From a bacterium (lineage in GTDB: Bacteria > Patescibacteriota > Minisyncoccia > Phycocordibacterales > UBA2100): a DNA stretch of 61,890 nucleotides. The position numbers and the translations under genes are program-made. The DNA is taken from assembly GCA_030648265.1 (NCBI GenBank), contig JAUSHX010000040.1, positions 1 to 61,890 of the forward strand, written 5' to 3'. Shown here in pieces: positions 1-61,890 of this stretch (positions are counted from its first letter, which is position 1; every line of letters begins with the position of its first letter). The notes under the pieces were generated by a model. That model was not told where the DNA came from and did no database searches. It saw nothing but the letters and a program-made list of their open reading frames with translations.

Positions 1-488
1 ATGATTTTTGGTTTGCCCATTCTTTCCGCTACAGTGTGCGCCTCGCCCTCGTTGAAGAACACTACGTCTGTCGGGATTCCTTTTTCAATCGCGATATTTG
101 TTGCGCTGGAGGGGTCAATTCCGAGAACCCGTATGCCGTGGTGCACGTAATTTTGGAGGAGCGTTCCGTCATTGCTTCCGATATCAACGACAAAATCATC
201 TTTTTTCAGGTTATACGTTCTAATAATCTCATCAACGAGTTCTTTGAAATTTGCACGCAGCGCGTAGTTGGTCCCCGTGTTGTAGACGTAGTCGCGAAAG
301 AGGATTTCGGGGTCTACCGTATATCCGAGTTGCACGAGCGAGCAGGCAGGGCAAAAAAATACATCAAGAGGGTATGAAATCTCGGGTCTTTCAAGCTCCT
401 CGTACTTTAAAAATGCATCGCTGGGCGGCTGGTGTCCCAGAGAAAGAAACTGCTCCGGATTTTCGGCTTTGCATATATGGCATCGCAT
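1..488 (-). CDS. Sugar C-methyltransferase-like protein, N-terminal part (gene runs off the left edge)
   Basis: Absent from the ORF track because it is truncated. My minus-strand translation from the ATG at 488-486 gives MRCHICKAENPEQFLSLGHQPPSDAFL...VFFCPACSLVQLGY...DDFVVDIGSNDGTLLQNY. That is a Cys-pair zinc ribbon followed by a class I SAM-binding motif, the layout of TylCIII-type C-methyltransferases. Confidence 0.6.
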   Translation of the reverse strand, partial: MRCHICKAENPEQFLSLGHQPPSDAFLKYEELERPEISYPLDVFFCPACSLVQLGYTVDPEILFRDYVYNTGTNYALRANFKELVDEIIRTYNLKKDDFVVDIGSNDGTLLQNYVHHGIRVLGIDPSSATNIAIEKGIPTDVVFFNEGEAHTVAERMGKPKI

Positions 489-564
489 CGCGCCAGTATA
501 TCGTAAGTTTCATTTTTATGTCTCTGGCGCAGTACTGCTATTTAATGCTATTCTCCCTGTACTT

Positions 565-1368
565 ATGGCAGCGCACCGTACGAAATCTCGGACCAAGAAG
601 ACGCGGTGGGTCGCTGTCTCAGGCGGTTTTGACCCCATACACATCGGTCATGTGCGTATGTTTGAGGCGGCGCGCAAGCTTGGAGATAAGTTGGTAGTTA
701 TTCTCAATAATGACAACTGGCTTCAAAAGAAAAAGGGATACGTTTTCATGCGGACCAAGGAGCGCGCTGAAATTCTACTGGCACTGCCGTTTGTGGATAA
801 GGTCTACATCACCAAGCATAAACGACAGGATGCAGACATGAGCGTATGCGAGGCACTCACGGTGTTGCACCCTGCGATATTTGGGAATGGCGGGGATAGA
901 AAGGGAAAAAAAGACATTCTCGAATCGGAAATGTGCGAGGAGCTTGGCATCAAGATGGTCTTCAATGTCGGTGGCGGCAAAGTACAGTCATCCTCGTGGA
1001 TGATACGGGATGCAAGCCGACCGCTTTCAAGAACGGAACGTCCCTGGGGGGAATATTACGGCTGGGACCGCGGTACGGGCTGGAACTTGAAGACCGTGTA
1101 CATAAAACCCGGTAAGCGGTTAAGTTTGCAGTATCATCATCACCGCTCGGAACTGTGGACACTTGTAGCAGGGGATGCAACGGCAACCATTGAGAAAAGC
1201 GGCGTGCGGAAGAAAATCCCGCTTATTATCGGAAAGACATTTTCCGTGCCGACGCGCGCGGTGCATCGCCTAGAATCTAAACGCGGAGGAGTCGTCGTCG
1301 AGGTCGCGCTCGGAGATTTTGACGAGAACGATATTGTGCGCATTGAGGACGACCATGGAAGAGCGTAA
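565..1368 (+). CDS. Cytidylyltransferase (HxGH nucleotidyltransferase) fused to a C-terminal cupin (mannose-6-phosphate-isomerase-like)
   Basis: ORF 469..1368, with the start moved to M33 (ATG at 565) to avoid overlap with the divergent gene. Motif VAVSGGFDPIHIGHVRMF matches glycerol-3-P/RfaE-type cytidylyltransferases. C-terminal RPWGEY...KPGKRLSLQYHHHRSELWTLVAGD...HRLE is a cupin signature. Confidence 0.7.
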   Translation: MAAHRTKSRTKKTRWVAVSGGFDPIHIGHVRMFEAARKLGDKLVVILNNDNWLQKKKGYVFMRTKERAEILLALPFVDKVYITKHKRQDADMSVCEALTVLHPAIFGNGGDRKGKKDILESEMCEELGIKMVFNVGGGKVQSSSWMIRDASRPLSRTERPWGEYYGWDRGTGWNLKTVYIKPGKRLSLQYHHHRSELWTLVAGDATATIEKSGVRKKIPLIIGKTFSVPTRAVHRLESKRGGVVVEVALGDFDENDIVRIEDDHGRA

Positions 1369-1382
1369 CACCATAACTTTGT

Positions 1383-2108
1383 TTGGAGAAAATATATATG
1401 ACAGAAATAATAAAACGTATAGGGATGAGTTCCAATACGACCGTAAAAAGATTCGCGACACTCCTTCGATGGCCTGTCAGATTCGGACAACTTAAATTGC
1501 TTCGTCTCAGAAAAGGCGACCCGCTCGTCGATTTCATTGTCGCGATTCAAAAGGAGCGGGGATTTATGATGTGGCCGGATGAAATGGCATTTTTGGCTAC
1601 CTGTGCCAAGACCGTAACGAATGTGCGGGGACACATCGCAGAAGTGGGAGTAGCCAGTGCCGGCTCCGCCAAATTACTTGCCGAATTCAAGGGAAATAAA
1701 GAACTCTATTTATTTGATACATTTGATGGCTTACCCGAAACGAAGAAAATAGACGGAGCCCTCCGAAAAGGCCAATACAAATACTCCTTGGAAGAAATAA
1801 AAAAATATTTAAGCCCACATACCAATATTTTTTACTACAAGGGAATTTTTCCGGATTCTGTTGAGGGGGGGGTAGCGGCCATTCAAAACAAAAAATTCTC
1901 TCTCGTGCACCTCGATGTAGACTTGTATGAAAGTACATTACAAGCCCTTGAATTTTTCTATCCACGCGTGGAGAAAAACGGCCTCATCATTTCTCATGAC
2001 TATTCAACGCTTGAAGGTGTCAGGCAGGCATTTGCAGAATATTTTGATAATAAACCGGAATGCGTCATTGAATTACCCACGAGCCAATCCCTGGTCGTAA
2101 AGATATGA
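1383..2108 (+). CDS. TylF/MycF-family (macrocin-type) O-methyltransferase
   Basis: 241-aa ORF with GHIAEVGVASAGSAKLL...LYLFDTFDGLPE...LVHLDVDLYESTLQALEFFYPRV...GLIISHDY, typical of TylF-like sugar O-methyltransferases. A GGAGA lies about 8 nt upstream of the ATG. ATGA overlap with the next gene. Confidence 0.7.
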   Translation: MEKIYMTEIIKRIGMSSNTTVKRFATLLRWPVRFGQLKLLRLRKGDPLVDFIVAIQKERGFMMWPDEMAFLATCAKTVTNVRGHIAEVGVASAGSAKLLAEFKGNKELYLFDTFDGLPETKKIDGALRKGQYKYSLEEIKKYLSPHTNIFYYKGIFPDSVEGGVAAIQNKKFSLVHLDVDLYESTLQALEFFYPRVEKNGLIISHDYSTLEGVRQAFAEYFDNKPECVIELPTSQSLVVKI

Positions 2109-3019
2109 ATACCGCGATGCTTACCCCGACGAAGTGCGCCATTTGCAAGACGCCGGGTAACAGCACGGAAATCTACCCGCCGAAGCTCGCGGAGGAAGCG
2201 ATTGACGAGAAGACTTTTTCCGCACGGCGTTTTTACGGGAAAATAAATCATTTCAGGATAGTCAAGTGCCGGACGTGCGGACTTTTGCGTTCAGACCCGA
2301 TTATTGACGCGTCCCTGGTGGGCAAGCTATACGCAGGCAGTGTGCTGACGTATGAAAACCATATACCGAACATACAAAAAACATACGGCCGCTATCTGAA
2401 ACGAATAACAAAATTTTCGCCATCTAAGGAACGGTTGCTTGAAATTGGCTGCGGTAACGGGTTTTTTCTTGAAGAAGCTTTGAATCAGGGATTTAAGGAA
2501 GTTTGGGGTGCGGAACCGTCGGTGGAAGCAATTGCGAAGGCCGCGCCGCGAGTGAAAAAAAATATTAAGCTCGGCATGTTCAGCTCCTCTATGTTTCCCG
2601 AAAACTTCTTTGATGTCATTTGTATTTTCCAGACGCTTGAGCATTTTGTTGACCCGGCCGCCGTCCTTGCCGACTGCCGGAAGATTTTAAAACCGGGCGG
2701 CGTGGTTTTGGCCATTAACCACAACCTAGACAGCGTACCCGTTAAGATTTTTGGCGAGAAATCACCGGTGGTTGATATAGAGCATATGTATCTTTTTAGC
2801 GCCGAGACGATGAAGAAAATTTTCAAGGCGAATGGTTTGAAAACCATAGATGCTTTTTCGGTCTGGAACCGTCATTCGTTGGGATATCTTCTTACCCTCG
2901 TGCCGTTTCCCAAAGCTCTCAAAGATTTCCTGATAAAAATTGCAAACTCACTGCATATAGCCGAACTGCCGCTGTACCTGCCTATTGGCAATGTCGGCGT
3001 CGTTGGACAGAAGGGATAA
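2105..3019 (+). CDS. Class I SAM-dependent methyltransferase with N-terminal Cys4 zinc ribbon
   Basis: 304-aa ORF with CAICKT...CRTCGL, then LLEIGCGNGFFLEEA (motif I) and ILKPGGVVLAI (post-II). Confidence 0.75.
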   Translation: MNTAMLTPTKCAICKTPGNSTEIYPPKLAEEAIDEKTFSARRFYGKINHFRIVKCRTCGLLRSDPIIDASLVGKLYAGSVLTYENHIPNIQKTYGRYLKRITKFSPSKERLLEIGCGNGFFLEEALNQGFKEVWGAEPSVEAIAKAAPRVKKNIKLGMFSSSMFPENFFDVICIFQTLEHFVDPAAVLADCRKILKPGGVVLAINHNLDSVPVKIFGEKSPVVDIEHMYLFSAETMKKIFKANGLKTIDAFSVWNRHSLGYLLTLVPFPKALKDFLIKIANSLHIAELPLYLPIGNVGVVGQKG

Positions 3020-3045
3020 TATCTATCCCTTATATTACGGAATCA

Positions 3046-4011
3046 TCAGCGGTGTGAGTCGAGCCGATGGTCGTTGACGATATCACGGATGATATAGCGC
3101 GGGCGGCCCTTCACTTCCTCAAAAATACGGCCGATGTACTCTCCCATAATCGCGAGCGTCAGCAGTTGGATAGCGGCAAAAAAGAGGATGAGGATAAGCA
3201 CGGTCGAAATACCCCGTGGCGCGTCAGTAAAGAAGAATAGTGTCGCATACACACCGATGCCGACGACAGCAAGAAGCATTGCCACAATTGCAATATGGGT
3301 TACCCACTCGAGCGGTTTGTAGGAAAATGAGAAAATCGCTTTGCGTGCCCAGCGAAATGCCGAGATAAGCCCGCGCGTCGAGACCGAAGGCCGACCGTCG
3401 TAACGCTCGGGCCGCACATAGGAGATGCCGCAGCTCTTGTATCCGACCCACGCGCGAAGACCCCGTAAGAACCGGTCACGTTCCGGCAATGCGTTCATGT
3501 GGTCGACGACAACCCTGTCCATGAGCGAAAACTCTCCTGCGTCCTGCGGCACCGAAATGTACGCGGTCTTGCTGAAAAAAACATAAAAAAGGTGATACAG
3601 CCATTGCTTGAACTTTCCCATGCTCTGCTCGCGCCTGCGGCGGACGCCGTAGACGACCCTGTAGCCCAGAAGCCACTTCTGCACGAACTGTTCTATGAGC
3701 TCCGGCGGGTCCTGGAGGTCGCCGTCCATCAACACGATCGCGTCGCCCTTCGCCTGGACCATGCCGCTCGTGAACGCGGCCTGCGCACCGAAATTGCGCG
3801 AGTGATTGATGAGAGTGAGATGGGAGTCTTTTGCGGCGAGTTCCTGCAGGATTGCTTCCGAATTATCCGGACTCGCATCGTTTACGTAGATAATTTCCCA
3901 GCGGCTGGTAATGCCGGAGAGTGCCGCGGTTAAGCGGTGGTAGAGCGCGCGAATGTTGCCCTCGTCGCCGTAACACACCACGACCGCCGATATGAGCTTA
4001 TTAGTGAGCAT
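3046..4011 (-). CDS. Family 2 glycosyltransferase (polyprenyl-phosphate sugar transferase, ArnC/DPM1-like) with C-terminal TM helices
   Basis: 321-aa ORF with SAVVVCYGDEGNI...IIYVNDASPDNS...VLMDGDLQDPP (DXD-type motifs) and two C-terminal hydrophobic helices. Confidence 0.85.
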   Translation of the reverse strand: MLTNKLISAVVVCYGDEGNIRALYHRLTAALSGITSRWEIIYVNDASPDNSEAILQELAAKDSHLTLINHSRNFGAQAAFTSGMVQAKGDAIVLMDGDLQDPPELIEQFVQKWLLGYRVVYGVRRRREQSMGKFKQWLYHLFYVFFSKTAYISVPQDAGEFSLMDRVVVDHMNALPERDRFLRGLRAWVGYKSCGISYVRPERYDGRPSVSTRGLISAFRWARKAIFSFSYKPLEWVTHIAIVAMLLAVVGIGVYATLFFFTDAPRGISTVLILILFFAAIQLLTLAIMGEYIGRIFEEVKGRPRYIIRDIVNDHRLDSHR

Positions 4012-4015
4012 GGGG

Positions 4016-4711
4016 TTATCCTAGCAGGATTTTACGCAGCGCCATATAGAGACGGTCGGGTATGAGTAGCGTTGCTCGAGCGAGCATGGTTGAGAAAAAT
4101 GGCGCATACAACGTCGCTTTGCGCGAACTGACGAGCGTTGCAATACAGCGCGCGACTTTCTCTTTGGAGGCGACGAGAAACGATGCGCCCCCCTCCCACA
4201 TTGTAGTGTTGGTCGGTCCAATGTGGACGACCGAGAACGCGATACCCTTGGGGCGGAATGCGAGATCAAATCCCCGCATCGCGAGCGAGAGTGCCGCTTT
4301 GCTTGCCGGATAGCCCACGCCCCGCTTATTAGGGCGCCATGCGGCTATTGAAGAGAGTACGATAATATGACCTTTGCCCACAGAGAGAAAGTACGGAAGT
4401 ATCGCATCTATTACATTGAGTGCGCCAAAAAAATTGACCGCGAAATTCTTATCAAGAAGCGCCCGGTCATACGTAGGAACAAGGTCATCCTCAAAAACAC
4501 CAGAGGCGATGATGATGCATTCGGGCGCGAACCCATCTCCGACTATTCTTTCGAATGTGCTACGTACTGCAGACGGGTCGGTAATATCGCACCGTGCATC
4601 AGACGGCGGATTCTTTCGGCTGATGGTAAAGAGGCGATGTCCGCTCTGCTCCAACTGACGCACGAGCGCCGTCCCGATACCTCCAGATGCTCCTACGACA
4701 ACGATGTTCAT
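4016..4711 (-). CDS. Short-chain dehydrogenase/reductase (SDR)
   Basis: 231-aa ORF. N-terminal VVVGASGGIGTAL is a TGxxxGxG Rossmann motif. YPASKAAL is the YxxxK catalytic motif. Confidence 0.8.
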   Translation of the reverse strand: MNIVVVGASGGIGTALVRQLEQSGHRLFTISRKNPPSDARCDITDPSAVRSTFERIVGDGFAPECIIIASGVFEDDLVPTYDRALLDKNFAVNFFGALNVIDAILPYFLSVGKGHIIVLSSIAAWRPNKRGVGYPASKAALSLAMRGFDLAFRPKGIAFSVVHIGPTNTTMWEGGASFLVASKEKVARCIATLVSSRKATLYAPFFSTMLARATLLIPDRLYMALRKILLG

Positions 4712-4796
4712 GAGGTGGTGATTTTACATATTTTTGCATATAATGGCAATTCCATACGATGCCACCTACACGGAACACAATTATGGTTTCCTTCAT

Positions 4797-5627
4797 ATGC
4801 GCATCACTACAAAAAATAAACCGAGGACTCATGGACGCGCGCAATCTCCCGCGCGCATGGGGCAAGCGATACGGCTACTCGTTATGGAAATGTCGGCGCG
4901 AGCTAAGTGCGGCGAAACAGGTTCTTCGCTGTGCGTTAGCGACATTCTTGCTGTGTTATATTTCAGGATTCTCCGCATCAATCCGAAGAAGCCGAATAAC
5001 CCGTCGCGCGACAGGTTTATCTTGAGCAAGGGGCATGCGGCGGCCGGCCTCTATGCGGCGCTCTCACTCCGCGGTTTTTTTCCCAAAGAAGTCCTCCGCG
5101 GCCATCGGATAAACGGCGGCCGTTTGCACGCGCACCCTTCTAAAGGCGCGATTCCAGGCATTGAAGTATCTACGGGTTCTCTCGGGCACGGCCTCTCTAT
5201 TGCCTCCGGTATGGCGGAAGCTCTTAAAGGGACAGAGTCCAAGGTATATGTTCTTTTGGGAAACGGTGAGTGCGATGAAGGCTCAATCTGGGAAGCGGCG
5301 CGATATATCGGGAGAACCGCACTCCGCAATATCATCGCGATTGTGGATGATAATAAAGTGCAGGGATACCCGCTCGCTCGGCAAAAACGAACGCTCAATC
5401 TTGCGAAGCAATGGAGCGCTTTCGGCTGGAAGGTGCTGCGCGTCCAAGGACACGATTGCGAGGCACTGGAGCGCGCGCTTCGCGAAGCGGGACGAAACGG
5501 CCCCGCAGTCGTCATCGCGGACACGGTAGCCGGCAAGGGGGTGCCGGAGATTGAGCATACGCAGAGGGCTCATTACTATGTTCCCGACAATGCAGCTGTT
5601 CTAAAGTTCCGCAACAAAAAGATATGA
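4797..5627 (+). CDS. Transketolase, N-terminal (TPP-binding) subunit
   Basis: ORF 4734..5627 with GSSLCVSDILAVLYF...ILSKGHAAAGLYA...GSLGHGLSIASGMA...GNGECDEGSIWEA. I prefer the start at M22 (4797); 4734 remains possible. Confidence 0.8.
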   Translation: MRITTKNKPRTHGRAQSPARMGQAIRLLVMEMSARAKCGETGSSLCVSDILAVLYFRILRINPKKPNNPSRDRFILSKGHAAAGLYAALSLRGFFPKEVLRGHRINGGRLHAHPSKGAIPGIEVSTGSLGHGLSIASGMAEALKGTESKVYVLLGNGECDEGSIWEAARYIGRTALRNIIAIVDDNKVQGYPLARQKRTLNLAKQWSAFGWKVLRVQGHDCEALERALREAGRNGPAVVIADTVAGKGVPEIEHTQRAHYYVPDNAAVLKFRNKKI

Positions 5628-6547
5628 GAAACGATTTTATACGGCATATGTTGGTAGAGATGAAGAATGACCCCGCTATCTATTTTCTTACCGGTGACCT
5701 CGGCTGGAAAGCGCTTGAGCCGGTTGAAAAAGCGTTTCCGAAAAGATTCATCAACGTCGGAATATCCGAACAGCATATGGTAAGTATGGCGGCGGGCCTG
5801 GCACTTGAAGGAAAGAAAGTGCTCTGCTATTCAATCGCATCGTTCGCTACCCTGCGCCCCTATGAAGCAATTCGCGACGATGTGTGCTACCACAATCTGG
5901 ATGTGAAAATTATCGGAACCGGCGGCGGCTACAATTACCCGACACACGGCGCCACGCATCACACGATAGAAGACTTCGCAATTATGCGCGTTCTGCCGCA
6001 TATGCGCGTTTTGGCGCCCGCGTATTCGTGGGAGGCGCGCGAAGCGACGAAGGCGATGATGCGGACGAAAGGTCCGTTTTATATGCGGCTCGGCAAAAGC
6101 CCCAATATCGCGTTTGAGAAACCGACCTTCCTCTTCGCCCTCGGAAAAGGATATGTTATTAGGGGTGGGAAAGATATCGCGATTATCTCAACAGGCAATG
6201 TCTTGGACATCGCAGTCAAAACTGCGGAGATTCTCCATGCTCGCGGAATTGAAGCATGCGTCATAAGCATGCCAACTGTGAAGCCCATTGACGAAGGAAT
6301 CATTCGAAAACATGCAGCGAAGAAAAAAGCGATATTTACGATAGAAGAACACAGTACAATCGGCGGATTAGGGAGTGCAGTCGGGGAGACACTTCTGCTC
6401 AATGGTTTGAACGTACGTTTTGCAAAATTCGGCCTTCCGGCCGATGAATTCTGCAAGGCGGTCGGCGACCGCGAGTATCTCTTGCATAAAGCAGGTCTTG
6501 ATGCGGCCAAAATCGCCGCGCGTATTCAAATGAAACTCCGACGTTGA
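5624..6547 (+). CDS. Transketolase, C-terminal (pyrimidine-binding) subunit
   Basis: 307-aa ORF with FINVGISEQHMVSMAAGLALEGK...THHTIEDFAIMRVLPHMRVLAP. ATGA overlap with the N-terminal subunit gene. Confidence 0.85.
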   Translation: MRNDFIRHMLVEMKNDPAIYFLTGDLGWKALEPVEKAFPKRFINVGISEQHMVSMAAGLALEGKKVLCYSIASFATLRPYEAIRDDVCYHNLDVKIIGTGGGYNYPTHGATHHTIEDFAIMRVLPHMRVLAPAYSWEAREATKAMMRTKGPFYMRLGKSPNIAFEKPTFLFALGKGYVIRGGKDIAIISTGNVLDIAVKTAEILHARGIEACVISMPTVKPIDEGIIRKHAAKKKAIFTIEEHSTIGGLGSAVGETLLLNGLNVRFAKFGLPADEFCKAVGDREYLLHKAGLDAAKIAARIQMKLRR

Positions 6548-6560
6548 AGGCCGCATCTTT

Positions 6561-7178
6561 ATGTTACATCGATTCGCAAAATGGTTTATCAACATCCCGA
6601 TAGTCTGGAACACATTCCAGAATGTTGTCGGTGCTAATTCGTGGAAGAACAGAATTTATCCTTCTGTTTTTAAGAGCAAGGGTGCTATGTTAGATTTTGG
6701 CTGTTCCATGGGCAACAACACCGAAGCATTTCTCCAATTCAAATATCACGGTGTTGATATTGACCGCGCCGCGATTGAAGCCGCAAAAAAAAGGTGGGCA
6801 GGTACGCCGGATGTCTCTTTTGAGTCGCTGGATATACTGAAACATCCTTACATGCATAATTATTTTGATAATGTTCTCTTCGCAGGCACGGGGCACCACC
6901 TCACCGATGAAGAAATTCCGCACATTCTTGACGCGCTCCTTTTAACGCTACACCCGGGCGGCGAGCTGCACTTTTTCGACGTCCTCCGTCAGCCGGGGAA
7001 AGACCGTTTCATCACCCGCATCATCATGAACAACGACCAGGGGAAGAATATGCGCACGCGAGAGATGTATCGCGCGATGTTTGCGCCGTACAACGTGGTA
7101 GAGGAAAAAGTGTTTGAGAGCCCCGACCGTTTCATCAAACTTCAGGACATGCTCTATTTTAGGGTCGGAAAGAATTAA
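6561..7178 (+). CDS. Class I SAM-dependent methyltransferase
   Basis: 205-aa ORF with MLDFGCSMGNNT (motif I-like) and LHPGGELHFFD. Confidence 0.65.
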   Translation: MLHRFAKWFINIPIVWNTFQNVVGANSWKNRIYPSVFKSKGAMLDFGCSMGNNTEAFLQFKYHGVDIDRAAIEAAKKRWAGTPDVSFESLDILKHPYMHNYFDNVLFAGTGHHLTDEEIPHILDALLLTLHPGGELHFFDVLRQPGKDRFITRIIMNNDQGKNMRTREMYRAMFAPYNVVEEKVFESPDRFIKLQDMLYFRVGKN

Positions 7179-7225
7179 ATCGAATACGTTCTACCGCTCT
7201 CTTCCGAATTCGTCTATAATGCGGC

Positions 7226-8077
7226 ATGGCTACGTGCATAGTTTGTAATTCTCTGGATAGCGTGCCGTTTAGCAAAAAAAATGGGCATGACATAGTACGC
7301 TGTACTGCCTGCGGCCTCTTGTTTGTATATCCCATACACGCTTCGTCGAGCGATATCTACAATCGCGATTATTTTGAAGGTGCGTCAAAGGGTTTTGGGT
7401 ATGTGAACTATGACGAGGACAAGGAGCCCATGAAGCCGGTTTTTCTAAAATATCTAAACATCATAGACGCCGAGCTCGGGGGGAAAAGGGGAAAACTGCT
7501 CGATGTGGGTGCGGCGACCGGCTATTTCGTGAGACTGGCAAGAGACGCGGGGTACGATGCGGAAGGGGTTGATATTTCAGAACATGCGGCAATGCTGGGC
7601 CGCGCAAAAGGTCTGCGGGTACACACGGGAACCATTGAAGACGCGAGCGGCATCTACGATTGCATCACGATGCTTGACCTTATTGAGCACGTGCCTGATC
7701 CGCGGGCAGTCATTAAAAAAGCCGCTTCACTGCTACGGAGAAGGGGCGTGCTTATCATCAATGCCCCGGATGCGGGAAGCCTGCTTGCGCGTATTCTCGG
7801 CCGATATTGGCACCTCATTTCACCGCCCGAACATCTCTATTATTTCAATCGCAGTAATATGCGGCGGCTTCTTGATGAGGAAGGTTTTGACGTTGCCCGC
7901 ATGACCACGATAGGAAAATGGTTCACTATCAAATATATTTTCAAAGTTCTTGGTCGGAGTACGCACATTGGTCTCTTCCAAAAAATCAGTTCTTTTTTTT
8001 CAAACAAATCTCTCACACGACTTTCTTTGCCCGTAAATCTCCGCGACAATATGTTTGTGGTCGCGCGCCGCCGCTAG
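7226..8077 (+). CDS. Class I SAM-dependent methyltransferase with N-terminal Cys4 zinc ribbon
   Basis: 283-aa ORF with CIVCNS...CTACGL, LLDVGAATGYFVRLA and LLRRRGVLIINAP. Same architecture as the 2105..3019 gene. Confidence 0.75.
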   Translation: MATCIVCNSLDSVPFSKKNGHDIVRCTACGLLFVYPIHASSSDIYNRDYFEGASKGFGYVNYDEDKEPMKPVFLKYLNIIDAELGGKRGKLLDVGAATGYFVRLARDAGYDAEGVDISEHAAMLGRAKGLRVHTGTIEDASGIYDCITMLDLIEHVPDPRAVIKKAASLLRRRGVLIINAPDAGSLLARILGRYWHLISPPEHLYYFNRSNMRRLLDEEGFDVARMTTIGKWFTIKYIFKVLGRSTHIGLFQKISSFFSNKSLTRLSLPVNLRDNMFVVARRR

Positions 8078-8089
8078 TATACTCTGCAA

Positions 8090-9868
8090 ATGCTGGAGGA
8101 TGCGCCCCCTACCGTATTGAGAAGTCGATGGTTGTTCTTCTGCCTCGGCTGTCTTTTTATATTTTCGACCTTCCCGATATTAAATGTGCTTTTTGCAAGC
8201 GGATCGTATGACGACGCGGCATCTTTGTCGTACCTCGACACCTATTACTCGCCGATGGTGCGGGAAGTTGTGAATGGACATCCTCTCATGGGGAATCCCT
8301 ATTTCATCGAGCATCGCGAGAAAATAGCGCCGGCATTTTTCCTTCCGTTCTGGCTCTCGGCGGTTCCGCAGATTCTCGGGCTTTCTCAGGCACTCTCGGC
8401 TCTTTTCAACTTTACTCTCTGGTCTCTTATCTTTGGCTGTATCCTCTACGTGATTTTTGCCCGACTCGGATTGTCGCCTCCATGGAGCACGGTTGGTACG
8501 CTCTTATGCTATCTGCAGGTGTATCCCTATCTCCTGCGACCGGTTTCCATGCAAGTCGTGCACCCATTTTTTCTGTTGTTTATTTTTGCGTTCATACTGT
8601 GGTGGCAAAGGCAGAATTGGCGCACGGTTGTATTCTTGGTCACAGCAACTGCGCTCGCTTTTTATGATTACACGTATCTCTGGCAGGTCATCGCTGTATT
8701 TCTGGGGCTTTCGTTCTTCAGTTTGCTCATTATGCGCGACTCTTCGCGCGCACGCGCGGCGCTTTTGGTCGGTCTTGGTACTGCGTTGCTCATCATCCCG
8801 ATGGTGTATCTCACCTTAGTCCAGATGCACGACCCGAATTATTGGGAAACAATGATGCGCATCGGGCTTGGCAGTACGCATCTGCCTGCTGCAGAAGCAG
8901 TATGGGGCGGCATGCGTATGCTTGTGTTCGCAATTCTTGCGTTCTCTATATGGAAATGGATCGCTCAAAAAGAAGCGCAGACAGAGCGTATGTTTTTTGT
9001 GCTTCAGTATATGCTCTTGGGTGTTGCTATTGAGATTGCCTCAGTTAGCAACGTGATTACCGGCATGGAGCTCGAAACCGCCTCGCATATGGCGCGATTC
9101 GTCTCTCTGTGGCTTGCCATTGGATTTGTAGTCGCGCTGTATGCAACGTGGCGCGCACGCGCCACGCTGCGTTCACTACATCCATATAAGAGCATAATTC
9201 TTTGCGTACTCTTTGTTCTCGTCGGCGTGTCGCTCAATGCGTATAACAGAAGTCCGTTGTCTGTATTGAAATTTGACGACGTGCGTTCGCGCATCGCGGA
9301 GAAACAATCCTATATGCCCGCATTTAACTGGCTTAACGAAAATGAATCAGAGCCGCGGGTGATTTGGACAGACCCAAACTCTCTGCTCGCGCAATATGTT
9401 CCTCTCTATACGAAACACTATGTGCTGTTCACCGCTGGAGGACTTCTGCAGCTGGTCTCGTCGCGGGAGATTCAAGAAAGGTATCTCGCGGCAGGGGCAC
9501 TTTCAAATCTGACGCCCGAGCATATCAGTAAAGACATTGCACATTACAACGGCGCAGGGCCGGCGTACGATATTCCCAATATGATGAATAGGAAAGTAAA
9601 ATATTGCAGAGCACTTCGTCTGCACGCGCTCGGATTTTCATGCGGGAATTTGACCGATGCGCAGACACTCAATTCAGCTCTCTACGCACGGATGTACCAG
9701 CGTTACAACGAAGACATTAAGCCGCATCTCCAGGATGAACTTACGAAATTTCATGTTACATACATTATGAAAGATGCCATGAATGACGTTGCGTTTCATC
9801 CGGAACTTCTCAAGAATATCAAGCTCGTATATTCAGATGGGCGTTTCCTCATTTACAAAGTACTCTAG
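8090..9868 (+). CDS. Large polytopic membrane protein (possible GT-C-like glycosyltransferase or polymerase), paralog 1
   Basis: 592-aa ORF with at least 10 hydrophobic segments followed by a roughly 190-aa soluble C-terminal domain. It shares the N-terminal loop motif GHPLMGNPYFIEH with the next gene. Confidence 0.7.
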   Translation: MLEDAPPTVLRSRWLFFCLGCLFIFSTFPILNVLFASGSYDDAASLSYLDTYYSPMVREVVNGHPLMGNPYFIEHREKIAPAFFLPFWLSAVPQILGLSQALSALFNFTLWSLIFGCILYVIFARLGLSPPWSTVGTLLCYLQVYPYLLRPVSMQVVHPFFLLFIFAFILWWQRQNWRTVVFLVTATALAFYDYTYLWQVIAVFLGLSFFSLLIMRDSSRARAALLVGLGTALLIIPMVYLTLVQMHDPNYWETMMRIGLGSTHLPAAEAVWGGMRMLVFAILAFSIWKWIAQKEAQTERMFFVLQYMLLGVAIEIASVSNVITGMELETASHMARFVSLWLAIGFVVALYATWRARATLRSLHPYKSIILCVLFVLVGVSLNAYNRSPLSVLKFDDVRSRIAEKQSYMPAFNWLNENESEPRVIWTDPNSLLAQYVPLYTKHYVLFTAGGLLQLVSSREIQERYLAAGALSNLTPEHISKDIAHYNGAGPAYDIPNMMNRKVKYCRALRLHALGFSCGNLTDAQTLNSALYARMYQRYNEDIKPHLQDELTKFHVTYIMKDAMNDVAFHPELLKNIKLVYSDGRFLIYKVL

Positions 9869-9954
9869 ATGCCATGGAATGCGGACATGGATGCATTTTT
9901 CTTGCGATGCCTAAACCCCGCTGTTAGACTGCGCGATAAGAAGAAAATGATTGT

Positions 9955-11691
9955 ATGAAGTCTTTCCTGCGGAATCATCTCTACGCGCTCATTCTCGCTA
10001 TCGTTGTGGGCGCAGTGTGTGTCGCACCCTCGCTTCTCGCGACCGCGGCCTTGGGAAGCGGTTACCGTGGCATTCAATATGGTCCGCTCAATAATGAAGA
10101 AACGTACCGTACGCGCATTCAAGAAATTCTCGATGGCCACCCAATGGTTACTTCACCGTATTTCTATGAATACAAAGATTCGCCGGTCGTCATTGTTCCC
10201 GTCAATGAGTGGCTCTACGCTATTCCGGCATTCATCTTCGGGCTTGCCGCTGTCATGGTAGCGAGCAAATTCCTCTTGCCGGCGATACTGTTCTTGCTCG
10301 TGTACTTCTTGGTACGGAAATTGCTTGGCAATCAGGGCGATGCGCTCTCCGTATCAACCGCTCTTGCGGCGGCATTTTTTGTTACGCTCGGCAGTGCGTT
10401 CGTTGATTACCGTTCAATGTTCACCCTGCTCTCGCATGGCGGCACTCCGGGGCCTCACATGTGGACGCGGCCTGTGCATCCAATAACAGGCGCCGTCCAG
10501 CTTTTCGGATTTCTCTTGCTTTTGCTCTCGGTGTGGGAGCGCAAATGGCGCTATGCGTATGTGGCGGCGGGAGTTCTTCTCGCAACGACGATTGGATATT
10601 TTTTCACCCTCGGACTTTCGTTTGCGATACTTGGCGCTCTTTGCCTCCTCGCGTTTTTGCGGAAAGAATTTGCAGTTGCGCGCGAAATGATCTATGTGCT
10701 GCTCATCTCCATTGCCATTGATGCGTGGTATTGGTACCACATGTTCGCTTCATTTGGTTCAAGCTCCGGGAGCGCGCTCGCACAGCTCAACGGACTATTT
10801 TTCACGCATGCGCCGGTGCTCAATAAGGCATTGCTTGCGGCAACACTCATCGTCCTTTGTCTTTTCGCATATTCATACCTGTGGAAAAAGAGCCGCGAAC
10901 ATATACGGAACTGGGTTTTCATTGCGGGGCTTTTACTCGGTTCATGGCTCGCGTTCAATCAGCAGGTTCTCACGGGCCGCGAAATATGGTACCAGCACTT
11001 TGTACAATACACCGTACCGCTTGCGGGTATTTCGGTCATTATGGCGGCATATCTGGCATTCCGAACGTATACGCCACGCGCACTGTACGCGGGGATGATA
11101 ACTCTTTCTCTCATCTGCCTCGCGTATGGTTTTGGGTCTATCAGAAGTTTTACCTTTGACCTGCCGTCGTTTGCGCACGACCAGAAGTTCGGGAGCGTGA
11201 TGACGTGGCTCAACCTAAACGCGCCGAAGGATTGTGTCGTCCTTGTCGCGTACAACGATGAGTGGTTTGAACGTCTCATTCCCGCCTTCACCTCATGTAA
11301 TGTGTACACCACGATTATGAGATATGCCGCCGATGTACCCGAGAGTAGGATAGTACATAATTTCTTGTTGCGCATGCGTCTAAATGGCGTGCGCGCTAGA
11401 GATGCGCATGCGTATCTTGTCGCGCATGAAGACGATGTACGGAACTATTTTTATACGGACTGGAATCAGGCGTTCGGGCACGGCGAAGAGCCGTGGATTC
11501 TTGACCGCATCGCGCTATTGGAGAAAGAGTACCAAGTCTTTCTTAAGAAATCGCTTGAACAGAATATCAAAACCTATCGGGTGGACTATATAGTATCGGA
11601 CAAGCCGCTTACGCTCTCCCTTCGCAATGCGCTGCCGGACCTTGAATTGGCGACCTCCACGGAAGCATTCTACATATACGAATTCCGATGA
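9955..11691 (+). CDS. Large polytopic membrane protein, paralog 2
   Basis: 578-aa ORF with the same architecture and motif (GHPMVTSPYFYEYK) as 8090..9868. Confidence 0.7.
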   Translation: MKSFLRNHLYALILAIVVGAVCVAPSLLATAALGSGYRGIQYGPLNNEETYRTRIQEILDGHPMVTSPYFYEYKDSPVVIVPVNEWLYAIPAFIFGLAAVMVASKFLLPAILFLLVYFLVRKLLGNQGDALSVSTALAAAFFVTLGSAFVDYRSMFTLLSHGGTPGPHMWTRPVHPITGAVQLFGFLLLLLSVWERKWRYAYVAAGVLLATTIGYFFTLGLSFAILGALCLLAFLRKEFAVAREMIYVLLISIAIDAWYWYHMFASFGSSSGSALAQLNGLFFTHAPVLNKALLAATLIVLCLFAYSYLWKKSREHIRNWVFIAGLLLGSWLAFNQQVLTGREIWYQHFVQYTVPLAGISVIMAAYLAFRTYTPRALYAGMITLSLICLAYGFGSIRSFTFDLPSFAHDQKFGSVMTWLNLNAPKDCVVLVAYNDEWFERLIPAFTSCNVYTTIMRYAADVPESRIVHNFLLRMRLNGVRARDAHAYLVAHEDDVRNYFYTDWNQAFGHGEEPWILDRIALLEKEYQVFLKKSLEQNIKTYRVDYIVSDKPLTLSLRNALPDLELATSTEAFYIYEFR

Positions 11692-11789
11692 TGAATCAGA
11701 CACGGTGCGCGTAGGAGATGCCAGAACATAGTGCAGTGCCAGAACAGCAAAAGGAAATGGCACGCGTCCAAGGCTCTCTTCTTCAGGAC

Positions 11790-13058
11790 TCAGAATGTGC
11801 AGAATGTCTCTAGTGCCTTGTGGTCGGTGAATGTCACCGGTATAGGAGGATTGGCTGTTATTTCCTTCACGCCCCGCGCAAAAGCATGGTCAAGTTGCAT
11901 ACCGACCATGCCAGCGGCCCTGGTTACAGTGGGTTCGCTTCCGATATCGCCCTTTTGAAAACCCAATTTGGAAGCGAGGTTTCTCATGTGCTTAACTTCA
12001 AGCAGGTCGAAATGTTCAAGCGCCGAAAGACCGGCAGTAAGTGGAAAATATGTGACAGGGTTTCGCCCGATAGCGCGGGGAGCATCATAACCATAGGTAT
12101 TCATATCCCCGATGAAGACAGCCACACCATTCTTTCCAGCAAGCGATTTGCTGTTTTTAAGAGACGTGCGAACAGACCTATTCCGCTCCACCATGTATGA
12201 TGCCGGCGACATGTATATATTGCTTATGACAACCGTGCGCGCATGGCCGTCCATTCCCATGACACGGAACTTTGCATTGAGTGTTTGATACGTATGAGGT
12301 CCTGCCCAGCCGCGCGCCTCAGAACCGTAGGCTTCCACAAACGGAGGCTCGCCCGAGGGGTATGTGGTTACCGCGTGCTCTTCGCCGTCTTTCGTCCGCA
12401 CCACTTTTACTTCCTTATGTGAGCCTTGCATATGCGGTGTGATTGAAAGTTCGGGCATGTCTATGGCGTATCCATCCAAGGCTTGGGACCGCGTGTTTAC
12501 CAGTGTTACCAATGCCATCAAATGACCTGGCGCTTTGCCGTCAACGCCACAGACGTTGGCATAGTACGAAAACCCCATTTTATGAAGTTGCGGGCCAAGG
12601 ACTTTGAGCCGGTATAGGGGGAAGTCCTGCAAACATATAATAGAGGCGTCTTTTTCTCTTGATGTGAGGAACTCCAAGAATTGTTTTTCCAGCGGCGTAG
12701 TTCCAACATTCGCACGATTGACGGAGTCTTGGCGCTCTCCGAGCGCATTCATGTTTATGCTTATCAGTGAAAGTTCATTGAGTTCCTCAATAGACCGCTT
12801 TGGTTGCTCTACAGCCGACAGGTGGTCAACGACAGTGGGGACTGTCAGCTTGTCATCGCCAAGTTCTTTCGTACCAACCCACTGCGTAAGCGGAACAATT
12901 TTGCCTGGATGTTTCCGCCATTCTATAAGCGTGTTTTTAATCGCTTGTGTTACTGCGGTCTCAAGTTTGGCATTGTCTTCACGCTCGCGCGCGGCGCTTG
13001 GCGTCTCAGGTGAAGGACGGCTGGGGTGAAAGGGGTTCATTTCTAAACTCATATTCAC
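11790..13058 (-). CDS. Endonuclease/exonuclease/phosphatase (EEP)-family protein with a roughly 100-aa unique N-terminal region
   Basis: 422-aa ORF. The ordered motifs SLISINMN, SIICLQD, FIGDMNTY, QLDHAF and FTDHKAL match the EEP catalytic motif series (N, E/D, GDxN, D-H, SDH). Confidence 0.6.
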   Translation of the reverse strand: MNMSLEMNPFHPSRPSPETPSAAREREDNAKLETAVTQAIKNTLIEWRKHPGKIVPLTQWVGTKELGDDKLTVPTVVDHLSAVEQPKRSIEELNELSLISINMNALGERQDSVNRANVGTTPLEKQFLEFLTSREKDASIICLQDFPLYRLKVLGPQLHKMGFSYYANVCGVDGKAPGHLMALVTLVNTRSQALDGYAIDMPELSITPHMQGSHKEVKVVRTKDGEEHAVTTYPSGEPPFVEAYGSEARGWAGPHTYQTLNAKFRVMGMDGHARTVVISNIYMSPASYMVERNRSVRTSLKNSKSLAGKNGVAVFIGDMNTYGYDAPRAIGRNPVTYFPLTAGLSALEHFDLLEVKHMRNLASKLGFQKGDIGSEPTVTRAAGMVGMQLDHAFARGVKEITANPPIPVTFTDHKALETFCTF

Positions 13059-13157
13059 AGTATATAGGATTCCTTAACACCATCACACCTCTTCAGGCGC
13101 CATGACAATTACACATTGCGTTGCGAACTGATGCCCATGAGGGTACAGTGAGAAGTC

Positions 13158-15497
13158 ATGCACGCACCGCGCATTAAGAGTTTGTACGAACACATCGCTT
13201 TTCTTGCAAAGAAGCATCCATCGCGGACGGCGCTTGTGAACTGCGACACGGAGGGAAACATTGTGCGCGAAATCAACTTCAAGGAACTTGCACAAGAAGT
13301 TGAAGCCGCCGCCACTTATCTGTCTGGACTGGGCATCTCTAAAGGGGACAGGATGGCGCTTGCCTTTAAGAATTCTGCCGAGCTTCTTATTATCTCGTGG
13401 GCAGCGTGGAGCACGGGGATTATTACGGTTCCTTTGGACACGAAGCGCGATACGGGCGAACAGCACGCATACAAAATTAAACTAAATAACGCAAAGCTGT
13501 TGATAGCACAGCAAAACGCACTCAAAGACGAGGACAGAGTATATTTGAAGGATGTGAGTATCATAGAGTTTATCGAGTTCCCGAAAATCACTCACGCAAA
13601 GATTGAATGGGAGTCGGGGCTTTCGCATCAGGCACTTGTCTTGTTCACATCCGGAACGACCGCACATCCCAAGGGCGCGAAACTCTCGCTCCAAAACCTC
13701 ATCGTGAACGCCGAAGGTATACGCGAGTGGCTGCGCATCACGGAAGACGACCGGTTCCTGGTGAATCTTCCGCTTCACCACATCAACTCAACGACATTCT
13801 GCCTTTCCGTTTTGCTCGCAGGCGGGTCCATCGCAGTTGTGCCCGGGTATTCCAACTCTCATTTCTGGCAACAAATTGCGAAAACCGGTGCGACCATCAC
13901 ATCCATCGTGCAGTCCATTTTGTTTGACCAGTTAAATCGCGAGCAGGAGTATGCCGACGTGAGAAAAGACGTTAAGCTCAATCGAATCCAAATCGGTTCG
14001 GCACCTGTTATCTCGAGTACGGTACAGGAGTTCAGAAAGAAATTCGGCATCAATTTGTATCAAGGATACGGACAGACAGAAACCGCACTCCGCGTTACGG
14101 GTGTGCCCATGGGTCTGTCAGAAGAGTTATATGAAAAGCTTGTGGAAGAAAATTCTATAGGAGCTCCAATGTCGTGGGCGGATGTGCGCATTGCAGACGA
14201 GAGCGGGAAATTTCTGGGCGAGGGAGAAGAGGGCGAGATAGTTGTCAAAGGCGAAGCAAATATGGAGGGTTACGTAGGTGGAGAGCCCGCGTTCCGCGAC
14301 CAGTACTTCCTTTCAGGCGATGTCGGGTTTTTCCGAGTGGCCGTGGGAAAACAATTCTTCTACCTGAAGGGACGGAAAAAGGAAATTATTATCAAGGGCG
14401 GCATCAATATCTCGCCAGTCGCTGTTGAAAATCATCTCAAGAAAATCTCACCTGACATCGGGCAGGTTCATGTCGTGTCCGTGCCCGACGAGCGCTACGG
14501 CGAGGAAGCGGGCGCGGTCATTTCATGGAAGGAAGGAGTTGATGTGGAAGTCGCTAAACGACGGCTCAAACTCGCGCTTGTATGCGGGACGCCGTATTTG
14601 AGCGCATACGAAACGCCGAAATATATCACATCGCTTACGGTTGAAAAACTCCCAACAACGTCCACAGGGAAGGTACAGCGCACCATTCTCAAAAAGCAAT
14701 TACCGTACGAGCGTTTTGAATCAATATACGGGCTTTGGAAAACTCCCGAGTACCGGTTCACTGTTCTCCACCGGTATTCGCGCTGGGTTAGTGAGTCGTA
14801 TGAACTTTACAACTACTGCTGGAAGCCGCTCGTGGCCGAGCGGAGCGCGTACGAAAAGGACATACCCAAACAAATCATTATTCTTGCGGTGGACCGTCTA
14901 CAGGTGCCGATACCAACCTATCGGCCAGGCGCAGACCGCGTGGCAGGGCAGATTGCGCTCATTCGCACCGACCTTTCCGGAGATGAACTCCTGCGCACGA
15001 CATACGACGAATTGCTCACGCCGAACGTTTTGGCTCCGCAGGGAAAAAATATCGTCTGCATTTCTATTTGCAGTGCGGATTACAAACCGAGACCGGTGCC
15101 GATCGTTGCGCAAATGGCCGATGGGGTAGGCATCGGCACCTGTAGACGGCCCGACGAAAAAGCCGTGCTTGCATATATTCCGCAGGATCCTGTTTTTAGA
15201 TTCCATCAAAAGCCAAAGGGAGGACTCACCGAGGGGGCGCATTTAGTTGGCTTGATTCCGAACGGCCGGCCTGAAGACAAAAGCGCCCTCGGCTACAATA
15301 TGCTTCTCCAGTATCCGGAGCCGAAAGGAGATTTGCGTATCAGTGATGACGCCCCTGTTTCACAGCGATTGATTGAAGCCGTTCTCGTGCTCGCCCGCGA
15401 CGCAGGAATCGAGAATGTTTACGCATATTCAAGGCCCGGCGGGTTAGCATCATACATCTCTAAAAAGAACGTAATAAAGAACGTAATCAACACATGA
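13158..15497 (+). CDS. AMP-dependent synthetase/ligase (acyl-CoA-synthetase-like) fused to a roughly 260-aa C-terminal domain of uncertain, possibly GNAT-like, fold
   Basis: 779-aa ORF with the AMP-binding motifs LVLFTSGTTAHPKGAKLS, YGQTET and GDVGFF...GRKKEIIIKGGINI...STGKV. After about residue 520 comes an extra domain ending ...LIEAVLVLARDAGIENVYAYSRPGGL. Confidence 0.8.
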   Translation: MHAPRIKSLYEHIAFLAKKHPSRTALVNCDTEGNIVREINFKELAQEVEAAATYLSGLGISKGDRMALAFKNSAELLIISWAAWSTGIITVPLDTKRDTGEQHAYKIKLNNAKLLIAQQNALKDEDRVYLKDVSIIEFIEFPKITHAKIEWESGLSHQALVLFTSGTTAHPKGAKLSLQNLIVNAEGIREWLRITEDDRFLVNLPLHHINSTTFCLSVLLAGGSIAVVPGYSNSHFWQQIAKTGATITSIVQSILFDQLNREQEYADVRKDVKLNRIQIGSAPVISSTVQEFRKKFGINLYQGYGQTETALRVTGVPMGLSEELYEKLVEENSIGAPMSWADVRIADESGKFLGEGEEGEIVVKGEANMEGYVGGEPAFRDQYFLSGDVGFFRVAVGKQFFYLKGRKKEIIIKGGINISPVAVENHLKKISPDIGQVHVVSVPDERYGEEAGAVISWKEGVDVEVAKRRLKLALVCGTPYLSAYETPKYITSLTVEKLPTTSTGKVQRTILKKQLPYERFESIYGLWKTPEYRFTVLHRYSRWVSESYELYNYCWKPLVAERSAYEKDIPKQIIILAVDRLQVPIPTYRPGADRVAGQIALIRTDLSGDELLRTTYDELLTPNVLAPQGKNIVCISICSADYKPRPVPIVAQMADGVGIGTCRRPDEKAVLAYIPQDPVFRFHQKPKGGLTEGAHLVGLIPNGRPEDKSALGYNMLLQYPEPKGDLRISDDAPVSQRLIEAVLVLARDAGIENVYAYSRPGGLASYISKKNVIKNVINT

Positions 15498-15567
15498 CAC
15501 GCGCGTAACACATGCGCTGCGAGTCATGTCAACAATCTGTTACGGCCGTGAGTGATTGTTGATATCG

Positions 15568-16137
15568 TTACTGAAGCCCGAATTCCTGCTTAAGGCGCGA
15601 ATCGTTCTCGAGTTTCTCTACGATCGTATACAAAACGGAACCAGCAACGCCAAGATCAGCCTTAAGGAGAGTAATGATGTCCTCACAATCGTACGGGAAT
15701 ATCCAAACACTCGCCTGAAGTTGGCGGAAGCCGTACGACTGAAGAGTTACTCGTAGCTTGTCGCGAGTCTTTCGATAACGTTCTGGTATGTCGAATATTA
15801 CCATGCGCCACTTCTTATCCCATCGCCGTCGGACACTGGCGCGCAAGATGGCTTCCTGTTCCAAACGACGGAATTCTCGTTGCCCCGTCTCGGTGAGTTC
15901 TATAAAACCTTTTTTCTTGAAGCGCACGAGGCCTCGATTCGCCAAACGAGAGGCGACAGTCTTTATCTGATAGTTGAACTTGTACTTATCTCTATTTACG
16001 ATGCCGACAATTTGCATGGTCGCGAGTGCTACAGCGGGAAAAAGTATTACACCGGACATTCCGAGGGCAAGAAGAAATCCGTCGCGCACGTACCCATGTT
16101 TCTTTTCTAGGCGAAGTTCAGACTCAAGTTTGCCCAT
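15568..16137 (-). CDS. PaaX-like regulator (TM helix, winged HTH and Cas2-fold C-terminal domain)
   Basis: ORF 15568..16542 trimmed to the internal ATG at 16137 (MGKLESE...), because the long form overlaps tdh. Motif WDKKWRMVIFDIPERYRKTRDKLRVTLQSYGFRQLQASVWIFP is the PaaX/Cas2-like signature. Confidence 0.6.
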   Translation of the reverse strand: MGKLESELRLEKKHGYVRDGFLLALGMSGVILFPAVALATMQIVGIVNRDKYKFNYQIKTVASRLANRGLVRFKKKGFIELTETGQREFRRLEQEAILRASVRRRWDKKWRMVIFDIPERYRKTRDKLRVTLQSYGFRQLQASVWIFPYDCEDIITLLKADLGVAGSVLYTIVEKLENDSRLKQEFGLQ

Positions 16138-16260
16138 ATCAACGATTATATACGGCCGTATGAGATTGTGGAGTAAGGCGGTAGGATAACTAGGATAGAA
16201 AGAGCGGAGAAGGCCGAATAACGCGGCTTTCTCCTCTCGCTTCACACGCGGCGAAAACTG

Positions 16261-17487
16261 ATGCACAATAGCTCGATGCACAAGGCAAGAACTGTTAAAG
16301 CGCTGACCATAGACCTCAAAAAGGACGGGTGGGGGAAAAGTCTTGGTTTTGTAATGCGGGATGTGCCAATGCCCGTTTTGGACGAGAAGAAAAATCCCGA
16401 AGATGCGCTTTCCGTTATTCTCAAGATGCACTACGCGGGCGTGTGCGGTTCCGACCGCGGTTTGTGGTACCGCACCGCGTTCAAAGACATGGTGCACGAT
16501 TCGCTGAAGCGAGAAAAACAAACAATGCGCATCACGGGGCACGAATTCTTGGGCGAAATAGTTGAGGTTGGTTCAATGGTGGACCGTTTATACTACGACC
16601 CGGATGAAAAGAATCCCGCAAAAATTGAGAAGGGGAGTTTAGTTTCTGGCGATTCGCACGTTACCTGCGGGCGATGCTATCAATGCCGTATCGGCGAGGG
16701 TCACGTCTGCTTAGGCGAAGCGATACTCGGCATTTCCATAAACGGTATTTTCGCTGAATATGTAAAAATTCCTGCGAGAAACTTATGGGCAATCGACAAG
16801 AGGAGAATTCGCCCCGAGATAGGTTCTATTTTTGATCCGTTGGGCAATGCGGTGCACGCGACGACATGCGTTGATTACCGCGGACAGCGCGTCGCAATTT
16901 TCGGATGCGGGCCGGTCGGCCTTTTTTCCGTTCTCCTTGCGCGCAATTTCGGCGCGGCCAAGATAATCGCAGTAGATATAAGCCACGACAACTTAAAAAT
17001 GGCAAAAGAACTTGGCGCTCACGAAACAATACTTATTTCTAAGACCAATAAAGAGCATGGGTGGGAACATGATGCCGATGTGGTTAAGCGCATCATGAAA
17101 CTTACATACGGCAAGGGCGTGGATATTTCAATGGAGATGGCAGGTCCGCCCTCGTCCCTCAACAACTGTATTCTCTCTACGCGCCGCGGCGGCGATGTGG
17201 TCGCTTTCGGTATTAAGGACGGCGAATTCACCATTCCGGATTTCTCCCGCAATGTTATTGTCCGCGGGCTCACGATTCACGGCATCATCGGCCGCCGCAT
17301 TTTCCGCACATGGCAAATCGCCCAGCGCGTTCTTTCCGACAAAACCAACGGCGTGCAGGACGCGATTTGGAACGTTATTCTGAAACAGGGAAAGGGGACG
17401 ATTCTTGATTTCAAGAAATTCACGCCGGAGAGTTTTGAGAAAGCGATGAACGAGAATCCGAAAATCATTTTCAAAGTGAACGGCTAA
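16261..17487 (+). CDS. tdh: L-threonine 3-dehydrogenase (Zn-dependent MDR alcohol dehydrogenase family)
   Basis: 408-aa ORF with CGSDRG, GHEFLGEIVEVG, CGRCYQCRIGEGHVC and GCGPVGL. It lies immediately upstream of kbl, the classical tdh-kbl pairing. Confidence 0.75.
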   Translation: MHNSSMHKARTVKALTIDLKKDGWGKSLGFVMRDVPMPVLDEKKNPEDALSVILKMHYAGVCGSDRGLWYRTAFKDMVHDSLKREKQTMRITGHEFLGEIVEVGSMVDRLYYDPDEKNPAKIEKGSLVSGDSHVTCGRCYQCRIGEGHVCLGEAILGISINGIFAEYVKIPARNLWAIDKRRIRPEIGSIFDPLGNAVHATTCVDYRGQRVAIFGCGPVGLFSVLLARNFGAAKIIAVDISHDNLKMAKELGAHETILISKTNKEHGWEHDADVVKRIMKLTYGKGVDISMEMAGPPSSLNNCILSTRRGGDVVAFGIKDGEFTIPDFSRNVIVRGLTIHGIIGRRIFRTWQIAQRVLSDKTNGVQDAIWNVILKQGKGTILDFKKFTPESFEKAMNENPKIIFKVNG

Positions 17488-17490
17488 GAT

Positions 17491-18675
17491 ATGTACGGCA
17501 ACCTTAAATCAATTCTTGAGTCGGAGCTTGTCGCCGCAAAAGAAAACGGCACATACAAGACTGAAAGAGTCTTGGAATCGGCGCAGGGGCGGGAAATCAC
17601 TGTCGGCGGGAAACAGTACCTGAACTTCTGCGCGAATAATTATCTCGGATTGGCGGGGACGGAATTGCTGGAAAAAGCATCTGAAGAGGCCGTAAAAAGA
17701 TGGGGATTCGGGCTTGCATCCGTGCGATTTATTTGCGGTACACAGACAGTTCACAAGGATTTGGAACGCGCAGTGGCTGGTCTGGTAGGAATGGAAGACG
17801 CAGTTTTGTATTCCTCATGCTTTATGGCGAATGTCGGGCTTTTCCAGACCTTCTTCGGCGAGCAGGACGTGATAATCAGCGATGAATTGAATCACGCTTC
17901 CATAATTGATGCCGTGCGCCTCTCAAAGGCGGAGAGAGCCGTTTTCAAGCACATGGACATGAGGGACTTGGAAGAGAAACTCAAAGCGTCGAGCGGCAGG
18001 CACCTGCGTGTAATTGCCACCGACGGCGTGTACAGCATGGATGGCGACATCGCTCCGCTCAAAGAAATCTGCGACCTCGCCGACAAATACGATGCTCTTG
18101 TAATGGTGGACGATGCACATGCCACGGGCGTTATGGGTAAGAACGGCGGCGGCACGCCGGAACACTGCGGCGTTGTTGGGCGGGTAGATTTTGTGACAGG
18201 CACATTCGGCAAAGCGCTCGGCGGCGCGGGCGGAGCATTTACCGCAACGCGCAGAGAAGCGGCGGATTATCTTCGCAATCGCTCGCGCACGTATCTTTTT
18301 TCAAATTCATTGGACACGGCGGTTACCGGCACATCGCTTTTCGTCATCAATCATTTGAAAAAGCACCCCGAATTCCGCGAGCGGTTGTGGGAGAACGCAA
18401 AATATTTCCGCGAACTCATGAAGAAAAACGGGTTTAAGGTTCCGGATGCCCAGCATCCGATAACGCCCATCATGCTCGGAGACGAAAAGAAGGCGGTGGA
18501 AATGGCGAAGGCGCTCTTTGACGAAGGCATTTATGTAATCGGCTTCGCGTTCCCGGTGGTTCCCAAAGGCAAAGCGCGCATCAGAGTACAAATCTCCGCC
18601 GTACACACAAAGAAAGACATTGAAAAAGCAGTTGAGAAATTCACCAAGGTCGGTAAAGAATTCGGGGCGGTGTAA
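17491..18675 (+). CDS. kbl: Glycine C-acetyltransferase / 2-amino-3-ketobutyrate CoA ligase
   Basis: 394-aa ORF from the alpha-oxoamine synthase family, with NFCANNYLGL, DELNHASIIDA, DGVYSMDGD, VDDAHATG and TFGKALGG (PLP lysine). Confidence 0.85.
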   Translation: MYGNLKSILESELVAAKENGTYKTERVLESAQGREITVGGKQYLNFCANNYLGLAGTELLEKASEEAVKRWGFGLASVRFICGTQTVHKDLERAVAGLVGMEDAVLYSSCFMANVGLFQTFFGEQDVIISDELNHASIIDAVRLSKAERAVFKHMDMRDLEEKLKASSGRHLRVIATDGVYSMDGDIAPLKEICDLADKYDALVMVDDAHATGVMGKNGGGTPEHCGVVGRVDFVTGTFGKALGGAGGAFTATRREAADYLRNRSRTYLFSNSLDTAVTGTSLFVINHLKKHPEFRERLWENAKYFRELMKKNGFKVPDAQHPITPIMLGDEKKAVEMAKALFDEGIYVIGFAFPVVPKGKARIRVQISAVHTKKDIEKAVEKFTKVGKEFGAV

Positions 18676-18695
18676 TTTTCAGAATTATTAGAGTT

Positions 18696-19190
18696 AAAAA
18701 ATAAAGCCGACGCGGAAGTTACGTCGGCCCGGAGCTATTTTGGATCTATCACGAATCCTCAAGCTCACTATGGGGTACCCATGCGGACGCGTTGAGCGCC
18801 TTCTCGTAGGGCTTAACATTTTTTTGCCCACTCCCGGCGAGCCTTTGGTGACGCCAATGTCAGTCAGACATTTGTGCGGTTTTCTTAGGACCGTCGGGAT
18901 TCGGACCCGACACCAGAGGTAAAGAAAGTAAGCGCCGCCGACGTACCCTCCATGTTTGGAGAGCGAGGGTTACCCCGCCTCCGGGTTGAATGAACTCCCC
19001 AATCCACAGAAGCAACTACCGGACAGAGGAAACCGAAACATATCACTCCGTTTTTTTTGTAAAGGAGATATCTAGGTCTCTTGGTCGAAAACGTGGTCGT
19101 TTTCGACACGATTTTTGCTCGTTGGATTACCAACGAAAAAATCGCTTGACTTTCCAAACCAGAAGATTACTATGTTCTTAAGCCCCGCGA
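18696..19190 (-). ncRNA. Candidate structured non-coding RNA of unresolved identity (RNase P RNA, tmRNA or other)
   Basis: The 580-nt gap between kbl and secE has no credible ORF. Perfect hairpins lie at 19084-19107 and 19120-19135, the latter enclosed by 19109-19116/19137-19144. A tRNA T-arm-like hairpin on the minus strand spans 18894-18910 (TCGGG-TCCGAAT-CCCGA). On the minus strand the GC hairpin 18706-18728 is followed by a T-run (plus-strand A-run 18696-18705), which looks like a terminator. Weak RNase P-like strings are GGAAAGTC (19155-19148) and ACCCGGAG. Confidence 0.3.
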
Positions 19191-19256
19191 GGGGTTTTTG
19201 ATTAGGGGCCGTTTTGTCCGCTGTAAACCGTAAACTTTTAACTGTAAACTACTCAT

Positions 19257-19526
19257 ATGGGCTTTTTTCAATACCTCAAAGACACGCGCGGTGAGCTCCG
19301 GCACGTCGCATGGCCGACACAATTCCAGACCATTGTGTATACGGTCATTGTGGTGCTCCTTTCGTTCTTCATTGCCTTGTATCTCGGTTTCTTTGATTTT
19401 ATTTTCACGACAGGGTTGCGCAACGTCGTTGAAGCGCTACCTCCGAAAAGCGCCGCTTCGCCGCTAACCGTCAGCGATGTCCAGATTTCCACCAGCACTC
19501 CGGTTTCCACGACCACTACACCCTAA
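19257..19526 (+). CDS. secE: Preprotein translocase subunit SecE
   Basis: 89-aa ORF with YLKDTRGELRHVAWPT followed by a single TM helix. It sits directly upstream of nusG-rplK. Confidence 0.8.
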   Translation: MGFFQYLKDTRGELRHVAWPTQFQTIVYTVIVVLLSFFIALYLGFFDFIFTTGLRNVVEALPPKSAASPLTVSDVQISTSTPVSTTTTP

Positions 19527-19551
19527 ACCCTAGTGGCTAATCACTATCCCT

Positions 19552-20097
19552 ATGTCCAAACAAACACACGGTTCCGAGAGGCAGTGGTACGCAATCCACA
19601 CGTATTCCGGCTATGAGGACGCGGTGGCCCGCAATCTGAAACAGCGCATTGATTCGTTCGGGATGAAAGACAAGATTTTTGCGGTCGTCGTGCCCTCGGA
19701 AAAGAAAATCAAGATTAAAGGAGGGCGAAAGACGGAAGTGCGAGAGAAAGTTTTTCCCGGCTACGTGCTGGTGGAAATGATTGCAACCGACGATGCATGG
19801 AGCGTTGTCCGCAATACCCCGCAGGTTACCGGATTCGTCGGCACCGCAAACCAGGCCGTCCCTCTTTCACCGGAAGAGGTGGAGAAAATCCTCAAGCGCA
19901 CAGATAGCGACACGGTGCGGCACGCGATTGACCTTGCGCTTGACGACGCGGTCGTCATAATTGACGGACCTTTCAAAGATTTGGAAGGGAAGGTTGGGGA
20001 GATTGACGAAGAGCGTGGAAAGGTTAAGGTGCTAGTTCCGATGTTCGGCCGCGAGACTCCGGTTGAATTGGAAGCAGATCAGGTGCAAAGGGTTTAG
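19552..20097 (+). CDS. nusG: Transcription termination/antitermination factor NusG
   Basis: 181-aa ORF with WYAIHTYSGYE (NGN domain), FPGYVLVEM, and a KOW motif in the C-terminal region. Confidence 0.9.
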   Translation: MSKQTHGSERQWYAIHTYSGYEDAVARNLKQRIDSFGMKDKIFAVVVPSEKKIKIKGGRKTEVREKVFPGYVLVEMIATDDAWSVVRNTPQVTGFVGTANQAVPLSPEEVEKILKRTDSDTVRHAIDLALDDAVVIIDGPFKDLEGKVGEIDEERGKVKVLVPMFGRETPVELEADQVQRV

Positions 20098-20297
20098 TAA
20101 AATAAGGAGCAAAGCGACTATATTTTACTTAACCCTGTTAAATCCCGCCGTGGCGGGACGACTTGAAAAAAACGCAGAAATCTATATAGTGCCGTAACGA
20201 GTAACGAGCTGGCAAGTAAAAAACAAGTATATTTTTCAAGTCGTATTTAACAGGGTGTAAGAATCTCTAATTCGCTCCGCTCATAAGAGCTTCTAAC
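20098..20297 (+). repeat. Structured intergenic spacer, copy 1 of a 3-member family (nusG-rplK)
   Basis: It fills the whole stop-to-start gap. Conserved left end AAATAAGGAGCAAAGCGACTATATTTT and right end GGGTGTAAGAATCTCTAA..CGCT..TCTAAC-ATG. Stems pair 20128-20143 with 20245-20261 and 20158-20170 with 20232-20244, with a small hairpin at 20144-20157. Confidence 0.75.
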
Positions 20298-20720
20298 ATG
20301 GCCAAACAAGTAACAAAACTAATAAAGTTGCAGATTCCGGCGGGAGCCGCGACGCCTGCGCCGCCGGTTGGAACCGCACTCGGGCCTGCGGGGGTGAACA
20401 TTGGTGAATTCGTCAACCAATTCAACACCCGGACGAAGGCACAGGCAGGGAGCATCCTTCCCGTTTTAATGAAGGTCTACAGCGACCGCACGTTTGATTT
20501 CATCGTCAAGAAGCCGCCTGCATCCCGCTTGATTCTTAAGGCCGCCGGTCTTGAAAAGGGCTCCGACAAACCGCATTCCAACAAAGTGGGAAAGCTCACC
20601 AGTAAGCAAGTTGAAGACATCGCGAAAGAAAAAATGGAGGATTTGAATGCGAACGACATGACGCAAGCGAAAAAGATAATCGCCGGAACAGCCAGATCGA
20701 TGGGAATAACTACGGAGTAG
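20298..20720 (+). CDS. rplK: 50S ribosomal protein L11
   Basis: 140-aa ORF starting [43 protein letters not shown], the canonical uL11 N-terminus. Confidence 0.95.
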
Positions 20721-20788
20721 TTTTTGTCTCCTAAAACATAAAAGAAAAACGGCGCGAGGATGTTTATCCTCGCGCCGCTCTAAAATGG

Positions 20789-21469
20789 CTAAATCGCGGT
20801 CGCTACGACGACAAGTCGAGCCAATCGTTTTTCAAGCAGTTCGATTTTGAAACCATTCTGCTCAAGAAGCCGCACGAACTCGCTTTCAGTGAACCAATGC
20901 GAGTAGTATTGTACTGGTTCAACTCCGTGTGGCATGTACTCTACAAATAGCTCGCCCCGTTTGATATCGCTTTGCGGTAAAACCCTGAAGTTTTCTCCGT
21001 ATCTCTGGGAAAACTTTTCAAGGTTGTACACGCTTGCGACCAACTTGCCGCCGGAGACAAGAAGCGCATGCATCGCGCGTGCTGTTTCCTCGCGTACCGC
21101 GGGTGTTTCGCCGCACGCGCACACGTTGCCGAGAGTGTTGTTGAGACATGTCAGCACGTGATACATGCGTGCCGGCTTGAACTCCGAAATGTTCGCCTGA
21201 ACGAGCGAGACATTCTGCAGTCCGAAGCAACGAACCTCGCGCTCCGCCTCGGCAAGCATGGCGAACGAGTAGTCCACGCCTGTAACTGACGCTTCCGGAA
21301 ACCAGTGTGCAATGGTAGCCACGTGAAATCCGGGACCGCACCCGAGGTCTACATACGCGACGCGGGGAAGGAAAGGATGAATCGCTCGTACGACCACATC
21401 CAAATCGCATCCCCAGTGCTCGTCCTCCCGAAGATAAGAGGACGCAATGGCGTCAAACACAGTTTTCAT
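20789..21469 (-). CDS. Class I SAM-dependent methyltransferase
   Basis: 226-aa ORF with YVDLGCGPGFH (motif I) and LLVSGGKLVASV. Its start codon directly abuts the stop of the upstream radical SAM gene. Confidence 0.7.
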   Translation of the reverse strand: MKTVFDAIASSYLREDEHWGCDLDVVVRAIHPFLPRVAYVDLGCGPGFHVATIAHWFPEASVTGVDYSFAMLAEAEREVRCFGLQNVSLVQANISEFKPARMYHVLTCLNNTLGNVCACGETPAVREETARAMHALLVSGGKLVASVYNLEKFSQRYGENFRVLPQSDIKRGELFVEYMPHGVEPVQYYSHWFTESEFVRLLEQNGFKIELLEKRLARLVVVATAI

Positions 21470-22993
21470 TTATCCACCTCCTTTTGTTTGTTGGTGTGCG
21501 TGCTCCTGCTCCCACGGAAACAAACACTCATCCATTGGATTTGGGAACGACGCGGCGAGTTCCGCAATCTCTTTTATGGACATCTCGGTTTCTAGGTACT
21601 TCGGTAGGTCATTTTCATTGATGCTACCGAAATATCTCGTTGCACCTTTTATCGTGTGCAATCCTTTCATGCCTGCGAGGATTGTGTTGTATTTCAGCCA
21701 CTCTAGATTCGAGCGGGACGTAAAATCAAGTCCAAACTCGTTTGCCCCAACGCGGTTCAAGAAGTCATGCAGATCGAACCGGAAGCGATACTCTGGCGGA
21801 ATGACCCCCTCGGCGAGGGCTTTTTTATAGAGAGGTGTTCCCCTGAAGAAGTTCATACAATGCATAACCGCATTGAAGGGTAGTGGCATGTCTTGCATGA
21901 GCTTGATAGTCTGGCTCATGTCCTCTTTTTTTTCGTACGGATTGAGGATAATCCAGTCAGTCATGGGAGGCGATGTCACACGTCCATTTCTGTACAATGA
22001 CGTAAGCACGTCTAGCACGTCCGTGATCTCTGCACGGTCCTCTTTTCGTCCGAAGAGGTCGCGAGCAATCCGCGGGCTACCTGTTTGCACGCCCACGTTG
22101 ACCGTATCCAGCCCTACATTGGCAAGCGCGGAGAGCTTCCTTTTGCCTTTTGAGATTGATCGCGGAGTTGCGAAAATAAAGAAAGGCAGGCCGATGCTCG
22201 CATATTCTGCTGCGAAGGTGCTAATCCATTCCTCCGATTTCAGGAGAAAGTCCTCGTCAAAGAAATAGACGTACTCGATTCCTGGAGATAAGCCGAGTTG
22301 TTCTCGGATTATATTGATCGATTGTACCGGATCTGATTGCAAGATTCGGTATGCCGACCCGAACATCTCACGCAGTGTGGCGACTTCGCAGAAAGAACAA
22401 GCGTATCCGCAACCCGACTCAAGCATGATTTCCATGTTTTGCCGGTGTTTGTATTGCGGATGCACTAATGGGCGAGTGTGCCTACGATTGATTTGTCCAT
22501 TTTCGTCTAACACGTGCGCTTCCGCATACAGCGGATAGCGGAACATGCGTGGTGGACTTTCAATCATTGGGGAAACCGAAACACACGTTTCCATTGATTT
22601 GATGATGGGTATTATTCCTTCTCCATCGCCGACCACGACGTGGTCAAAGTCGGAGAGAAGCTCCTCCTTCATGCTCGTGGCATACGTACCGCCGGCCACC
22701 AAAATGGCGCGATTACCGAATTCTGTTCGTACCGCTTGTACTAATTGCACTGCACGAGAGTAAGAAAGTTCCTTTAGGTGAAAACCGATCAGAACGCTTC
22801 TTTCCTCTCCGGTAATTTTCCGGAGCACCTGCATGATCCCATCCTCTATAGCTTTCGGGTACCTTCTTAAGTTCGAAGGCAGATAGAAAAGTATTGGTTC
22901 ACCGCCGGAACCTGCTACCATCGTGGCGACAGTCTGGATTCCGAGAGTGTGATTGTCTACCGATATCAGTATGACCTTCATCTGAATCTCCAT
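21470..22993 (-). CDS. B12-binding-domain radical SAM protein
   Basis: 507-aa ORF. The N-terminal roughly 130 aa look like a Rossmann-type cobalamin-binding domain (VILISVDNH...ILVAGGTYATS). It is followed by SGCGYACSFCEV, the CxxxCxxC radical SAM cluster motif. Confidence 0.8.
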   Translation of the reverse strand: MEIQMKVILISVDNHTLGIQTVATMVAGSGGEPILFYLPSNLRRYPKAIEDGIMQVLRKITGEERSVLIGFHLKELSYSRAVQLVQAVRTEFGNRAILVAGGTYATSMKEELLSDFDHVVVGDGEGIIPIIKSMETCVSVSPMIESPPRMFRYPLYAEAHVLDENGQINRRHTRPLVHPQYKHRQNMEIMLESGCGYACSFCEVATLREMFGSAYRILQSDPVQSINIIREQLGLSPGIEYVYFFDEDFLLKSEEWISTFAAEYASIGLPFFIFATPRSISKGKRKLSALANVGLDTVNVGVQTGSPRIARDLFGRKEDRAEITDVLDVLTSLYRNGRVTSPPMTDWIILNPYEKKEDMSQTIKLMQDMPLPFNAVMHCMNFFRGTPLYKKALAEGVIPPEYRFRFDLHDFLNRVGANEFGLDFTSRSNLEWLKYNTILAGMKGLHTIKGATRYFGSINENDLPKYLETEMSIKEIAELAASFPNPMDECLFPWEQEHAHQQTKGGG

Positions 22994-23124
22994 TGGATTA
23001 GTTGGCGCTCACGCGCGGACGTTTCACTATTCATGGCGAAGCGTAAAGACGCTTTCCATACTGCAGGTATGTTATCGAATTTGAGAGAGGTGTGTACAAA
23101 ATCGTCATTTTACATACGGAAACC

Positions 23125-23154
23125 TTGACAACGCTAACATTATTTGCTTATATT
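23125..23154 (+). promoter_or_regulatory. Sigma70-like promoter for the TrmB-type regulator
   Basis: TTGACA (23125-23130), an 18-nt spacer, then TATATT (23149-23154), 27 nt before the ATG. Confidence 0.45.
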
Positions 23155-23180
23155 GAGCCGTAAATTGGCTATATATAAAT

Positions 23181-23972
23181 ATGACTAAAAACAAGTCACT
23201 ACTAGGAGATAATGAGCAAATTCTGATACGATCGCTTGATTTATCAGAATCGGAAATTGCAGTTTACCTAGCTACTCTAGAATTGGGCGAGGCACAGATT
23301 CAGGATATTTCTAGGAAATCTGGCGTTAAACGCACGAGTATTTATAACTTCATCGACAATTTGAAGGAACGGCGATTGCTCTCCGAGATAAAGAAAGGCA
23401 AGCGGAGGCTCTTTTCAGCTACGAGCCCACATCATCTTCTTGAACAGCAAAAATCCAAAGTATCTTCAGTAGAGAAGTTGATTCCGCAACTGTTAGCGAT
23501 TCAAAACAATGTGAAAAGTAAGCCGCACGTTTCATTCTATGAGGGAATAGAGGGGATCAAGGAGATCTATCGAATGACACTCCGAGACAAACAAACTATC
23601 TATGCCTGGGAAGACCTGGATCGCACTCATGATGCGCTAGGAAAGTTCTTCACGAGTTATCCGGACGAGCGCGCTGAGAAGAATATTCCCGCTCGGTGCA
23701 TCGATCGTGACACGCCCTTTGCACGGGAGTTTACTGCTAAAAATAATATTCGACTCGCGCGTGAGTCAAGATTTGTTTCTTCCAAGGAGTTTGGCACGGA
23801 GATAAATATATTCGGAAACAAAGTCGCATTTTTCAGTTACAACAAAACGAATCCGTTTGGTGTCGTCATAGATGACGCGGGAATTGCCAAGACATTGAAG
23901 ATTGCATGGACAGAATTATGGGACCGACTTCCCTCAATGCCTCAAACATCAATAAGCGTTGCAACAGAGTAG
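23181..23972 (+). CDS. TrmB-family transcriptional regulator
   Basis: 263-aa ORF. The N-terminal LSESEIAVYLATLELGEAQIQDISRKSGVKRTSIYNFIDNLKERRLL is a TrmB-type wHTH. It is followed by a sensor-like C-terminal domain. Confidence 0.7.
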   Translation: MTKNKSLLGDNEQILIRSLDLSESEIAVYLATLELGEAQIQDISRKSGVKRTSIYNFIDNLKERRLLSEIKKGKRRLFSATSPHHLLEQQKSKVSSVEKLIPQLLAIQNNVKSKPHVSFYEGIEGIKEIYRMTLRDKQTIYAWEDLDRTHDALGKFFTSYPDERAEKNIPARCIDRDTPFAREFTAKNNIRLARESRFVSSKEFGTEINIFGNKVAFFSYNKTNPFGVVIDDAGIAKTLKIAWTELWDRLPSMPQTSISVATE

Positions 23973-23980
23973 AGTACTGC

Positions 23981-24020
23981 ATCCTTATATGCTTATTCGC
24001 GCGAATAAGCATATAAGGAT
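23981..24020. terminator. Perfect 40-nt palindrome between convergent genes (probable bidirectional terminator)
   Basis: ATCCTTATATGCTTATTCGC|GCGAATAAGCATATAAGGAT, with 20-nt arms and no mismatch. Confidence 0.6.
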
Positions 24021-24029
24021 TTGCGGTTG

Positions 24030-25265
24030 CTAGAATTTCAGCGTTGCAAAATAATCGTCACTTGTTTCCGCACGGCGGATCATTTTGAATTCTCCATTCG
24101 GCGACATCAAGAATTCTGCCGAGCGCAATTTTCCGTTGTAGTTGAAACCCATTGCGTGGCCGTGCGCCCCCGCATCGTGGAATACCACGATATCGTCCGG
24201 TTCCATTTCGGGCAATTCCCGGTCAATCGCGAACTTGTCGTTATTCTCGCAGAGAGAGCCGACGACGTCGTAGACATGATTGTTTGGCGCATCCTCTTTG
24301 CCGAGAACAGTGATGTGGTGATACGCGCCGTACATTGCCGGGCGCATCAAATTCGCCATGCACGCGTCTAACCCGACGTATTTTTTATATGTTTCTTTGA
24401 TGTGACGAACCGTAGAAACAAGATACCCGTGAGGACCAGTGATGTAGCGTCCGCACTCCATCATAAGTTTTAGGGGTGGCATTGTTCCGCCACTGACAGC
24501 TTTTTCATATAAATCGCGGACGCCGTCGGATATTTTCTTAAGGTCGACTGCTTCTTGCTCTAGTCGGTAGGGGATACCTAAGCCCCCACCGAGGTTTATG
24601 AACTCAAGCTCTACACCTGCCTTCTCGCGTATCTCATGAGCGAGCTCAAATATCATTTGAGCAGTCTCTATAAAGTACTCAGACTCCAGTTCATTGGAAA
24701 TAACCATAGTATGCAATCCGAATCGCTCCACACCTTTTTGTTTAGCGATTTTGTACGCCTCGATAATCTGTTTTTTTGTCAGTCCGTATTTTGCTTCAGT
24801 GGGTTTTCCAATAATCGCATTTCCCTCGCGTCCTTCGCCGGGGTTGTAGCGGAACGAAAGCAACTTGGGAAGACCGGCGTGCTTTTCCAAGTACTCAATG
24901 TGACGGATGTCATCGAGATTGATGATTGCTCCAAGCTCTTTCGCTTTCACAAATTCTTCCGCCGCAGTGTCGTTCGAGGTAAACATAATGTTTTCTCCCA
25001 CTATGCCGACGTTCTCCGACAAAACGAGCTCCATGAGTGCACTGCAATCAGTCCCACAACCCACTTCTTTGAGTAGGGATAATATTGCCGGATTTGGCGT
25101 GGCCTTCACAGCGAAATATTCCTTGAACCCCGGGTTCCATGAGAACGCATCTATCAATTTTCGCGCAGTCGCTCGAATTGCGGTCTCGTCGTAAATATAA
25201 AACGGCGTCGGATAACGTTTAGCAAGCGCCTCAACGTGTGCTTTTGAGAAGGGAACTGTTTTCAT
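24030..25265 (-). CDS. lysA: Diaminopimelate decarboxylase (Orn/DAP/Arg decarboxylase family 2)
   Basis: 411-aa ORF with YPTPFYIYDE, FAVKATPNP (PLP lysine) and LGGGLGIPY. It is the last gene of an asd-lysC-dapB-dapA-dapL operon and overlaps dapL by 4 nt. Confidence 0.8.
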   Translation of the reverse strand: MKTVPFSKAHVEALAKRYPTPFYIYDETAIRATARKLIDAFSWNPGFKEYFAVKATPNPAILSLLKEVGCGTDCSALMELVLSENVGIVGENIMFTSNDTAAEEFVKAKELGAIINLDDIRHIEYLEKHAGLPKLLSFRYNPGEGREGNAIIGKPTEAKYGLTKKQIIEAYKIAKQKGVERFGLHTMVISNELESEYFIETAQMIFELAHEIREKAGVELEFINLGGGLGIPYRLEQEAVDLKKISDGVRDLYEKAVSGGTMPPLKLMMECGRYITGPHGYLVSTVRHIKETYKKYVGLDACMANLMRPAMYGAYHHITVLGKEDAPNNHVYDVVGSLCENNDKFAIDRELPEMEPDDIVVFHDAGAHGHAMGFNYNGKLRSAEFLMSPNGEFKMIRRAETSDDYFATLKF

Positions 25266-26461
25266 GATTTGTTTCCGAAATTTGCCTGTATGGAACGTAC
25301 CGCTTTCTCTATATTCTCTCTGTGGCCGAATGCCGATATTCTCATGTAGCCCTCGCCGTTTTCTCCGAATACTATTCCCGGCGTCGTAATGACATGCGCT
25401 TTTTCCAGTAACTCGTCAAAAAATTCCCAGGACGAAAGTCCTTTTGGACATTGGAGCCAAATGTATGGAGCATTTACGCCTCCGGAGATGGTGAACCCGG
25501 AGGCCTTAAGTCCATCTCTGATGATGCGCGTATTTTCCATGTAGTAGTCCACTTGCTCATGCGTTTGTCGCTGTCCTTCCGGAGACAAGACTGCAAGTCC
25601 GCCTTCCTGCACGATATTTGAAGCCCCGTTAAACATGGTGGTCTGCCGTCTATTCCAGAATTGATTTAACGTCTCGGCGCTCCCGTCTTCCGCCTGTAAT
25701 TCTTTCGGCACGATGGTCCAGCCCAAGCGCACGCCGGTGAAGCCAGCCGCCTTGGATAAGCTTTGTATTTCTATCGCGCATCCTTTTGCACCCTCTATCT
25801 CATAGATGCTGCGTGGGAGCGTTGTGTCGCGGATGTATTCAGAATACGCGGCATCAAAAATGATTATTGCTCTGTTCTTTTTCGCGTATCTCACGAACTC
25901 TTCCAGTTGCTTGTGAGTGGCGACAGACCCGGTCGGATTATTCGGGCTGCAGAGGAATATCAGGTCTACTTTCTCGCGCGGGATTTGCGGAATGAACCCA
26001 TCCTTTTCAATGGCCGGCATGTAGTGGATCCGTTTTCCCGATATCACGCTAGAATCGCGGTAGACTGGGTACACAGGGTCGCTTATGGCCACGATACTGT
26101 CGTCAGAGAAAATAGAAAGAATGTTGGCGCAATCGCTTTTTGCTCCATCGCTTACAAAGACTTCGGATGAATCAATATTCAAACCCCTTCCTGCGTACCA
26201 CTTTGAAATTGTATGTCGCAGTCGCGTGTCGCCCTGTTCGTCGCCGTATCCCGTATACGTTTCCCTCCGGCTCAATTTTTCCACTCCCTCCCGAATGCCC
26301 GCGATAACAGAAGGCACGATTGGTTCCGTCGTATTGCCGATACCGAGCTTAAAAATCTCAACACCCGGATGGGAATCAAGGAATGGCCTAGCTCTCTTTG
26401 CTATTTCTGTTGAGAAGTAACCTTGAGCGACTTCATTAAAATGAGGATTAATTTTTGCCAT
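25262..26461 (-). CDS. dapL: LL-diaminopimelate aminotransferase
   Basis: 399-aa ORF starting INPHFNEVAQGYFSTEIAKR...KLGIGNTTEPIVP, with YGDEQG and SLSKAAGFTGVRLGW (PLP lysine). This is the typical DapL layout. Confidence 0.8.
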   Translation of the reverse strand: MAKINPHFNEVAQGYFSTEIAKRARPFLDSHPGVEIFKLGIGNTTEPIVPSVIAGIREGVEKLSRRETYTGYGDEQGDTRLRHTISKWYAGRGLNIDSSEVFVSDGAKSDCANILSIFSDDSIVAISDPVYPVYRDSSVISGKRIHYMPAIEKDGFIPQIPREKVDLIFLCSPNNPTGSVATHKQLEEFVRYAKKNRAIIIFDAAYSEYIRDTTLPRSIYEIEGAKGCAIEIQSLSKAAGFTGVRLGWTIVPKELQAEDGSAETLNQFWNRRQTTMFNGASNIVQEGGLAVLSPEGQRQTHEQVDYYMENTRIIRDGLKASGFTISGGVNAPYIWLQCPKGLSSWEFFDELLEKAHVITTPGIVFGENGEGYMRISAFGHRENIEKAVRSIQANFGNKS

Positions 26462-26462
26462 G

Positions 26463-27359
26463 CTAGATGAGATTAAGACTTTCTAAGCACGCTTTTATCG
26501 CTGGTCGGTTTTTTTCTTCTATCGGCACTAATGGCAATCGAAAGGATTCCTCAATAAGTCCCATCATGTAGAGGGCAGTTTTGACGGGAATCGGATTGGA
26601 CTCAATAAAATTGATATCCATGAGCGGCAATAACCGCAGATGTATTTCCTTCGCTTTCTCCCAATCTCCGGCGAGCGCTCGCGCACAGAGTTCGGAAAAC
26701 TCCTTCGGAACTTCATTCGCGACGACGCTGATGCACCCACGCGCTCCCAGTTCCATTGCAGGAAGGGTAAGGGCATCATCTCCTGACAGGACAGTAAATC
26801 CTTCGGGGGCGCCTTTTATAATGTCTCTGATTTGGCTGATATTGCCAGATGCCTCTTTCACAGCAATCACGCCCGGAACTTCTTTTGCGATTCTTAGTAT
26901 CGTCTCCGGAAGTACGTTTGAACCCGTGCGCCCCGGAACATTGTAGAGAATGACCGGCAAGTCGACGGATTCGGTAATCGCTTTGAAATGGGCAACCAAT
27001 CCGTTAGGAGTCGGTTTATTGTAGTAGGGCGTGACGTGCAAAAGGCTGTCCACGCCCTGTGCCCGTGCGATTTTTGAAAGCTCAATAGCGCGTACCGTAT
27101 TGTTTGAACCGGCGCCGGCAATGACGGGAATTTTCCCGCCAACTTCTTCCACGGCGCATTTCACTGTCTCGGCGTATTCCTTGTCATTCAGTGTTACTGC
27201 CTCTCCGGTTGAACCGCAGGCCACGATGCCGTTTACGCCTCCAGCCAGCTGGCGTTTGAGCAGCGCCCGGAAAGCGGGGAAGTCCACCTCTCCGCTTTTT
27301 GTGAACGGCGTGACAATAGCGGTAATAGCCCCCTGTAGAACAATCTTGGTCATACCCAT
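26463..27359 (-). CDS. dapA: 4-hydroxy-tetrahydrodipicolinate synthase
   Basis: 298-aa ORF with GAITAIVTPF, GIVACGSTGEAVTL, VTPYYNKPT, LYNVPGRTG and AVKEASG (active-site lysine). Confidence 0.9.
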   Translation of the reverse strand: MGMTKIVLQGAITAIVTPFTKSGEVDFPAFRALLKRQLAGGVNGIVACGSTGEAVTLNDKEYAETVKCAVEEVGGKIPVIAGAGSNNTVRAIELSKIARAQGVDSLLHVTPYYNKPTPNGLVAHFKAITESVDLPVILYNVPGRTGSNVLPETILRIAKEVPGVIAVKEASGNISQIRDIIKGAPEGFTVLSGDDALTLPAMELGARGCISVVANEVPKEFSELCARALAGDWEKAKEIHLRLLPLMDINFIESNPIPVKTALYMMGLIEESFRLPLVPIEEKNRPAIKACLESLNLI

Positions 27360-27488
27360 ACACTAAGTTTGCCGTAATTTTGCGCCGGAGTAATTTTAAC
27401 GCGGTTAAGCGTTTTTATGATTGTCGAGAAGTTATCGATAGTAATTTGTTCCATAAGAGGCGACGACAAACTTAGTGTCGGGGTCATA

Positions 27489-28229
27489 TTATTTTATTCC
27501 GCGGGCTTTCATGACGTCGTCAAACGTATACAGCCCTTTCTTTCCTTTGATGAATTCTGCGGCAAGGATAGCGCCTCGCGCGAAACCCTCTCTGTTGTGC
27601 GCCGCGTGAGAAATGGAGACAGCGTCGGCATTGCTGTCAAAAATAACCTCGTGGAATCCGGGATTAACTCCGCCTCGTACGGAAGCAAAGTGAAGTTCAT
27701 CGGGGCGTATTTTCCTGTCGAGTCTGCCGGTCTGCAGGGTTTTCTTTACAGTGGAATTCTGCAGAATTTCCTGTGCCGTCCGCAAGGCCGTTCCGGATGG
27801 ACTGTCTTTTTTCCCGGCATGGTGTATTTCAAGGCCGGCGACATCGTATTCTTTGAACGCAGAGAATAATTTCGTTGCATGAGCAATGGCGCGGAAAAAA
27901 ATGTTTGCTCCGATGGAAAAATTCTGGCCATAAATCAACCCGATACCGCTCTCGCGCACGATTTTCTCCACGTCCGTCAGGTGTTCCTGCCAGCCGGTGG
28001 TTCCGACAACCATGTTTTTCCCTGCTTTTGCGACCGTTGTAATATCATTCAACACTATTTCCGGCGACGTGAAGTCTATAACCACATCGGCGTTGTTCAG
28101 ACCCACTGTATCCATAACGCCATCCGGCTCTGTGAGGCCTATTATGGAAACAGCGTGCGTGCCCGCCGCGCGAATGAGACGCTCAACTTCACTGCCCATA
28201 TTGCCGTGCCCAAGAAGTGCGATTCTCAT
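27489..28229 (-). CDS. dapB: 4-hydroxy-tetrahydrodipicolinate reductase
   Basis: 246-aa ORF with MRIALLGHGNMG, VVIDFTSPE, VVGTTGW and EIHHAGKKDSPSGTA. Confidence 0.85.
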   Translation of the reverse strand: MRIALLGHGNMGSEVERLIRAAGTHAVSIIGLTEPDGVMDTVGLNNADVVIDFTSPEIVLNDITTVAKAGKNMVVGTTGWQEHLTDVEKIVRESGIGLIYGQNFSIGANIFFRAIAHATKLFSAFKEYDVAGLEIHHAGKKDSPSGTALRTAQEILQNSTVKKTLQTGRLDRKIRPDELHFASVRGGVNPGFHEVIFDSNADAVSISHAAHNREGFARGAILAAEFIKGKKGLYTFDDVMKARGIK

Positions 28230-29575
28230 ATATTGAAGAAGTGATTGTGTAGTTTATTAACCGCCCGCTCCACATCCGCCGAGTGTATCACCAGGCTGAT
28301 GTTTATGTCCGACGCCCCCATGGATATCATCCGCAGAGGTATTTTTTCTTTACTGAATTGTGCGGACACGTCCCTCATTATATCCCGCGAAGTGGCGATT
28401 CCCTGGCCGATCAGCGATACCATGCCGAAGCTCTCTTTGTACACGCTCACTTTAGAGAACGTTTCAAGCTCTTTGATGACGCTCGCGAGGTGGTGCACGT
28501 CGTCCAATGTGACCGAGACGCTGACTTCTGAAACCGAAACCAAGTCTATGGATATCTGATGCCGTGCGAATATTTCAAACATGCGGGCAAGGAATCCTCG
28601 GGAAAAGAGCATGGCGTCCGAGTATACGTTGACCAAAACAACGTTTCGTTTGAACGCAATTGCTTTCAGCCCAACGCCGGTTGAGCGCGGACTGACGAGC
28701 GTGCCGGTTGTCCCGAGGTTGAACGTGTTCAATACCCTGACGGGTATGTTTTTCTCCACGGCGGGCCTGATTGTCCTCGGGTGTAGCACACGCGCCCCGA
28801 ACGCAGCCATTTCGGATGCTTCTCTGTACGAGATGTCCGTAATAACCCGTGCACTTTCGACGACGCGCGGGTCTGCGGTGAAGATGCCGTCCACATCTGT
28901 CCATATCTGAATTTCTTTTGAACTCAGCGCATGTCCAATGATGGATGCGGTATAGTCGGATCCTCCGCGCCCCAGCGTTGTGATACGGCCGTCTTTGGTA
29001 CAGCCCAGAAACCCCGTTACAACAGGGACAACCCCTCTCTTAATGAGCGGGCCAAGAATTTTCCCCGCATTTCTTTCAGTTTCATCCGGCATAAATTCCG
29101 CCTGCATGAAATTATCGTCAGTCGCAACTATCTCCGTTGAAATTATTTGCTCCGAATCAATGCCACCAGACCGCAGGGCATACGAAACAATATACGACGA
29201 CATAATTTCTCCTGAAGAAACGAGCTCGTCCATTTTTTCCGGCGTGAACTCTCCTCTGCGCGCGATTTTTTCCGCGTGCGCGAGCTGCGCCACTACGTAC
29301 GCCATAATTTCCGACACGTCCGATGCGGCAGGGAAGATGGCCGCGACCAATTTCTCATGCACAGTTCGGAGTGCCGAAATACGGCCGGAAATCTTGGCTT
29401 TCGGACATTTGGAAAACGCGAGCAGGGCTTCGGTTACCCCGCGTATTGCTGACACGACAACTACCGGATGCGCTTTCCGATACCTCTTCACTATCGCGAC
29501 GACCGCAAAAACGGCATCACGGCTGGCGACAGACGTGCCCCCAAATTTCATCACTATGTTTGAAACATTTGCCAT
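28226..29575 (-). CDS. lysC: Aspartate kinase
   Basis: ORF 28226..29683 trimmed to the ATG at 29575 (MANVSNIVMKFGGTSVAS), which sits 2 nt after the asd stop. C-terminal ACT domains are present. Confidence 0.85.
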   Translation of the reverse strand: MANVSNIVMKFGGTSVASRDAVFAVVAIVKRYRKAHPVVVVSAIRGVTEALLAFSKCPKAKISGRISALRTVHEKLVAAIFPAASDVSEIMAYVVAQLAHAEKIARRGEFTPEKMDELVSSGEIMSSYIVSYALRSGGIDSEQIISTEIVATDDNFMQAEFMPDETERNAGKILGPLIKRGVVPVVTGFLGCTKDGRITTLGRGGSDYTASIIGHALSSKEIQIWTDVDGIFTADPRVVESARVITDISYREASEMAAFGARVLHPRTIRPAVEKNIPVRVLNTFNLGTTGTLVSPRSTGVGLKAIAFKRNVVLVNVYSDAMLFSRGFLARMFEIFARHQISIDLVSVSEVSVSVTLDDVHHLASVIKELETFSKVSVYKESFGMVSLIGQGIATSRDIMRDVSAQFSKEKIPLRMISMGASDINISLVIHSADVERAVNKLHNHFFNI

Positions 29576-29577
29576 AG

Positions 29578-30681
29578 TTATCTCGCCTGCAAATATCCTT
29601 TTTCTTTTAGAAGTTCCGCAACGAGAATAGCACCTCCAGCCGCTCCGCGGATAGTGTTGTGGGAAAGGGCGACAAATTTCCATCCCAGTATCGGGTCTTC
29701 CCGCAACCTGCCAATGCTTATGCCCATGCCGTTCCCGATGTCGCGGTCCAGTTTCGTCTGCGGCCGGTTTTCTTCCTCAAAGTACGTGAGAAATTTCTCC
29801 GGTGTTGAAGGAAGGCCGAGTCCATCGATCGGGCTTTTGAAATCGCGGAACGCGGAAAGAATCTCATCTCTAGTCGGTTGTATGTTGAATGAAACATTAA
29901 TGGACGCCATATGGCCGTCGGTGACTGGAACCCGTATGCACGTGGCGGAGATTTGAGGAGTTTTCGCAAGTACAAACGCGCCGTTTTTAATACGCCCCCA
30001 TATTTTCATCGGTTCCCGTTCAGATTTTTCCTCCTCGCCGCCGATGAAGGGGATTACGTTGTCCAGAATTTCCGGCATCGTCTCAAATGTTTTGCCCGCG
30101 CCGGAGATTGCCTGAAGCGTTGAAACAATAACCGATTGCGGTTCAAATTGTTTTAACGCCTCCAGTGCCGGCATGAACGACTGCACCGAGCAGTTCGGTT
30201 TGACGACGATAAACCCGGTGTCCCACCCGCGATTTTTTTGTTGAATCGGAATCATCGCAAGATGGTCGGCGTTTATCTCCGGCAAAATCATCGGCACGTC
30301 GGCTGTCCACCGGTGGGCGGAATTGTTTGAAACGACCGGCATGCCCATTAACGCATACAGCTCCTCCAGCGAGCGGACGGCGTCTTTCTCCATGTCCATC
30401 GCGCTGAACACAAAATCTACGTGGTTTTTCATGTTCTCTACATCGTCTTCTACTGACAGAACAATTAAATCGCGCACGCTTGATGGAATAGACGTAGGGT
30501 AATTCCATCTGCCATCAACTGCTTCGGCGTACGTTTTTCCGGCGGAGTTTCTGGAAGCCGCGACCGCACGCACTTCAAACCACGGGTGGTTTTCAAGGAG
30601 CAACACAAATCGCTGGCCTACCATGCCGGTAGCGCCGAGAATGCCTACTGAAAGTTTTCTTGAAGCAGTTTTTCGGGTCAT
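29578..30681 (-). CDS. asd: Aspartate-semialdehyde dehydrogenase
   Basis: 367-aa ORF with VGILGATGMVGQRF, VKPNCSVQS (active-site Cys) and SHNTIRGAAGGAIL. Confidence 0.9.
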   Translation of the reverse strand: MTRKTASRKLSVGILGATGMVGQRFVLLLENHPWFEVRAVAASRNSAGKTYAEAVDGRWNYPTSIPSSVRDLIVLSVEDDVENMKNHVDFVFSAMDMEKDAVRSLEELYALMGMPVVSNNSAHRWTADVPMILPEINADHLAMIPIQQKNRGWDTGFIVVKPNCSVQSFMPALEALKQFEPQSVIVSTLQAISGAGKTFETMPEILDNVIPFIGGEEEKSEREPMKIWGRIKNGAFVLAKTPQISATCIRVPVTDGHMASINVSFNIQPTRDEILSAFRDFKSPIDGLGLPSTPEKFLTYFEEENRPQTKLDRDIGNGMGISIGRLREDPILGWKFVALSHNTIRGAAGGAILVAELLKEKGYLQAR

Positions 30682-30740
30682 ATGGATTTGAGAGGTAATA
30701 GTGCCTTTTATCCATCATTCTAACAAGTTTTTAGGAGATA

Positions 30741-30769
30741 TTGACAGAATTGTATCATTTTGTTATATT
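30741..30769 (+). promoter_or_regulatory. Sigma70-like promoter
   Basis: TTGACA (30741-30746), a 17-nt spacer, then TATATT (30764-30769), 25 nt upstream of the ATG at 30795. It diverges from the asd operon. Confidence 0.5.
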
Positions 30770-30794
30770 TATAACACATTAAACGTGACTTAAT

Positions 30795-31445
30795 ATGAAA
30801 ACTGTGAGCCAAGTTGTAGAAGGGGTAATACAGCGCTCTCCATTTCTCGCCGAAGCAATGGCGGAGGGACTGGCCAATAATGCGCAAATTGCTCGAAGAA
30901 TAAAACCTGAAGTGGAAAAGATATTGCTTGAGGAAGTTTCCGAGGGCTCAATCGCAATGGCACTGCACCGGATTGGAAAGGCGTCGCAACTTGTACCGTA
31001 CGGAACGCGGTTTCTGAAACAGATGAGCGACATCACCGTGCGCTCAAATTTGGTGCAGTTTGTTTTTCCGGATTCTGCGGACGTTTCCGCCGTCCTGGAG
31101 CGTGTGTCGCGTATCGCAAAAAATAAAAAAGGGGCATTCCTCAATTTCTCCCGGGGACTTTACGAGTCGCTTCTCATCGTAAGTCAGGAAATCGAGGACG
31201 AAGTACTCGCGTCGTTCGGAAACCAGAAATATTTGAAACGGATAGGCGGTCTCTCGGCAATCACGATGCGCTTGCCGGAGCCGAGCTTGAACGTTCCAGG
31301 ATTGTACTACCCGATACTGAAGGCAATCGCGGAGGACGGAATCAGTCTCGTGGAAGTCATGTCTGTCGGGACCGAGTTCAGCATCATATTTGCCGATAAA
31401 GACATAGACCGCGCGTTTTCCGCCATCAAAAGGATTACATCATAA
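30795..31445 (+). CDS. Uncharacterised protein with a C-terminal ACT-like domain
   Basis: 216-aa ORF. The C-terminus LYYPILKAIAEDGISLVEVMSVGTEFSIIFADKDIDRAFSAI resembles ACT regulatory domains. It is divergent from the lysine operon. Confidence 0.5.
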   Translation: MKTVSQVVEGVIQRSPFLAEAMAEGLANNAQIARRIKPEVEKILLEEVSEGSIAMALHRIGKASQLVPYGTRFLKQMSDITVRSNLVQFVFPDSADVSAVLERVSRIAKNKKGAFLNFSRGLYESLLIVSQEIEDEVLASFGNQKYLKRIGGLSAITMRLPEPSLNVPGLYYPILKAIAEDGISLVEVMSVGTEFSIIFADKDIDRAFSAIKRITS

Positions 31446-31465
31446 CCGTTACAACAATTGACTAC

Positions 31466-31509
31466 GAGAGTTACCATTAGTGTACATATGTACACTAATG
31501 GTAACTCTC
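31466..31509. repeat. Perfect 44-nt palindrome upstream of tmk
   Basis: GAGAGTTACCATTAGTGTACAT|ATGTACACTAATGGTAACTCTC. It generates the mirrored artefact ORFs that start MYICTLMVTL on both strands. Confidence 0.85.
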
Positions 31510-31551
31510 AAATCACTCGACCGCACTCTGTCTTTGGCGCATAATCTAGCG

Positions 31552-32169
31552 ATGAGGCACGGAACGTTTATTGTGATTGACGGCATCGGCGGGTGTGGTA
31601 AGACGACGCACGCAAAACTTCTTCACGCGAGGATGAGGAAAGGCACCGTGCTCACGCATGAACCGGGCGGAACGCCGCTTGCGGAAAAGATACGGAAACT
31701 TATTTTGCATAATCTAATTCCAACAGCTGATGTAACAACTGAGTTTTTTCTATTTTGGACGGCGCGTGCGGAGCACATGCGAGAAAAGATTGCTCCGGCG
31801 CTTCGCGCGGGCCGTCATGTTATCTGCGACCGTTTTGATTCCTCAACGTTTGCGTTTCAAATATTCGGCGAGAAACATCCGGAACTCACAAAACTTTTTT
31901 GGGAGGCGCGCAAAGTGGTCTTAGGGAAATACGAGCCGGATGCATATATCATTCTTGATATTCCGGTTGCAGTGGCGGAGAAGCGCCGCGCAGGGAGACC
32001 GCCCCGAAAAGACCGTTTTGATGACAATCCACGTGCATTCCAAGGACGGGTGCGAGCCGGCTTCAAAACGTTCGCCGAGGAAATCGGGCAATGTGCGCAC
32101 ATTGTGAATGCCAATCGCGCACCAAAAGAAGTGGAGCAAGATATCTTGCGTATTGTATCTAACTACTGA
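31552..32169 (+). CDS. tmk: Thymidylate kinase
   Basis: ORF 31480..32169 trimmed to M25 (ATG at 31552). MRHGTFIVIDGIGGCGKTT is the P-loop, followed by CDRFDSS. Confidence 0.85.
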   Translation: MRHGTFIVIDGIGGCGKTTHAKLLHARMRKGTVLTHEPGGTPLAEKIRKLILHNLIPTADVTTEFFLFWTARAEHMREKIAPALRAGRHVICDRFDSSTFAFQIFGEKHPELTKLFWEARKVVLGKYEPDAYIILDIPVAVAEKRRAGRPPRKDRFDDNPRAFQGRVRAGFKTFAEEIGQCAHIVNANRAPKEVEQDILRIVSNY

Positions 32170-32318
32170 CTACGAACTACTGACTACTAACTACCCTAGA
32201 GCTTGCTTGACCGTGGGCTCAAATTAAATCATAGTATCCGCTGGCTGTCTTTGTAGTTGTTCTTTGACAGCCAGGGCGCAAGGCGTATTTTTTTCTTGTT
32301 TTTTTACAGGAGATAGGC

Positions 32319-32606
32319 ATGGCCACTAGCGAAACGACCAAGGGAATCGGGAACATTCTTGCCGACTCCCAACGACACGCCGAAATCAGGGAACAGCGGA
32401 TTCGGCCGAACATACGGGAATATACTGTGGGTCCCGGAACGCTGTCCAACCCGCTGATGCCTGGCTGGGACAAGTTCAAGTTCGACAAGTCCAAGATTGA
32501 CCTGACACCAGACCTATGCAACCCACTCTACCACGGCAAGTTGCCAGAGAGCGGAGAGCCTGTGCGTCACCACGGCTTTGTCGACGGTCCCGATCTTTGC
32601 GACTAA
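32319..32606 (+). CDS. Hypothetical small protein
   Basis: 95-aa ORF preceded by AGGAGA, one of the few clear SD-like sequences here. It is followed by a 10-bp GC-rich hairpin at 32631-32661. No recognisable motif. Confidence 0.35.
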   Translation: MATSETTKGIGNILADSQRHAEIREQRIRPNIREYTVGPGTLSNPLMPGWDKFKFDKSKIDLTPDLCNPLYHGKLPESGEPVRHHGFVDGPDLCD

Positions 32607-32719
32607 GTCGTATTGTTGGGATTTTAAATGGGTCTGCGCGAGTGATTTTTGCGCAGACCCATCGCTTACATATTTTAGTCAGTATCAGCGAGTCAATGGT
32701 ATTATTTGACAATCAGTGT

Positions 32720-34402
32720 ATGAATATTGCCGATAATTTAAAACAGGTGCTTGCGCGATCTCTGGGGGAGGCGGGAATCAAAGTTTCCGCGGAATATGTG
32801 GCGCTCGCGCGGCCGAAAGAACTTTCACACGGAGATTACGCGACCGGCGCGGCACTGCAGTACTCCAAGCAGGTTGGCATGCCCCCCGCAAAGCTCGCGG
32901 AAAAAATTGTCGCCGGATTGGGGACATTAAACGGGGTTAAGCGTGTTGAAGTCGTCGCTCCTGGTTTTATAAATTTCCATCTGACGCCGGATACTATCAA
33001 CAATGTTCTAGGGGAGGCGATTGCAAATGAGGAAGCGTGGGGAAGAAATGACTTGCAGAAAGATTCGCGCGTGATGGTGGAGTACACAGACCCCAATCCT
33101 TTCAAGGAATTTCACATTGGCCACTTGATGAGCAATGCAATCGGCGAATCCATTTCTCGCCTCGTAGAATATTCCGGCGCTGAAGTGAAGCGTGCTAACT
33201 ATCAGGGCGACGTGGGGCCGCATGTGGCAAAAGCCATTTGGAGCATTCAAAAACACGGCGGTGACGCGCATGATGCGAATGTTCTTGGAAAAGCGTATGT
33301 GGATGGTTCCAATGCATATGAAAGCGATGCCGAAGCGAAAGCGCAAATTGATGCATTGAACGGAAAAATCTATGACCGCTCTGACCCGCAGGTAAATGCG
33401 ATTTACGATGCGGGGTGCGATGCGTCTCTCAAGCATTTTGAAGAAATCTACAAAACACTTGGTACAAAGTTTGACTATTCTTTTTTTGAAAGTGAAACGG
33501 CGCCATTCGGTAAGAAAATCGTTGAAGAACATCCTGAAATATTTGAGAAAAGCGACGGCGCGATTGTCTACAAAGGGGACGAGAAAAAAGGATTGCATAC
33601 GCGCGTATTTATAAATTCCAAAGGTCTTCCGACCTACGAGGCAAAAGAGCTTGGTCTGGCAAAGAAGAAACACGACACATATCCGTACGACAAATCCATC
33701 GTCATCACCGGAAATGAAGTCAACGAGTATTTCAGAGTGTTGCTGGATGCAATGTCAAAAGTTTATCCTGACCTTGCCACAAAAACCGTTCACATTTCGC
33801 ACGGCATGATGCGCTTGTCTTCCGGCAAGATGTCGTCGCGTACAGGCGATGTAATAACGGGCGAGTCGCTTATCGCAGAATTGAAAGAACGTGCCACCGC
33901 ACGAGCTTCAGAGAGTCGGGCCGATGACGCAGAAAGACTTGCCGAGCAAATTGCGGTTTCTGCGGTGAAGTATCAGATATTAAGACAGGCATCGGGCAAG
34001 GATATTATTTTTGACCGCGAGCGCGCGCTTTCGCTTGAAGGTGATTCGGGGCCGTATCTGCAATACGCGCATGCGCGGGCGTATGCCGTTGTTGAAAGGG
34101 CGAAATCTCAAGGTGTCACCTTGGGGATTCAAAAAGGTGACACCTTGGAACCCAACGACGTTTCCCGCCTCGTCACGCGTTTTCCGGAGGTCGTCTTGTA
34201 TGCGGCGGAAAAGCTTGAGCCGCACTTGCTAGCGAATTATTTGATTTCGCTTGCCGGCGCATTCAACAGTTGGTACGCGCAGGTGCACATTTTGGATGGA
34301 ACGAAAGAAGCCCCGCACAAAGTCGCAATAGTGAACGCGGTTCGTGCGACACTGAAGAATGGCCTGTGGCTTCTGGGTATATCAGCACCCGAGAAAATGT
34401 GA
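32720..34402 (+). CDS. argS: Arginine--tRNA ligase
   Basis: ORF 32516..34402 trimmed to the ATG at 32720 (MNIADNLKQVL). Contains TDPNPFKEFHIGHL (HIGH) and the MSSR variant of KMSK, plus a C-terminal DALR anticodon-binding region. Confidence 0.9.
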   Translation: MNIADNLKQVLARSLGEAGIKVSAEYVALARPKELSHGDYATGAALQYSKQVGMPPAKLAEKIVAGLGTLNGVKRVEVVAPGFINFHLTPDTINNVLGEAIANEEAWGRNDLQKDSRVMVEYTDPNPFKEFHIGHLMSNAIGESISRLVEYSGAEVKRANYQGDVGPHVAKAIWSIQKHGGDAHDANVLGKAYVDGSNAYESDAEAKAQIDALNGKIYDRSDPQVNAIYDAGCDASLKHFEEIYKTLGTKFDYSFFESETAPFGKKIVEEHPEIFEKSDGAIVYKGDEKKGLHTRVFINSKGLPTYEAKELGLAKKKHDTYPYDKSIVITGNEVNEYFRVLLDAMSKVYPDLATKTVHISHGMMRLSSGKMSSRTGDVITGESLIAELKERATARASESRADDAERLAEQIAVSAVKYQILRQASGKDIIFDRERALSLEGDSGPYLQYAHARAYAVVERAKSQGVTLGIQKGDTLEPNDVSRLVTRFPEVVLYAAEKLEPHLLANYLISLAGAFNSWYAQVHILDGTKEAPHKVAIVNAVRATLKNGLWLLGISAPEKM

Positions 34403-34431
34403 TTGACATAAGGATTATCTAAAGATAAACT
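34403..34431 (+). promoter_or_regulatory. Sigma70-like promoter of the toxin-antitoxin pair
   Basis: TTGACA (34403-34408), a 17-nt spacer, then TAAACT (34426-34431), 6 nt before the ATG at 34438. Confidence 0.45.
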
Positions 34432-34437
34432 TCAGCC

Positions 34438-34683
34438 ATGACTAAAATAATTGGATTAAAGGATTTGCGAGAAAATACCGAACAGTACATTTCTCATGTC
34501 AAAAAAGGGAAGTCGTTTCTTGTCGTCAGACGTTCAAAGCCGATTTTTCGCGTTTCCCCCGTTGATGAGTGGGGCGACGAGGGCGTGTGGGAGACCGTCG
34601 CAGATTTCACTAAAATCAACAAGAAAGGGGTGCCGATTGATAGCGTTATAGCGTCTCTGAAACGCTTGCATGCACAGAATTGA
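34438..34683 (+). CDS. Type II antitoxin, Phd/YefM-like
   Basis: 81-aa ORF. IGLKDLRENTEQYISHVKKGKSFLVVRRSKPIFRVSPV matches the Phd/YefM N-terminal pattern. It overlaps the downstream toxin gene by 14 nt. Confidence 0.65.
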   Translation: MTKIIGLKDLRENTEQYISHVKKGKSFLVVRRSKPIFRVSPVDEWGDEGVWETVADFTKINKKGVPIDSVIASLKRLHAQN

Positions 34684-34912
34684 CAAATTTCTTGCGCGGC
34701 TTGATGTAAAGTTGCGGCAGAAAGTGCTTGATATTGCCGAACGCATTAAAAACGGCGATTTTTCCGGGCTTGATATGCGCAAACTTAAAGGCTCACAGGA
34801 TGTCTATCGCGTCCGCGTCGGGCGGGTGCGGATTAAGTTCATCATGGACGCATCGGGCATCCGTGTTCTCAACATTGATAATCGCAATGAGAACACGTAT
34901 CGTGATATTTAA
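34670..34912 (+). CDS. Type II toxin, RelE/ParE superfamily
   Basis: 80-aa ORF with ...GDFSGLDMRKLKGSQDVYRVRVGRVRIKFIMD..IRVLNIDNRNENTY, the RelE/ParE-type YR(V/I)R(V/I)G motif. Confidence 0.65.
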   Translation: MHRIDKFLARLDVKLRQKVLDIAERIKNGDFSGLDMRKLKGSQDVYRVRVGRVRIKFIMDASGIRVLNIDNRNENTYRDI

Positions 34913-34957
34913 CTACACGGAACGGTTTCCATTGTTGCCAAGTAAACGCTAAGATGA

Positions 34958-37942
34958 ATGATTATGGCCGATGCAAAACTGAAATCAGAAACCGCAAAAC
35001 GGGAAGAGGTAACCCTCGCTTTTTGGAAGGAGCACAAAATCTTTGAGAAATCTCTTCAAAAGGACGCGCCCAAGGGTGAATACGTTTTTTACGACGGACC
35101 GCCTTTTGCGACTGGGCTACCTCACTACGGACACATTGTCGCTTCGGTGATTAAGGATGTCGTTCCGCGCTACTGGACGATGCGCGGCTACCATGTGCCG
35201 CGCGTGTGGGGCTGGGATTGCCACGGATTGCCGATAGAGAACATCGTGGAGAAAGAACTCGGTTTCAAGCACAAGAAAGACATCAAGGAATACGGTATAG
35301 CAAAATTCAACGAGCGGTGCCGCGAGCGGGTGCTCACGTATGCATCGGAGTGGGAGAAAATAATCCCGCGCATCGGCCGGTGGGCCGACATGGAGCACGC
35401 CTACCGCACGATGGACAAACCGTTCATGGAATCCGTCTGGTGGGTGTTCAAACAAATCTACGACCAAGGGTTGGTCTATAAGGATTACCGCTCAATGCAC
35501 ATCTGCCCGCGATGCGAGACGACTCTTTCCCAGCAGGAAGTCGCGGAAGGGTATAAGGATGTAAAAGATATTTCGGTAACGGTGAAGTTTAAATTGAAGA
35601 ATCCGGTTAAACTTCCATTCAAGATACCCGCGAACGCAAGTGTGTATATGCTCGCATGGACGACAACGCCCTGGACTCTACCAGGCAATGTGGCACTTGC
35701 TGTAAATAATGACGTTGATTATCGACTAGTATTAGATATCGATAAAAATGAGGTTTTGATTGTCTCGGATCGATATCACACCTTGAATCAGGATTTCCAC
35801 AATACACCCAATTTTGCGATGCTTCCGACGCAAAGTGGAGCAGAGGCACTTAAGGGGCATCAACTGGTCGGTCTCGAATACGAACCACTTTTTGATTACT
35901 ACGCCAACGACACAACGTTAAAGAACCGTGAAAACGGCTGGAAAGTCTATGCGGCGGATTTCATAACGACCGAAGCAGGTACAGGAATTGCGCACGAGGC
36001 ACCGGCGTTCGGCGCTGACGATTGGGAACTCGCTAAAAAAGAGAATTTGCCGTTCGTTCAACACGTAAACATGGACGGCACATTCAAGCCGGAAGTGGCT
36101 GATTTTGCGGGAATAGAGGTAAAGCCGATTGATGACCCGCAGGCGACCGATGTTCTGATAATTAAGCATCTCGCGCACAAAGGCCTGCTCTTCTCAAAGG
36201 AAAAAGTTGAACACTCATATCCGCATTGTTGGCGCTGTGAGACACCACTCCTCAACTACGCGACATCCTCATGGTTTGTTTCCGTTACAAAGCTCAAAGA
36301 AAACCTGCTTGAGAACGCCAAGAATATCAATTGGTCGCCTGCGCACATCAAAGAAGGGCGTTTTGGGGATTGGCTCCAAGGCGCGCGCGATTGGTCAATT
36401 TCCCGCCAACGCTTTTGGGCGAGCGTAATTCCGATATGGAAATGTGAGAAATGTAAGAAACTGAAAGTATTCGGAAGCGTCGCGGAACTTGAGGAAGCGA
36501 GCGGAAAGAAAGTTGACGATTTGCATAAACACATTGTTGATGAAATTACCGTGCCATGCGTGCCCTCCGAAGCCTTGGCGAAGGAGGGCGGGTGCGGCGG
36601 CGAGATGAGGCGTGTTCCCGATGTGTTGGACACATGGTTTGATTCCGGTTCCATGCCATACGGCGAGCGGCACTACCCATTTGCGTTTTCGACGGATTCT
36701 AAAGGTACGACCTTGGACCCCACAAAGCTCGCACCTTGGTCAAAAACGTTTCCCGCACAATTTATCGCCGAAGGTCTGGACCAGACGCGCGCGTGGTTCT
36801 ACTACCTGCATGTATTCGCAGGCGCCCTGTTCAAGAAAAATGCTTTTCAGAATGTAATCGTCAACGGAATCGTGCTTGCGGAAGACGGCAAGAAGATGTC
36901 CAAGAAACTTCAGAATTATCCCGACCCCATGGAAGTGGTTGATAAGTATGGCGCCGATGCGCTCCGCTTTTATCTGCTTTCGTCTCCCGTTATGCAGGCC
37001 GAGAATTTGAGCTTCTCGGAAAAAGGCGTGGACGAAGTTGCAAAGAAAAATATCAGCCGGCTCGGTAACGTTTTGGCTTTCTATCAAATGTATGCGGATG
37101 ATACCAGGCGGGGGAGCGACAGTGCCAATGTACTTGATAGATGGATTCTTGCACGGCTAGACCAGCTGATTCGCGAATCCACGCAAGGTTTTGAAAAGTA
37201 CCAACTGGACACGGCGACGAGACCGATAGTTCTTTTTATTGACGACCTTTCGGTGTGGTATTTGCGGAGAAGCCGCGAACGTTTCAAGAAGGGCGGGGAC
37301 GATGCGAAAGCGGCACGCGCGATTTTGCGGCACGTCCTCTACACACTCTCGCTGATTATCGCGCCGTCAATGCCGTTCTTGGCCGAGCATCTGTTTCAGG
37401 CGGTGAAAGAAGGGAACGACCCGGAGAGCGTGCATCTTGCAGAGTGGCCTTCGTCTTCGCAGACAGGATTTCTTGCGCAGTTGTTCGGCAAAAAAGACAG
37501 CATTCTTCGCGACATGGTAGCGGCGCGAAGCATCGTCACACAAGCGCTTGAAGCTAGGGACGTAGCGAAGATAAAAGTGCGTCAGCCATTACAGAAGTTA
37601 ACAGTTAACAGTAAACAGTTGACAGGGAGAAACAAAAAGGCGCTTCTTCAACTTATACAAGATGAGGTTAACGTCAAGGAAATTGAGACGGGCGACACTA
37701 TTATGCTTGACACGAATATCACCGATGAGTTGCGCGAGGAGGGCATCGTGCGAGACAAACTTCGAGAAGTTCAGACTTTCCGAAAAGAGAAGAGTCTCCG
37801 GCCCGGAGAGCACACTTCGTATACGATGAAGGTCTCAGAAGCAGAGAAAAGCATAGTTGAAAAGCACAAAGAGATTATTGAGATGAGAACGGATTCAACC
37901 ATCAGCGTGTCACTTTCTAGGGATGATTTTGATTCACAATAA
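34958..37942 (+). CDS. ileS: Isoleucine--tRNA ligase
   Basis: 994-aa ORF with PPFATGLPHYGHI (HIGH), a CP1 editing region and KMSKKLQNY (KMSKS). Confidence 0.95.
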   Translation: MIMADAKLKSETAKREEVTLAFWKEHKIFEKSLQKDAPKGEYVFYDGPPFATGLPHYGHIVASVIKDVVPRYWTMRGYHVPRVWGWDCHGLPIENIVEKELGFKHKKDIKEYGIAKFNERCRERVLTYASEWEKIIPRIGRWADMEHAYRTMDKPFMESVWWVFKQIYDQGLVYKDYRSMHICPRCETTLSQQEVAEGYKDVKDISVTVKFKLKNPVKLPFKIPANASVYMLAWTTTPWTLPGNVALAVNNDVDYRLVLDIDKNEVLIVSDRYHTLNQDFHNTPNFAMLPTQSGAEALKGHQLVGLEYEPLFDYYANDTTLKNRENGWKVYAADFITTEAGTGIAHEAPAFGADDWELAKKENLPFVQHVNMDGTFKPEVADFAGIEVKPIDDPQATDVLIIKHLAHKGLLFSKEKVEHSYPHCWRCETPLLNYATSSWFVSVTKLKENLLENAKNINWSPAHIKEGRFGDWLQGARDWSISRQRFWASVIPIWKCEKCKKLKVFGSVAELEEASGKKVDDLHKHIVDEITVPCVPSEALAKEGGCGGEMRRVPDVLDTWFDSGSMPYGERHYPFAFSTDSKGTTLDPTKLAPWSKTFPAQFIAEGLDQTRAWFYYLHVFAGALFKKNAFQNVIVNGIVLAEDGKKMSKKLQNYPDPMEVVDKYGADALRFYLLSSPVMQAENLSFSEKGVDEVAKKNISRLGNVLAFYQMYADDTRRGSDSANVLDRWILARLDQLIRESTQGFEKYQLDTATRPIVLFIDDLSVWYLRRSRERFKKGGDDAKAARAILRHVLYTLSLIIAPSMPFLAEHLFQAVKEGNDPESVHLAEWPSSSQTGFLAQLFGKKDSILRDMVAARSIVTQALEARDVAKIKVRQPLQKLTVNSKQLTGRNKKALLQLIQDEVNVKEIETGDTIMLDTNITDELREEGIVRDKLREVQTFRKEKSLRPGEHTSYTMKVSEAEKSIVEKHKEIIEMRTDSTISVSLSRDDFDSQ

Positions 37943-37944
37943 TC

Positions 37945-38520
37945 ATGTACCAGAAATATCACACCGACGCGCTCGTTTTAGGAAGCCGCGAGATGGGCGA
38001 ATCGGACAGAATGCTCGCACTTTACACGCGCGATTTCGGGCTTGTGCGGGCGCGGGGCAGGGGAATCCGCGCGGCCAAATCAAAAATGCGGTACGCGCTT
38101 CAGAATTATTCTCTCGCGAATGTTTCGCTCGTTCGCGGCAAGCAGGGATGGCGACTTGCAGGAGCGACGGCGTTAGGGAATGCCGGCGGGAAAGACATTC
38201 ACGGAAGAATGGCGTTTGCGCGCATTGCCAATCTGGTCTCACGCTTTGTCACGGGTGAAGAGGCGCATCGCGCCCTCTTTGATATTTTGCGCGAAGCACA
38301 CTCTGCTCTCACACAGAGAGAATGCGAGGCGTGGGCTACCATTGAACTCGTCTGTGTCGCACGCGTTCTCTACGCACTCGGCTACATTTCAAACGAAGCG
38401 CTTAACTTGGCTCTTCTTACACATACTGCATACGCGGATGAGCACTTGCGCGAAGCAGAACTTGTGCGCGACGAGTTACTCTCTTCCATCAATCGCGCTA
38501 TTACAGAAACGCATCTGTAG
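37945..38520 (+). CDS. recO: DNA repair protein RecO (short form)
   Basis: 191-aa ORF with TDALVLGSREMGESDRMLALYTRDFGLVRARGRGIR, the RecO OB-fold N-terminus. Confidence 0.7.
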   Translation: MYQKYHTDALVLGSREMGESDRMLALYTRDFGLVRARGRGIRAAKSKMRYALQNYSLANVSLVRGKQGWRLAGATALGNAGGKDIHGRMAFARIANLVSRFVTGEEAHRALFDILREAHSALTQRECEAWATIELVCVARVLYALGYISNEALNLALLTHTAYADEHLREAELVRDELLSSINRAITETHL

Positions 38521-38589
38521 CATATGTACTGGCCCCGTAAAGTCGCTTCGCGACCACGGGGTTAGAAAAACTCTGGTATTATTCAGCGT

Positions 38590-40545
38590 ATGGACCCGAT
38601 GCCGAACGAGGAGGAAAAAATGAATCGTTTGCGCCGCGCAATGTACTCGCGCTCGCTCTCTCCAAAATTCAAAGACAAGGAACGGCGCACGCTTGAAGGT
38701 GATAGAACCGACATATCGGAGGATTGGAATCGGAAGGAGCCAGAATTACAAGGCACGATGGTCGCTCCGAGAATTTCCACGGCGTGGAGTGGTGCGGTGC
38801 GATGGCTCGGCATAGCACTCGTCGCGTTTTTTATCGGTGCCGTTGGATTTTTCGCATACTATTTTACGATAGGCGGAGGTTCCTCGCCCGCATCTTCCGG
38901 GAATATCGGGATATCAATTTCCGGCCCAACGCGCGTGTCCGGGGGAGAACCGACGGAACTCCAAATCACCATTTCAAATCAGAATCAGGTCGGACTTGCG
39001 CTTGCCGACCTGATTATTCTGTATCCCCCGGGCACGCGCATGTCGCCGAACATTCCAACTGACGTGCCTTCGCAACGCATTTCAATCGGGACGATAAAAC
39101 CGGGAGGTGTTGTGAACGTGCCGGTACGGGCGGTATTTGCCGGCGCGGAAGGCGGGCAGGCGGTTTTGAAAGCACAACTTGAATACCGGGTTGCCGGCTC
39201 TAGCGCGGTTTTTGTTGCGGCTTCCCCGGATTATGTTCTCGCATTCAGTTCCAGCCCTCTTACCGTGTCAATAGATGGAAATACCGAAACTGTTTCCGGC
39301 CAGCCGATATCGCTCACAATGACCGTTACCTCAAACGCCACGGCCCCGATAAAAGATGTGTTGTTGAGTATCGGGTATCCGTTCGGGTTTACATTTTCTT
39401 CCGCAAGTCCGAGACAGGTCAGTACCGGCCTGTGGGAGCTAGGAAATATAATGCCGGGAACTTCTTTTCGCGTGAGCCTGAACGGGACGCTTGCCGGTGA
39501 GCCGGGCGATGAGCGCGTTTTCCGCATTTCTCTCGGTACCAGAAAAACGAAAGATAGTCCCGGTATAGACACGGTGTTTTCCGAAACGCCATATCGTATG
39601 GCAATATCAAAACCGTTTTTGGGACTTTCTGTTTCCGTGAACAGGTCAAATGGGGGAAGCGTGGTTGTTACTCCCGGAGGCGAGGTGAACGTGGCTGTCT
39701 CGTGGAAGAATAATCTCACCACGGAAATCACCGATGCTGTTATCGTTGCGCGGCTTTCAGGATTTCCGATTGACGGCTCAACCGTCAAAACTCTGGACGG
39801 TTTTTATCGCTCTTCCGACAACGCGGTGTTGTGGGACAAGACAACGACATCGGGGACGCTTGCGTCCGTCGCTTCCGGTGCCGAGGGAACAGTAAACTTC
39901 TTTTTCCAAATGCCTTCAAGCGATGTCCTGCAGACTCTGCGAAACCCGAATCTTACCGTCACGGTACACGCCGCGGGCAAACGTCTTTCGGAGTCCGGCG
40001 TTCCGGAAAGTCTCCAGTCCACTGCCTCGCAAACAATCAAGGTGGCCAGCGACTTGGGTATTGCTGCCGAGGGACATTACCATGATAATCCGTTCGGTGT
40101 CTCGGGGTCTTTGCCTCCGCAGGCCGGCAAGGAAACAACGTACGCGATACTTTTCACGGTGACGAATACCACAAGCAAAATAAAGAATGCGAAGCTCACA
40201 GCAGTGCTCCCTGTTTACGTGCGTTCGCTTGGTCCCACAATGTATGCGCCGCTTTCGGAGAAAATCACGTTCAACAGAGATGACGGCTCGCTTACATGGG
40301 TTATCGGTGACATAGAGCCGGGTGTCGGGGTCAATGGCGCCGCTCCGCGACAAGCAGCGATTGCCGTAGGATTTACGCCCTCCACGAGTCAAATCGGGAC
40401 ACAGCCGGTTATCTTGAAAGACATCTCTCTCTCGGGTACCGATGCTGCGACCGGTGCGGATGTCTCGCGCACGGCTCCGGATGTGACGACCAATCTTCTG
40501 AACGACCCGGGATTCAGCCCCACGGAGGCGGTGGTAGTTAGATAA
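38590..40545 (+). CDS. Membrane-anchored extracytoplasmic protein with repeated beta-rich (Ig/CARDB-like) modules
   Basis: 651-aa ORF. A charged N-terminus is followed by one TM helix (WLGIALVAFFIGAVGFFAYYF), then about 550 aa that are S/T/G/V-rich with a repeating pattern. Confidence 0.6.
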   Translation: MDPMPNEEEKMNRLRRAMYSRSLSPKFKDKERRTLEGDRTDISEDWNRKEPELQGTMVAPRISTAWSGAVRWLGIALVAFFIGAVGFFAYYFTIGGGSSPASSGNIGISISGPTRVSGGEPTELQITISNQNQVGLALADLIILYPPGTRMSPNIPTDVPSQRISIGTIKPGGVVNVPVRAVFAGAEGGQAVLKAQLEYRVAGSSAVFVAASPDYVLAFSSSPLTVSIDGNTETVSGQPISLTMTVTSNATAPIKDVLLSIGYPFGFTFSSASPRQVSTGLWELGNIMPGTSFRVSLNGTLAGEPGDERVFRISLGTRKTKDSPGIDTVFSETPYRMAISKPFLGLSVSVNRSNGGSVVVTPGGEVNVAVSWKNNLTTEITDAVIVARLSGFPIDGSTVKTLDGFYRSSDNAVLWDKTTTSGTLASVASGAEGTVNFFFQMPSSDVLQTLRNPNLTVTVHAAGKRLSESGVPESLQSTASQTIKVASDLGIAAEGHYHDNPFGVSGSLPPQAGKETTYAILFTVTNTTSKIKNAKLTAVLPVYVRSLGPTMYAPLSEKITFNRDDGSLTWVIGDIEPGVGVNGAAPRQAAIAVGFTPSTSQIGTQPVILKDISLSGTDAATGADVSRTAPDVTTNLLNDPGFSPTEAVVVR

Positions 40546-40643
40546 AGAAGTATATAGTATTTTGTATATCGTATCTCGTATATTAGGAAATTCTGAGGTT
40601 TCAATACAATATACTAAATACCATATACAAAATACTGAATCCT

Positions 40644-41939
40644 ATGTCTGAAGTTACGATGGAAAAGATAGTTTCGCTCGCAAAAAGGCGCGGCTTTGTA
40701 TATCCTGGTTCCGAGATTTACGGCGGGTTTTCGGGGTTCTGGGATTACGGTCCGCTTGGCATCGCGCTCAAGAGAAACATAGAGAATCTCTGGTGGAGAA
40801 TGTTCGTAGAGAATCGTGATGACATGTTCGGGATTGATGCGGCCATTTTTATGCAAAAGCAAGCGTGGGAGGCGAGCGGACACGTGAAAGGATTTTCGGA
40901 CCCGATGGTTGAATGCAAAAAATGCAAGAAGCGGTTTCGTGCCGACCAAGTGGGCGATGCGTGCCCGGAATGCGGCGGAAACTTCGGAGAAGTACGGCAA
41001 TTCAACATGATGTTTAAGATGCACGTGGGAGCTACGGAGGACGAATCAGCGGTTTCTTATTTGCGCCCGGAGACTGCGGGGGGCATATTCGTCAATTTTA
41101 AGAATATTATTGATTCGTTCCATCCGAAATTGCCATTCGGAATCGCTCAAATAGGCAAAGCGTTTCGTAACGAGATAGCCCCACGCGATTTTATCTTTCG
41201 CGTGCGTGAAATGGAACAAATGGAGATAGAGTATTTTGTGCGACCTGATGAGTGGGAACGGTGGTTTGTGGCATGGCGTGAAGAAATCTTTATGTTCTTT
41301 GAAGCCATCGGTGTCGCGCGTGACTTCATTCACGAATCGGAGATAGGGGATGGTGACCGCGCGCACTATTCCAAGCGCACGATTGATTTTGAATACGACT
41401 TTCCCTTCGGTCGCAAAGAATTGTGCGGACTCGCGTACAGGACTGATTTTGATCTCTCTGCGCATGCGAAAGCATCCGGGGTTGACCTCTCCGTTGTGGT
41501 TAACGATGTCACCGGAGAAAAAGTAATTCCGCATGTGATTGAACCTTCCTTCGGCGTTGACCGCGCGATTCTCGCACTCCTCGCTTCTGTGTACACGGAA
41601 GATACGCTGGGGGATGAGACACGGGTCTATCTCAAATTTAATCCAATAGTTGCTCCTATTAAGGCGGCCGTGTTTCCACTCCTGAAGAATAAGCCGGAAC
41701 TTGTCGCGAAGGCGCGCGAAGTCTACACAGAATTAAAAAAGACAGTGCCGCAAATAATGTGGGATGACAACGGCAACATCGGGAAGCGTTACCGCCGGCA
41801 GGATGAAATCGGCACGCCGGTTTGCATCACGATTGATTTTCAAACACTGGAAGATGATACGGTTACCATTAGAAATCGGGATACAGGTGTGCAGGAACGT
41901 GTTTCAACCTCTTTACTTTCAAAACACGTTCTTGCATAG
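40644..41939 (+). CDS. glyQS: Glycine--tRNA ligase (alpha2 type)
   Basis: 431-aa ORF with RRGFVYPGSEIYGGFSGFWDYGPLG, YLRPETAGGIF and FRNEI. Confidence 0.9.
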   Translation: MSEVTMEKIVSLAKRRGFVYPGSEIYGGFSGFWDYGPLGIALKRNIENLWWRMFVENRDDMFGIDAAIFMQKQAWEASGHVKGFSDPMVECKKCKKRFRADQVGDACPECGGNFGEVRQFNMMFKMHVGATEDESAVSYLRPETAGGIFVNFKNIIDSFHPKLPFGIAQIGKAFRNEIAPRDFIFRVREMEQMEIEYFVRPDEWERWFVAWREEIFMFFEAIGVARDFIHESEIGDGDRAHYSKRTIDFEYDFPFGRKELCGLAYRTDFDLSAHAKASGVDLSVVVNDVTGEKVIPHVIEPSFGVDRAILALLASVYTEDTLGDETRVYLKFNPIVAPIKAAVFPLLKNKPELVAKAREVYTELKKTVPQIMWDDNGNIGKRYRRQDEIGTPVCITIDFQTLEDDTVTIRNRDTGVQERVSTSLLSKHVLA

Positions 41940-42000
41940 GTCTCCTGGCTGCCGGCGGGCCATTTAGCGCACATTTTCCAATCGTGCTAGGATTGAGCCA

Positions 42001-43065
42001 ATGTCAGAGCGTCCACTAAACATCTCTATAACGCTTGGCACGGTGGTGAAGACCATTCTCATGCTTGCCTGCGCGTGGGCCCTGTTTTATCTGCGCGACA
42101 TCGTACTCGTTGTTGTGACGGCGATAGTATTTGCTTCCGCGATGGAACCGGGCGTTGCCGGACTGATAAAGCGGAAAGTGCCGCGGCTCCTCTCCGTGAT
42201 ACTCATCTACCTCCTTCTGTTCTGCGTGTTTTTCGGGATATTTTATTTTTTCCTGCCTTCTGTTTTGGAAGACTTGGCGACATTCGTGTCCGCTCTGCCA
42301 AATTATCTTGACGCATTTAGCCGCGTCGGAGCGTTTGACGAATATGCGCGCATTTTGGGAATTGCCACGCCGAGCGCTCTGTCCACTAACGACATCATGG
42401 ATACCGTGCGCAGCACCCTGAATTTAGGCGGGACATTCGGTAACGCATTCAGCGCGGTGAGCAACGTGTTCGGTGGAGTAGTTTCTTTCATACTTATTAT
42501 TGTTCTATCTTTCTATTTTGCCGTCATAGAGACCGGCGTGGAAGATTTCCTGCGCATAGTTTCTCCAAAGAAATATGAGTCATACGTACTTAACCTTTGG
42601 AGCCGTTCACAACATAAGATCGGGCTCTGGATGCAGGGACAGTTGCTCCTCGCGGTCATCATGGGAGTTCTTATATACCTCGGCCTTACGATTTTGGGAG
42701 TCAAGCACAGCCTGTTTCTTGCGGTCGTCGCCGCGGTCTTTGAGATTATTCCCGTCTTTGGCCCGACGCTTGCTTCCGTTCCCGCCGTCATCATCGCATT
42801 CGTTGACGGTGGCGCAACGCTTGGGCTTCTTACTGTCGCGCTATACATCATTGCACAGCAGTTTGAAAACCACCTGATTTACCCTCTGGTGGTAACGCGC
42901 GTGGTCGGAGTTCCTCCGCTTCTCGTTATCTTGGCGCTTATAATCGGGGCGAAACTCGCAGGGTTTCTGGGCGTGCTTCTTTCTGTGCCGATAGCCGGTG
43001 CGCTTCAGGAATTTATCAAAGACGTGGAAAGCAAGCGCACATTCGCCAGTGCGGAAGAAGAATAA
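42001..43065 (+). CDS. AI-2E family transporter (PerM/UPF0118)
   Basis: 354-aa ORF with about 8 TM segments and the characteristic ...IPVFGP...QQFENHLIYPLV... region. Confidence 0.8.
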   Translation: MSERPLNISITLGTVVKTILMLACAWALFYLRDIVLVVVTAIVFASAMEPGVAGLIKRKVPRLLSVILIYLLLFCVFFGIFYFFLPSVLEDLATFVSALPNYLDAFSRVGAFDEYARILGIATPSALSTNDIMDTVRSTLNLGGTFGNAFSAVSNVFGGVVSFILIIVLSFYFAVIETGVEDFLRIVSPKKYESYVLNLWSRSQHKIGLWMQGQLLLAVIMGVLIYLGLTILGVKHSLFLAVVAAVFEIIPVFGPTLASVPAVIIAFVDGGATLGLLTVALYIIAQQFENHLIYPLVVTRVVGVPPLLVILALIIGAKLAGFLGVLLSVPIAGALQEFIKDVESKRTFASAEEE

Positions 43066-43070
43066 TCCCC

Positions 43071-44600
43071 ATGGAGAAGAAGGCCTTCTACCTCACGACC
43101 ACGCTTCCGTATGTAAACGCGGAGCCGCACATCGGTTTCGCGCTTGAAATAGTCCATGCGGATATCGCTGTGCGATACCACAAGCTCTGCGGCTATGAGG
43201 TCTTTTTTAATACTGGAACGGACGAGCACGGAATTAAAATTTACCGCAACGCGCTTGAAGAAGGGAAAGACCCGCAAAAATACGTGGATGGGTACGCGGA
43301 GAAATTCCAGAATCTAAAGGAAAAGCTGAACTTATATCCAGACCTGCATTTCATCCGCACGACTGAGCCGCGCCATGTGGCGGCGGCGCAGGAATTCTGG
43401 AGGCGTTGCTCAAACAACGGCGATATTTATAAAAAGAACTACACGACAAAGTATTGCGTCGGGTGCGAGCTTGAGAAGACAGAGTCGGAGCTGGTAAACG
43501 GCGCGTGCGCCATACATCCCAATCTCGCGGTAGAGCTGATAGAGGAGGAGAATTATTTCTTTCGATTTTCAAACTATCGCGCGCGGCTCATTGATATGTA
43601 TGAGAAAAGGCCTGACCTTGTGATTCCGGGATACCGGTTCAATGAAATACGGCGTTTTGTAGAGGATGGGCTTCAGGATTTCAGCATCTCGCGCTTAAAA
43701 AAGAAGATGCCGTGGGGTGTCGCAGTGCCGGATGACCCGGAACACGTGATGTATGTATGGTTTGATGCGCTAATCAGTTACATCTCCACCCTTGGATGGC
43801 CAAAGGACGAAACTAACTTTACGAAGTTCTGGGGCACTGTTGTGAAGCCGAACGGCATTCAAATGGCGGGGAAGGACCAGATACGGCAACAGGCGGCGAT
43901 GTGGCAGGCGATGCTCATGTCAGCCGGCCTGCCACCCTCAAAGCACATCCTCATACACGGATTTATCAACGTCGGGGGGCAAAAAATGTCCAAGTCGCTC
44001 GGCAATGTCATTGACCCCATAGCGATAGTTGATGAATATGGCGCAGACGCCTTGCGGTACTATCTTGCCCGCCACATTCATCCGTTTGAAGATTCCGATT
44101 TCACGATGGAGAAATTCAAGGAATCGTACAACGCCAATCTTGCTAATGGTCTGGGGAATTTGGCTGCGCGTGTCATGAAGCTCGCTGAAACACACTTGTC
44201 GGAGCCGGTGAAGATTGAATTTGTTCCGTATCCGGCAGAGTTCACGCAGGCACTAGACAGATACGAGGTAAACACAGCAATGGATTATGTTTGGCGTCGC
44301 ATACAGGCGCTTGACCAGAAAATCAATATAACGGAACCTTTCAAGATAGTGAAAACGGACAAGGAAAAAGCCGTTGCCCTCATTGAAGAACTCGTGCGTG
44401 AACTTGCTTTTATCGATGAAATGCTTGAGCCGCTCTTGCCGGCGACCGCAGGGAAAATAATCAATGCAATCATGGGCAACAAAAAACCCGAGAATCTCTT
44501 TCCGCGCAAGGAAGAGCAGGTTTCGTCCAGTGGACGCGTTCCGCATTTCGCAATGCCCAAAAATAAAAAGAAGAAAAAAGGAGATCTGAATTTTTCTTAG
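43071..44600 (+). CDS. metG: Methionine--tRNA ligase
   Basis: 509-aa ORF with LPYVNAEPHIGF (HIGH-like) and KMSKSLGN. It has a Lys-rich C-terminal tail. Confidence 0.9.
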   Translation: MEKKAFYLTTTLPYVNAEPHIGFALEIVHADIAVRYHKLCGYEVFFNTGTDEHGIKIYRNALEEGKDPQKYVDGYAEKFQNLKEKLNLYPDLHFIRTTEPRHVAAAQEFWRRCSNNGDIYKKNYTTKYCVGCELEKTESELVNGACAIHPNLAVELIEEENYFFRFSNYRARLIDMYEKRPDLVIPGYRFNEIRRFVEDGLQDFSISRLKKKMPWGVAVPDDPEHVMYVWFDALISYISTLGWPKDETNFTKFWGTVVKPNGIQMAGKDQIRQQAAMWQAMLMSAGLPPSKHILIHGFINVGGQKMSKSLGNVIDPIAIVDEYGADALRYYLARHIHPFEDSDFTMEKFKESYNANLANGLGNLAARVMKLAETHLSEPVKIEFVPYPAEFTQALDRYEVNTAMDYVWRRIQALDQKINITEPFKIVKTDKEKAVALIEELVRELAFIDEMLEPLLPATAGKIINAIMGNKKPENLFPRKEEQVSSSGRVPHFAMPKNKKKKKGDLNFS

Positions 44601-44602
44601 AC

Positions 44603-45520
44603 ATGATTAAATACTTTGACGCACATACGCATACGAATTTTGCCGCGTATAACGAGGACCGCGAGGAGGTGATTCTGCGCGCAAAGGACGCGGGGGTGGG
44701 AATGAACGTTGTCGGAACACAATTAGATACGTCCAAGGATGCGGTCGCTCTCGCGGAAAAATACAAGCATGTGTATGCCACTATCGGCCTCCATCCGGTG
44801 CATACAACCAAGTCGTACCACGATGAGAAAGAACTCGGCCCCTCCTTCGCCCCTCCTTCGCATAAAGCTTCGGAAGGGCACGGCAAGGATTCGAAGGGCA
44901 AGGAAGGGAAGGAAGGATTCACATCCCGTGGCGAGGTGTTTAACGTGGCTGCCTACGAAGCACTCGGAAAAAGTCCGCGCGTCATCGCTGTCGGCGAGTG
45001 CGGTCTTGATTATTACCGCTCGGACGAAAGCACAAAAGAAATCCAGAAAAATGCATTCATACAACAGATAGAGCTTGCCAACAAACTCGGGAAGCCACTC
45101 ATGCTCCACATCAGACCCTCCGTCGCCAATGCTATGGCGGGCAAGAATGCTTACGAAGATGCGCTCGAAATCATCAAAGCGCATGCAAAAGTGAAAGGCG
45201 ATGTGCACTTTTTCGCAGGGGATTGGGGAATCGCAAAGAAATTCCTTGATATCGGATTCACACTCTCCTTTACCGGCGTCATCACATTCACACATGACTA
45301 TGACGAGGTCGTGAAAAATGCACCGCTTGACATGCTCCTCTCCGAAACAGACGCTCCGTATGTCACGCCAGTGCCATTTCGCGGAAAGCGCAACGAACCC
45401 TTGCATGTTCAAGAGGTGGTCCGCGCCATTGCAAATATCCGAGGCGAGGATTTTGAAAAGGCAAGTATCCAAATAATGGCTAATTCTCGACGTGTTTTTG
45501 GGCTTGACAAGATTGTCTAA
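44603..45520 (+). CDS. tatD: TatD-family metal-dependent hydrolase with a low-complexity insertion
   Basis: 305-aa ORF with FDAHTHTNF, AVGECGLDYY, LMLHIR, HFFAG and ETDAPY. An extra segment GPSFAPPSHKASEGHGKDSKGKEGKEG follows the first HP motif. Confidence 0.85.
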   Translation: MIKYFDAHTHTNFAAYNEDREEVILRAKDAGVGMNVVGTQLDTSKDAVALAEKYKHVYATIGLHPVHTTKSYHDEKELGPSFAPPSHKASEGHGKDSKGKEGKEGFTSRGEVFNVAAYEALGKSPRVIAVGECGLDYYRSDESTKEIQKNAFIQQIELANKLGKPLMLHIRPSVANAMAGKNAYEDALEIIKAHAKVKGDVHFFAGDWGIAKKFLDIGFTLSFTGVITFTHDYDEVVKNAPLDMLLSETDAPYVTPVPFRGKRNEPLHVQEVVRAIANIRGEDFEKASIQIMANSRRVFGLDKIV

Positions 45521-45532
45521 TGGGTGTATAGT
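45504..45532 (+). promoter_or_regulatory. Sigma70-like promoter overlapping the tatD stop
   Basis: TTGACA (45504-45509), a 17-nt spacer, then TATAGT (45527-45532). It would drive a roughly 150-nt leader before the ATG at 45694. Confidence 0.5.
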
Positions 45533-45693
45533 TCTCGGCAGTAGAGGATCAGGTTAAAGCCTCTCTCAAAAACTTTCCATAGGACGCGGTGTCATTACCG
45601 TGGGCTGTGGAATTTTTTTGTAGGGAGAATCCTCTGCAAATGTAACTCAACCCATGAGCCGCGTCACAGCGGCTCTTTGACATTATAGGAGAA

Positions 45694-46065
45694 ATGGAAA
45701 TGGAACTCAACGAAATTCCCGAAGTTTCTGGCGTTAAAATGTCGGCAATGTTAAAGTTTATCGTTGCAGAAGTCGTCTGTGGCAAGGAGAAACGGCTTGT
45801 TGTTCGGGCCGATTTGTTCGTACGAAAGTCATCGGAAGATGAGCGTGACTTATCTCACGACGATATTCTCAACGCCCTCTACGAGGAGCTAAAAGATGTC
45901 GGAAAGCCAAAGATGCTTGGTGGAGGATGGCTCTACGTGGGTGAAGATCGCATCGTGATTCACAGCGACAGCTATGAGTATGGGATTGAGCCAGATCGCC
46001 AAGCCACAGCCGACATGCTTCGGCGGGCTTTCCCCGAACGCAAAATCGAGATTGAGACATCATGA
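45694..46065 (+). CDS. Hypothetical protein
   Basis: 123-aa ORF preceded by AGGAGA. No recognisable motif. Confidence 0.45.
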   Translation: MEMELNEIPEVSGVKMSAMLKFIVAEVVCGKEKRLVVRADLFVRKSSEDERDLSHDDILNALYEELKDVGKPKMLGGGWLYVGEDRIVIHSDSYEYGIEPDRQATADMLRRAFPERKIEIETS

Positions 46066-46078
46066 GCGGGGTGGTCTA

Positions 46079-46312
46079 ATGCCAATATTCAGGACGCCCA
46101 ATCCACCGGGACCACGCATAGGTAAGGTCTTACAGGTCGTGGGCATACCCATGATGTGGGTCGGCATACTTGGTCTGGTTTACATGATGGTAGTTTGGCC
46201 AAGTACCAATCCATACGTTCTGTGGTTAATCCCGCATCTTTCCCTCTCGGCACTTTTCCTCGGTCCCATTCTGGCCACAATAGGTGTGGTGATCTACAAA
46301 GGACCCGCGTAG
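46079..46312 (+). CDS. Hypothetical small membrane protein (2 TM helices)
   Basis: ORF 45974..46312 trimmed to the ATG at 46079 (MPIFRTPNPPG...). It has two hydrophobic helices and follows the previous ORF by 13 nt. Confidence 0.4.
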   Translation: MPIFRTPNPPGPRIGKVLQVVGIPMMWVGILGLVYMMVVWPSTNPYVLWLIPHLSLSALFLGPILATIGVVIYKGPA

Positions 46313-46377
46313 ATGACTTGGAGTTGAGCCGACTGGCTGGAAAGCAACAGGAAGTAACGCGACATTCTAGGTCGTAC

Positions 46378-46411
46378 AACAGGGAAGCAGAAATGCTCCC
46401 CTGTTTTTTTT
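46378..46411 (+). terminator. Rho-independent terminator
   Basis: AACAGGGAAGCA-GAAA-TGCTCCCCTGTT followed by a T8 run. Confidence 0.7.
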
Positions 46412-46458
46412 ATGAGCTATTGCCTGGTGCCTAGTGGCTGTGTTAGAGTGCCCGTTAC

Positions 46459-47046
46459 ATGACAACCGACGAAACAGCAATCTTAGACACGGAAGTGGCG
46501 GCCTTGCCCATTGATGATGGAGTAGCCGAGCCGCTTGAGGTGAGCGCAGTCGAACCTCGCATATACGAAATCGGCTATCATATTATCCCTACGGTAAAGG
46601 AAGATGATGTTGAAAAAACGGTTGGCGAAATTCGCAGTGCCATTGAATCCGCCGGAGGCGGACCCTCCTCCGGAGGAAAAGCAACATTTATTGCCGAAGG
46701 AGCGCCGTCGTTGATAAAACTTGCATATCCGATGTCGGTACGCGAAGGGGAGAAGTACACCGAGTATGACCGGGGTTATTTTGGATGGATAAAGTTTGAG
46801 GCACCTGCTTCCATGGTGGCTGTCTTGAATAACGCGCTCAAATCAAATCTCAGCGTCCTCCGTTTTGTCATCTGGAAGACTGTGCGCGAAGATACGCGTG
46901 CAAAGATAAAGCCGCCTACAATGCGCGAGGTGAAGCGCACAGACATCATTAAACCGGCGCCGCGCCGCGCCGTTGCGGAAGAAAGCGCCGCGCCTGTTTC
47001 CGAAGAAGACTTGGAGAAAGCTCTGCAGGACATAACTACAGAATAG
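46459..47046 (+). CDS. rpsF: 30S ribosomal protein S6 with N- and C-terminal extensions
   Basis: 195-aa ORF. The core IYEIGYHIIPTV...LAYPM...GYFGWIKFEAP...LRFVIWKT is bS6-like. The classical rpsF-ssb-rpsR order supports the call. Confidence 0.75.
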   Translation: MTTDETAILDTEVAALPIDDGVAEPLEVSAVEPRIYEIGYHIIPTVKEDDVEKTVGEIRSAIESAGGGPSSGGKATFIAEGAPSLIKLAYPMSVREGEKYTEYDRGYFGWIKFEAPASMVAVLNNALKSNLSVLRFVIWKTVREDTRAKIKPPTMREVKRTDIIKPAPRRAVAEESAAPVSEEDLEKALQDITTE

Positions 47047-47225
47047 GTTTAGAAAAATAAGAAGCAAAGCGACTATATTTTTCTTAACCCAGCACCTTTT
47101 CCCGCAACATGGCTTTACTTGCTCAAAACGTTATAGAAAGGTATTATTTTCTGGTCACACGGATGAACTTAAAAGGTGCTGGGTGTAAGATTTTCTAGCT
47201 CGCTTCGCTCACAACAAAATCTAAC
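47047..47225 (+). repeat. Structured intergenic spacer, copy 2 (rpsF-ssb)
   Basis: Same conserved ends as copy 1. The stem pairs 47083-47100 (CTTAACCCAGCACCTTTT) with 47171-47189 (AAAAGGTGCTGGGTGTAAG). It ends ...AATCTAAC-ATG. Confidence 0.75.
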
Positions 47226-47684
47226 ATGTACATAAACAAAGTCATTTTATTTGGAAATTTAACGCGCGACCCGGAGTTGAAAGCGCTTCCGTCCGGCACG
47301 AATGTCGTTAGCTTCGGGCTCGCCACGAATCGAGTTTTTCGCGACCGCGACGGCAAGAAGCAGGAACAAACCGACTTCCACAACATCGTAGTATTTGGCA
47401 AGCAGGCCGATGCAGTGTCCCAGTACCTGAAGAAGGGAAACTCTGCGTTTATAGAAGGGCGTATACAAATGCGCAGTTGGGACGACAAGACAAGCGGAGA
47501 GAAAAAGTACAAAACCGATATAATCGCGGAGCGCGTTCAATTCGGCCCGAAGGGAGGAGGCGGCGCGGGTTCAGGCGCGAGCTCTAGAGGTAAGGGCGAA
47601 GAGCCGGCGAGTGAGGCGCAGGCCGGAGGAAACGGCATTGAATATCCGAAGGATGATATTAATCCTGACGACATTCCATTTTAG
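47226..47684 (+). CDS. ssb: Single-stranded DNA-binding protein
   Basis: 152-aa ORF starting MYINKVILFGNLTRDPELKALPSG, with an OB fold, a Gly-rich linker and an acidic tail DDINPDDIPF. Confidence 0.9.
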   Translation: MYINKVILFGNLTRDPELKALPSGTNVVSFGLATNRVFRDRDGKKQEQTDFHNIVVFGKQADAVSQYLKKGNSAFIEGRIQMRSWDDKTSGEKKYKTDIIAERVQFGPKGGGGAGSGASSRGKGEEPASEAQAGGNGIEYPKDDINPDDIPF

Positions 47685-47863
47685 TAGAAAAATAATGAGC
47701 GGAGCGAATATATTTTTCACTACCCAGCACCTTTTCAAAACATTAATATTTCTTGCTTAATATACCATTAAACGTTATTATCTTCCGACTGACAGCACTC
47801 TTAGCGTGAAAGGTGCTGGGTGTAAGAGCTTCTAAGCTCGAATACTCGCTAAGAATCTCTAAC
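47685..47863 (+). repeat. Structured intergenic spacer, copy 3 (ssb-rpsR)
   Basis: Conserved ends AAAATAATGAGCGGAGCGAATATATTTTT and GGGTGTAAGAGCTTCTAA...AAGAATCTCTAAC-ATG. The stem pairs 47722-47735 with 47808-47821. Confidence 0.75.
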
Positions 47864-48064
47864 ATGTCAAACAACATTCTCACACAGAACGATATACAGT
47901 ACGTAGACTACAAAGACACGGAGTTGCTGAAGCAATTCGTGAGTCCGCACGGAGGTCTCGTAAGCCGGAAGCGTTTAGGGTTAACGGCAAAACAGCAGCG
48001 TTCAGTTGAGGCGGCGGTGAAAGTGGCGCGCTTCATGGGACTTCTTCCGTACGTGCAGAAATAG
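47864..48064 (+). CDS. rpsR: 30S ribosomal protein S18
   Basis: ORF 47813..48064 trimmed to the ATG at 47864 (MSNNILTQNDIQYVDYKDTELLKQFVSPHGGLVSRKRLGLTAKQQR), the canonical bS18 pattern. Confidence 0.9.
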   Translation: MSNNILTQNDIQYVDYKDTELLKQFVSPHGGLVSRKRLGLTAKQQRSVEAAVKVARFMGLLPYVQK

Positions 48065-48135
48065 CTACTAGCCACTAGGGTTTAGCCAATAGGAGAGTCC
48101 TAATTTGTGGATTTCTAGTCACTATTGGCTAGTGG

Positions 48136-48696
48136 CTAGACCCTTTCAACATACTCTCCATTCTCTGTATTGACTCGTATCGTGTCGCCTACCTCAATAA
48201 ACATTGGGACAGTGACCGTCGCTCCGGTTTCCAGGGTGACGACCTTGTTGCCTCCCTGGGCGGTGTTGCCGCGGGTGTTTGGCGGGGCATCAGTGACTTT
48301 CAGGTCCATTTTAATGGGCATGGTGATTTTGTAGGGCTTGTCGTCAAACAGGCGTACCTCAACTTCAGTGCCGATGGTGAGGAATTTTGCGGCATCCCCG
48401 ACCATGTCGCCAGTAAGAGAGAAGCGGTCTGAAGAATTATCAATATCGTGGAAAAACCATTCTCCTTTGCGATTGTAGATGAACTTCGCCTTTTTTGATT
48501 CAATTTCCGCTTCTTCAACTTTGTCTGAAACGTGGAACGTATACTCCGTGGTGGAGCCGGTCTTCAAATTCTTCAGTTTTGTCTGGTTCACCGGCTTTCT
48601 CTGCTGTTTGCGGAAAACCCATGCTGTAAGCACCTCGTACGGTTCACCGTCGAGAAGAATAAGCTTCTTTGGCAGAACTTCATTATATGACAACAT
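48136..48696 (-). CDS. efp: Elongation factor P
   Basis: ORF 48136..48732 with the start preferred at M13 (48696), giving a typical 186-aa length. Contains LILLDGEPYEVL and VKPVNQTKLKNLKTG. Confidence 0.85.
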   Translation of the reverse strand: MLSYNEVLPKKLILLDGEPYEVLTAWVFRKQQRKPVNQTKLKNLKTGSTTEYTFHVSDKVEEAEIESKKAKFIYNRKGEWFFHDIDNSSDRFSLTGDMVGDAAKFLTIGTEVEVRLFDDKPYKITMPIKMDLKVTDAPPNTRGNTAQGGNKVVTLETGATVTVPMFIEVGDTIRVNTENGEYVERV

Positions 48697-48739
48697 TCCG
48701 AGCATTCTATTCAAAATCTCGCCCTTGTCCATCTTTTAG

Positions 48740-49135
48740 CTAACGGTTCAAGATTTTGATGAGTGCATACTTTGCCTTATTGAACGCTCCAAATCCGTGT
48801 TTCTTGAAGAGGTCGGGCGCGCTGGTAAGACTTATAACTTCATATACTCGCTTTTTCTTCGCCGCTTTCAGACAAGATTTAATAAGTTGAGTTCCGATTC
48901 CTCTTCCCTGGAATTTCTTGTTTACCGCGAGACTTCGGATCTCCGCCAATCGCGTGGAATAAATTGCCAACGCACAGCAACCCACAATGTGTTGACTCTC
49001 AATAGCAACCAGAAATTCGCTTGCCTTAGGCAGATGGCTTTGCATCAGTTGCCCCGGATACTCGCCGATGAGCTTAAGGATTGCCGGCATGTCCTTTGAT
49101 GACGCCTTTCTGATCACCATATTCCTCAAGGGCAA
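48740..49135 (-). CDS. GNAT-family N-acetyltransferase
   Basis: 131-aa ORF. VNKKFQGRGIGTQLI is the acetyl-CoA-binding Q/RxxGxG/A motif. Confidence 0.8.
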   Translation of the reverse strand: MPLRNMVIRKASSKDMPAILKLIGEYPGQLMQSHLPKASEFLVAIESQHIVGCCALAIYSTRLAEIRSLAVNKKFQGRGIGTQLIKSCLKAAKKKRVYEVISLTSAPDLFKKHGFGAFNKAKYALIKILNR

Positions 49136-49141
49136 AATCGG

Positions 49142-50248
49142 TTATTCCTCGGTTGCAACAGGCGCGCTCTTATTCGCGACACCGCCATCACTCAATCCTT
49201 TCTGAATGTCTTTCAGGAGTTGTTTTAGGATTGCCTTATTCTCGCGAAGGAATGTGCGCGCGGCGTCGTATCCGCGGCCGAGCTTTGTCTCACCGATGGC
49301 GTATGAGCCACCTGACGATTTTTGTACGAATCCGAACTTTTCGCCGAGTGCGAGTGCCTCTCCCTCTTTTGAGATGCCTTCTCCGTAGAGCATATCAAAT
49401 TCCGTTTGACGGAATGGAGCGGCGACCTTGTTTTTTACAATCTTCACGCGATGCCTGCCGCCCATCGTCTCGTCGCCCTTCTTTATCTGCGCGATACGGC
49501 GTATATCTATGCGCACGGACGTGTAAAACTTAAGCGCCTTGCCGCCAGGCGTTGTTTCCGGATTTCCGAACATCACACCGATTTGCATTCGTATCTGGTT
49601 AATGAAGATAACGATGGTCTTGGTCTTTGAGACGATTGCAGTCAGTTTGCGCAGGGCCTGCGACATGAGGCGCGCCTGTTTGCCGACGTGTTGCGCACCC
49701 ATGTCGCCCTCAATCTCGTCTTTTGGCGTGAGAGCTGCGACCGAGTCAATGACAATGACGTCAATCTTGCCCGAGCGGACGAGTGACTCCACTATCTCAA
49801 GCGCTTGTTCTCCCGTGTCCGGTTGCGAAATGAGGAGTGAGCCGATATCTACCCCGATCTTCCTGGCATATTCAGGGTCGACTGCATGCTCGGCGTCGAT
49901 AAATGCGCAAATGCCGCCTTTTTTCTGCGCTTCGGCGATTACGTGCAATGAGAGCGTCGTTTTGCCTGATGATTCAGGCCCGAATATCTCAATGATGCGC
50001 CCGCGGGGAAGGCCGCCAATTCCTAGCGCCCAGTCGATGCCTATAGAGCCCGTGGGTATCGCGTTGACGTCTACCTTTGGTTGCGCGCCAAGCATCATGA
50101 TTGACTCATCTCCGAATTTCGTCTTGATGTCCGAGATTGCGCGCTCTATGTCTTTGTCGGGAACCCCGGCCTTTCTATCGGCAATATCGGTTGCACTGCG
50201 CAAACCGACTGTCTTTGGGGGTGCTTTTACTTTTTTGGTGAAGGCCAT
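49142..50248 (-). CDS. recA: Recombinase RecA
   Basis: 368-aa ORF with [15 protein letters not shown] (Walker A), IVIDSVAAL and FINQIR. Confidence 0.95.
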
Positions 50249-50302
50249 AACAGTGGTATGTAGTATATCGTATTTAGTATGCAGTATAGTATAAAATCAT
50301 CG

Positions 50303-50740
50303 TTACTGCGCCACGGTGGATGTGGAGATGGGTAGCGAAGAAGCTGTTGATGTGCTCGTCACCCGGGGGCCGTCTACAGGTGCCGACACTGACTCCGTCG
50401 GCTCATACATCACTTCAATGACACTCTCACGCGTTCTGCCGTATCTGTCTTGCGCGCGGAGCACTATGCGGTTGTAGCCGTCATTGAGAAGATACGGTTC
50501 GCTGAACGCGCCGCCTTCGGTTACGGTCACAGGCCTGCCGTTCATGGTTAGTTGCGCAATGCGAGCCGCCGTTCCGTGAACGGTTATGAATCGGTCGTGC
50601 ACTACGGCGGCCTTATCAGGCACATCAATACTTGGTCCGAATAAAAGACCCCGTGCTTCGTAGTATGCGTAAAGAACCACCAGCACGAAAAACAGTGCGA
50701 GTAGTATTTTTGTTATTCTGCCGTCTCGATAGGGGAGCAT
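50303..50740 (-). CDS. Hypothetical membrane-anchored protein (one N-terminal TM, beta-rich ectodomain)
   Basis: 145-aa ORF with a TM helix (ILLALFFVLVVLYAYY), then ITVHGTA...LTMNGRPV...GYNRIVLRAQD, which looks Ig-like. Confidence 0.5.
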   Translation of the reverse strand: MLPYRDGRITKILLALFFVLVVLYAYYEARGLLFGPSIDVPDKAAVVHDRFITVHGTAARIAQLTMNGRPVTVTEGGAFSEPYLLNDGYNRIVLRAQDRYGRTRESVIEVMYEPTESVSAPVDGPRVTSTSTASSLPISTSTVAQ

Positions 50741-50874
50741 ACCCGCACACTAAGTGTGCCGTAGTTGTTGCCGTGGCAAATCCAGCGACCACTGGAGTTT
50801 TTTGATGGAAGGGAACACTCCTGCAATAAAATGATTTGTATTCATAGAGGCAACGGCATACTTAGTGTGCGGGC
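50741..50874 (-). repeat. Long spacer-filling hairpin between ftsK and the downstream gene
   Basis: Arm 50742-50762 (CCCGCACACTAAGTGTGCCGT) matches the reverse complement of 50853-50873 at 20 of 21 positions. The loop is about 90 nt. On the mRNA strand, the base of the stem ends 1 nt before the ATG at 50740. Confidence 0.7.
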
Positions 50875-50894
50875 ATAGGCCAGAAGTAAAGCAT

Positions 50895-53159
50895 TCACAC
50901 TCGTTCGATATTACCATTTTCATCTGCTTCGGCTTCTTCGCTTGCTTCAGCAACAAGTTCATCTGCATTGCCGGCTCCTATAATTTCCCGCGGCTTCGCG
51001 CCGTCGCCCGCACCTATCACACCCCGCTCCTCAAGCATATCCACGAGCCGTGCCGCGCGCGAATATCCGACACGAAGCTTTCTTTGGAGATATGATGTGG
51101 ACGCTTTACCGGCTTCTATAACCGCTTGCTTTGCCTCCGGATATAAATCGTCCTCGCTCCCGCCGCCGGCTTCGTCCACAGAAGAAAACACGATATCAGT
51201 GTCGTTTCTCGTTTCGGTAAAATCGATCTCGCTCGGAAGCTGTCCCTCGCCGAATTTTGCGACGTATGCGACAACCTTCTTTACCTCTGCCTCCGAAATG
51301 AACGGCGCTTGTATACGGCGCGGTTTTGACATTTCTCCGGAAAGGAAAAGCATGTCGCCGGCACCGAGAAGTTTCTCCGCGCCCCCCATATCAAGAATTG
51401 TGCGTGAGTCAACCTGTGAAGCAACCTGAAGCGCAACGCGGGCGGGGATGTTCGCCTTTATAAGTCCCGTTATGACTTTTACCGACGGACGCTGCGTTGA
51501 AAGAATGAGATGGATTCCTACTGCTCGGCTCATTTGCGCAAGGCGGACGATTCCGCTCTCCAGTTCTCGCGGGTATGAGGACATCATATCCGCAAGCTCA
51601 TCAATTATGACAACGATGTACGGCATTGCTTCCGGCAGGGCTTCACTTTTCTCTCCGGAAGAGGATGACCTAAGAGCGCTTGCAACAACATTTGCGTGGT
51701 ACGAAGAAATATCCCTTACGGCCTCTGCCTCAAGGATGTTGTATCGCCGCTCCATTTCTTTCGAGAGCCACTTGATGGCGAGAATGGCTTTTTTCGCATC
51801 GGTAATGACCGGGGTGAGAAGGTGTGGAATGGAATTGTACGTCGTAAGCTCAACACGTTTCGGATCAATCATTATAAATCGCAAAAGTTCCGGCCCGCAC
51901 CGATACAGAAGCGAGACGACAAAGTTGTGAATGGTGACGGACTTACCCGCTCCCGTGGCCCCGGCTACCAATATGTGAGGCATACGTCCCAGGTCGGCAA
52001 AGTGCGGAGTGCCTGTAATGGACCTTCCAAGAGCAACCAAAAGGGGCTTGTCCGATTGCCCAAAAGCAGTATCAGACAAAAGAGGGGCGAGCCCTAATGT
52101 TGTCCGTGATATGTTCGGGACCTCAATGCCGACCAATGATTTACCCGGAATAGGAGCTTCAATGCGGAGTGGAGAAGCGGCAAGAGCAAGCTCCAGATTG
52201 CTCTGTAGAGCCACGATTTTAGAAAGCCGGACACCCTCGGCAGGTTTCATTGCGTAGCGCGTGACAGTCGGACCAATTGAGGCCTCGTCCATTTCAACGT
52301 GTATGCCGAAGTTCTGAAGTGTTCGCTTAATGATGTTCATATTTGCTTTCACGTCACCAACCTCCGGTTTCCCTTTGTTCTTACTGAGAATAGAAATCGG
52401 AGGCGGAACATACGTGCTTCCCGTTGCGGCAATTATCGGGAATCCGTCCATCATGGAATCGTTTTTCTGCCAGATCTTGCTGATGCCCGATGTCCTCGGC
52501 TTTTCTTTTGTTTCTTCAAGCGCTTCGGCGGCCGGATTGCCCGGTTCCCCAATGCCTCCCGGTTCTGAATCTTCTTGGGGCAATCCAATGACCGAGATTT
52601 CATCCGCACTTACAGTGTCTTCTTTCGTTTTGCGCATCGCAGACAATCGCTCACGGATTGACTGTATGACCACGCCAAGATGAATATCAAATGCAACGAC
52701 GAGCGAAGCGACAATAAATGCAATGAGAAAAAGGGCAGTGGCGGATGTGTCCACTGCCGCGACAATGGGCTGGGAAACCCAGCCGCCGAGTTTGCCCCCG
52801 TTCCCTTGAAATGCAAGGTTTATCAGTCCCAAACCGGAAAGCAAAAAAACAAACATACTTACCATTTGTACGACGCCGAAGTGTCTCTCAAAAGATTGAA
52901 AGATGAGTATCGCAAGAAGAAGCAAAGAAAGCGGCAGGAACAGGTACCCGACGCCGAGAAGCGTTGAAAGATTGCCATAGAGCACATCACCGACTATGCC
53001 GCCTATTCTAAAACGGGCGAGAATGAGGAATATTGAGATGGCAATAAAAAAAATGGCGGACACTCCGCGAAGCGCTTCCGAACTCACGCTTCGTGCGCGC
53101 GCAGGATCCCTATCTTCCTCGGTTTCTTTGCTTTTTTCATTACGATTCTTACGTTTCAT
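50895..53159 (-). CDS. ftsK: DNA translocase FtsK
   Basis: 754-aa ORF with N-terminal TM helices, HILVAGATGAGKS (Walker A), IVVIIDELADM and a C-terminal gamma wHTH (LQRKLRVGYSRAARLVDMLE). Confidence 0.9.
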   Translation of the reverse strand: MKRKNRNEKSKETEEDRDPARARSVSSEALRGVSAIFFIAISIFLILARFRIGGIVGDVLYGNLSTLLGVGYLFLPLSLLLLAILIFQSFERHFGVVQMVSMFVFLLSGLGLINLAFQGNGGKLGGWVSQPIVAAVDTSATALFLIAFIVASLVVAFDIHLGVVIQSIRERLSAMRKTKEDTVSADEISVIGLPQEDSEPGGIGEPGNPAAEALEETKEKPRTSGISKIWQKNDSMMDGFPIIAATGSTYVPPPISILSKNKGKPEVGDVKANMNIIKRTLQNFGIHVEMDEASIGPTVTRYAMKPAEGVRLSKIVALQSNLELALAASPLRIEAPIPGKSLVGIEVPNISRTTLGLAPLLSDTAFGQSDKPLLVALGRSITGTPHFADLGRMPHILVAGATGAGKSVTIHNFVVSLLYRCGPELLRFIMIDPKRVELTTYNSIPHLLTPVITDAKKAILAIKWLSKEMERRYNILEAEAVRDISSYHANVVASALRSSSSGEKSEALPEAMPYIVVIIDELADMMSSYPRELESGIVRLAQMSRAVGIHLILSTQRPSVKVITGLIKANIPARVALQVASQVDSRTILDMGGAEKLLGAGDMLFLSGEMSKPRRIQAPFISEAEVKKVVAYVAKFGEGQLPSEIDFTETRNDTDIVFSSVDEAGGGSEDDLYPEAKQAVIEAGKASTSYLQRKLRVGYSRAARLVDMLEERGVIGAGDGAKPREIIGAGNADELVAEASEEAEADENGNIERV

Positions 53160-53191
53160 GCAGCCATCATACCATGCCAGCTGAACGCTGG

Positions 53192-53285
53192 CCGCAGAAT
53201 ACGCAGAACGAACGCAGAATTACGCAGAAGGAAATGCAATCGCATTCTTTCCGCGTTGTCTGCGTCAAGTCTGCGAAAGTCGGCG
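53192..53285. repeat. Palindromic CGCAGAA-repeat element, intergenic copy
   Basis: Four CGCAGAA-type units on the left arm and four TCTGCG-type units on the right arm surround a central AATGC..GCATT hairpin. By eye, roughly four fifths of positions are identical to 61618-61716 inside the 16S gene. Confidence 0.8.
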
Positions 53286-53389
53286 GGGCATGAAGTGACC
53301 ATTGCATTCATCCATGTCCTATATATAATCATGTATGATTAGTAAGTTAATCTATAACAGACTGATTAAGGACGCGGACTAAACGTATT

Positions 53390-54199
53390 ATGGACGAAAT
53401 AAGAGACACCAGAAGATCCGACTTGCTTTCAAAGTTTCTTGATGGCCATATCGTGCGGACGAGCCCTTTCGGGCGCAATGCCTCCGGCGAGAAATCATAC
53501 CGTCGCGCCGAACGCCTTGTTGCCGCGTTGCACTTGCTTACATCCCATGTTCGGGAAGATGAACCAGTAAGGCGATCTATCCGCGTGACTGCAATCAAAC
53601 TGCTTTCCGATATATTGGCACTGCGGGATGAAATGCGCATTTCAAACTCAAGCAAGATACGCTCCGCACAGTCCACCATCAGGGAGCTCATATCGCTTGT
53701 TAGGATGTTGGGTGTTTCAGGGCTCGTTTCCATTCAAAATGCGGATATCATCGTAGAAGCCATTGACGAGCTTGGGAACTTTCTCCATCTGTCTCAAAGG
53801 ACACAGCTTTCTGAAAGTGTCGTATTTTCACGAGATGACCTGTTGAGCGGGGGACTTCCTGCAGAGAAAAGAACAAACTTGTCGGTAAAGGACAAGGCAC
53901 TCCTTCTGGGCATCAATACGGACAGGGAGGCATCACGTATAACGGACAGCTTACACGTAAAGGACGGTGTAAAGGACACGACCGTACAGATGTCAAGGAC
54001 AGACGATATGATAAGCACCCGTAGCCGGGAAGTACTGGCCATCTTGCATTCTGGTGGAGAAGTTGGAATTCGCGACATATCTTCAAATTTGCCCGAATAC
54101 AGCGAGAAAATGGTTCAACGCGAGCTCGCATCCCTCGTCGCGGCAGGACGCGTGAAAAAGAGCGGTCTTAAGCGCTGGAGCAGGTATTCCATAATCTAG
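53390..54199 (+). CDS. Hypothetical protein with a C-terminal winged-helix DNA-binding domain
   Basis: 269-aa ORF with an N-terminal helical region (KSYRRAERLVAALHLLTSHV). The C-terminal SREVLAILHSGGEVGIRDISSNLPEYSEKMVQRELASLVAAGRVKKSG is wHTH-like. Confidence 0.5.
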   Translation: MDEIRDTRRSDLLSKFLDGHIVRTSPFGRNASGEKSYRRAERLVAALHLLTSHVREDEPVRRSIRVTAIKLLSDILALRDEMRISNSSKIRSAQSTIRELISLVRMLGVSGLVSIQNADIIVEAIDELGNFLHLSQRTQLSESVVFSRDDLLSGGLPAEKRTNLSVKDKALLLGINTDREASRITDSLHVKDGVKDTTVQMSRTDDMISTRSREVLAILHSGGEVGIRDISSNLPEYSEKMVQRELASLVAAGRVKKSGLKRWSRYSII

Positions 54200-54230
54200 C
54201 CATTTTATTACCGTCCACGGAGGGCATTAA

Positions 54231-54282
54231 GTACCCAAGGTGAGACCTTAAAGAGTCACTCTCAAGGTCTCACCTTGGGTAC
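54231..54282 (+). terminator. 19-bp perfect hairpin after the 53390 gene
   Basis: GTACCCAAGGTGAGACCTT, a 14-nt loop, then AAGGTCTCACCTTGGGTAC. No T-run follows, so it may act as a stabiliser or processing site rather than a classical terminator. Confidence 0.45.
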
Positions 54283-55039
54283 ACATGGGGTACTGGGACG
54301 GGAGAACGAATAGATTATATGACATTAAAATCATCATCTGTCATCTGCGATTCTGTTGACTCTGGTGGTTAGATACCATAGTATGGCCATATAACTTGTG
54401 TGCCAAGGAAGAGCCCGACACGAGCTTTTCTGTTGTCATGAGTTATCCCCACAATGGGGTATGGTTGAATGATGCACTGTTCCGGTCCTGATATATAATT
54501 GCGTTGATGCAACTGCAACTTGGGATGCATCACGTAGAAGGAGTGCCACGGTGCGCGCTCTGCGTAGTTCGTTGATAATTTAATAAGGAAAGAAAACTGA
54601 TAATGAACGGGCAGGAATTTTGCTCGCACAAAATCAGATGCCTTCCTCGGACGTGTACGCGCGCAGTCGCATGGACACTAAGAGGAACATATGGTGCGCG
54701 TTAGTTAGTTTGAAAAATCTACGCGTGCGCAAACAAAACAACCGAGTGACAGTACATCGTCCGGATACGATTGCATGACAGACAACCCGAATTACTTCTT
54801 GGTGCTAACTCCACTGTTCGCTCGCGCATGAAAATGCAAGATGTGGCAGGGGCTAGCAAAATTATCGGCGAGCATGACGCACGAAAGAAAAACACAAGAT
54901 TTTTTCTTAAGTTTTTCTTTAAGCGCGAATTGTACGTTGATACAGATTATTAGTTTGTCTTCGGTTATTAGTTATTAGTTAGCATTATAAGGAGACACAC
55001 AACGTGTACGGATTCTTGTCGAAGGAGTTTGTATGCGGT

Positions 55040-55070
55040 CCCTTACCACTTTTCCTAAAAGTGATAAGGG
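55040..55070 (+). promoter_or_regulatory. Hairpin abutting the start codon of the surface-protein gene
   Basis: CCCTTACCACTTTT-CCT-AAAAGTGATAAGGG directly followed by the ATG at 55071, with one C-A mismatch. The left arm is identical to the stem of the 16S expansion at 61246-61259. Confidence 0.6.
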
Positions 55071-58000
55071 ATGAAAAGGTCAATATTAAAACTTATGAGT
55101 AAATCATTAGCAACAAAAAATGTTGCGGGAGTGCTCATTGGCGTTGGTCTGGTATTAGCGTTCTCGTTCTCTTTCGTCACAACGGCGAAGGCGGACGCGC
55201 TCTCTGATCTCCAGGCGCAAGTCAATGCGCTTCTCGCACAAATTGCAGCATTGCAGGGCGCTAGCGCAAGCACGTCCGGCGGCGCATGCTTCACCTTCAC
55301 AACCAGCGCAACAGTTGGAACAAAGGGAGGGGAAGTAATGGAAATTCAGAAATTCCTTAACGGTCACGGGGCACAAGTTGCCGCATCAGGCGCAGGTTCT
55401 CCCGGAAATGAGACGAGCACTTTCGGTCAACTGACCAAGGCGGCAGTCGCAAAGTTCCAGGCGGCAAATGGCGTCTCGCCTACGGCCGGATACTGGGGAC
55501 CTCTCACTCGCGCAAAGGCGAATAGTCTTTGCACAACCGGCGGAACTACGGGCGGCACAACCGGCACAACCGGCACAACCGGTACAACAGGTGGAACTAC
55601 AGGCGGCACAACCGGCGGAACAACTGGAGGCACAGTGACCCCAACGGGTCCTGGCATCACAGTCTCGTCCTCGGCACAGCCGGCAAACTCTCTTGCTCCG
55701 CAAGGCGCATCGCGAGTTCCGTTCACGACATTCGCACTTGCCAACAACACAGGTGCAGAAGTGAGTGTGACGGGTGTTACGGTGCAGCGTTCCGGTCTCG
55801 GAGTGGACGCGAACTTTTCCGGAATCGTCTTGGTTGACGAACAAGGTCTCCAAGTCGGAATCTCAAAGACTCTCAACTCCAACCACCAGGCAACTATCGG
55901 CGACACGTTCACCTTAAGCGCCGGTCAGACAAAGACCTTCACGGTCTCCGGCAACATGGCGGCATCGCTCACGAGTTACGCCGGCCAAATCGTCTCAATC
56001 TCGGTCGTCGGCGTGAACACTTCTGTTCCCGTCAACGGCTCGCTTCCGATTACGGGCGCACAGCAGACGATAAACAGCTCGCTTTCTATCGGTACGGTTA
56101 CACCGGCGATTTCTTCGCTTGACCCGAATTCGGCGCAGACAAAGAACATCGGCGACACGGGGCTCAAGTTCTCCGGCATCCGCCTCACCGCGGGTTCCAA
56201 TGAGGACGTGAAGTTCTTCTCTATCCGGTGGCGCTTAAACGGCACGGTTTCTGCGAACGACCTCGCGAACATCACGACGGTTGTAAGCGGAACCAGCTAT
56301 CCGACGACAGTTTCTTCGGACGGCCGCTACTTCACGGCAGTCTTTGCGGGCGGTATCCTTATCGCGAAGGGTAATTCCATAGATGTAACCATTCAGGGCG
56401 ACATCACCGGTACTAACGCTTCGGCCCGCACGGTACAGTTTGACGTAGACAAGACTGCCGACATCTACTTTGTCGGACAGCTCTATGGCTACGGCGTGGG
56501 TCTCGCGGCCACAACCGTGGGTACTGCGGCCAGTACGGATACATCGCTCATCACGACGGTTACGCCGTGGTTTGACGGTTCCGTATTCACGATTTCCGGC
56601 GCTTCGGTAACGACACTCGCAAAGGCGACTTCAGTTCCGGCGCAAAACGTCGCTGTTAACGTTCCGAACCAGCCTTTGGGCGGTTACGTAACTAACTTCA
56701 CGGGAGAACCGGTCTCGATTCAGTCAACGATATTCTCCGTCGCGACCTCTTCTGGGCAGTCGGGCTACCTCACAAACGTTTCCATCTATGATGAAAACGG
56801 CGTGGTAGTTGCGGGCCCAGTGGACACATCCGGTACTGGAAGTACGCTTACCTTCACGGACACGATTACGTATCCTGTTGGTCTGCACACGTACACGCTC
56901 AAGGGCAAGATTGCTTCCACTTACACAAACGGCGGAACAATCCAGCTCTCAACGGCTCCAGCAACCCAGTGGACGAGCGTTACCGGTCAGTCAACCGGCA
57001 ACACAGTTACGCTTACGACGACTAACTTCACGCTGAACACGATGACCGTGCGTGCGGCTGCGCTCACGATGGGCCTGTCCACGTCGCCATCTGCTCAAAC
57101 GATAGTCGCAGGCGGACAAAGTGTCGTGTTTGCAAACATCCAGCTTGACGCATCACAATCAGGCGAAGATGTGCGCATCAACTCGGTTCCTCTATACGCC
57201 AAACAGGCGTATGTAGCGACAGCTGCTGCGGTTACGAACCTGACAACGTGTCAGATAAGTGACGCTGCAGGAAACGTGCTCAACTACGGTGCAAACGTCA
57301 TCAACGCTCTCACGAACACGGATGCAACAACCTCTCCGACAACCAGCCAAAAGGTATTCTCACTCAACAATTCGTTGACGATTCCGAAAGGCACGGTTGT
57401 GACACTTACACTTAAGTGTAATGTGGGGAGTTCGGCAACTGCGGGTGATGCGTACACGTTTGGCACATACAGCGCGGGTACTGCATTCTCCTTCACCGGC
57501 GTAACATCCGGCAATTCAACTGACACGACTGTCCGTTCTTCAGTCGCGGGTACACAGACGATTGCCAGTGCGGGCACAGTAGCAGTTTCCACCGACTCGT
57601 CCTCTCCGTCCTATGCGCTAAGCGCGGGCGGTACGAATGGCGTGACCATCGGTGTCATCAAGTTCCGTCCGGCAAACGAGGCGGTTAACCTGACAAAAAT
57701 CGGTTTGACCCTCGGTGCATCCGGCGGTAACGGTTCGTACACCGGCGCATCCGGCGCTCAAGACCTCGTCAACGCATACATCTACAACGGCACAACGTTG
57801 GTCGGTACAGCATCCTTCACAGGTAATGCGACTACTGCCACCTCTACGCTGTTGTCTTCTGTATCTTTGCCGAAGGATGTGGACACCAAGCTCACCATCA
57901 AGATTGACCTTGCGGATGTCGGCACTTCACAGCCGGGCACTCCGAATGACCTGGTCGCGATTGATATCTTGAACTTTGAAGGTTCAGGCGCTCAATCCGG

Positions 58001-58628
58001 AACCACGATTATGGGCGGCGCGGGCGTCGGCATGACAGCCGTCGCAGGAGTCCGTCTACTCAACACCTACCCGACAGTCGCGCAGGGAACACTTGCGACC
58101 GGTTCGGGAAGTGCTTCGGCAGGCAAACTCATTCGCTTCTCGGTGACGGCTAACTCTAAGGGAGATGTGGGCATCGCCCGCTTCACCTTCACGGTTTCCA
58201 CGACAACCGGAGTGACAATCGCGGGTCTCGGCCTCTATGGCTACACGGATTCCGGCTACTCAACGCCGATTTCCGGTCAGGGTGCGAGCGGCCTTATCGG
58301 CGCGACTCTGACGGCGACTTCAACCTCCAACATTGCAATCGGACCGCTTTCAGCGATAGCTCCGATTGAAGTCCCGGCAGGTGGAACCTACTACTTTGAG
58401 CTTCGCGGCTCTGTAGGAAGTTTGACAACCGGTTCTTCCATCACCACGACATTGCTCGGTGATGCAAGTGCGGTTACCACTCTTGCGGCAACCTCTACAA
58501 TCAGTGGTAACTTCATCTGGTCTGAAAACGCGACAACCACAACGGTTGCCACAGTAGCGGACTGGGCTAACGGTGCGAGTGTAGTCGGTCTGCCTTCAGG
58601 CGGTCTCATCCAGACTGTTTCTTACTAG
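55071..58628 (+). CDS. Large cell-surface protein: signal/TM anchor, coiled coil, peptidoglycan-binding domain, (T/G)n linker, then about 950 aa of beta-rich repeats
   Basis: 1185-aa ORF. Hydrophobic N-terminus VAGVLIGVGLVLAFSF. The PG_binding_1-like segment is GGEVMEIQKFLNGHG...FGQLTKAAVAKFQAANGVSPTAGYWGPLT. The linker is TTGGTTGGTTGTTGTTGTTGG.... The rest is T/S/A/G/V-rich and Cys-poor. A strong terminator follows. Confidence 0.8.
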   Translation: MKRSILKLMSKSLATKNVAGVLIGVGLVLAFSFSFVTTAKADALSDLQAQVNALLAQIAALQGASASTSGGACFTFTTSATVGTKGGEVMEIQKFLNGHGAQVAASGAGSPGNETSTFGQLTKAAVAKFQAANGVSPTAGYWGPLTRAKANSLCTTGGTTGGTTGTTGTTGTTGGTTGGTTGGTTGGTVTPTGPGITVSSSAQPANSLAPQGASRVPFTTFALANNTGAEVSVTGVTVQRSGLGVDANFSGIVLVDEQGLQVGISKTLNSNHQATIGDTFTLSAGQTKTFTVSGNMAASLTSYAGQIVSISVVGVNTSVPVNGSLPITGAQQTINSSLSIGTVTPAISSLDPNSAQTKNIGDTGLKFSGIRLTAGSNEDVKFFSIRWRLNGTVSANDLANITTVVSGTSYPTTVSSDGRYFTAVFAGGILIAKGNSIDVTIQGDITGTNASARTVQFDVDKTADIYFVGQLYGYGVGLAATTVGTAASTDTSLITTVTPWFDGSVFTISGASVTTLAKATSVPAQNVAVNVPNQPLGGYVTNFTGEPVSIQSTIFSVATSSGQSGYLTNVSIYDENGVVVAGPVDTSGTGSTLTFTDTITYPVGLHTYTLKGKIASTYTNGGTIQLSTAPATQWTSVTGQSTGNTVTLTTTNFTLNTMTVRAAALTMGLSTSPSAQTIVAGGQSVVFANIQLDASQSGEDVRINSVPLYAKQAYVATAAAVTNLTTCQISDAAGNVLNYGANVINALTNTDATTSPTTSQKVFSLNNSLTIPKGTVVTLTLKCNVGSSATAGDAYTFGTYSAGTAFSFTGVTSGNSTDTTVRSSVAGTQTIASAGTVAVSTDSSSPSYALSAGGTNGVTIGVIKFRPANEAVNLTKIGLTLGASGGNGSYTGASGAQDLVNAYIYNGTTLVGTASFTGNATTATSTLLSSVSLPKDVDTKLTIKIDLADVGTSQPGTPNDLVAIDILNFEGSGAQSGTTIMGGAGVGMTAVAGVRLLNTYPTVAQGTLATGSGSASAGKLIRFSVTANSKGDVGIARFTFTVSTTTGVTIAGLGLYGYTDSGYSTPISGQGASGLIGATLTATSTSNIAIGPLSAIAPIEVPAGGTYYFELRGSVGSLTTGSSITTTLLGDASAVTTLAATSTISGNFIWSENATTTTVATVADWANGASVVGLPSGGLIQTVSY
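55533..55634 (+). repeat. Imperfect tandem repeat (about 9/12 nt) encoding the Thr/Gly linker
   Basis: ACAACCGGCGGAACTACGGGCGGCACAACCGGCACAACCGGCACAACCGGTACAACAGGTGGAACTACAGGCGGCACAACCGGCGGAACAACTGGAGGCACA. Confidence 0.8.
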
Positions 58629-58703
58629 TTCTGGTGACACCACGTTCATGGCGACAACATGAACAAACCCCCGCTCCAAGCCACCGGCTTGCAACGGGCA
58701 AGC

Positions 58704-58735
58704 AAACCCCCTCTCCGAAAGGAGAGGGGGTTTTG
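58704..58735 (+). terminator. Rho-independent terminator of the surface-protein gene
   Basis: CCCCCTCTCC-GAAA-GGAGAGGGGG followed by TTTT. Confidence 0.85.
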
Positions 58736-58847
58736 CATTTCTTGAGGGGAGAAAATTTGGTGAGTCCGGCATCTCCGAGGTGACTCCTTGGCATTTGCCT
58801 GCCTGCGCTGAAGCTTCGGCGGGCAGGCAAGGTGTCTCCTCGGGCAT

Positions 58848-59723
58848 TTGCATATGCTTTTGCATTTGGTTAATAAGCGCGGTACTATGCTCACCACGAT
58901 GGCTCCGAGCTCAAAAAGCCAGACAATCGGCATACTCATCGCACTCGCCGTATTAATCGGCGGTGGATATCTCTTTATGCGCGGTACGGCGCCATCCTCA
59001 AGCATGCCCGCGCCTCTTTCTACCGCATCAACTACAAATTCGGATATCGCCGGAGGGACACTGGGTATTACCGGAACGGGGGGATACACAGTCAAAGAAG
59101 TGCCCACAGGAAACAATGCTCCGAAGGCGCCAGACTACAACACGCCGCTCGTGTTTTCTGCCACCTCCAATCTTAATATAGAACAGCAATCTGCTTTACA
59201 AGGGCAGGTGACCGCCTTACGCGTACAGTTAGCCAAAAATCCTTCAAGCTACGTCGCGTGGCTTGCTCTCGGAAGAGCATTTAAGACTGCGGGAGATTAT
59301 GCGCAGGCCGCAGAAATATGGGCATACCTCTCTCTTAATTGGCCGACCGATGCTATTGCTTTCGCGAATCTTGGCGATTTGTATATGAATTTCATCAAGG
59401 ATTATCCGAAAGCGGAAGCGAGCTATCTGGGTGCGATACGGAATAATCCGCTCCAAGTGGACGCATACAGAAACCTCTTCTCGTTGTATACGAATCTGTA
59501 CACAACGCACGCTTCTGCAGCCGAAGACATTCTGAAAAAAGGCATAGCAAACAATTCCGATGCCGTTGATTTGTATGTCTTGCTTGCGCGCTACTATCGC
59601 GACTCGGGTCGTACAGCAGAGGCGCGGGCAGAGTACGATTCTGCAATCGTGCAAGCAAAGAAACAGCCCAGTTCGGCGGCACTTGTAGCCGATATAACTT
59701 CTGAGCAGGCCGCTCTCAAGTAA
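58848..59723 (+). CDS. Membrane-anchored TPR-repeat protein
   Basis: 291-aa ORF; the start could instead be the ATG at 58887. It has a TM helix (IGILIALAVLIGGGYLF) followed by TPR-like repeats (AWLALGRAFKTAGDYAQAAEIW..., ANLGDLYMNFIKDYPKAEASY...). Confidence 0.65.
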   Translation: MHMLLHLVNKRGTMLTTMAPSSKSQTIGILIALAVLIGGGYLFMRGTAPSSSMPAPLSTASTTNSDIAGGTLGITGTGGYTVKEVPTGNNAPKAPDYNTPLVFSATSNLNIEQQSALQGQVTALRVQLAKNPSSYVAWLALGRAFKTAGDYAQAAEIWAYLSLNWPTDAIAFANLGDLYMNFIKDYPKAEASYLGAIRNNPLQVDAYRNLFSLYTNLYTTHASAAEDILKKGIANNSDAVDLYVLLARYYRDSGRTAEARAEYDSAIVQAKKQPSSAALVADITSEQAALK

Positions 59724-59787
59724 GATTGTGATTCAGCAGGGTGGCGGGAGCACCCCTTATCACTTTGTTTTGATAAACAAAGCTCCA

Positions 59788-59810
59788 ACTCCAAGGACTC
59801 CCCTTGGAGT
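59788..59810. repeat. REP-like hairpin, left flank of the Y1 transposase gene
   Basis: ACTCCAAGG-ACTCC-CCTTGGAGT, a 9-bp stem with a 5-nt loop, 24 nt upstream of the ATG. Confidence 0.8.
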
Positions 59811-59833
59811 CAAAGAAGTGATAATATTTAGCA

Positions 59834-60502
59834 ATGGAGAGGAAATTCCAGTTTGAGGTAGGCGAGTGTTACCACATTTTCAATCGCGGAGTGGAAAAGC
59901 GGATTATATTCCATGACGACAAGGATTGGACAAGGTTTCAGAATCTACTTTATCTAGCGAACGGAGACAAACCGCTCGTCTTTAAACTCCTCCAAGGACT
60001 CCCCTTGGAGCAGGAGAGAGGGGGTATGTATGCCAGTATTATTGCTTACGTACTTATGCCGAATCATTTTCACATTATCGGACGGGAAGATAAAAACAGC
60101 GGACTAAGCAGATTGATGGGCAAATTATCAACCGCGTATTCCATGTACTTCAATGTGAAGTACGCTCGGAGCGGGCCTTTGTTGTGTCGCCCTTTTCGCG
60201 CACTGCATATAGACACAGACGACTATTTTCGGTGGGTACTTTCATATGTTCACCTAAACCCGCTAGACTTGATGCACCCCGGATGGAAGGAAGAAGGGAA
60301 AATAGATTTTGATCAGGCCGTTAAATTCCTTCAATCGTTTGCATACTCAAGTTACCCAGACTATTTTCTTGCAAAACGGCTGGCAACGAAGATCATCAAC
60401 AAAGATGGCTTGCCAGTGGAAATATCCGACCTTGAAAATGTTGAAAAAATGCTTGAAGAATTTCAGACGCCGCCGGAAAATTCGTCGCTCGCTTGGGATT
60501 AA
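59834..60502 (+). mobile_element. IS200/RAYT-type Y1 (HUH) transposase gene
   Basis: 222-aa ORF with CYHIFNRGVEKRIIF, IIAYVLMPNHFHIIG (the HUH motif) and YFRWVLSYVHLNPL (catalytic Tyr region). It is flanked by inverted copies of the same hairpin. Confidence 0.75.
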
Positions 60503-60537
60503 TCCAAGGGGAGTCCTTGGACACCTCCTTGGAGTTG
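60503..60537. repeat. REP-like hairpin (inverted orientation) plus half-repeat, right flank of the transposase gene
   Basis: TCCAAGGGGAGTCCTTGGA (60503-60521) is the reverse complement of the left hairpin. CCTTGGAGTTG (60527-60537) is the reverse complement of 59786-59796. Confidence 0.8.
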
Positions 60538-60547
60538 AGTGTCCCTA

Positions 60548-60575
60548 TTGACTTAAAAACATCCGTAAGTATACT
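60548..60575 (+). promoter_or_regulatory. Sigma70-like promoter, candidate rRNA operon promoter
   Basis: TTGACT (60548-60553), a 16-nt spacer, then TATACT (60570-60575). It lies about 510 nt upstream of the 16S 5' end, and the AT-rich leader between them has no credible ORF. Confidence 0.4.
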
Positions 60576-61081
60576 TTCCTTCACCATCGCTCCTGCGCTG
60601 GACTTCGTAGCTCCGTTAAGGAGCGAAGTAGTCATGGGCGTGGGTCCTGCTTTGCATAAAGCTTCGCAGGATAAACGGTGTACCGAAAAACTGCTATGAA
60701 ATACTTCGGAAGGACTTTGAAAACTAAATAGACAATTGTACGCAAAACCAAAAATAAGATTGGTAAGTAAGTAAAACACACCCCGAAAAAGACGTAAATC
60801 GCTTCGCGATTAAGTCTCTCGGGGCGAGCACACAAGCAAGTAATTGAGTAAATAGAAAATACATTTGGAATTCTAGGAGGATTTCAAGTGTTAAGTAATA
60901 AACAGTTAGAAACAAAAGAAATATCCATTCTTTTGTTTCGTCCATCCAAAAAAAGAAATTAGAACTTAGTTCAAACATCTTTTCACTGTGAATAGCGGAG
61001 ACTACTAGTGAGGGCAATGCCTTCATGACGGTCTTTTGCGAAAACACGGGGGTGAACATCACGTAACAGTGGTGATTCACT

Positions 61082-61890
61082 TATACTTAGAGTTTGATCC
61101 TAGCTCAGGGTGAACGCTGGCGGCATGGATAAGGCATGCAAGTCACGGGGGCCGCAAGGCAACCGGCAGACGAGGTAGTAACACGTAGGAACGTACCCCA
61201 GAGTCTGGTATAGCTCGCCGAAAGGCGGGGTAATCCCAGATAGTCCCCTTACCACTTTTGCACTTCAGAAAAATAAAATGTACTCGTGTCATGCTCGCAT
61301 GGCATGGATATTGTTATAAAAATTGGAGATCAAAAGTGGTAAGGGGTAAAGGAGCAATTCGCTCCGGGAGCGGCCTGCGTTGTATCAGCTAGTTGGTAGG
61401 GTAATGGCCTACCAAGGCTATGACGCATAGGGGCGCTGAGAGGCGGACCCCCACCGATGGAATTGAGATACGGTCCATACTCCTACGGGAGGCTGCAGTC
61501 GAGAATCTTCGGCAATGGGCGAAAGCCTGACCGAGCGATGCCGCGTGGTGGATGAAGCGCTTCGGCGCGTAAACACCTTTTATGAGGGAGAAAGCTGTGC
61601 CTCACTATTGTTCGGCACCGCAGAACATCGCAGAACGAACGCAGAAGGTCGCAGAAGTAAATGCATCCCGCATTTTTTCTGCGTAATTCAGCGTCAAGTC
61701 TGCGTAAGTCTGCGCTGTGGCGAGTGATAGCGAGGCACAGATTGATGTTACCTCATGAATAAGGGGCTCCTAACTCTGTGCCAGCAGGAGCGGTAATACA
61801 GAGGCCCCAAGCGTTACCCGGAATTACTGGGCGTAAAGAGTGCGTAGGTGGTCGTGTTAGTCGTTTGTTAAATCTCCCGGCTCAACCGGG
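61082..61890 (+). rRNA. rrs: 16S ribosomal RNA, 5' portion (continues past the right edge), with two expansion segments
   Basis: AGAGTTTGATCCTAGCTCAG at 61089, ACTCCTACGGGAGGCTGCAG, GTGCCAGCAGGAGCGGTAATAC and ATTACTGGGCGTAAAG appear in the correct order. Extra helices lie at 61245-61346 and 61595-61740. Confidence 0.95.

Follow-up and report, generated by a model that had tools for sequence, protein, structure and literature searches.

Introduction

Among the genetic elements described so far, one of the groups closest to the spacers reported here is that of the free-standing GIY-YIG homing endonuclease genes, such as the seg genes of phage T4 with their intronless homing. As in the elements of this work, such a gene lies between conserved genes and is sporadically present or missing at a given site in closely related genomes, the exchange of the spacer as one unit is in line with repair via homologous flanks, and degenerate copies devoid of an open reading frame (ORF) are found, as expected from a cycle of gain, decay and loss. 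Both the Seg proteins and I-TevI carry DNA-binding domains.

A second group of similar elements are the bacterial MITEs and mosaic palindromic repeats, like the Correia elements of Neisseria, ERIC, the pneumococcal BOX, the RPE of Rickettsia or REP/BIME. These are non-coding intergenic sequences of 100-200 nt with terminal inverted repeats, which are modular and co-transcribed with their flanking genes, and all of these traits recur below in elements of three units (M, H and M'), as does the presence of promoters in some copies, a likeness to the Correia elements. To our knowledge, there is no sequence similarity between any of these families and the elements of this work. The likeness to integron attC sites and to the ends of IS200/IS605 elements concerns structure: these are imperfect hairpins that conserve extrahelical bases but vary in their stems, the structure being conserved rather than the stem sequence. 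In IS200/IS605, both end hairpins stand on the same strand.

Finally, GIY-YIG ORFs have been reported in non-intron rRNA insertions of CPR bacteria (PMC11270868). They share the protein family and the style of stem with the elements described here, but those insertions were considered to fall outside homing, and neither an intergenic cassette nor a 28-nt motif appears in that description (PMC11270868), which is the one related item that we found in the literature; no description of the cassette itself was found. Here, we analyze a stretch of 61,890 nt from a Patescibacteria genome (hereafter, the window), in which three intergenic spacers, all without an ORF, probably represent MITE-like copies of a mobile cassette of modular build, with hairpins at its ends, which is common among Paceibacteria.

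Three structured spacers from stop codon to start codon

Three intergenic gaps of the window are filled by elements of 179-200 nt with common ends, at positions 20098-20297, 47047-47225 and 47685-47863. A first-pass annotation of the window had described them as running from stop codon to start codon with shared ends, and both the coordinates and the count of a 19-mer confirm this description. Copy 1 spans from the nusG stop (20095-20097) to the rplK ATG (20298), copy 2 from the rpsF stop (47044-47046) to the ssb ATG (47226), and copy 3 from the ssb stop (47682-47684) to the rpsR ATG (47864). The left-end 19-mer AGCRRAGCGAMTATATTTT occurs three times versus 0.07 expected, and both GGGTGTAAGA and the TCTAAC-ATG junction are identical in the three copies. 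Each copy is a chain of three hairpins: a left one, with a tip that we call M, a central and variable one (H), and a right one (M') that abuts the ATG. The features are as follows.

20089..20136, + strand: copy 1, left hairpin a-M-a'; M core 20099-20126; nusG stop TAG in the 5' arm
20133..20255, + strand: copy 1, central hairpin H; arms CCCTGTTAAAT (20133-20143) and ATTTAACAGGG (20245-20255)
20256..20297, + strand: copy 1, right hairpin M'; arms AGAATCTCT and AGAGCTTCT, tip TTCGCTCCGCTC; then AAC and rplK ATG (20298)
47047..47087, + strand: copy 2, left hairpin; GTTTAGA, M core 47054-47081, TCTTAA; directly after the rpsF stop
47088..47183, + strand: copy 2, central hairpin H; arms CCCAGCACCTTTT (47088-47100) and AAAAGGTGCTGGG (47171-47183)
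47119-47124 (-35 TTGCTC) and 47142-47147 (-10 TATTAT), + strand: copy 2, predicted sigma-70-type promoter, pointing at ssb
47184..47225, + strand: copy 2, right hairpin M'; TGTAAGA, TTTT, tip CTAGCTCGCTTCGCTCACAAC, AAAA, TCTAAC; then ssb ATG (47226)
47682..47722, + strand: copy 3, left hairpin; TAGTAGA, M core 47689-47716, TCACTA; ssb stop TAG in the 5' arm
47723..47820, + strand: copy 3, central hairpin H; arms CCCAGCACCTTT(T) (47723-47735) and AAAGGTGCTGGG (47809-47820)
47753-47758 (-35 TTGCTT) and 47776-47781 (-10 TATTAT), + strand: copy 3, predicted promoter, pointing at rpsR
47821..47863, + strand: copy 3, right hairpin M'; arms AGAGCTTCT and AGAATCTCT, degenerate tip AAGCTCGAATACTCGCTA; then AAC and rpsR ATG (47864)

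Compared with shuffled sequences, the RNA folding of copies 1, 2 and 3 reaches z-scores of -5.6, -4.4 and -3.8, respectively. A covariance model of the left hairpin (R1), run with filters off, retrieves exactly these three copies in the 62-kb window, with 64.7 bits (E = 8e-11), 64.1 bits and 55.7 bits, and the same left hairpins folded as DNA give z-scores of -4.9 (-10.7 kcal/mol), -4.8 and -3.1. The minus-strand DNA fold of M' in copy 3 has a z-score of -5.1. The long central stems first noticed by eye are real, both CCCTGTTAAAT/ATTTAACAGGG in copy 1 and CCCAGCACCTTTT/AAAAGGTGCTGGG in copies 2 and 3. Inside the H of copy 1 there is no ORF, and a promoter-like TTGAAA-16-TATAGT lies at 20163-20190.

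A scan of the whole window with Rfam 15 at the gathering threshold detected only the SSU rRNA, and permissive Rfam scans of the three copies gave only chance-level matches (E above 1). No GIY-YIG gene occurs within the 62-kb window. The three elements show features of MITEs: they are short, non-coding and multi-copy, and the same hairpin motif stands at both of their ends, inverted at one relative to the other. Among the four roles offered at first (RNA processing or stability elements, SD-independent initiation platforms, antisense RNAs and MITE-like insertions targeted to highly expressed operons), the last one is the best fit; no match to a known IS or MITE was found, and the positional link to start codons is strong. 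It is true that the three downstream genes lack a Shine-Dalgarno sequence (SD), as had been pointed out, but this is not special to them; an SD-less platform as a distinctive feature was rejected, given that the SD is lacking across the window generally.

Local hairpins that keep their pairing

The M motif is a 28-nt sequence, AAAATAA NN AGC NN AGCGA N TATATTTT, where A1-6 pair with T23-28 and N8 pairs with N20, the latter as G-C in 57-58 copies, T-A in 18, A-T in 6 and C-G in 2. Further inside there are positions able to form a tandem G.A motif, followed by a GC-GNA-GC mini-hairpin. The 5-7 nt that flank M on each side also pair, irrespective of their sequence, with a recurrent mismatch or bulged A after the third flank pair. 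In 115 distinct copies of M with its flanks, 85.7% of the cells are paired (74.2% in shuffles), and the covariation score is 0.298 versus 0.095 in shuffled sets, a value reached by 0/500 shuffles. Slid registers score at most 0.11, and all four Watson-Crick pair types are present in the flank pairs. Diverged copies of M keep the fold through double changes, either in the stem (AAAATA/TATTTT to AAAATT/AATTTT in L022) or in the mini-hairpin, where GC-GAA-GC is changed to AT-GAA-AT (L048).

The tip of M' is the reverse complement of the tip of M, and M' folded as minus-strand DNA has the same architecture as plus-strand M. Its outer pair is G-C in 22 copies, A-T in 11 and A.C in 2, and its inner pair is C-G in 25, T-A in 8 and non-standard in 2. 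The M' stems are unrelated in sequence between copies, and their pairing is nonetheless kept. As RNA, M' is weak (0 to -11.5 kcal/mol, mean z of -1.2). RNAalifold found no consensus structure on a MAFFT alignment of M', which was not structure-aware, and the pairing was judged from per-sequence folds together with the count of tip pairs. As for H, more than 10 arm types exist across the family, and the mismatches of its stems are G.T in 11 cases versus A.C in 12, with no excess of G.T. The left tip is flipped in one element. The three local hairpins, M, H and M', are each supported by covariation, and the early view that these structured elements form a true family, whose stems covary, holds.

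Two of the earlier structural proposals read differently after this analysis. The boxes in swapped order at the right ends of copies 1 and 3 are indeed present, and we reinterpret them as the two arms of the local right-end hairpin, whose order in copy 3 is swapped relative to copy 1. A long-range outer helix between M and M' was rejected: no covariation links its variable positions at one end with those at the other, as judged by eye, and the double changes are compensatory within each tip, also within M'. The complementarity of AGCAAAGCGA and TCGCTCCGCT exists because they are two inverted copies of one motif, and is unsupported as a helix; the argument for an antisense RNA, drawn from A-C mismatches of the outer helix that would read as G-U, is likewise unsupported.

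Predicted promoters inside the central hairpin

The interiors of the elements had been considered unrelated, which does not apply to copies 2 and 3, both with a TTGCT(C/T)-N17-TATTAT sequence that occurs in relatives as well. The general form TTGC(T/C)(C/T)-N17-TAT(T/C)AT is common to six copies (window copies 2 and 3, both copies of the relative L127, and those of L071 and L121), which come from different loci and whose 17-nt promoter spacers are unrelated in sequence. Conserved hexamers at a fixed distance with a variable spacer are the signature of a working sigma-70-type promoter. The predicted promoter within the H of copies 2 and 3 resembles the native promoter displaced by the element, which is described below.

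A family common in Paceibacteria

Further members of the family were sought with a pattern scan and a covariance model, and many were found. The exact scan for M in species-representative genomes yielded at least 117 stretches, nearly all of them, among the matches listed, from Paceibacteria. The carriers among these listed matches include Kaiser-, Nomura-, Campbell-, Yonath-, Lloyd-, Taylor-, Kerfeld- and Gribaldobacteria and many other Paceibacterota, together with a few sponge-associated Gammaproteobacteria, in which M is not accompanied by an ORF. In these sponge symbionts, the identical 28-mer lies within REP-like palindromes. Viral contigs gave no matches to the M pattern. Copies are sparse, with 3 in the 62-kb window and mostly one per fetched stretch (up to 8 kb).

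The position of the elements relative to genes is strongly biased. An ORF-opening ATG lies 36-46 nt after H, that is, directly after M', in 34 of the 69 elements with M and H among the matches listed, and where M starts between -7 and +15 nt from a stop codon, this codon is on the same strand 41 times and on the opposite one 3 times (again among the matches listed). In some elements, the TAA inside M is the stop codon itself. Other copies of M stand 0-1 nt after the 3' ends of tRNAs or tmRNA, many of them without M' or an ORF, and at the tRNA sites the sequence 3' of M is complementary to the 3' strand of the tRNA. The cassette model presented below does not explain the M hairpins at tRNA and tmRNA ends. 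For the complementarity between the sequence after M and the one preceding it, template-switch palindrome growth and a guide-like choice of target are only ideas.

A GIY-YIG nuclease gene enclosed by the same ends

In the relative L035, whose NusG is 89% identical to that of the window, the nusG/rplK spacer has ends like those of copy 1, and within its H lies an ORF of 89 aa whose product has a GIY-YIG domain (Pfam PF01541, E = 2.9e-15; a single domain that covers residues 3-72). Both ends of the H of copy 1 are homologous to this ORF-bearing element at the same site. A decayed ORF in the interior of copy 1 is not supported by its alignment with L035, which is homologous at the ends only.

Further GIY-YIG ORFs adjoining M were found with tblastn in L074, L081, L111 and L112. 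Another four ORF loci were fetched via the protein alone, and thus without selection for M. They correspond to three sites (pepM29/His_Phos, terminator/nusA and thyA/dcd), and the order in all four is M, CCCTGTTAAAT, ORF, ATTTAACAGGG, M' and ATG. Both the existence of the family and the linkage of its nuclease gene to M and M' are shown, and the relatives that bear the ORF share their ends with the ORF-less copies of the window.

The protein family comprises 464 clusters of 84-91 aa, and all source-named clusters come from Patescibacteria, Paceibacterota or unclassified bacterial MAGs. Residues Y4, Y6, Y17, G19, R27 and E63, hallmarks of GIY-YIG, are invariant. The C-terminus NRLKSYLTG does not vary either, and its codons make up the 3' arm of H (with YLTG in the arm). 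These 84-91-aa proteins consist of the GIY-YIG catalytic domain only, with no DNA-binding domain. NCBIfam has no model for the ORF, and a sequence search of the PDB gave only a weak match, the UPF0213 protein BH0048 (E = 0.006).

A related arrangement exists in rRNA genes. In L009, a GIY-YIG ORF lies between CCCAGCAC...GTGCTGGG arms within the 16S rRNA gene, without M or M', in agreement with the published GIY-YIG ORFs of CPR rRNA insertions (PMC11270868), and the 16S gene of the window itself holds an ORF-less H-like stem at the same site.

Gain and loss among close relatives

A comparison of 66 metagenome loci that hold both nusG and rplK shows the element in 10 of them (L137-L140, L142, L145, L194, L206, L207 and L215). 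Judged by L11 identity, the nearest relatives have empty sites, L136 (95%) with a spacer of 39 nt and L141 (94%) with one of 24 nt, both AT-rich and preceded by a TAA stop; L143 and L144 are also empty. On the other hand, L137-L140 (L11 identity of 94%) are filled by elements with a different H (CCCGCCCCAATTTTG). In all filled sites, a TAG precedes (A/G)AAAATAAGG or a diverged version of this sequence, while most of the empty ones end in TAA, and therefore the stop codon arrives with the element, which replaces the entire native spacer, stop codon included. No direct repeat is visible at the borders that could be taken as a target-site duplication, the native spacer being wholly replaced and the point of insertion unreadable.

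At the second locus, relatives with 78-87% identity in SSB keep the rpsF-ssb-rpsR gene order. Orthologous gaps had been expected to be short in relatives, which is the case for rpsF-ssb, a native spacer of 64 nt that holds a TTGCTT-N17-TA(A/C)TAT promoter, and partly so for ssb-rpsR, where spacers of 36 to ~150 nt without M are found. The closest relative at this locus, L127 (90% SSB identity), has both of the elements that flank ssb, and the next closest one has neither; the nusG-ssb junction of L127 may be a real rearrangement or a chimeric metagenome join caused by the repeats. The elements are thus gained and lost among close relatives. The pattern of filled and empty nusG/rplK sites requires repeated gain, and it fits recombination via the conserved flanking genes.

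Discussion

We read the parent cassette of the window copies as a homing-type GIY-YIG cassette, whose mechanism of mobility we infer from its gene content and distribution. The full cassette consists of the upstream stop codon, the left hairpin tipped with M, the H enclosing the gene for an 84-91-aa GIY-YIG protein, M' and the downstream ATG. The nuclease would drive a homing-like spread by cutting element-free alleles, and repair would copy the element from the donor allele through the conserved flanking genes, while occasional illegitimate moves would carry it to new intergenic sites. The inverted hairpin tips would be recognized as DNA, either extruded or single-stranded. The window copies would have lost the nuclease gene, and the putative promoter inside the H of copies 2 and 3 would now serve ssb and rpsR; with such a promoter retained, the elements would therefore act as the working intergenic regions of their operons. 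The hairpins probably also end or stabilize the flanking transcripts.

Several observations speak for action at the DNA level, namely the inverted tips, the similar numbers of G.T and A.C mismatches in the H stems, the flipped tip, the weakness of M' as RNA and the dispensability of the elements in close relatives. An additional constraint at the level of RNA or expression is suggested by their nearly fixed orientation and exact stop-to-start fit, and these two traits, which go beyond what symmetric selfish DNA alone would produce, point to selection on expression or to a role at the RNA level. They could also be taken as the mark of a host cis-regulatory RNA, that is, of processing or stability hairpins (such as RNase III sites, a hairpin downstream of the stop codon that protects the 3' end and a 5' one ahead of the ATG) or of an SD-independent initiation platform, with the nuclease gene as an occasional passenger. 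Covariation of the hairpins, strong co-direction with the flanking genes, exact abutment to stop and start codons and location before housekeeping genes like rplK, ssb, rpsR, nusA, rplC, rplJ and recA (gene identities read from the N-termini) would all suit such an RNA, and H-type stems in rRNA resemble intervening sequences excised by RNase III (PMC11270868). However, spacers of 17-64 nt suffice in the closest relatives, which lack the element at the same sites, only 10 of the 66 nusG/rplK loci are filled, and no Rfam family matches. Moreover, tips that are reverse complements of each other are expected of DNA inverted repeats and not of two RNA signals in the same transcript, the H stems have no bias of G.U over A.C, and M' is weak as RNA (mean z of -1.2). 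An origin of the elements as host regulatory RNA is, in our opinion, unlikely.

Even less probable is a single-strand DNA transposition of the IS200/IS605 or REP/RAYT type, in which a HUH tyrosine transposase, encoded at another location, would recognize M, and the GIY-YIG gene would travel as cargo. In the pieces analyzed (up to 8 kb), neither a HUH nor a TnpA gene was noticed next to any element, the GIY-YIG gene is the only one recurrently enclosed, and the copy number is low (3 per 62 kb). The end hairpins with conserved asymmetric tips and bulged bases do recall these systems, as do the solo hairpins scattered in a REP-like manner, Gammaproteobacteria included, and the complementarity of the M-adjoining sequence to the flanking target, reminiscent of guide-target pairing; yet the tips are inverted here, unlike the same-strand end hairpins of IS200/IS605. 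The last alternative, in which no mobile element exists and the ends are promoters and terminators duplicated between operons by gene conversion, with M as a sigma-70 promoter (TAGAAA-18-TATATT), is very improbable, for even though a scan calls this promoter at the left end of copies 2 and 3 and promoter hexamers are conserved inside H too, its -35 box falls in many copies within the variable flank (such as the 3' end of a tRNA), the flanks of M covary as a stem, the same motif is inverted at the right end, and both the nuclease gene and the presence/absence pattern are left unaccounted for.

We conclude that the spacers are mobile DNA elements, and that the copies still present passed a filter of compatibility with operon expression and were partly co-opted for it. 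Compared with the free-standing homing genes, the cassette differs in its protein, a catalytic domain alone of 84-91 aa, unlike the Seg proteins and I-TevI; in the location of the gene inside a long stem bracketed by two conserved inverted hairpins; and in its host, which is a bacterial chromosome and not a phage, with several unrelated sites occupied per genome. What distinguishes it from bacterial MITEs is that the autonomous relative encodes a GIY-YIG nuclease with a putative role in mobility and not a transposase of the DDE or HUH type, that a target-site duplication is not seen, and that the gap is occupied exactly, from stop codon to start codon, in a nearly fixed orientation. The GIY-YIG insertions in CPR rRNA genes, in turn, are devoid of M and M', and the attC and IS200/IS605 hairpins differ from the cassette, which has no associated integrase or TnpA gene, carries its inverted tips on opposite strands and forms no cassette array.

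A catalytic-domain-only nuclease, paired inverted hairpins with GNA triloops and stop-to-start replacement set the cassette apart from the nearest known systems. In a more speculative proposal, which we regard as possible but less likely than not, it would represent an undescribed class of elements, where a GIY-YIG nuclease reduced to its catalytic domain is mobilized via two inverted 28-nt GNA-triloop hairpins that are recognized by their shape as extruded or single-stranded DNA. Replacement of the spacer from stop to start would be harmless thanks to the element's own promoter and its transcript-end hairpins, and the element would seed solo hairpins at the 3' ends of tRNAs and tmRNA. The flanks of these solo hairpins would come to complement the end of the gene, for instance by template-switch palindrome growth.

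The genomes of CPR bacteria or Patescibacteria are small and thought to be poor in repeats. The family described here ties the unexplained GIY-YIG-bearing insertions of CPR rRNA genes to a broader mobile family, and makes a nuclease of fewer than 100 aa a testable case of possible structure-specific DNA recognition. Its repeats can cause chimeric joins in metagenome assemblies, and its presence or absence between nusG and rplK is a ready marker for recombination among uncultured lineages. With a widespread cassette rewriting the spacers of core operons, the intergenic regions, promoters and operon boundaries of CPR bacteria are to be read differently.

Variants of the Element in Relatives

Among the stretches fetched from other genomes and metagenomes (L-numbers), some carry the three-hairpin element, which consists of a left hairpin tipped by the 28-nt motif M, a central hairpin H and a right hairpin M' abutting the downstream ATG, in altered form. 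In one of them the left hairpin tip is flipped, so that the M core appears there as its reverse complement, and the rest of that element is normal:

L141 128-175, upstream of a plus-strand gene: inverted left hairpin tip

At the nusG-rplK junction, the element of L142 reaches 258 nt, with an additional stretch of about 75 nt nested within the right hairpin M'. The corresponding spacer of L171 measures only 17 nt (TAG AAAAATAAAAACATGTC ATG). It begins as sites that carry the element typically do, with a TAG stop and the same first 8 nt, and may thus be what a deletion has left of an element.

In L127, a contig of the closest relative (SSB 90% identical), the 3′ end of nusG is joined directly to an element like that of the window's rpsF-ssb gap, followed by ssb (positions 1-966). 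Either copies of the element have rearranged with one another here, or the repeat has given rise to a chimeric assembly. The ssb-rpsR spacers of L123-L126 contain from 2 to 8 GTCAAAT heptamers in contigs that are otherwise identical, and a mini-hairpin, CTAGC-GAA-GCTAG, lies immediately 3′ of the ssb stop codon, showing the GC-GAA-GC tip of M with the remainder of the motif missing.

Related Sequences in and after RNA Genes and in Gammaproteobacteria

Two insertions interrupt the 16S rRNA gene of the window (61082-61890), one 81 nt long and the other 138 nt; the first is an H-like stem (CCCCTTACCACTTTTG...CAAAAGTGGTAAGGGG):

Window 61245-61346, within the 16S rRNA gene: H-like stem

This stem is nearly identical in sequence to that of H in the nusG-rplK element of L194, and the identical 16S site is occupied in L009 by a GIY-YIG ORF.

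M itself starts 0-1 nt past the 3′ terminus of a tRNA or tmRNA gene in L006, L010, L013, L016, L018, L029, L030, L084, L086, L096 and others. After M come, in this order, a sequence complementary to the acceptor 3′ strand, a hairpin and a second occurrence of the tRNA end; for tRNA-Ser in L016, about 22 nt of the 3′ end recur after some 200 nt. The identical 28-nt motif is found in sponge-associated Gammaproteobacteria (L007, L052, L080 (OZ243042), L021, L056 and L085), within the loop of palindromes of the ATTCCCGAACGAT...ATCGTATCGGGAAT type, and no GIY-YIG ORF occurs near M in these six stretches.

Other Intergenic Families in the Window

A separate, two-copy family of structured spacers was observed in the window, both copies occupying the gap between two minus-strand genes:

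Window 27360-27488, minus strand: second structured-spacer family, copy
Window 50741-50894, minus strand: second structured-spacer family, copy

Their arms, CCC(G/C)(C/G)ACACTAAGT.TG.CGT and ACGGCA.ACTTAGTGT..GGGT, are separated by about 90 nt, and each copy ends as GGGT-ATG at the downstream start; M and M' are absent from both.

Finally, the window contains 5 copies of the motif CCTAGTGGCTA, where 0.27 would be expected; they lie in the short leaders upstream of nusG and rpsF and also in the rpsR/efp gap:

Window 19529-19539: CCTAGTGGCTA region (short leader before nusG or rpsF, or rpsR/efp gap)
Window 46430-46440: CCTAGTGGCTA region (same classes of location)
Window 48069-48138: CCTAGTGGCTA region (same classes of location)

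The native rpsF-ssb spacers of relatives contain the similar CCTAGTGCCTAAAACCTAA, and the window motif may represent a lineage-specific leader element.

Follow-up and report, generated by a model that had tools for sequence, protein, structure and literature searches.

An open reading frame for a RAYT-like protein is present in the window, i.e., the entire stretch of 61,890 nucleotides analysed here, together with three copies of one hairpin, which the protein presumably recognises (Table 1). The host of the gene, a domesticated transposase homologue that apparently exists as a single copy, is an ultra-small groundwater bacterium. The 21-mer CTCCAAGGACTCCCCTTGGAG occurs exactly at 59789-59809 on the forward strand, separated by 24 nt from the ATG at 59834, and again exactly and in the same orientation at 59990-60010, where it corresponds to L53-E59 and is read as the codons CTC CAA GGA CTC CCC TTG GAG. 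The third copy (60502-60522) is inverted and has two mismatches to CTCCAAGGACTCCCCTTGGAG, both of them outermost in the stem; directly after the TAA stop codon (60500-60502) comes its core, TCCAAGGGGAGTCCTTGGA (60503-60521). A preliminary description of this DNA had already placed hairpins upstream of the gene, inverted after its stop codon and inside the reading frame, and we confirmed the coordinates, with the upstream and internal copies being identical. No match to the three-copy pattern was obtained in 100 shuffles. As single-stranded DNA, the upstream copy folds with -9.1 kcal/mol (z -3.8) and the internal copy with -8.8 kcal/mol (z -2.8).

The extra half-site mentioned earlier beyond the 3' hairpin is real as well: CCTTGGAGT at 60527-60535 repeats 59802-59810 and has three matches in the window, against 0.29 expected. 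The 3' region consists of three arms with two alternative pairings, and the extra arm can pair with 60503-60509. Confinement of the hairpin to the three sites held for the 21-mer, of which only these copies exist in the 61.9-kb window at up to three mismatches. It did not hold for the looser pattern CAAGG-N3-5-CCTTG, which has five matches versus 0.14 expected; the additional ones belong to inverted doublets at 34109-34149 and 54233-54282.

Table 1 Positions of the RAYT-like gene, its hairpins and related features in the window.
Feature	Position	Strand	Remarks
ORF, 222 aa, RAYT-like HUH/Y1 single-strand DNA endonuclease-transposase homologue	59834..60502	+	motifs, AF2 model, Foldseek
HUH motif H78-F79-H80 of LMPNHFH	60065..60073	+	H78 and H80 invariant in 92 relatives
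Catalytic tyrosine Y138 in YVHLNP	60245..60247	+	invariant in 92 relatives
Probable extended -10 element TGaTAATAT	59819..59827	+	ends 6 nt before ATG; inferred
Upstream cognate hairpin	59788..59810	+	stem ACTCCAAGG/CCTTGGAGT, loop ACTCC
Internal cognate hairpin	59990..60010	+	in frame, codons 53-59, LQGLPLE
3' cognate hairpin	60502..60522	-	inverted; begins at last base of TAA stop
Partial extra 3' arm CCTTGGAGT	60527..60535	+	degenerate remnant of second hairpin
REPIN-like inverted doublet, related subtype CCCAAGGTGAGACCTT ... TCAAGGTCTCACCTTGGG	54233..54282	.	intergenic; DNA hairpin -24.3 kcal/mol
Inverted doublet, same related subtype as 54233..54282, QGVTLGIQKGDTLE	34109..34149	.	in frame inside argS

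Affiliation of the encoded protein

The gene product had been described as a Y1 transposase of the HUH type, and both the HUH motif and the catalytic tyrosine are indeed intact. The tyrosine motif of the protein is YVHLNP (Y---NP), in which Y138 and N142 are invariant and P143 is at least 90% conserved in the relatives. According to the motif table in PMC6006769, Y---NP is the signature of class 2/RAYT, whereas IS200 has Y---Q. Other motifs of the window protein are NHFH and YSSYPDYF, and relatives have G-LFQGRFKA.

A sequence search of the PDB gave no significant match with the single protein, and a profile only reached ISDra2 TnpA with an E-value of about 0.2, so a comparison of folds was needed. 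The AF2 model (pLDDT 91.9) has a beta-alpha-beta-beta-alpha-beta-alpha core, with the HUH motif and then a single tyrosine on the following helix. Foldseek matched it to 4ER8, 2XM3, 2A6O and 2F4F; the best PDB match was 4ER8, the E. coli TnpA(REP)-REP complex (E 6e-6), which came ahead of the ISDra2 and IS608 TnpA structures. The protein scored 21.6 bits against Pfam PF01797 (Y1_Tnp), below the gathering threshold of 23, and most relatives carry a precomputed match to this family. Against NCBIfam NF047646 (REP_Tyr_transpos) it scored 34.6 bits, below the equivalog cut-off of 80, and this model matched all 30 family members tested weakly (best E-value 3e-13). Pfam revealed neither an HTH nor a DnaA_C-like domain in the tail.

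These results support an intact HUH/Y1 protein that belongs with the RAYTs and not with the IS200 transposases. Of the two affinities considered in the preliminary description, that to RAYTs is borne out by the Y---NP motif and by 4ER8 as the best structural match. A companion tnpB was looked for, and none is present. The flanking hairpins, as had been proposed, are cognate REP-like elements and are inverted to each other in the window. The protein family is large and found mostly in Patescibacteria. Our literature search returned no paper describing REP/RAYT systems in CPR, in line with the earlier remark that none was known. Some relatives bear the automatic JGI label 'RayT'.

Genomic setting

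A giant PG_binding_1 protein and a TPR protein are conserved neighbours in at least 12 loci, with RAYT-like proteins 43-58% identical to that of the window. Where a single MAG contains paralogues, their identity is 42-75% and every one of them has a hairpin of its own. A search of viral contigs yielded no relatives. The RAYT-like gene is syntenic, low-copy and vertically inherited, and together with its hairpins it constitutes a REPtron-like cassette with three set hairpin places. Adjacency to the rRNA operon, to which attention had been drawn, is incidental: a 16S gene lies nearby in one of 80 related loci, and its adjacency was rejected as part of the system.

Concerted evolution of the three hairpin sites

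The own hairpin of a locus was found within 120 nt upstream of the ATG in 33 of 36 loci and between -70 and +80 of the stop codon in 30 of 36, compared with 20/994 and 15/994, respectively (about 2%), in a control with the hairpins of other loci. A strong hairpin stands upstream of nearly all of 81 genes, and hairpins are present downstream in nearly all cases as well. Hairpin sequences are lineage-specific and, within a lineage, identical or nearly so at all three places. For example, the loop is ACTCC in all three window copies and ACTAC in all five copies of a relative with 82% identity (L001). The three remote members that were read (L201, L203, and L204) each have an unrelated palindrome of 25-29 nt both upstream and inside the open reading frame, and in L203 and L204 it recurs after the stop codon.

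Flanking copies in relatives are oppositely oriented in 19 of 28 cases and in the same orientation in the other nine. The stop codon falls inside the 3' hairpin in many relatives, and inverted doublets occupy the 3' position in L002, L022, L029, and L049. In L020, L025, L052, and L056, the flanking copies agree mutually and differ from the internal copy by one base, from which it follows that the internal site takes part in exchange more slowly than the extragenic copies do among themselves.

The in-frame hairpin across relatives

In the AF2 model, the internal hairpin site corresponds to the loop that joins the first helix (29-41) to the HUH strand (67-74). Of 81 relatives, about half have a hairpin at the same codons, and 43 of the 81 genes share at least a 12-mer between the internal region and their own flanks, a trait that is scattered over the family tree. 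Base pairing is kept in 67% of cells versus 57.5 +/- 1.2% in shuffles (unfiltered alignment, 51 loci), and the covariation score of the internal hairpin is 0.279 versus 0.153 when shuffled, a value reached in none of 500 shuffles, with slid controls at 0.10-0.16. Codon usage follows the pairing. The Leu codon of the motif is TTG in 31 of 32 cases, against 18% elsewhere in the same open reading frames, and its Gln codon is CAA in 31 of 32. Furthermore, the first base of codon 57 complements the synonymous third base of Gly55 (GGG/CCC 12, GGT/ACC 9, GGC/GCC 1, and GGA/TCC 1), and the hairpin is kept despite a wholly changed peptide in IPIGLAYVF, SEGRSFAE, and LRGGLSFPE.

Given these compensatory changes, the fixed synonymous codons and the lineage-specific sequences, the internal copy is an old feature at the nucleotide level. 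It did not arise by recent insertion, nor does conservation of the peptide account for it. The suggestion of a REP insertion tolerated in a variable loop thus found no footing, since orthologues are equal in length at the site, QG-PL is a conserved motif and the hairpin is old there. Nor do orthologues encode the same peptide without a hairpin, as had been considered; instead, pairing codons and hairpin are kept at the nucleotide level. Roughly half of the family, among them an entire AT-rich clade, lacks the internal hairpin or has it in decayed form, so the hairpin is dispensable. Its distribution is bimodal, with internal copies either identical to the flanks or unrecognisable.

Probable promoter and transcript start

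A simple sigma-70 scan did not list the probable -10 element TGaTAATAT. Of 77 relatives, 49 have a TATAAT-like hexamer whose end is 3-10 nt upstream of the start codon (mode 6-7), versus 4.3 expected. The position of the element 6 nt before the ATG of the window gene, in the absence of a Shine-Dalgarno sequence before it, implies a leaderless mRNA. Judging by these signals, the gene is apparently leaderless and its ATG is the probable transcription start, so the upstream hairpin, at about -46 to -24 from it, would cover the -35 region. In the family, overlap of the upstream hairpin with the -35 region is frequent. The distance between hairpin and -10 box ranges from 9 to 41 nt, and the commonest offset puts the 3' arm of the upstream hairpin at -35. 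A fixed spacing was rejected, as the mode of 27-28 nt accounts for 14 of 49 cases and the rest are spread. As the spacing is fixed only modally, we do not claim the hairpin arm as a general -35 element.

Dispersed copies and REP criteria

Dispersed REP-like copies exist but appear to be few in the window and in the related loci. Ten far copies of the hairpin were found in 1.07 Mb of related loci. In metagenome contigs, 130 of 153 exact copies of the 19-mer are in loci without a RAYT-like gene, and 51% of hairpin copies fall outside long open frames versus 25% of random positions. Inverted doublets occur in twelve related loci (L019, L021, L022, L023, L028, L029, L037, L041, L047, L049, L054, and L055) and in many metagenome loci. 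The doublet within argS of the window sits in a variable loop. No conserved GTAG/CGTC or other tag or guide tetranucleotide was present at the hairpin foot in the oriented flanks of 145 copies, which have only a weak palindromic T-T-A / T-A-A extension of the stem. A second RAYT paralogue or pseudogene in the window that could own the GGT/ACC hairpin subtype was considered and rejected: the sole weak tblastn match (32065-32167, E 0.34) is spurious and lies inside a thymidylate-kinase-like gene.

Comparison with known systems

The REPtron arrangement, in which a RAYT/TnpA(REP) gene is flanked by its REPs, is reported in Nunvar (2010), Ton-Hoang (2012), and Messing (2012). The window family resembles the REPtron of the E. 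coli yafM type (4ER8) in the HUH/Y1 fold, the Y---NP motif and the low-copy, syntenic, vertically inherited gene. In both, the gene has a cognate hairpin at either end, usually in inverted orientation; the hairpin changes together with the enzyme from lineage to lineage, genomes contain several divergent paralogues with a hairpin each, and REPIN-like inverted doublets are found. In contrast, the hairpins of the window family have no GTAG or CGTC tag at the foot, and their short, perfect stems lack the bulge that the E. coli enzyme requires; copies appear to be few, and sequence similarity to the curated RAYT model falls far short of the cut-off. Moreover, a third copy is located in frame at a conserved position, the upstream copy is associated with the promoter of an apparently leaderless mRNA, and the stop codon is often within the 3' copy.

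TnpA(REP) subclass 2.4 corresponds to RAYT group 4 of Bertels. In-frame REPs inside tnpA(REP) were already reported for this subclass (Quentin 2018, PMC6006769), where they vary in number, length and sequence and were read as peripheral, harmless, tolerated insertions. As in subclass 2.4, the window gene has a cognate REP within an intact frame besides the flanking copies, at the protein surface and remote from the catalytic site. Unlike in subclass 2.4, there is one copy at a fixed site (residues 53-59, in the alphaA-beta2 loop) and orthologues are equal in length; the genes are from Patescibacteria rather than mainly Cyanobacteria and Bacteroidetes. With the internal copy N-terminal to H78 of the HuH motif and the motif YVHLNP in place of YIxNNP, the window protein falls outside subclass 2.4. 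In-gene REPs as such are known, and what is new relative to subclass 2.4 is an in-gene cognate REP of another family at another site.

TnpA(Y1) subclass 2.1 corresponds to Bertels RAYT group 1 and to the TIRYT of Di Nocera 2013. By motif only, the window family is similar to it (NH[YF]H, FQ, Y[IV]HLNP, the SS tail motif, and a length of about 220-240 aa, compared with about 238 aa for the subclass), and both have a low-copy gene with flanking repeats at set distances that sometimes overlap the gene ends. Subclass 2.1, however, was reported with GGGGWSAS terminal inverted repeats and without REP-like hairpins, in contrast to the short hairpins here; GGGGWSAS occurs in one of 78 upstream regions and one of 78 downstream regions of the family. 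IS200/IS605 elements (IS200, IS608, and ISDra2) share the catalytic fold and subterminal hairpins recognised as single-stranded DNA, and in IS200 the left-end hairpin also controls tnpA expression. Their Y---Q motif, protein length of about 150 aa, many near-identical copies, direct hairpins and frequent tnpB are all absent here.

Proposed mechanism and alternatives

Since the three sites, 200-700 nt apart, are identical while their sequence turns over fully between lineages, copying among the sites at the DNA level would be needed. We assign a probability of roughly 0.6 to a three-site REPtron-like cassette in which enzyme-mediated copying keeps the sites matched and the sites probably autoregulate the gene. 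The simplest copying agent would be the cleave-and-rejoin activity of the enzyme itself on the single-stranded DNA of the hairpin, and the same activity could scatter the few REP/REPIN-like copies elsewhere. Most likely, the three sites in cis would enable repression of the gene by its own product or by hairpin extrusion. The upstream hairpin would then serve as an operator at -35, the in-frame hairpin would block the gene from within, and the hairpin at the 3' end would work as both terminator and insulator; a potentially genotoxic nuclease would thereby be kept scarce. For the internal hairpin we infer self-targeting or regulatory use, one of the two options in the preliminary description, and prefer it. 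Unlikely, by comparison, is a further-reaching version, in which the in-frame hairpin would be a working part, i.e., a throttle or switch of its own gene and possibly a selection-protected substrate template, with nuclease and repeat inherited and re-matched as one unit generally across Patescibacteria.

The internal copy might be a functionless passenger, an ancestral REP that landed once in an insertion-tolerant surface loop and has since been overwritten by the current REP variant, via the copying process that also homogenises the extragenic copies. The loop is hypervariable, distant members have insertions of 20-45 aa exactly there, and about half of the lineages lost the hairpin or have a decayed one, with the catalytic residues retained. 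The related doublet in frame in the variable argS loop indicates that in-frame accommodation is not unique to the RAYT-like gene, and Quentin et al. (PMC6006769) regarded the REPs within genes of subclass 2.4 as harmless and peripheral. However, we consider a functionless passenger rather unlikely: the same loop holds the cognate copy in lineages with unrelated hairpins, as perfect 25-29-nt palindromes, repeated re-targeting of a neutral site would require a strong site preference, itself in need of explanation, and the copies are bimodal rather than graded in their resemblance to the flanks. Alternatively, the in-frame hairpin, shielded by selection on the protein, could be the heritable template that regenerates the flanking and dispersed hairpins, making enzyme and substrate one piece of DNA. 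The internal copy is present wherever the hairpin family turned over, and the synonymous loop change in the coding copy between the window and L001 is mirrored in all flanking copies. Nevertheless, several flanking or dispersed copies in L020, L025, L052, and L056 share a variant absent internally, which fits extragenic exchange better, and the AT-rich clade keeps its flanking hairpins without an internal copy; such a template role is quite improbable.

An active insertion sequence of the IS200/IS605 type, with the upstream and downstream hairpins as its left and right ends, would match a cassette that measures about 735 bp, contains a Y1 gene and has subterminal hairpins, as in IS200. Relative to the TPR gene, the cassette is also on one side in the window and on the other in the 82% relative L001, and many relatives are on 1-2 kb contigs, but short contigs are the norm in the searched collection. 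Synteny kept over deep divergence, paralogues of only 42-75% identity with no near-identical copies seen, Y---NP instead of Y---Q in a protein of 222 aa with a tail domain, the lack of tnpB and of relatives in viral contigs, a RAYT as the best structural match, and flanking hairpins that are mostly inverted, not direct as in IS200/IS605, leave it extremely unlikely. Action of the hairpins in mRNA, through stability, translation pausing or termination, is very unlikely. The internal and 3' copies are transcribed, T-runs follow some 3' copies as in intrinsic terminators (L014, L032, and L041), and sense-strand G-T wobbles outnumber A-C mismatches 13 to 7, but this bias is not significant. The upstream copy is not in this mRNA because it lies 5' of the -10 box of a probably leaderless transcript; in addition, flanking copies occur in either orientation, and the fold of the family is that of a nuclease binding single-strand DNA hairpins. 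Finally, QGLPLE could be a functional peptide motif and its palindrome a coincidence of codons. In the first alignment, G55, P57, and L58 are at least 90% conserved, and several relatives end with the same peptide (FQGESLE, IQGLPLEK, and IQGKALE), but overlap of the 3' hairpin with the reading frame accounts for these C-terminal repeats. Peptide conservation as the sole cause was rejected, being refuted by covariation, by codon fixation, in that synonymous sites are fixed to pairing codons and residue 57 follows the silent third base of Gly55, and by recurrence of the same sequence, the own hairpin, in non-coding flanks; the hairpin is moreover kept where the peptide is wholly changed.

Implications for RAYT biology

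The family offers a compact and highly replicated natural experiment on two general questions, namely how RAYTs and their REP/REPIN repeats stay matched in the long term and which function RAYTs have in the cell, with many lineages that each have a different hairpin at three set places, one of them protein-coding. It extends REP/RAYT biology to the reduced genomes of the candidate phyla radiation. Its motifs are those of RAYT group 1/subclass 2.1 and it has cognate hairpins, although that group was reported without REPs. Further, an in-gene copy can be a conserved fixed-site feature rather than a sporadic insertion. The layout leads to testable predictions on autoregulation of a potentially genotoxic nuclease and makes the rate of copying among the repeats, and its direction, more accessible to study. 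If the in-frame hairpin were a working part, Patescibacteria would have a general way of ensuring that a domesticated HUH nuclease and its repeats retain matching specificity.

Sequencing data at the locus

The sequencing runs containing the locus are DNA runs of a groundwater metagenome only, with no RNA run among them. Contigs placed on the window included none informative about excision or inversion joints at the locus. Extra contig depth was present at each hairpin and came from other hairpin-bearing contigs.

A three-hairpin arrangement at a RAYT-like gene

The ORF at 59834..60502 encodes a 222-aa protein that falls slightly short of the curated cut-offs for the Pfam Y1_Tnp and NCBIfam REP_Tyr_transpos models. 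Its close relatives number more than 1100, and those with names are mostly called 'transposase' of Patescibacteria or Paceibacterota; in a 50%-clustered library, 11,329 representatives matched at E ≤ 1e-3 and 2,658 matched at the stricter E ≤ 1e-10. The Y1/HUH identity proposed in the preliminary description holds, as H78 and H80 (LMPNHFH) and the catalytic Y138 (YVHLNP) are invariant across 92 aligned relatives. The AlphaFold model was confident (pLDDT 91.9), and its top match among solved structures was 4ER8, the E. coli REP-associated tyrosine transposase with a REP hairpin (E 6e-6), followed by the ISDra2, IS608 and IS200 transposases. No tnpB-like ORF was found near the gene.

The hairpin is a 21-mer, CTCCAAGGACTCCCCTTGGAG, with an 8-bp stem and the loop ACTCC; no match to it is expected by chance in the window, and within the 61.9-kb contig the exact type was found only at this gene. 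The layout first read from the sequence, with inverted hairpins on either side and a third inside the ORF, proved correct, as did the additional half-site, for which the 3' copy's first arm is a possible alternative pairing partner.

Coordinates of the RAYT-like gene's hairpins and of other features in the window
Feature	Position	Strand	Details
Upstream hairpin	59789-59809	+	Exact 21-mer; ends 24 nt before the ATG
Internal hairpin	59990-60010	+	Exact 21-mer; codons 53-59, CTC CAA GGA CTC CCC TTG GAG (LQGLPLE)
3' hairpin	60502-60522	reverse complement	2 mismatches, both at outermost stem positions; starts on last base of TAA
Half-site CCTTGGAGT	60527-60535		Equals 59802-59810
Candidate -10 element	59819-59827		TGaTAATAT; counterpart of relatives' hexamer
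PG_binding_1 protein	55071..58628		1185 aa; neighbour
TPR protein	58848..59723		Neighbour
GC-rich hairpin	58704-58733		AAACCCCCTCTCC-gaaa-GGAGAGGGGGTTT
GC-rich hairpin	58798-58829		TGCCTGCCTGC...GCGGGCAGGCA
Sigma-70-like promoter match	60548-60575		TTGACT, 16 nt, TATACT; 10/12
16S gene	61082-61890		Cut by window end
REPIN-like inverted doublet	54233-54282		CCCAAGGTGAGACCTT, spacer aaagagtcactc, TCAAGGTCTCACCTTGGG; intergenic, upstream of giant PG_binding_1 gene
Inverted doublet in argS (ORF 32516..34402)	34109-34149		AAGGTGTCACCTT ... AAGGTGACACCTT; in frame, encodes QGVTLGIQKGDTLE; related subtype
Single AAGGTACGACCTT	36702-36714

Nucleotide-level conservation of the internal copy

For 80 related loci from Patescibacteria MAGs (41-83% identical), we compared the codons corresponding to residues 52-60. 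Insertion of a REP into its own ORF, as initially suggested, was not borne out; the alignment indicates that the internal hairpin is not an insertion, because orthologues are equal in length across the segment and the QG-PL motif is conserved. About half of the loci have a 7-15-bp stem in the same position (nt +153 to +166 relative to the ATG), whose sequence varies by lineage through compensatory changes (GGT/ACC, GGC/GCC, GGA/TCC, CATAGGC/GCCTATG, GTACAAGG/CCTTGTAC and GCGAAGGA/TCCTTCGC). The stem is retained even with an unrelated peptide (IPIGLAYVF, SEGRSFAE). Orthologues thus keep the pairing codons, rather than encoding the same peptide with different nucleotides and no hairpin. Among the 32 ORFs with QGx[PSTA]L, 31 use TTG for the Leu, compared with 18% in the rest of those ORFs, and 31 use CAA for the Gln; which residue stands at position 57 (P, T, A or S) follows from the silent third position of codon 55 (Gly). 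In an unfiltered codon-anchored alignment of 51 loci, 67% of cells paired in the named helix versus 57.5% in shuffles, and the covariation score was 0.279 versus 0.153 shuffled, a value reached by 0 of 500 shuffles (slid controls, 0.10-0.16). These comparative data show that the internal copy is old and maintained at the nucleotide level.

Concerted evolution of the three copies

In the 36 loci with a clear internal hairpin, we sought each locus's own hairpin core at the flanks, allowing ≤1 mismatch. Upstream of the ATG it recurred at a distance of up to 120 nt in 33 of 36 loci, and around the stop (-70 to +80) in 30 of 36, versus 20/994 and 15/994, respectively, for other loci's hairpins at the same places. 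The loop is ACTCC in all three window copies and ACTAC in 5/5 copies of an 82%-identical relative, L001; within the coding copy this difference is silent. More broadly, 43 of 81 genes have a 12-mer or longer common to the internal region and their own flanks, and in a neighbour-joining tree the internal-hairpin trait is scattered through all clades except one AT-rich clade. The distant members L201, L203 and L204 have long insertions in the same loop, and in all three (3/3 distant members with readable DNA) the insertion contains a long perfect palindrome that is identical to the upstream one and wholly unrelated to the hairpins above. The palindromes ATGTTTAGAGGTT-C-AACCTCTAAACAT (L203) and CTAGTCAACACG-T-CGTGTTGACTAG (L204) lie upstream, inside the ORF and after the stop, and AATGTAACGGGGTC-A-GACCCCGTTACATT (L201) upstream and inside the ORF. 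Insertions of 20-45 aa in exactly the hairpin-bearing loop mark distant members of the family (proteins P0130, P0152, P0184, P0207, P0227, P0244, P0245 and P0255; loci L201, L203 and L204).

The three-hairpin finding is therefore real and more general than a sequence-only reading could show: the cognate hairpin of an intact RAYT-like enzyme gene is shown, by these sequence comparisons, at three set positions that evolve in concert. Because hairpins turn over completely between lineages and stay identical within each locus, DNA-level copying between sites would be needed, and the simplest agent would be the enzyme's own strand cleavage and transfer.

Inheritance and gene neighbourhood

In at least 12 loci with a RAYT-like protein that shares just 43-58% identity with the window's, the gene is bordered by homologues of the PG_binding_1 (approximately 1100-1200 aa, domain N-terminal) and TPR neighbours. 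Loci that keep these neighbours over deep divergence are L005, L010, L011, L013, L022, L024, L034, L041, L043, L050, L055, L064 and L202. Paralogues in the same MAG are 42-75% identical with their own hairpin each, and no relatives were found in viral contigs. On these grounds, the gene behaves as a domesticated RAYT and not as an insertion sequence. The cassette follows the TPR gene in the window and precedes it in L001, L010, L011, L013 and L064, which suggests short-range relocation.

Adjacency to the rRNA operon, remarked on in the preliminary description, is no part of the system, the 16S gene not being a conserved neighbour in related loci. The 809 nt of this gene span model positions 1-617 only, with approximately 190 extra nt, seen by eye around 61240-61350 and 61600-61745. 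Insertions are common in CPR 16S genes, and the extra nucleotides are consistent with these. The interval separating the giant gene from the TPR gene contains two unrelated GC-rich hairpins, of which the one at 58704-58733 looks like an intrinsic terminator.

Promoter, stop and orientation

A strong hairpin lies upstream of the gene in nearly all relatives. In 49 of 77 genes (4.3 expected), the start codon is preceded by a TATAAT-like hexamer, with a gap of 3-10 nt (mode 6-7) between the two. This makes a leaderless mRNA probable; the upstream hairpin would then not be transcribed with the gene but would cover the -35 region. Measured from its centre to the -10 box, the hairpin's spacing has a mode of 27-28 nt but varies widely. 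In relatives the stop codon very often falls within the 3' hairpin, either in the loop or in the stem, and hence several carry a second, terminal 'IQGxPLE' peptide; the window's 3' copy, overlapping the gene end, reads IQGESLD in another frame. Flanking copies are oppositely oriented in 19 of 28 loci, and many are inverted doublets forming long REPIN-like hairpins. Copies over the -35 region, within the gene and at the stop would restrain expression of the nuclease, and their placement suggests that they hold it down. We infer both this restraint and the mechanism of copying from sequence comparison.

The best sigma-70-like match of the region lies just past the 3' hairpin, approximately 500 nt ahead of the 16S gene. 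If this match is the rRNA promoter, as it may be, the 3' hairpins would lie between two transcription units. The DnaA-box-like TTATCC[AC]CA occurs 13 times in the 32 kb within ≤200 nt of the gene (in L005, L014, L025, L031, L049, L052, L055, L056, L059 and L060) and 84 times in the remaining 1.16 Mb of the loci, making it approximately 6 times denser near the gene, where it often adjoins a hairpin; it is absent beside the window's gene, and its density may simply be an intergenic sequence effect.

Alternative readings

The main rival to a maintained internal copy is that the hairpin rides along neutrally in a loop that tolerates insertions, a reading favoured by loss of the copy in approximately half of the family. 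It is also possible that the internal hairpin is a master copy serving as template, but where copies differ the extragenic ones tend to match each other, sharing variants that the internal one is without (L020, L025, L052 and L056). The remaining readings are poorly supported or refuted. An active insertion sequence faces the conserved neighbours, and an RNA-only role an upstream hairpin that probably lies outside the transcript. Peptide conservation alone was rejected, since codon bias, covariation and compensatory stems cannot come from it.

Relation to known systems and dispersed copies

The family has the motif signature of subclass 2.1 (NH[YF]H, FQ, Y[IV]HLNP, SS tail, ~238 aa; motif table of Quentin et al. 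2018, PMC6006769), which is Bertels' RAYT group 1 (PMC6006769). Subclass 2.1 was reported without REP-like hairpins (PMC6006769), yet the family carries them. REP sequences in frame within tnpA(REP) genes have been described for subclass 2.4 (PMC6006769), and TIRYTs have flanking repeats overlapping gene ends (PMC3733652), but their GGGGWSAS motif is absent here. No GTAG-type tag was found beside the hairpins. The system thus belongs with the known REPtron/RAYT systems, to which it adds a conserved copy inside the gene and an extended taxonomic range; we found no paper linking REP/RAYT with Patescibacteria, in agreement with the initial impression that such systems were undescribed in CPR.

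Palindromes of the family pattern are enriched in the window (CAAGG-N3-5-CCTTG, 5 versus 0.14 expected; AAGGT-N3-ACCTT, 5 versus 0.06), the additional sites being the intergenic doublet and the one in argS. The intergenic doublet forms, as DNA, a 19-bp hairpin (-24.3 kcal/mol) of the GGT/ACC subtype, unlike the hairpin of the RAYT-like gene, and may be owned by a second paralogue elsewhere in the genome. A further single copy lies at 36702-36714. The argS doublet falls in a variable loop where the DALR anticodon-binding domain begins; it also occurs in a 90%-identical orthologue, P0269 (GVTLKIQKGVTL), other orthologues having an unrelated loop 2 aa shorter. Scanning metagenome contigs with TCCAAGGACTCCCCTTGGA gave at least 120 stretches. 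Among the matches listed were 153 exact copies. Of these, 130, some single and some in inverted doublets, were in loci lacking any relative of the gene, and 51% lay outside long open frames versus 25% of random positions; several are orthologous sites from different samples. Far copies were rare in the 80 genome loci (10 in 1.07 Mb). REP/REPIN-like dispersal thus appears to exist at low copy number, in agreement with the low repeat counts reported for RAYT group 1. In run X1 of a groundwater metagenome that contains the window locus, contig depth over 59300-61000 was 67, with rises to 82, 86 and 106 at the respective hairpins. The rises come from further contigs in this metagenome that share the hairpin; these have lower depth (7-38), and most therefore belong to other genomes.

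Follow-up and report, generated by a model that had tools for sequence, protein, structure and literature searches.

A palindromic heptamer-array insert in a CPR 16S rRNA gene as a probable copy of a dispersed DNA element

Palindromic selfish DNA that survives in frame within coding genes and in variable regions of structural RNAs is known from the Rickettsia palindromic elements (RPE) and from the double-hairpin and GC-cluster elements of mitochondria. The Correia elements of Neisseria are non-autonomous and dispersed, carry terminal inverted repeats, are co-transcribed with host genes and form hairpins that RNase III can cleave; insertion into rRNA helices is, to our knowledge, not among their traits. 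Within rRNA, the intervening sequences (IVSs) of 23S helices 9, 25 and 45 in Salmonella, Leptospira and Coxiella replace the loop at a helix tip with extra sequence, form a long stem-loop through their complementary termini and are sporadic among close relatives. We know of no demonstration that a classical IVS is dispersed, as a sequence, outside rRNA. A transposon origin of IVSs has long been hypothesized and has been an open question since 1990 (PMC4990558).

In CPR bacteria, insertions occur in about half of the 16S and about four fifths of the 23S rRNA genes, and not all of these are accounted for by introns and homing endonucleases; the most complete survey (Tsurumaki et al. 2024, PMC11270868) left the short insertions that lack an ORF as ‘uncharacterized’. 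These are mostly shorter than 200 bp, are neither introns nor ORF-bearing, sit at stem-loop tips and occur frequently at known IVS sites; the survey used E. coli as reference with a cut-off of ≥100 bp, and its main text does not use the words palindrome, repeat or hairpin (PMC11270868). Descriptively, the insert analyzed here is the same phenomenon. Whereas such insertions remained uncharacterized in that survey, those described below can be assigned to one dispersed family of repeats that share a defined architecture, which would give at least some short CPR insertions an identity as copies of a dispersed palindromic repeat.

The insert lies in the V3 region of a CPR 16S rRNA gene, within a window of 61,890 nt that comprises the whole stretch of DNA analyzed. 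We consider it probable that this insert represents one copy of a palindromic DNA element that is dispersed and non-autonomous. Such an element would be built of two arms, each with four CGCAGAA heptamers 9–11 nt apart, joined by a short apex and flanked by terminal inverted repeats or small hairpins.

The V3 insert and its counterpart in the ftsK spacer

The 5' part of the 16S rRNA gene occupies positions 61082–61890 on the forward strand (Rfam RF00177, 512.6 bits, model positions 1–617) and is truncated at the end of the window. At the tip of helix 17, which in the model is a hairpin tip of only 7 nt (~457–464), the gene carries 138 nt beyond the model, in agreement with the first-pass annotation, which had placed a 146-nt insert at 61595–61740. 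The complete insert, on the forward strand, is a single palindromic heptamer-array element. Its outer stem, or terminal inverted repeat, is formed by CTGTGCCTCACTATTGTTCGGCAC (61595–61618) pairing with CTGTGGCGAGTGATAGCGAGGCACAG (61715–61740) through 9 bp, a 1x1 mismatch and a further 10 bp; the latter include three G.U pairs that are stable in the sense RNA only and become A.C mismatches in the antisense. The 5' arm (61619–61656) contains four exact CGCAGAA units at 61619, 61629, 61640 and 61650, separated by CAT, CGAA and GGT, and is followed by the apex hairpin AAATGCATCCCGCATTT (61659–61675; AAATGC-ATCCC-GCATTT). In the 3' arm (61677–61714), TTCTGCG at 61677, TTCAGCG at 61687 and GTCTGCG at 61698 and 61708 are separated by TAA, TCAA and TAA. 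The core had been described beforehand as four CGCAGAA units, a central hairpin and four TCTGCG units; the first two parts stand, while only three of the four TCTGCG units are exact, the remaining one reading TCAGCG.

Folding of the insert RNA yielded a single long hairpin of -78.7 kcal/mol (z = -10.3 against shuffled sequences), as had been proposed, and the 146 nt hold no meaningful ORF, as had also been observed; the spurious ORF at 61515–61727 is not on record. In an Rfam scan of the window at the gathering threshold, the 16S gene was the sole match, so that neither a group I nor a group II intron was detected. All three IVS traits recur in the insert, namely additional helix-tip sequence in place of a short loop, complementary termini that form a stem-loop, and a sporadic occurrence in relatives. 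It differs from classical IVSs in its location in 16S helix 17, in a stem made of periodic heptamer arrays, in the lack of an ORF and in belonging to a family whose sequence is also dispersed outside rRNA.

Elements of this kind break sequence assemblies at rRNA genes: the contig of every relative ends within the 16S gene, that of L124 exactly at the V3 junction. Together with the failure to find an independent contig across the junctions of the window, this is what a repeat-induced assembly chimera, in which the 16S gene is fused with a repeat located elsewhere, could produce. Such an artefact is nevertheless extremely improbable, as the 16S sequence is collinear on both sides of the insert and helix 17 is closed precisely. 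Moreover, independent assemblies from other samples carry family members in 16S and 23S genes with intact flanks, and an NCBI Kaiserbacteria assembly and two others contain a homologous insert at the identical site.

A blastn search of the insert against the window aligned 61618–61714 to 53192–53285 with 82.5% identity over 97 nt (E = 2.9e-20) and found no third copy; the match of roughly four fifths that had been estimated by eye is thus well above chance level. A covariance model (CM) trained on 16 family members scored the V3 copy at 93.1 bits and the spacer copy at 87.5 bits. The next match in the window, at 54869–54936, reached 18 bits (E = 0.03) and was taken as noise, and a CGCAGAA cluster at 33874–33964 was rejected because it is coding sequence. 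The window contains 23 CGCAGAA occurrences against 12.2 expected, a count reached by no shuffle, and 9 of the 23 fall within the two elements.

The core of the second copy (53193–53285, forward strand) consists of four CGCAGAA units, the apex AAATGCAATCGCATT and the units TTCCGCG, GTCTGCG, GTCTGCG and GTCGGCG, and folds at -55.5 kcal/mol (z = -5.5). A small hairpin, CCAGC-TGAAC-GCTGG (53177–53191, forward strand), lies directly 5' of it. The copy occupies the divergent spacer between ftsK on the reverse strand (50895–53159; Pfam FtsK_SpoIIIE, 7.9e-58, FtsK_alpha and FtsK_gamma) and a forward gene for a 269-aa protein (53390–54199) that matches no Pfam family and has a weak C-terminal winged-helix (wHTH)-like match. 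Directly downstream of the copy, TTGCAT-N16-TATAAT (53302–53329, forward strand) is a putative promoter of the 269-aa gene, judging by its fit to the consensus and its conservation in contigs L125 and L139. L125 has an intact copy in the orthologous spacer; in L139 a decayed remnant is left there, and no heptamer array was found in the 15.6 kb of that contig examined.

Across 17 copies with 68 unit pairs, unit positions 1, 2, 3 and 5 show no variation and only Watson-Crick pairing, and all 68 retain pairing at position 6, once as G.U, while the spacers between units and the apex diverge from copy to copy. The covariation test returned nothing, since paired columns never vary, and the alignment therefore gives no independent support for a constraint on structure as opposed to sequence. 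Invariant heptamers amid drifting sequence point to a trans-acting, sequence-specific factor or to homogenization between copies. The same pattern would suit double-stranded DNA operator arrays bound by a host protein such as the 269-aa protein, the rRNA copy being an accidental duplicate: a spacing of 9–11 nt would place the units on one face of the helix, and the -35-like hexamer in front of the 269-aa gene borders directly on the spacer copy, whose counterpart in L125 occupies the orthologous position. Against this stand the copies within rRNA helices and coding sequences, a full copy in an unrelated gene context (L048), the retention of the 269-aa gene (53% protein identity) beside the decayed array of L139, and the lack of any enriched gene family beside 56 arrays in other genomes. 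Taken together, we find a role as operators very improbable.

Distribution, turnover and transcription of the family in CPR contigs

Scanning metagenome contigs for the pattern gave 17 loci, or 14 after merging of duplicates. Since the pattern demanded exact CGCAGAA on one arm, part of the apparent asymmetry between 5' and 3' arms stems from the scan itself. Full-length homologues in other CPR contigs scored 67–97 bits with the CM and occupy many unrelated sites, including intergenic DNA; the CPR loci examined hold more than 20 copies. Within 16S genes, copies were found in V1 (L126, L124) and V2 (L124, L125, L132), and further ones in the 16S leader (L128, L133) and 3' flank (L123). At least seven 23S hairpin tips are occupied, at model positions ~138, ~285 and the copy at 8015–8093 of L122, ~583, ~1218, ~1762 and ~1881–1912; those at ~583 and ~1218 correspond to the helix-25 and helix-45 sites of classical IVSs.

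Three copies lie in frame within protein genes, namely uvrB (L138), leuS (L127) and infB (L060). The UvrB of L138 has 18 residues more than solved PDB UvrB structures, and the LeuS of L127 has extra residues, among them the element-encoded 240–266. In the IF2 of L060, the element encodes residues 60–85, which in our own judgement, made without a structure comparison, are extra relative to typical IF2. These undisrupted genes, all outside the window, recall the RPE, although neither the RPE nor the mitochondrial elements share a sequence relationship, the host clade or the heptamer arrays with this family.

The first-pass annotation had suggested aligning the gene with the 16S genes of relatives that lack the insert, and this alignment revealed that the filling of V1, V2 and V3 differs among 16S genes that are 88–100% identical. 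In the window, V1 is empty, V2 carries another insert and V3 is filled. L124, whose aligned 16S segments are 95–100% identical, has a filled V1 and a nested double element in V2, and Kaiserbacteria contigs L277–280 (97%) have empty V1 and V2. In L133 (88%), all three sites are empty, and the V3 site reads AAGTT-TATTGA, the hyphen marking the position of the insert.

Several inserts are related across sites. The V3 copy of the window is homologous to the outer V2 copy of L124 over its whole length, outer stem included, with 93% identity over the 5' 61 nt, and termini of the CTGTGCC..GGCACAG type are common to the window copy, L122, L131 and L124. The spacer copy, L125, the L139 remnant and the V3 insert of a Kaiserbacteria relative all have an apex of the type seen in the V3 copy. 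The Kaiserbacteria insert, located at the identical site, also shares the termini of the window copy, and its arms are unrelated and built of a 14-nt repeat. In two independent cases (V2 of L124, 23S of L122), copies are nested, the inner one exactly at the apex of the outer one.

Slipped-strand growth with compensatory slippage on the opposite arm has been proposed for eukaryotic expansion segments. By the same route, the helix-17 tip could have expanded in situ, through duplication of a ~10-nt unit without any mobility, with the likeness of the spacer copy being convergent. Both arms are indeed internally periodic, the Kaiserbacteria V3 insert and a V2 insert in L281 (CACGAAG/TTCGGAT arms) are built of different repeats, and all four units of the L124 V1 copy read CGCAGAT, a concerted change within one copy. 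However, the matches between loci (82–93%, E down to 3e-20) include the non-repeated parts, i.e., the CGAA/TCAA spacers, the AAATGC..GCATT apex and the outer stem, and further copies of the element lie in intergenic DNA or form in-frame parts of protein genes. Slippage probably operates within copies; dispersal is beyond its reach. Growth in place is therefore distinctly unlikely as an explanation of the insert, the formal alignments having already refuted most of it.

A copy of a dispersed element thus remains our preferred reading. The earlier proposal of a mobile element gains support from the distribution over many sites, the turnover of sites among relatives and the homology across sites, but the V3 site itself is old. 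Given the Kaiserbacteria insert with the same termini and apex, the window copy is not a recent private insertion; it may have been inherited and later homogenized rather than newly inserted.

With MITE-type elements the family shares terminal inverted repeats and many dispersed copies. In none of the CPR loci examined did we detect a transposase, a target-site duplication or an autonomous parent, and comparison of filled with empty V1, V2 and V3 junctions revealed no direct repeat; small copy-specific hairpins flank the insertions instead. The family differs from Correia elements in that neither a target-site duplication nor a parent insertion sequence was seen, and in its arms, which are tandem heptamer arrays rather than simple terminal inverted repeats.

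Hairpins of this sort, often GCGAAGC-type, border most family members and differ from copy to copy. In uvrB of L138 and at a gene end in L130, their sequences are suggestive of inverted duplications of the target flank; the stop codon of the L130 gene lies within the loop of the flanking hairpin. Both halves of the leuS flanking hairpin resemble native coding sequence.

Eight of the 14 non-redundant CPR loci lie in rRNA operons, the 16S leader and 3' flank included, and wherever a CPR copy shows a clear strand preference, it runs in the sense direction of its host gene. These observations, the sense-specific G.U pairs of the V3 outer stem and the retention of rnc in CPR (PMC12641178) would fit a host-selected module for rRNA processing or ribosome biogenesis, a portable dsRNA cassette that draws RNase III or another factor, with all other copies as by-products. 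We regard this as unlikely. Even very close relatives carry the element only sporadically, and 16S genes such as that of L133 lack it altogether; the uvrB, leuS and infB copies and the intergenic arrays outside CPR are unconnected to rRNA. Nor is the sense RNA consistently more stable, as by folding energy the antisense folds better in 13 of 19 copies.

More probably, the family spreads, or once spread, at the DNA level within CPR genomes, and copies would persist where a self-folding hairpin costs the host little, i.e., at peripheral rRNA helix tips, in rRNA leaders and spacers, in intergenic DNA and, in frame, in surface loops of proteins. Transcribed within the 16S rRNA, the element would simply lengthen helix 17. 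Its ~20-bp outer stem is the likeliest RNase III substrate, and excision of the insert in the manner of a classical IVS is probable, considering the length of the stem, the rnc gene kept in CPR and the cutting of classical IVSs within such stems (PMC4990558). Alternatively, the insert could be kept as an expansion segment. In amplicon surveys, such elements inflate or distort V1–V3 products.

Because copies of the element can be compared within and beyond rRNA genes, between occupied and vacant sites and in nested arrangements, the hypothesis of a transposon origin of IVSs becomes testable on sequence alone.

Candidate partner genes and arrays in other phyla

REPs and REPINs, which are mobilized by RAYT transposases (Y1 HUH), offer another comparison. 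Like them, the arrays are short, non-coding, dispersed palindromes in several copies per genome, mostly extragenic and often just past the 3' ends of genes, and a RAYT-like gene (59834–60502) lies 580 nt upstream of the 16S gene of the window. A REP, in contrast, is a GTAG-headed hairpin of 20–40 nt, whereas this element consists of ~95–146 nt of heptamer arrays, with a core of 93–96 nt, eight heptamer units and no GTAG head. Of the MITE/REP-like reading given by the first-pass annotation, the dispersed palindromic element is upheld by copies at many sites, while the likeness to REPs is one of analogy only.

The RAYT-like gene is flanked by a REP of its own, CTCCAAGG-ACTC-CCTTGGAG, unrelated to the CGCAGAA arrays, and is bracketed by CTCCAAGGACTCCCCTTGGAG at 59789 (forward) and 60503 (inverted). 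Its homologues in L139–L145 carry CCAAGG-GTAG-type REPs and lack CGCAGAA arrays, none of which lies within ~20 kb of three of these homologues. The gene was therefore rejected as the mobilizer. It is itself an insertion, because the syntenic contig L125 has only ~340 nt at this position. In the search for independent contigs, a single Logan contig of 1.9 kb matched the window, at 58798–60743, and the same organism is present in SRR13727527.

Many phyla have palindromic heptamer arrays of the same architecture, scattered among unrelated intergenic settings at several copies per genome. The alternative raised in the first-pass annotation, that rRNA-derived sequence was copied elsewhere, is unsupported for this reason, since many of these phyla are not CPR. 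No conserved neighbor emerged, as the 64 proteins encoded next to such arrays matched 71 different Pfam families with at most two members each. A phage origin was rejected, as few of 119 viral matches were palindromic arrays and most were 12-nt coding repeats, and a plasmid BLAST gave no relevant match. Literature searches with the CGCAGAA and TTCTGCG motifs retrieved primer sequences only, and those for GxxExxY or PDDEXK_3 nothing relevant apart from a Coxiella IVS paper.

The only candidate seen for a trans-acting factor is the GxxExxY PD-(D/E)XK nuclease (TIGR04256 / Pfam PDDEXK_3), which from its gene neighborhoods could be a partner, or the autonomous form, of the arrays. In Bacteroidota and Acidobacteriota, genes for this nuclease lie between inverted arrays of heptamers like those described here, CGCAGAA included; neither the window nor any of the CPR loci examined contained such a gene. 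The architecture shared across phyla and its association with GxxExxY genes may indicate an unrecognized class of mobile elements. We tentatively raise the possibility, with more doubt than confidence, that palindromes with arms of three or four heptamers (CGCAGAA, related CRCRGAA, ACACGAA and ACAGAA, spaced 9–11 nt) form a widespread, undescribed class whose autonomous members carry a central GxxExxY gene. Their ORF-less derivatives would then be the source of CPR rRNA IVSs and expansions and, by extension, a general origin of ORF-less IVSs and in-frame peptide insertions. In two Bacteroidota loci (L209, L265), the GxxExxY gene lies between inverted CGCAGAA arrays, and across the loci the sequence of the arrays varies with the variant of the protein.

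The V3 insert and its copy in the ftsK spacer

The bacterial 16S rRNA gene on the forward strand (61082-61890; Rfam, 512.6 bits, model positions 1-617, cut by the window end) carries two large insertions relative to the Rfam model: one at the V2 hairpin tip (61245-61346, 81 extra nt) and one at the tip of helix 17 (V3; 61595-61740, 138 extra nt). The V3 insert comprises an outer stem (61595-61618 paired with 61715-61740), four exact CGCAGAA units on the 5' arm (at 61619, 61629, 61640 and 61650), an apex hairpin (AAATGC-ATCCC-GCATTT) and four inverted units on the 3' arm (TTCTGCG, TTCAGCG, GTCTGCG and GTCTGCG). Its RNA is predicted to fold into a single long hairpin (-78.7 kcal/mol, z = -10.3), in which 6-bp helices are interspersed with 3x3 and 4x4 internal loops above a closing stem of ~20 bp that includes three G.U pairs.

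The first-pass annotation had matched this insert to a repeat in the spacer upstream of ftsK. The similarity is genuine and far above chance: blastn within the window aligned 61618-61714 to 53192-53285 at 82.5% identity over 97 nt (E 2.9e-20), with no third match to the insert elsewhere in the window, and a covariance model scored the two copies at 93.1 bits (V3) and 87.5 bits (spacer), the next match in the window reaching only 18 bits. The spacer copy lies between the divergent ftsK (50895-53159, - strand) and a 269-aa gene (53390-54199, + strand), and a conserved TTGCAT-N16-TATAAT stands directly downstream of its end. It is intact at the orthologous site of the syntenic contig L125. In contig L139 it has decayed, though traces are still recognisable (GGCGGAC..CTCGGAA..CTGGAGAA and CACACGCATTT); there, the adjoining gene is an ortholog of the 269-aa gene (53% identical) and no array was found within the 15.6 kb examined. 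In L139 (1-2812), ftsK was called as two genes, one with a weak Intein_splicing match, and may be intein-containing or split.

Units were tabulated for 17 CPR copies with four units each, giving 68 unit pairs. Heptamer positions 1, 2, 3 and 5 were Watson-Crick paired and invariant in all 68, and position 6 was paired throughout, with one G.U. Position 4 was A on the 5' arm in 60 of the 68, facing T (30), C (20), A (5) or G (5), while position 7, an A, mostly faced G. Between the middle spacers, 5' CGAA versus 3' TCAA or TTAA, there is no complementarity, and the resulting 4x4 loop is conserved; the remaining spacers and the apex diverge freely. No covariation between paired positions was found across the 68 unit pairs, because these positions never vary; constraint acts on the sequence CGC-N-GA in both arms. 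Most copies have small copy-specific flanking hairpins, often with a GCGAAGC-type core; others have mutually complementary flanks that form an outer stem. All CPR copies with a clear strand preference share one orientation relative to host-gene transcription, and this bias is real, since the search left the strand of the exact-pattern match unconstrained. It could reflect either RNA-level selection or a DNA mechanism that is strand-specific and linked to the direction of replication; across copies, folding energy gave the sense strand no advantage.

Placement and turnover in CPR contigs

An exact-pattern scan of metagenome contigs yielded 17 loci, or 14 once duplicates were merged, eight of them placed within rRNA operons by Rfam and blastn. 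The 16S copies occupy V1 (L126, and L124 as a CGCAGAT-unit variant), V2 (L125, L132 and a nested double element in L124), the leader (L128, L133) and the 3' flank (L123). Those in 23S genes sit at hairpin tips, at model positions ~138 and ~285 in L122 (with a further copy at 8015-8093), ~285 and ~583 in the Wolfebacteria contig L086, ~1218 in L137, and ~1762 and ~1881-1912 in L131; of these sites, ~583 and ~1218 correspond to helix 25 and helix 45, where rRNA intervening sequences (IVSs) are classically located. Full or half elements also lie at gene ends (L129, L130, L136), and a Saccharibacteria contig (L048) holds a full copy in a gene context unlike that of the window. Further copies are in frame within coding sequences. 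The uvrB copy (L138 2948-3001) accounts for 18 extra residues right before the DESH motif in comparison with solved UvrB structures; the leuS copy (L127 1799-1878) lies among extra residues that include the element-encoded 240-266, with a second array at 1386-1422 (residues 392-404); and the infB copy (L060 6243-6319) encodes residues 60-85, which fall in the G domain with the switch-I-like GGITQ motif on one side and DTPGH on the other. The encoded peptides are hydrophilic and rich in Q, T, A, E, N and R. This spread over many rRNA, intergenic and coding sites supports, and considerably extends, the earlier preferred reading that a small, mobile, non-autonomous palindromic (MITE/REP-like) element has colonised an rRNA helix.

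Alignment of 16S genes showed that site occupancy varies between close relatives. In the window, V1 is empty, V2 holds a 97-nt insert from another family and V3 is filled. In L124, 95-100% identical over aligned segments, V1 is filled and the V2 double element measures 248 nt, and contigs L277-L280, like Kaiserbacteria GW2011_GWA2_49_19 (97% identity), have empty V1 and V2 and a different insert at the same V3 site. At 88% identity, L281 (first ~160 nt) has a 215-nt V2 insert with CACGAAG/TTCGGAT repeat arms, L126 has a filled V1 and an empty V2, and in L133 all three sites are empty. The window V3 copy is homologous along its entire length to the outer V2 element of L124 (93% across the 61 nt at the 5' end, which take in the outer stem and all three spacers), so one and the same subfamily is found in different helices from one close relative to the next. 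Nesting occurs twice (L124 V2 and L122 23S), and each time the inner copy has small flanking hairpins of its own and is placed precisely at the outer copy's apex. Since a dispensable outer hairpin should tolerate insertion anywhere, these two cases hint at apex-targeted insertion, beyond selection alone.

All relatives' contigs reaching this 16S end inside the gene (L124, exactly at the V3 junction; L125; L132; L276-L281), and L125 ends inside the spacer element; repeats of this kind break assemblies.

The V3 insertion site is old. In the Kaiserbacteria relative (L277 6703-6842; Candidatus Kaiserbacteria, GCA_001003845.1), exactly this position holds a 140-nt insert with the same termini (CTGT...GCAG) and apex (CAAATGCAT..GCATT) as that of the window. 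Its arms are built of 14-nt repeats, CGARTTAGGAGR and TTCTTATCTCTTAT, pairing largely via G.U, and its fold reaches -64.6 kcal/mol in sense versus -53.2 kcal/mol in antisense. Together with the L281 arms, these repeats suggest rapid repeat turnover within old rRNA-tip inserts. We infer that heptamers would stay perfect wherever the family remains active or its copies homogenise each other; once it is extinct, RNA pairing would be the sole constraint on the drifting rRNA copy, and the copy in the spacer would decay.

Relation to known systems and to other repeats of the window

The most complete survey of CPR rRNA insertions classified introns and homing-endonuclease ORFs and left short ORF-less insertions 'uncharacterized', its sole suggestion being that some may be RNase III-type IVSs; palindromes, repeats and hairpins are absent from its main text (PMC11270868). 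The origin of IVSs is still treated as unclear, with an old transposon-remnant hypothesis cited, and in the Coxiella IVS RNase III cuts within a stem (PMC4990558). As the 20-bp outer stem of the window copy is of this kind and CPR retain rnc (PMC12641178), RNase III excision of the V3 insert is plausible by analogy. In function and behaviour, the element resembles IVSs, REPs or MITEs, and Rickettsia palindromic elements alike. Structurally it agrees with IVSs, and it falls outside the REP/RAYT class; it may be a MITE, with neither a target-site duplication nor a parent element seen in the CPR loci examined. No description of the architecture was found in the literature searched, and the breadth of the element's insertion sites is unusually informative.

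A RAYT-like Y1/HUH transposase gene (222 aa, 59834-60502; NCBIfam REP_Tyr_transpos, 1.5e-8; HUH and YVHLNP motifs) lies 580 nt upstream of the 16S. Its own REP, CTCCAAGGACTCCCCTTGGAG, flanks it in the classical inverted layout, upstream (59789-59809) and inverted directly past the stop codon (60503-60521), with a third copy within the ORF (59990-60010). More than 1,100 homologues were found, mostly from Patescibacteria/Paceibacterota where source names are given; they carry CCAAGG-GTAG-type REPs, and three homologue loci examined held no CGCAGAA arrays. With its own REP, such homologues and these array-free loci, the gene was ruled out as the element's mobiliser. It is itself a recent insertion, since L125 has space for just ~340 nt there.

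Other repeats were observed in the window. The V2 insert (61245-61346) has a perfect 16-bp closing stem (CCCCTTACCACTTTTG / CAAAAGTGGTAAGGGG) and also uses a dispersed palindrome, CCCTTACCACTTT, with five occurrences versus 0.7 expected; at 55040-55070 this forms a short hairpin ending at the ATG of a 1185-aa gene, and at 59754-59766 a stem enclosing the REP upstream of the RAYT-like gene. A third inverted-repeat family of ~135 nt, with 22-24-nt termini (ACCCRYACACTAAGTKTGCCGT / ACGRCAWACTTAGTGTSSGGG), has two apparently intergenic copies, at 27354-27484 and at 50739-50876, the latter between a 145-aa gene and the ftsK 3' end. A perfect 19-bp inverted repeat of CCAAGG type (GTACCCAAGGTGAGACCTT / AAGGTCTCACCTTGGGTAC; 54231-54282) follows shortly after the 269-aa gene and resembles a RAYT-family REP that has diverged.

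Arrays in other phyla and associated nuclease genes

A scan for three spaced CGCAGAA units, with one genome per species, returned at least 120 loci (L001-L120). Palindromic arrays were present in 48 of the 120 matches listed, 56 arrays in total, with three or four units per arm, a 9-11 nt period and frequently a 2-4-2 spacer pattern. Hosts among the matches listed were Acidobacteriota, Gemmatimonadota, Bacteroidota, Burkholderiales, Verrucomicrobiota, Planctomycetota, Actinomycetota and CPR, with several palindromic arrays per genome, as in Ramlibacter (Burkholderiales), Comamonadaceae examples in L018, L035, L046, L068, L095, L110 and L113, and five copies in 8 kb in a Planctomycetaceae locus (L052). 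The listed arrays are intergenic, often 5-40 nt beyond a gene's 3' end; the 38 with called genes on both sides divide into 12 convergent, 20 tandem and 6 divergent, and no enriched neighbour gene family was found beside the listed arrays. Listed loci (L072, L115, L007, L027) also hold palindromes built to this plan from different heptamers (CGCGAAG, CACGAAT, GTGACAG), so that, judged by sequence, the architecture is generic and the heptamer family-specific.

In Bacteroidota, small GxxExxY PD-(D/E)XK nuclease genes (PF13366 / TIGR04256) lie between inverted heptamer arrays, and the heptamer differs by protein variant: CGCAGAA for P0129 (L209), ACAGAA / CACGGAA for P0173, ACAGATT for P0236 and ACACGAA for P0174. 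An Acidobacteriota GxxExxY gene has CGCRRAG arrays ahead of it. Genes bracketed by inverted arrays were found at L209 2296-2881, L265 1017-1602, L267-L275, L283-L292, L079 1-900 and L078 7500-8000, on contigs mostly just 0.5-1.5 kb long; the left array often lies inside a tandem repeat of 51-56 nt, present in differing copy numbers from sample to sample. This arrangement makes the GxxExxY nuclease the one candidate autonomous form seen, and neither the window nor any of the CPR loci examined yielded a gene of this type.

A Gemmatimonadaceae locus (L004 2-983) has a palindromic CGCAGAA array with an IS110-family transposase gene ~100 nt away; palindromic repeats are frequent targets of IS110-family elements. 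A 3.3-kb segment of L115 (247-3578), bounded by inverted CGCAGAA arrays, encodes a PDDEXK_2 (Rpn/YhgA-like 'transposase') protein and a 592-aa protein of unassigned family, and may represent a larger array-bounded element.
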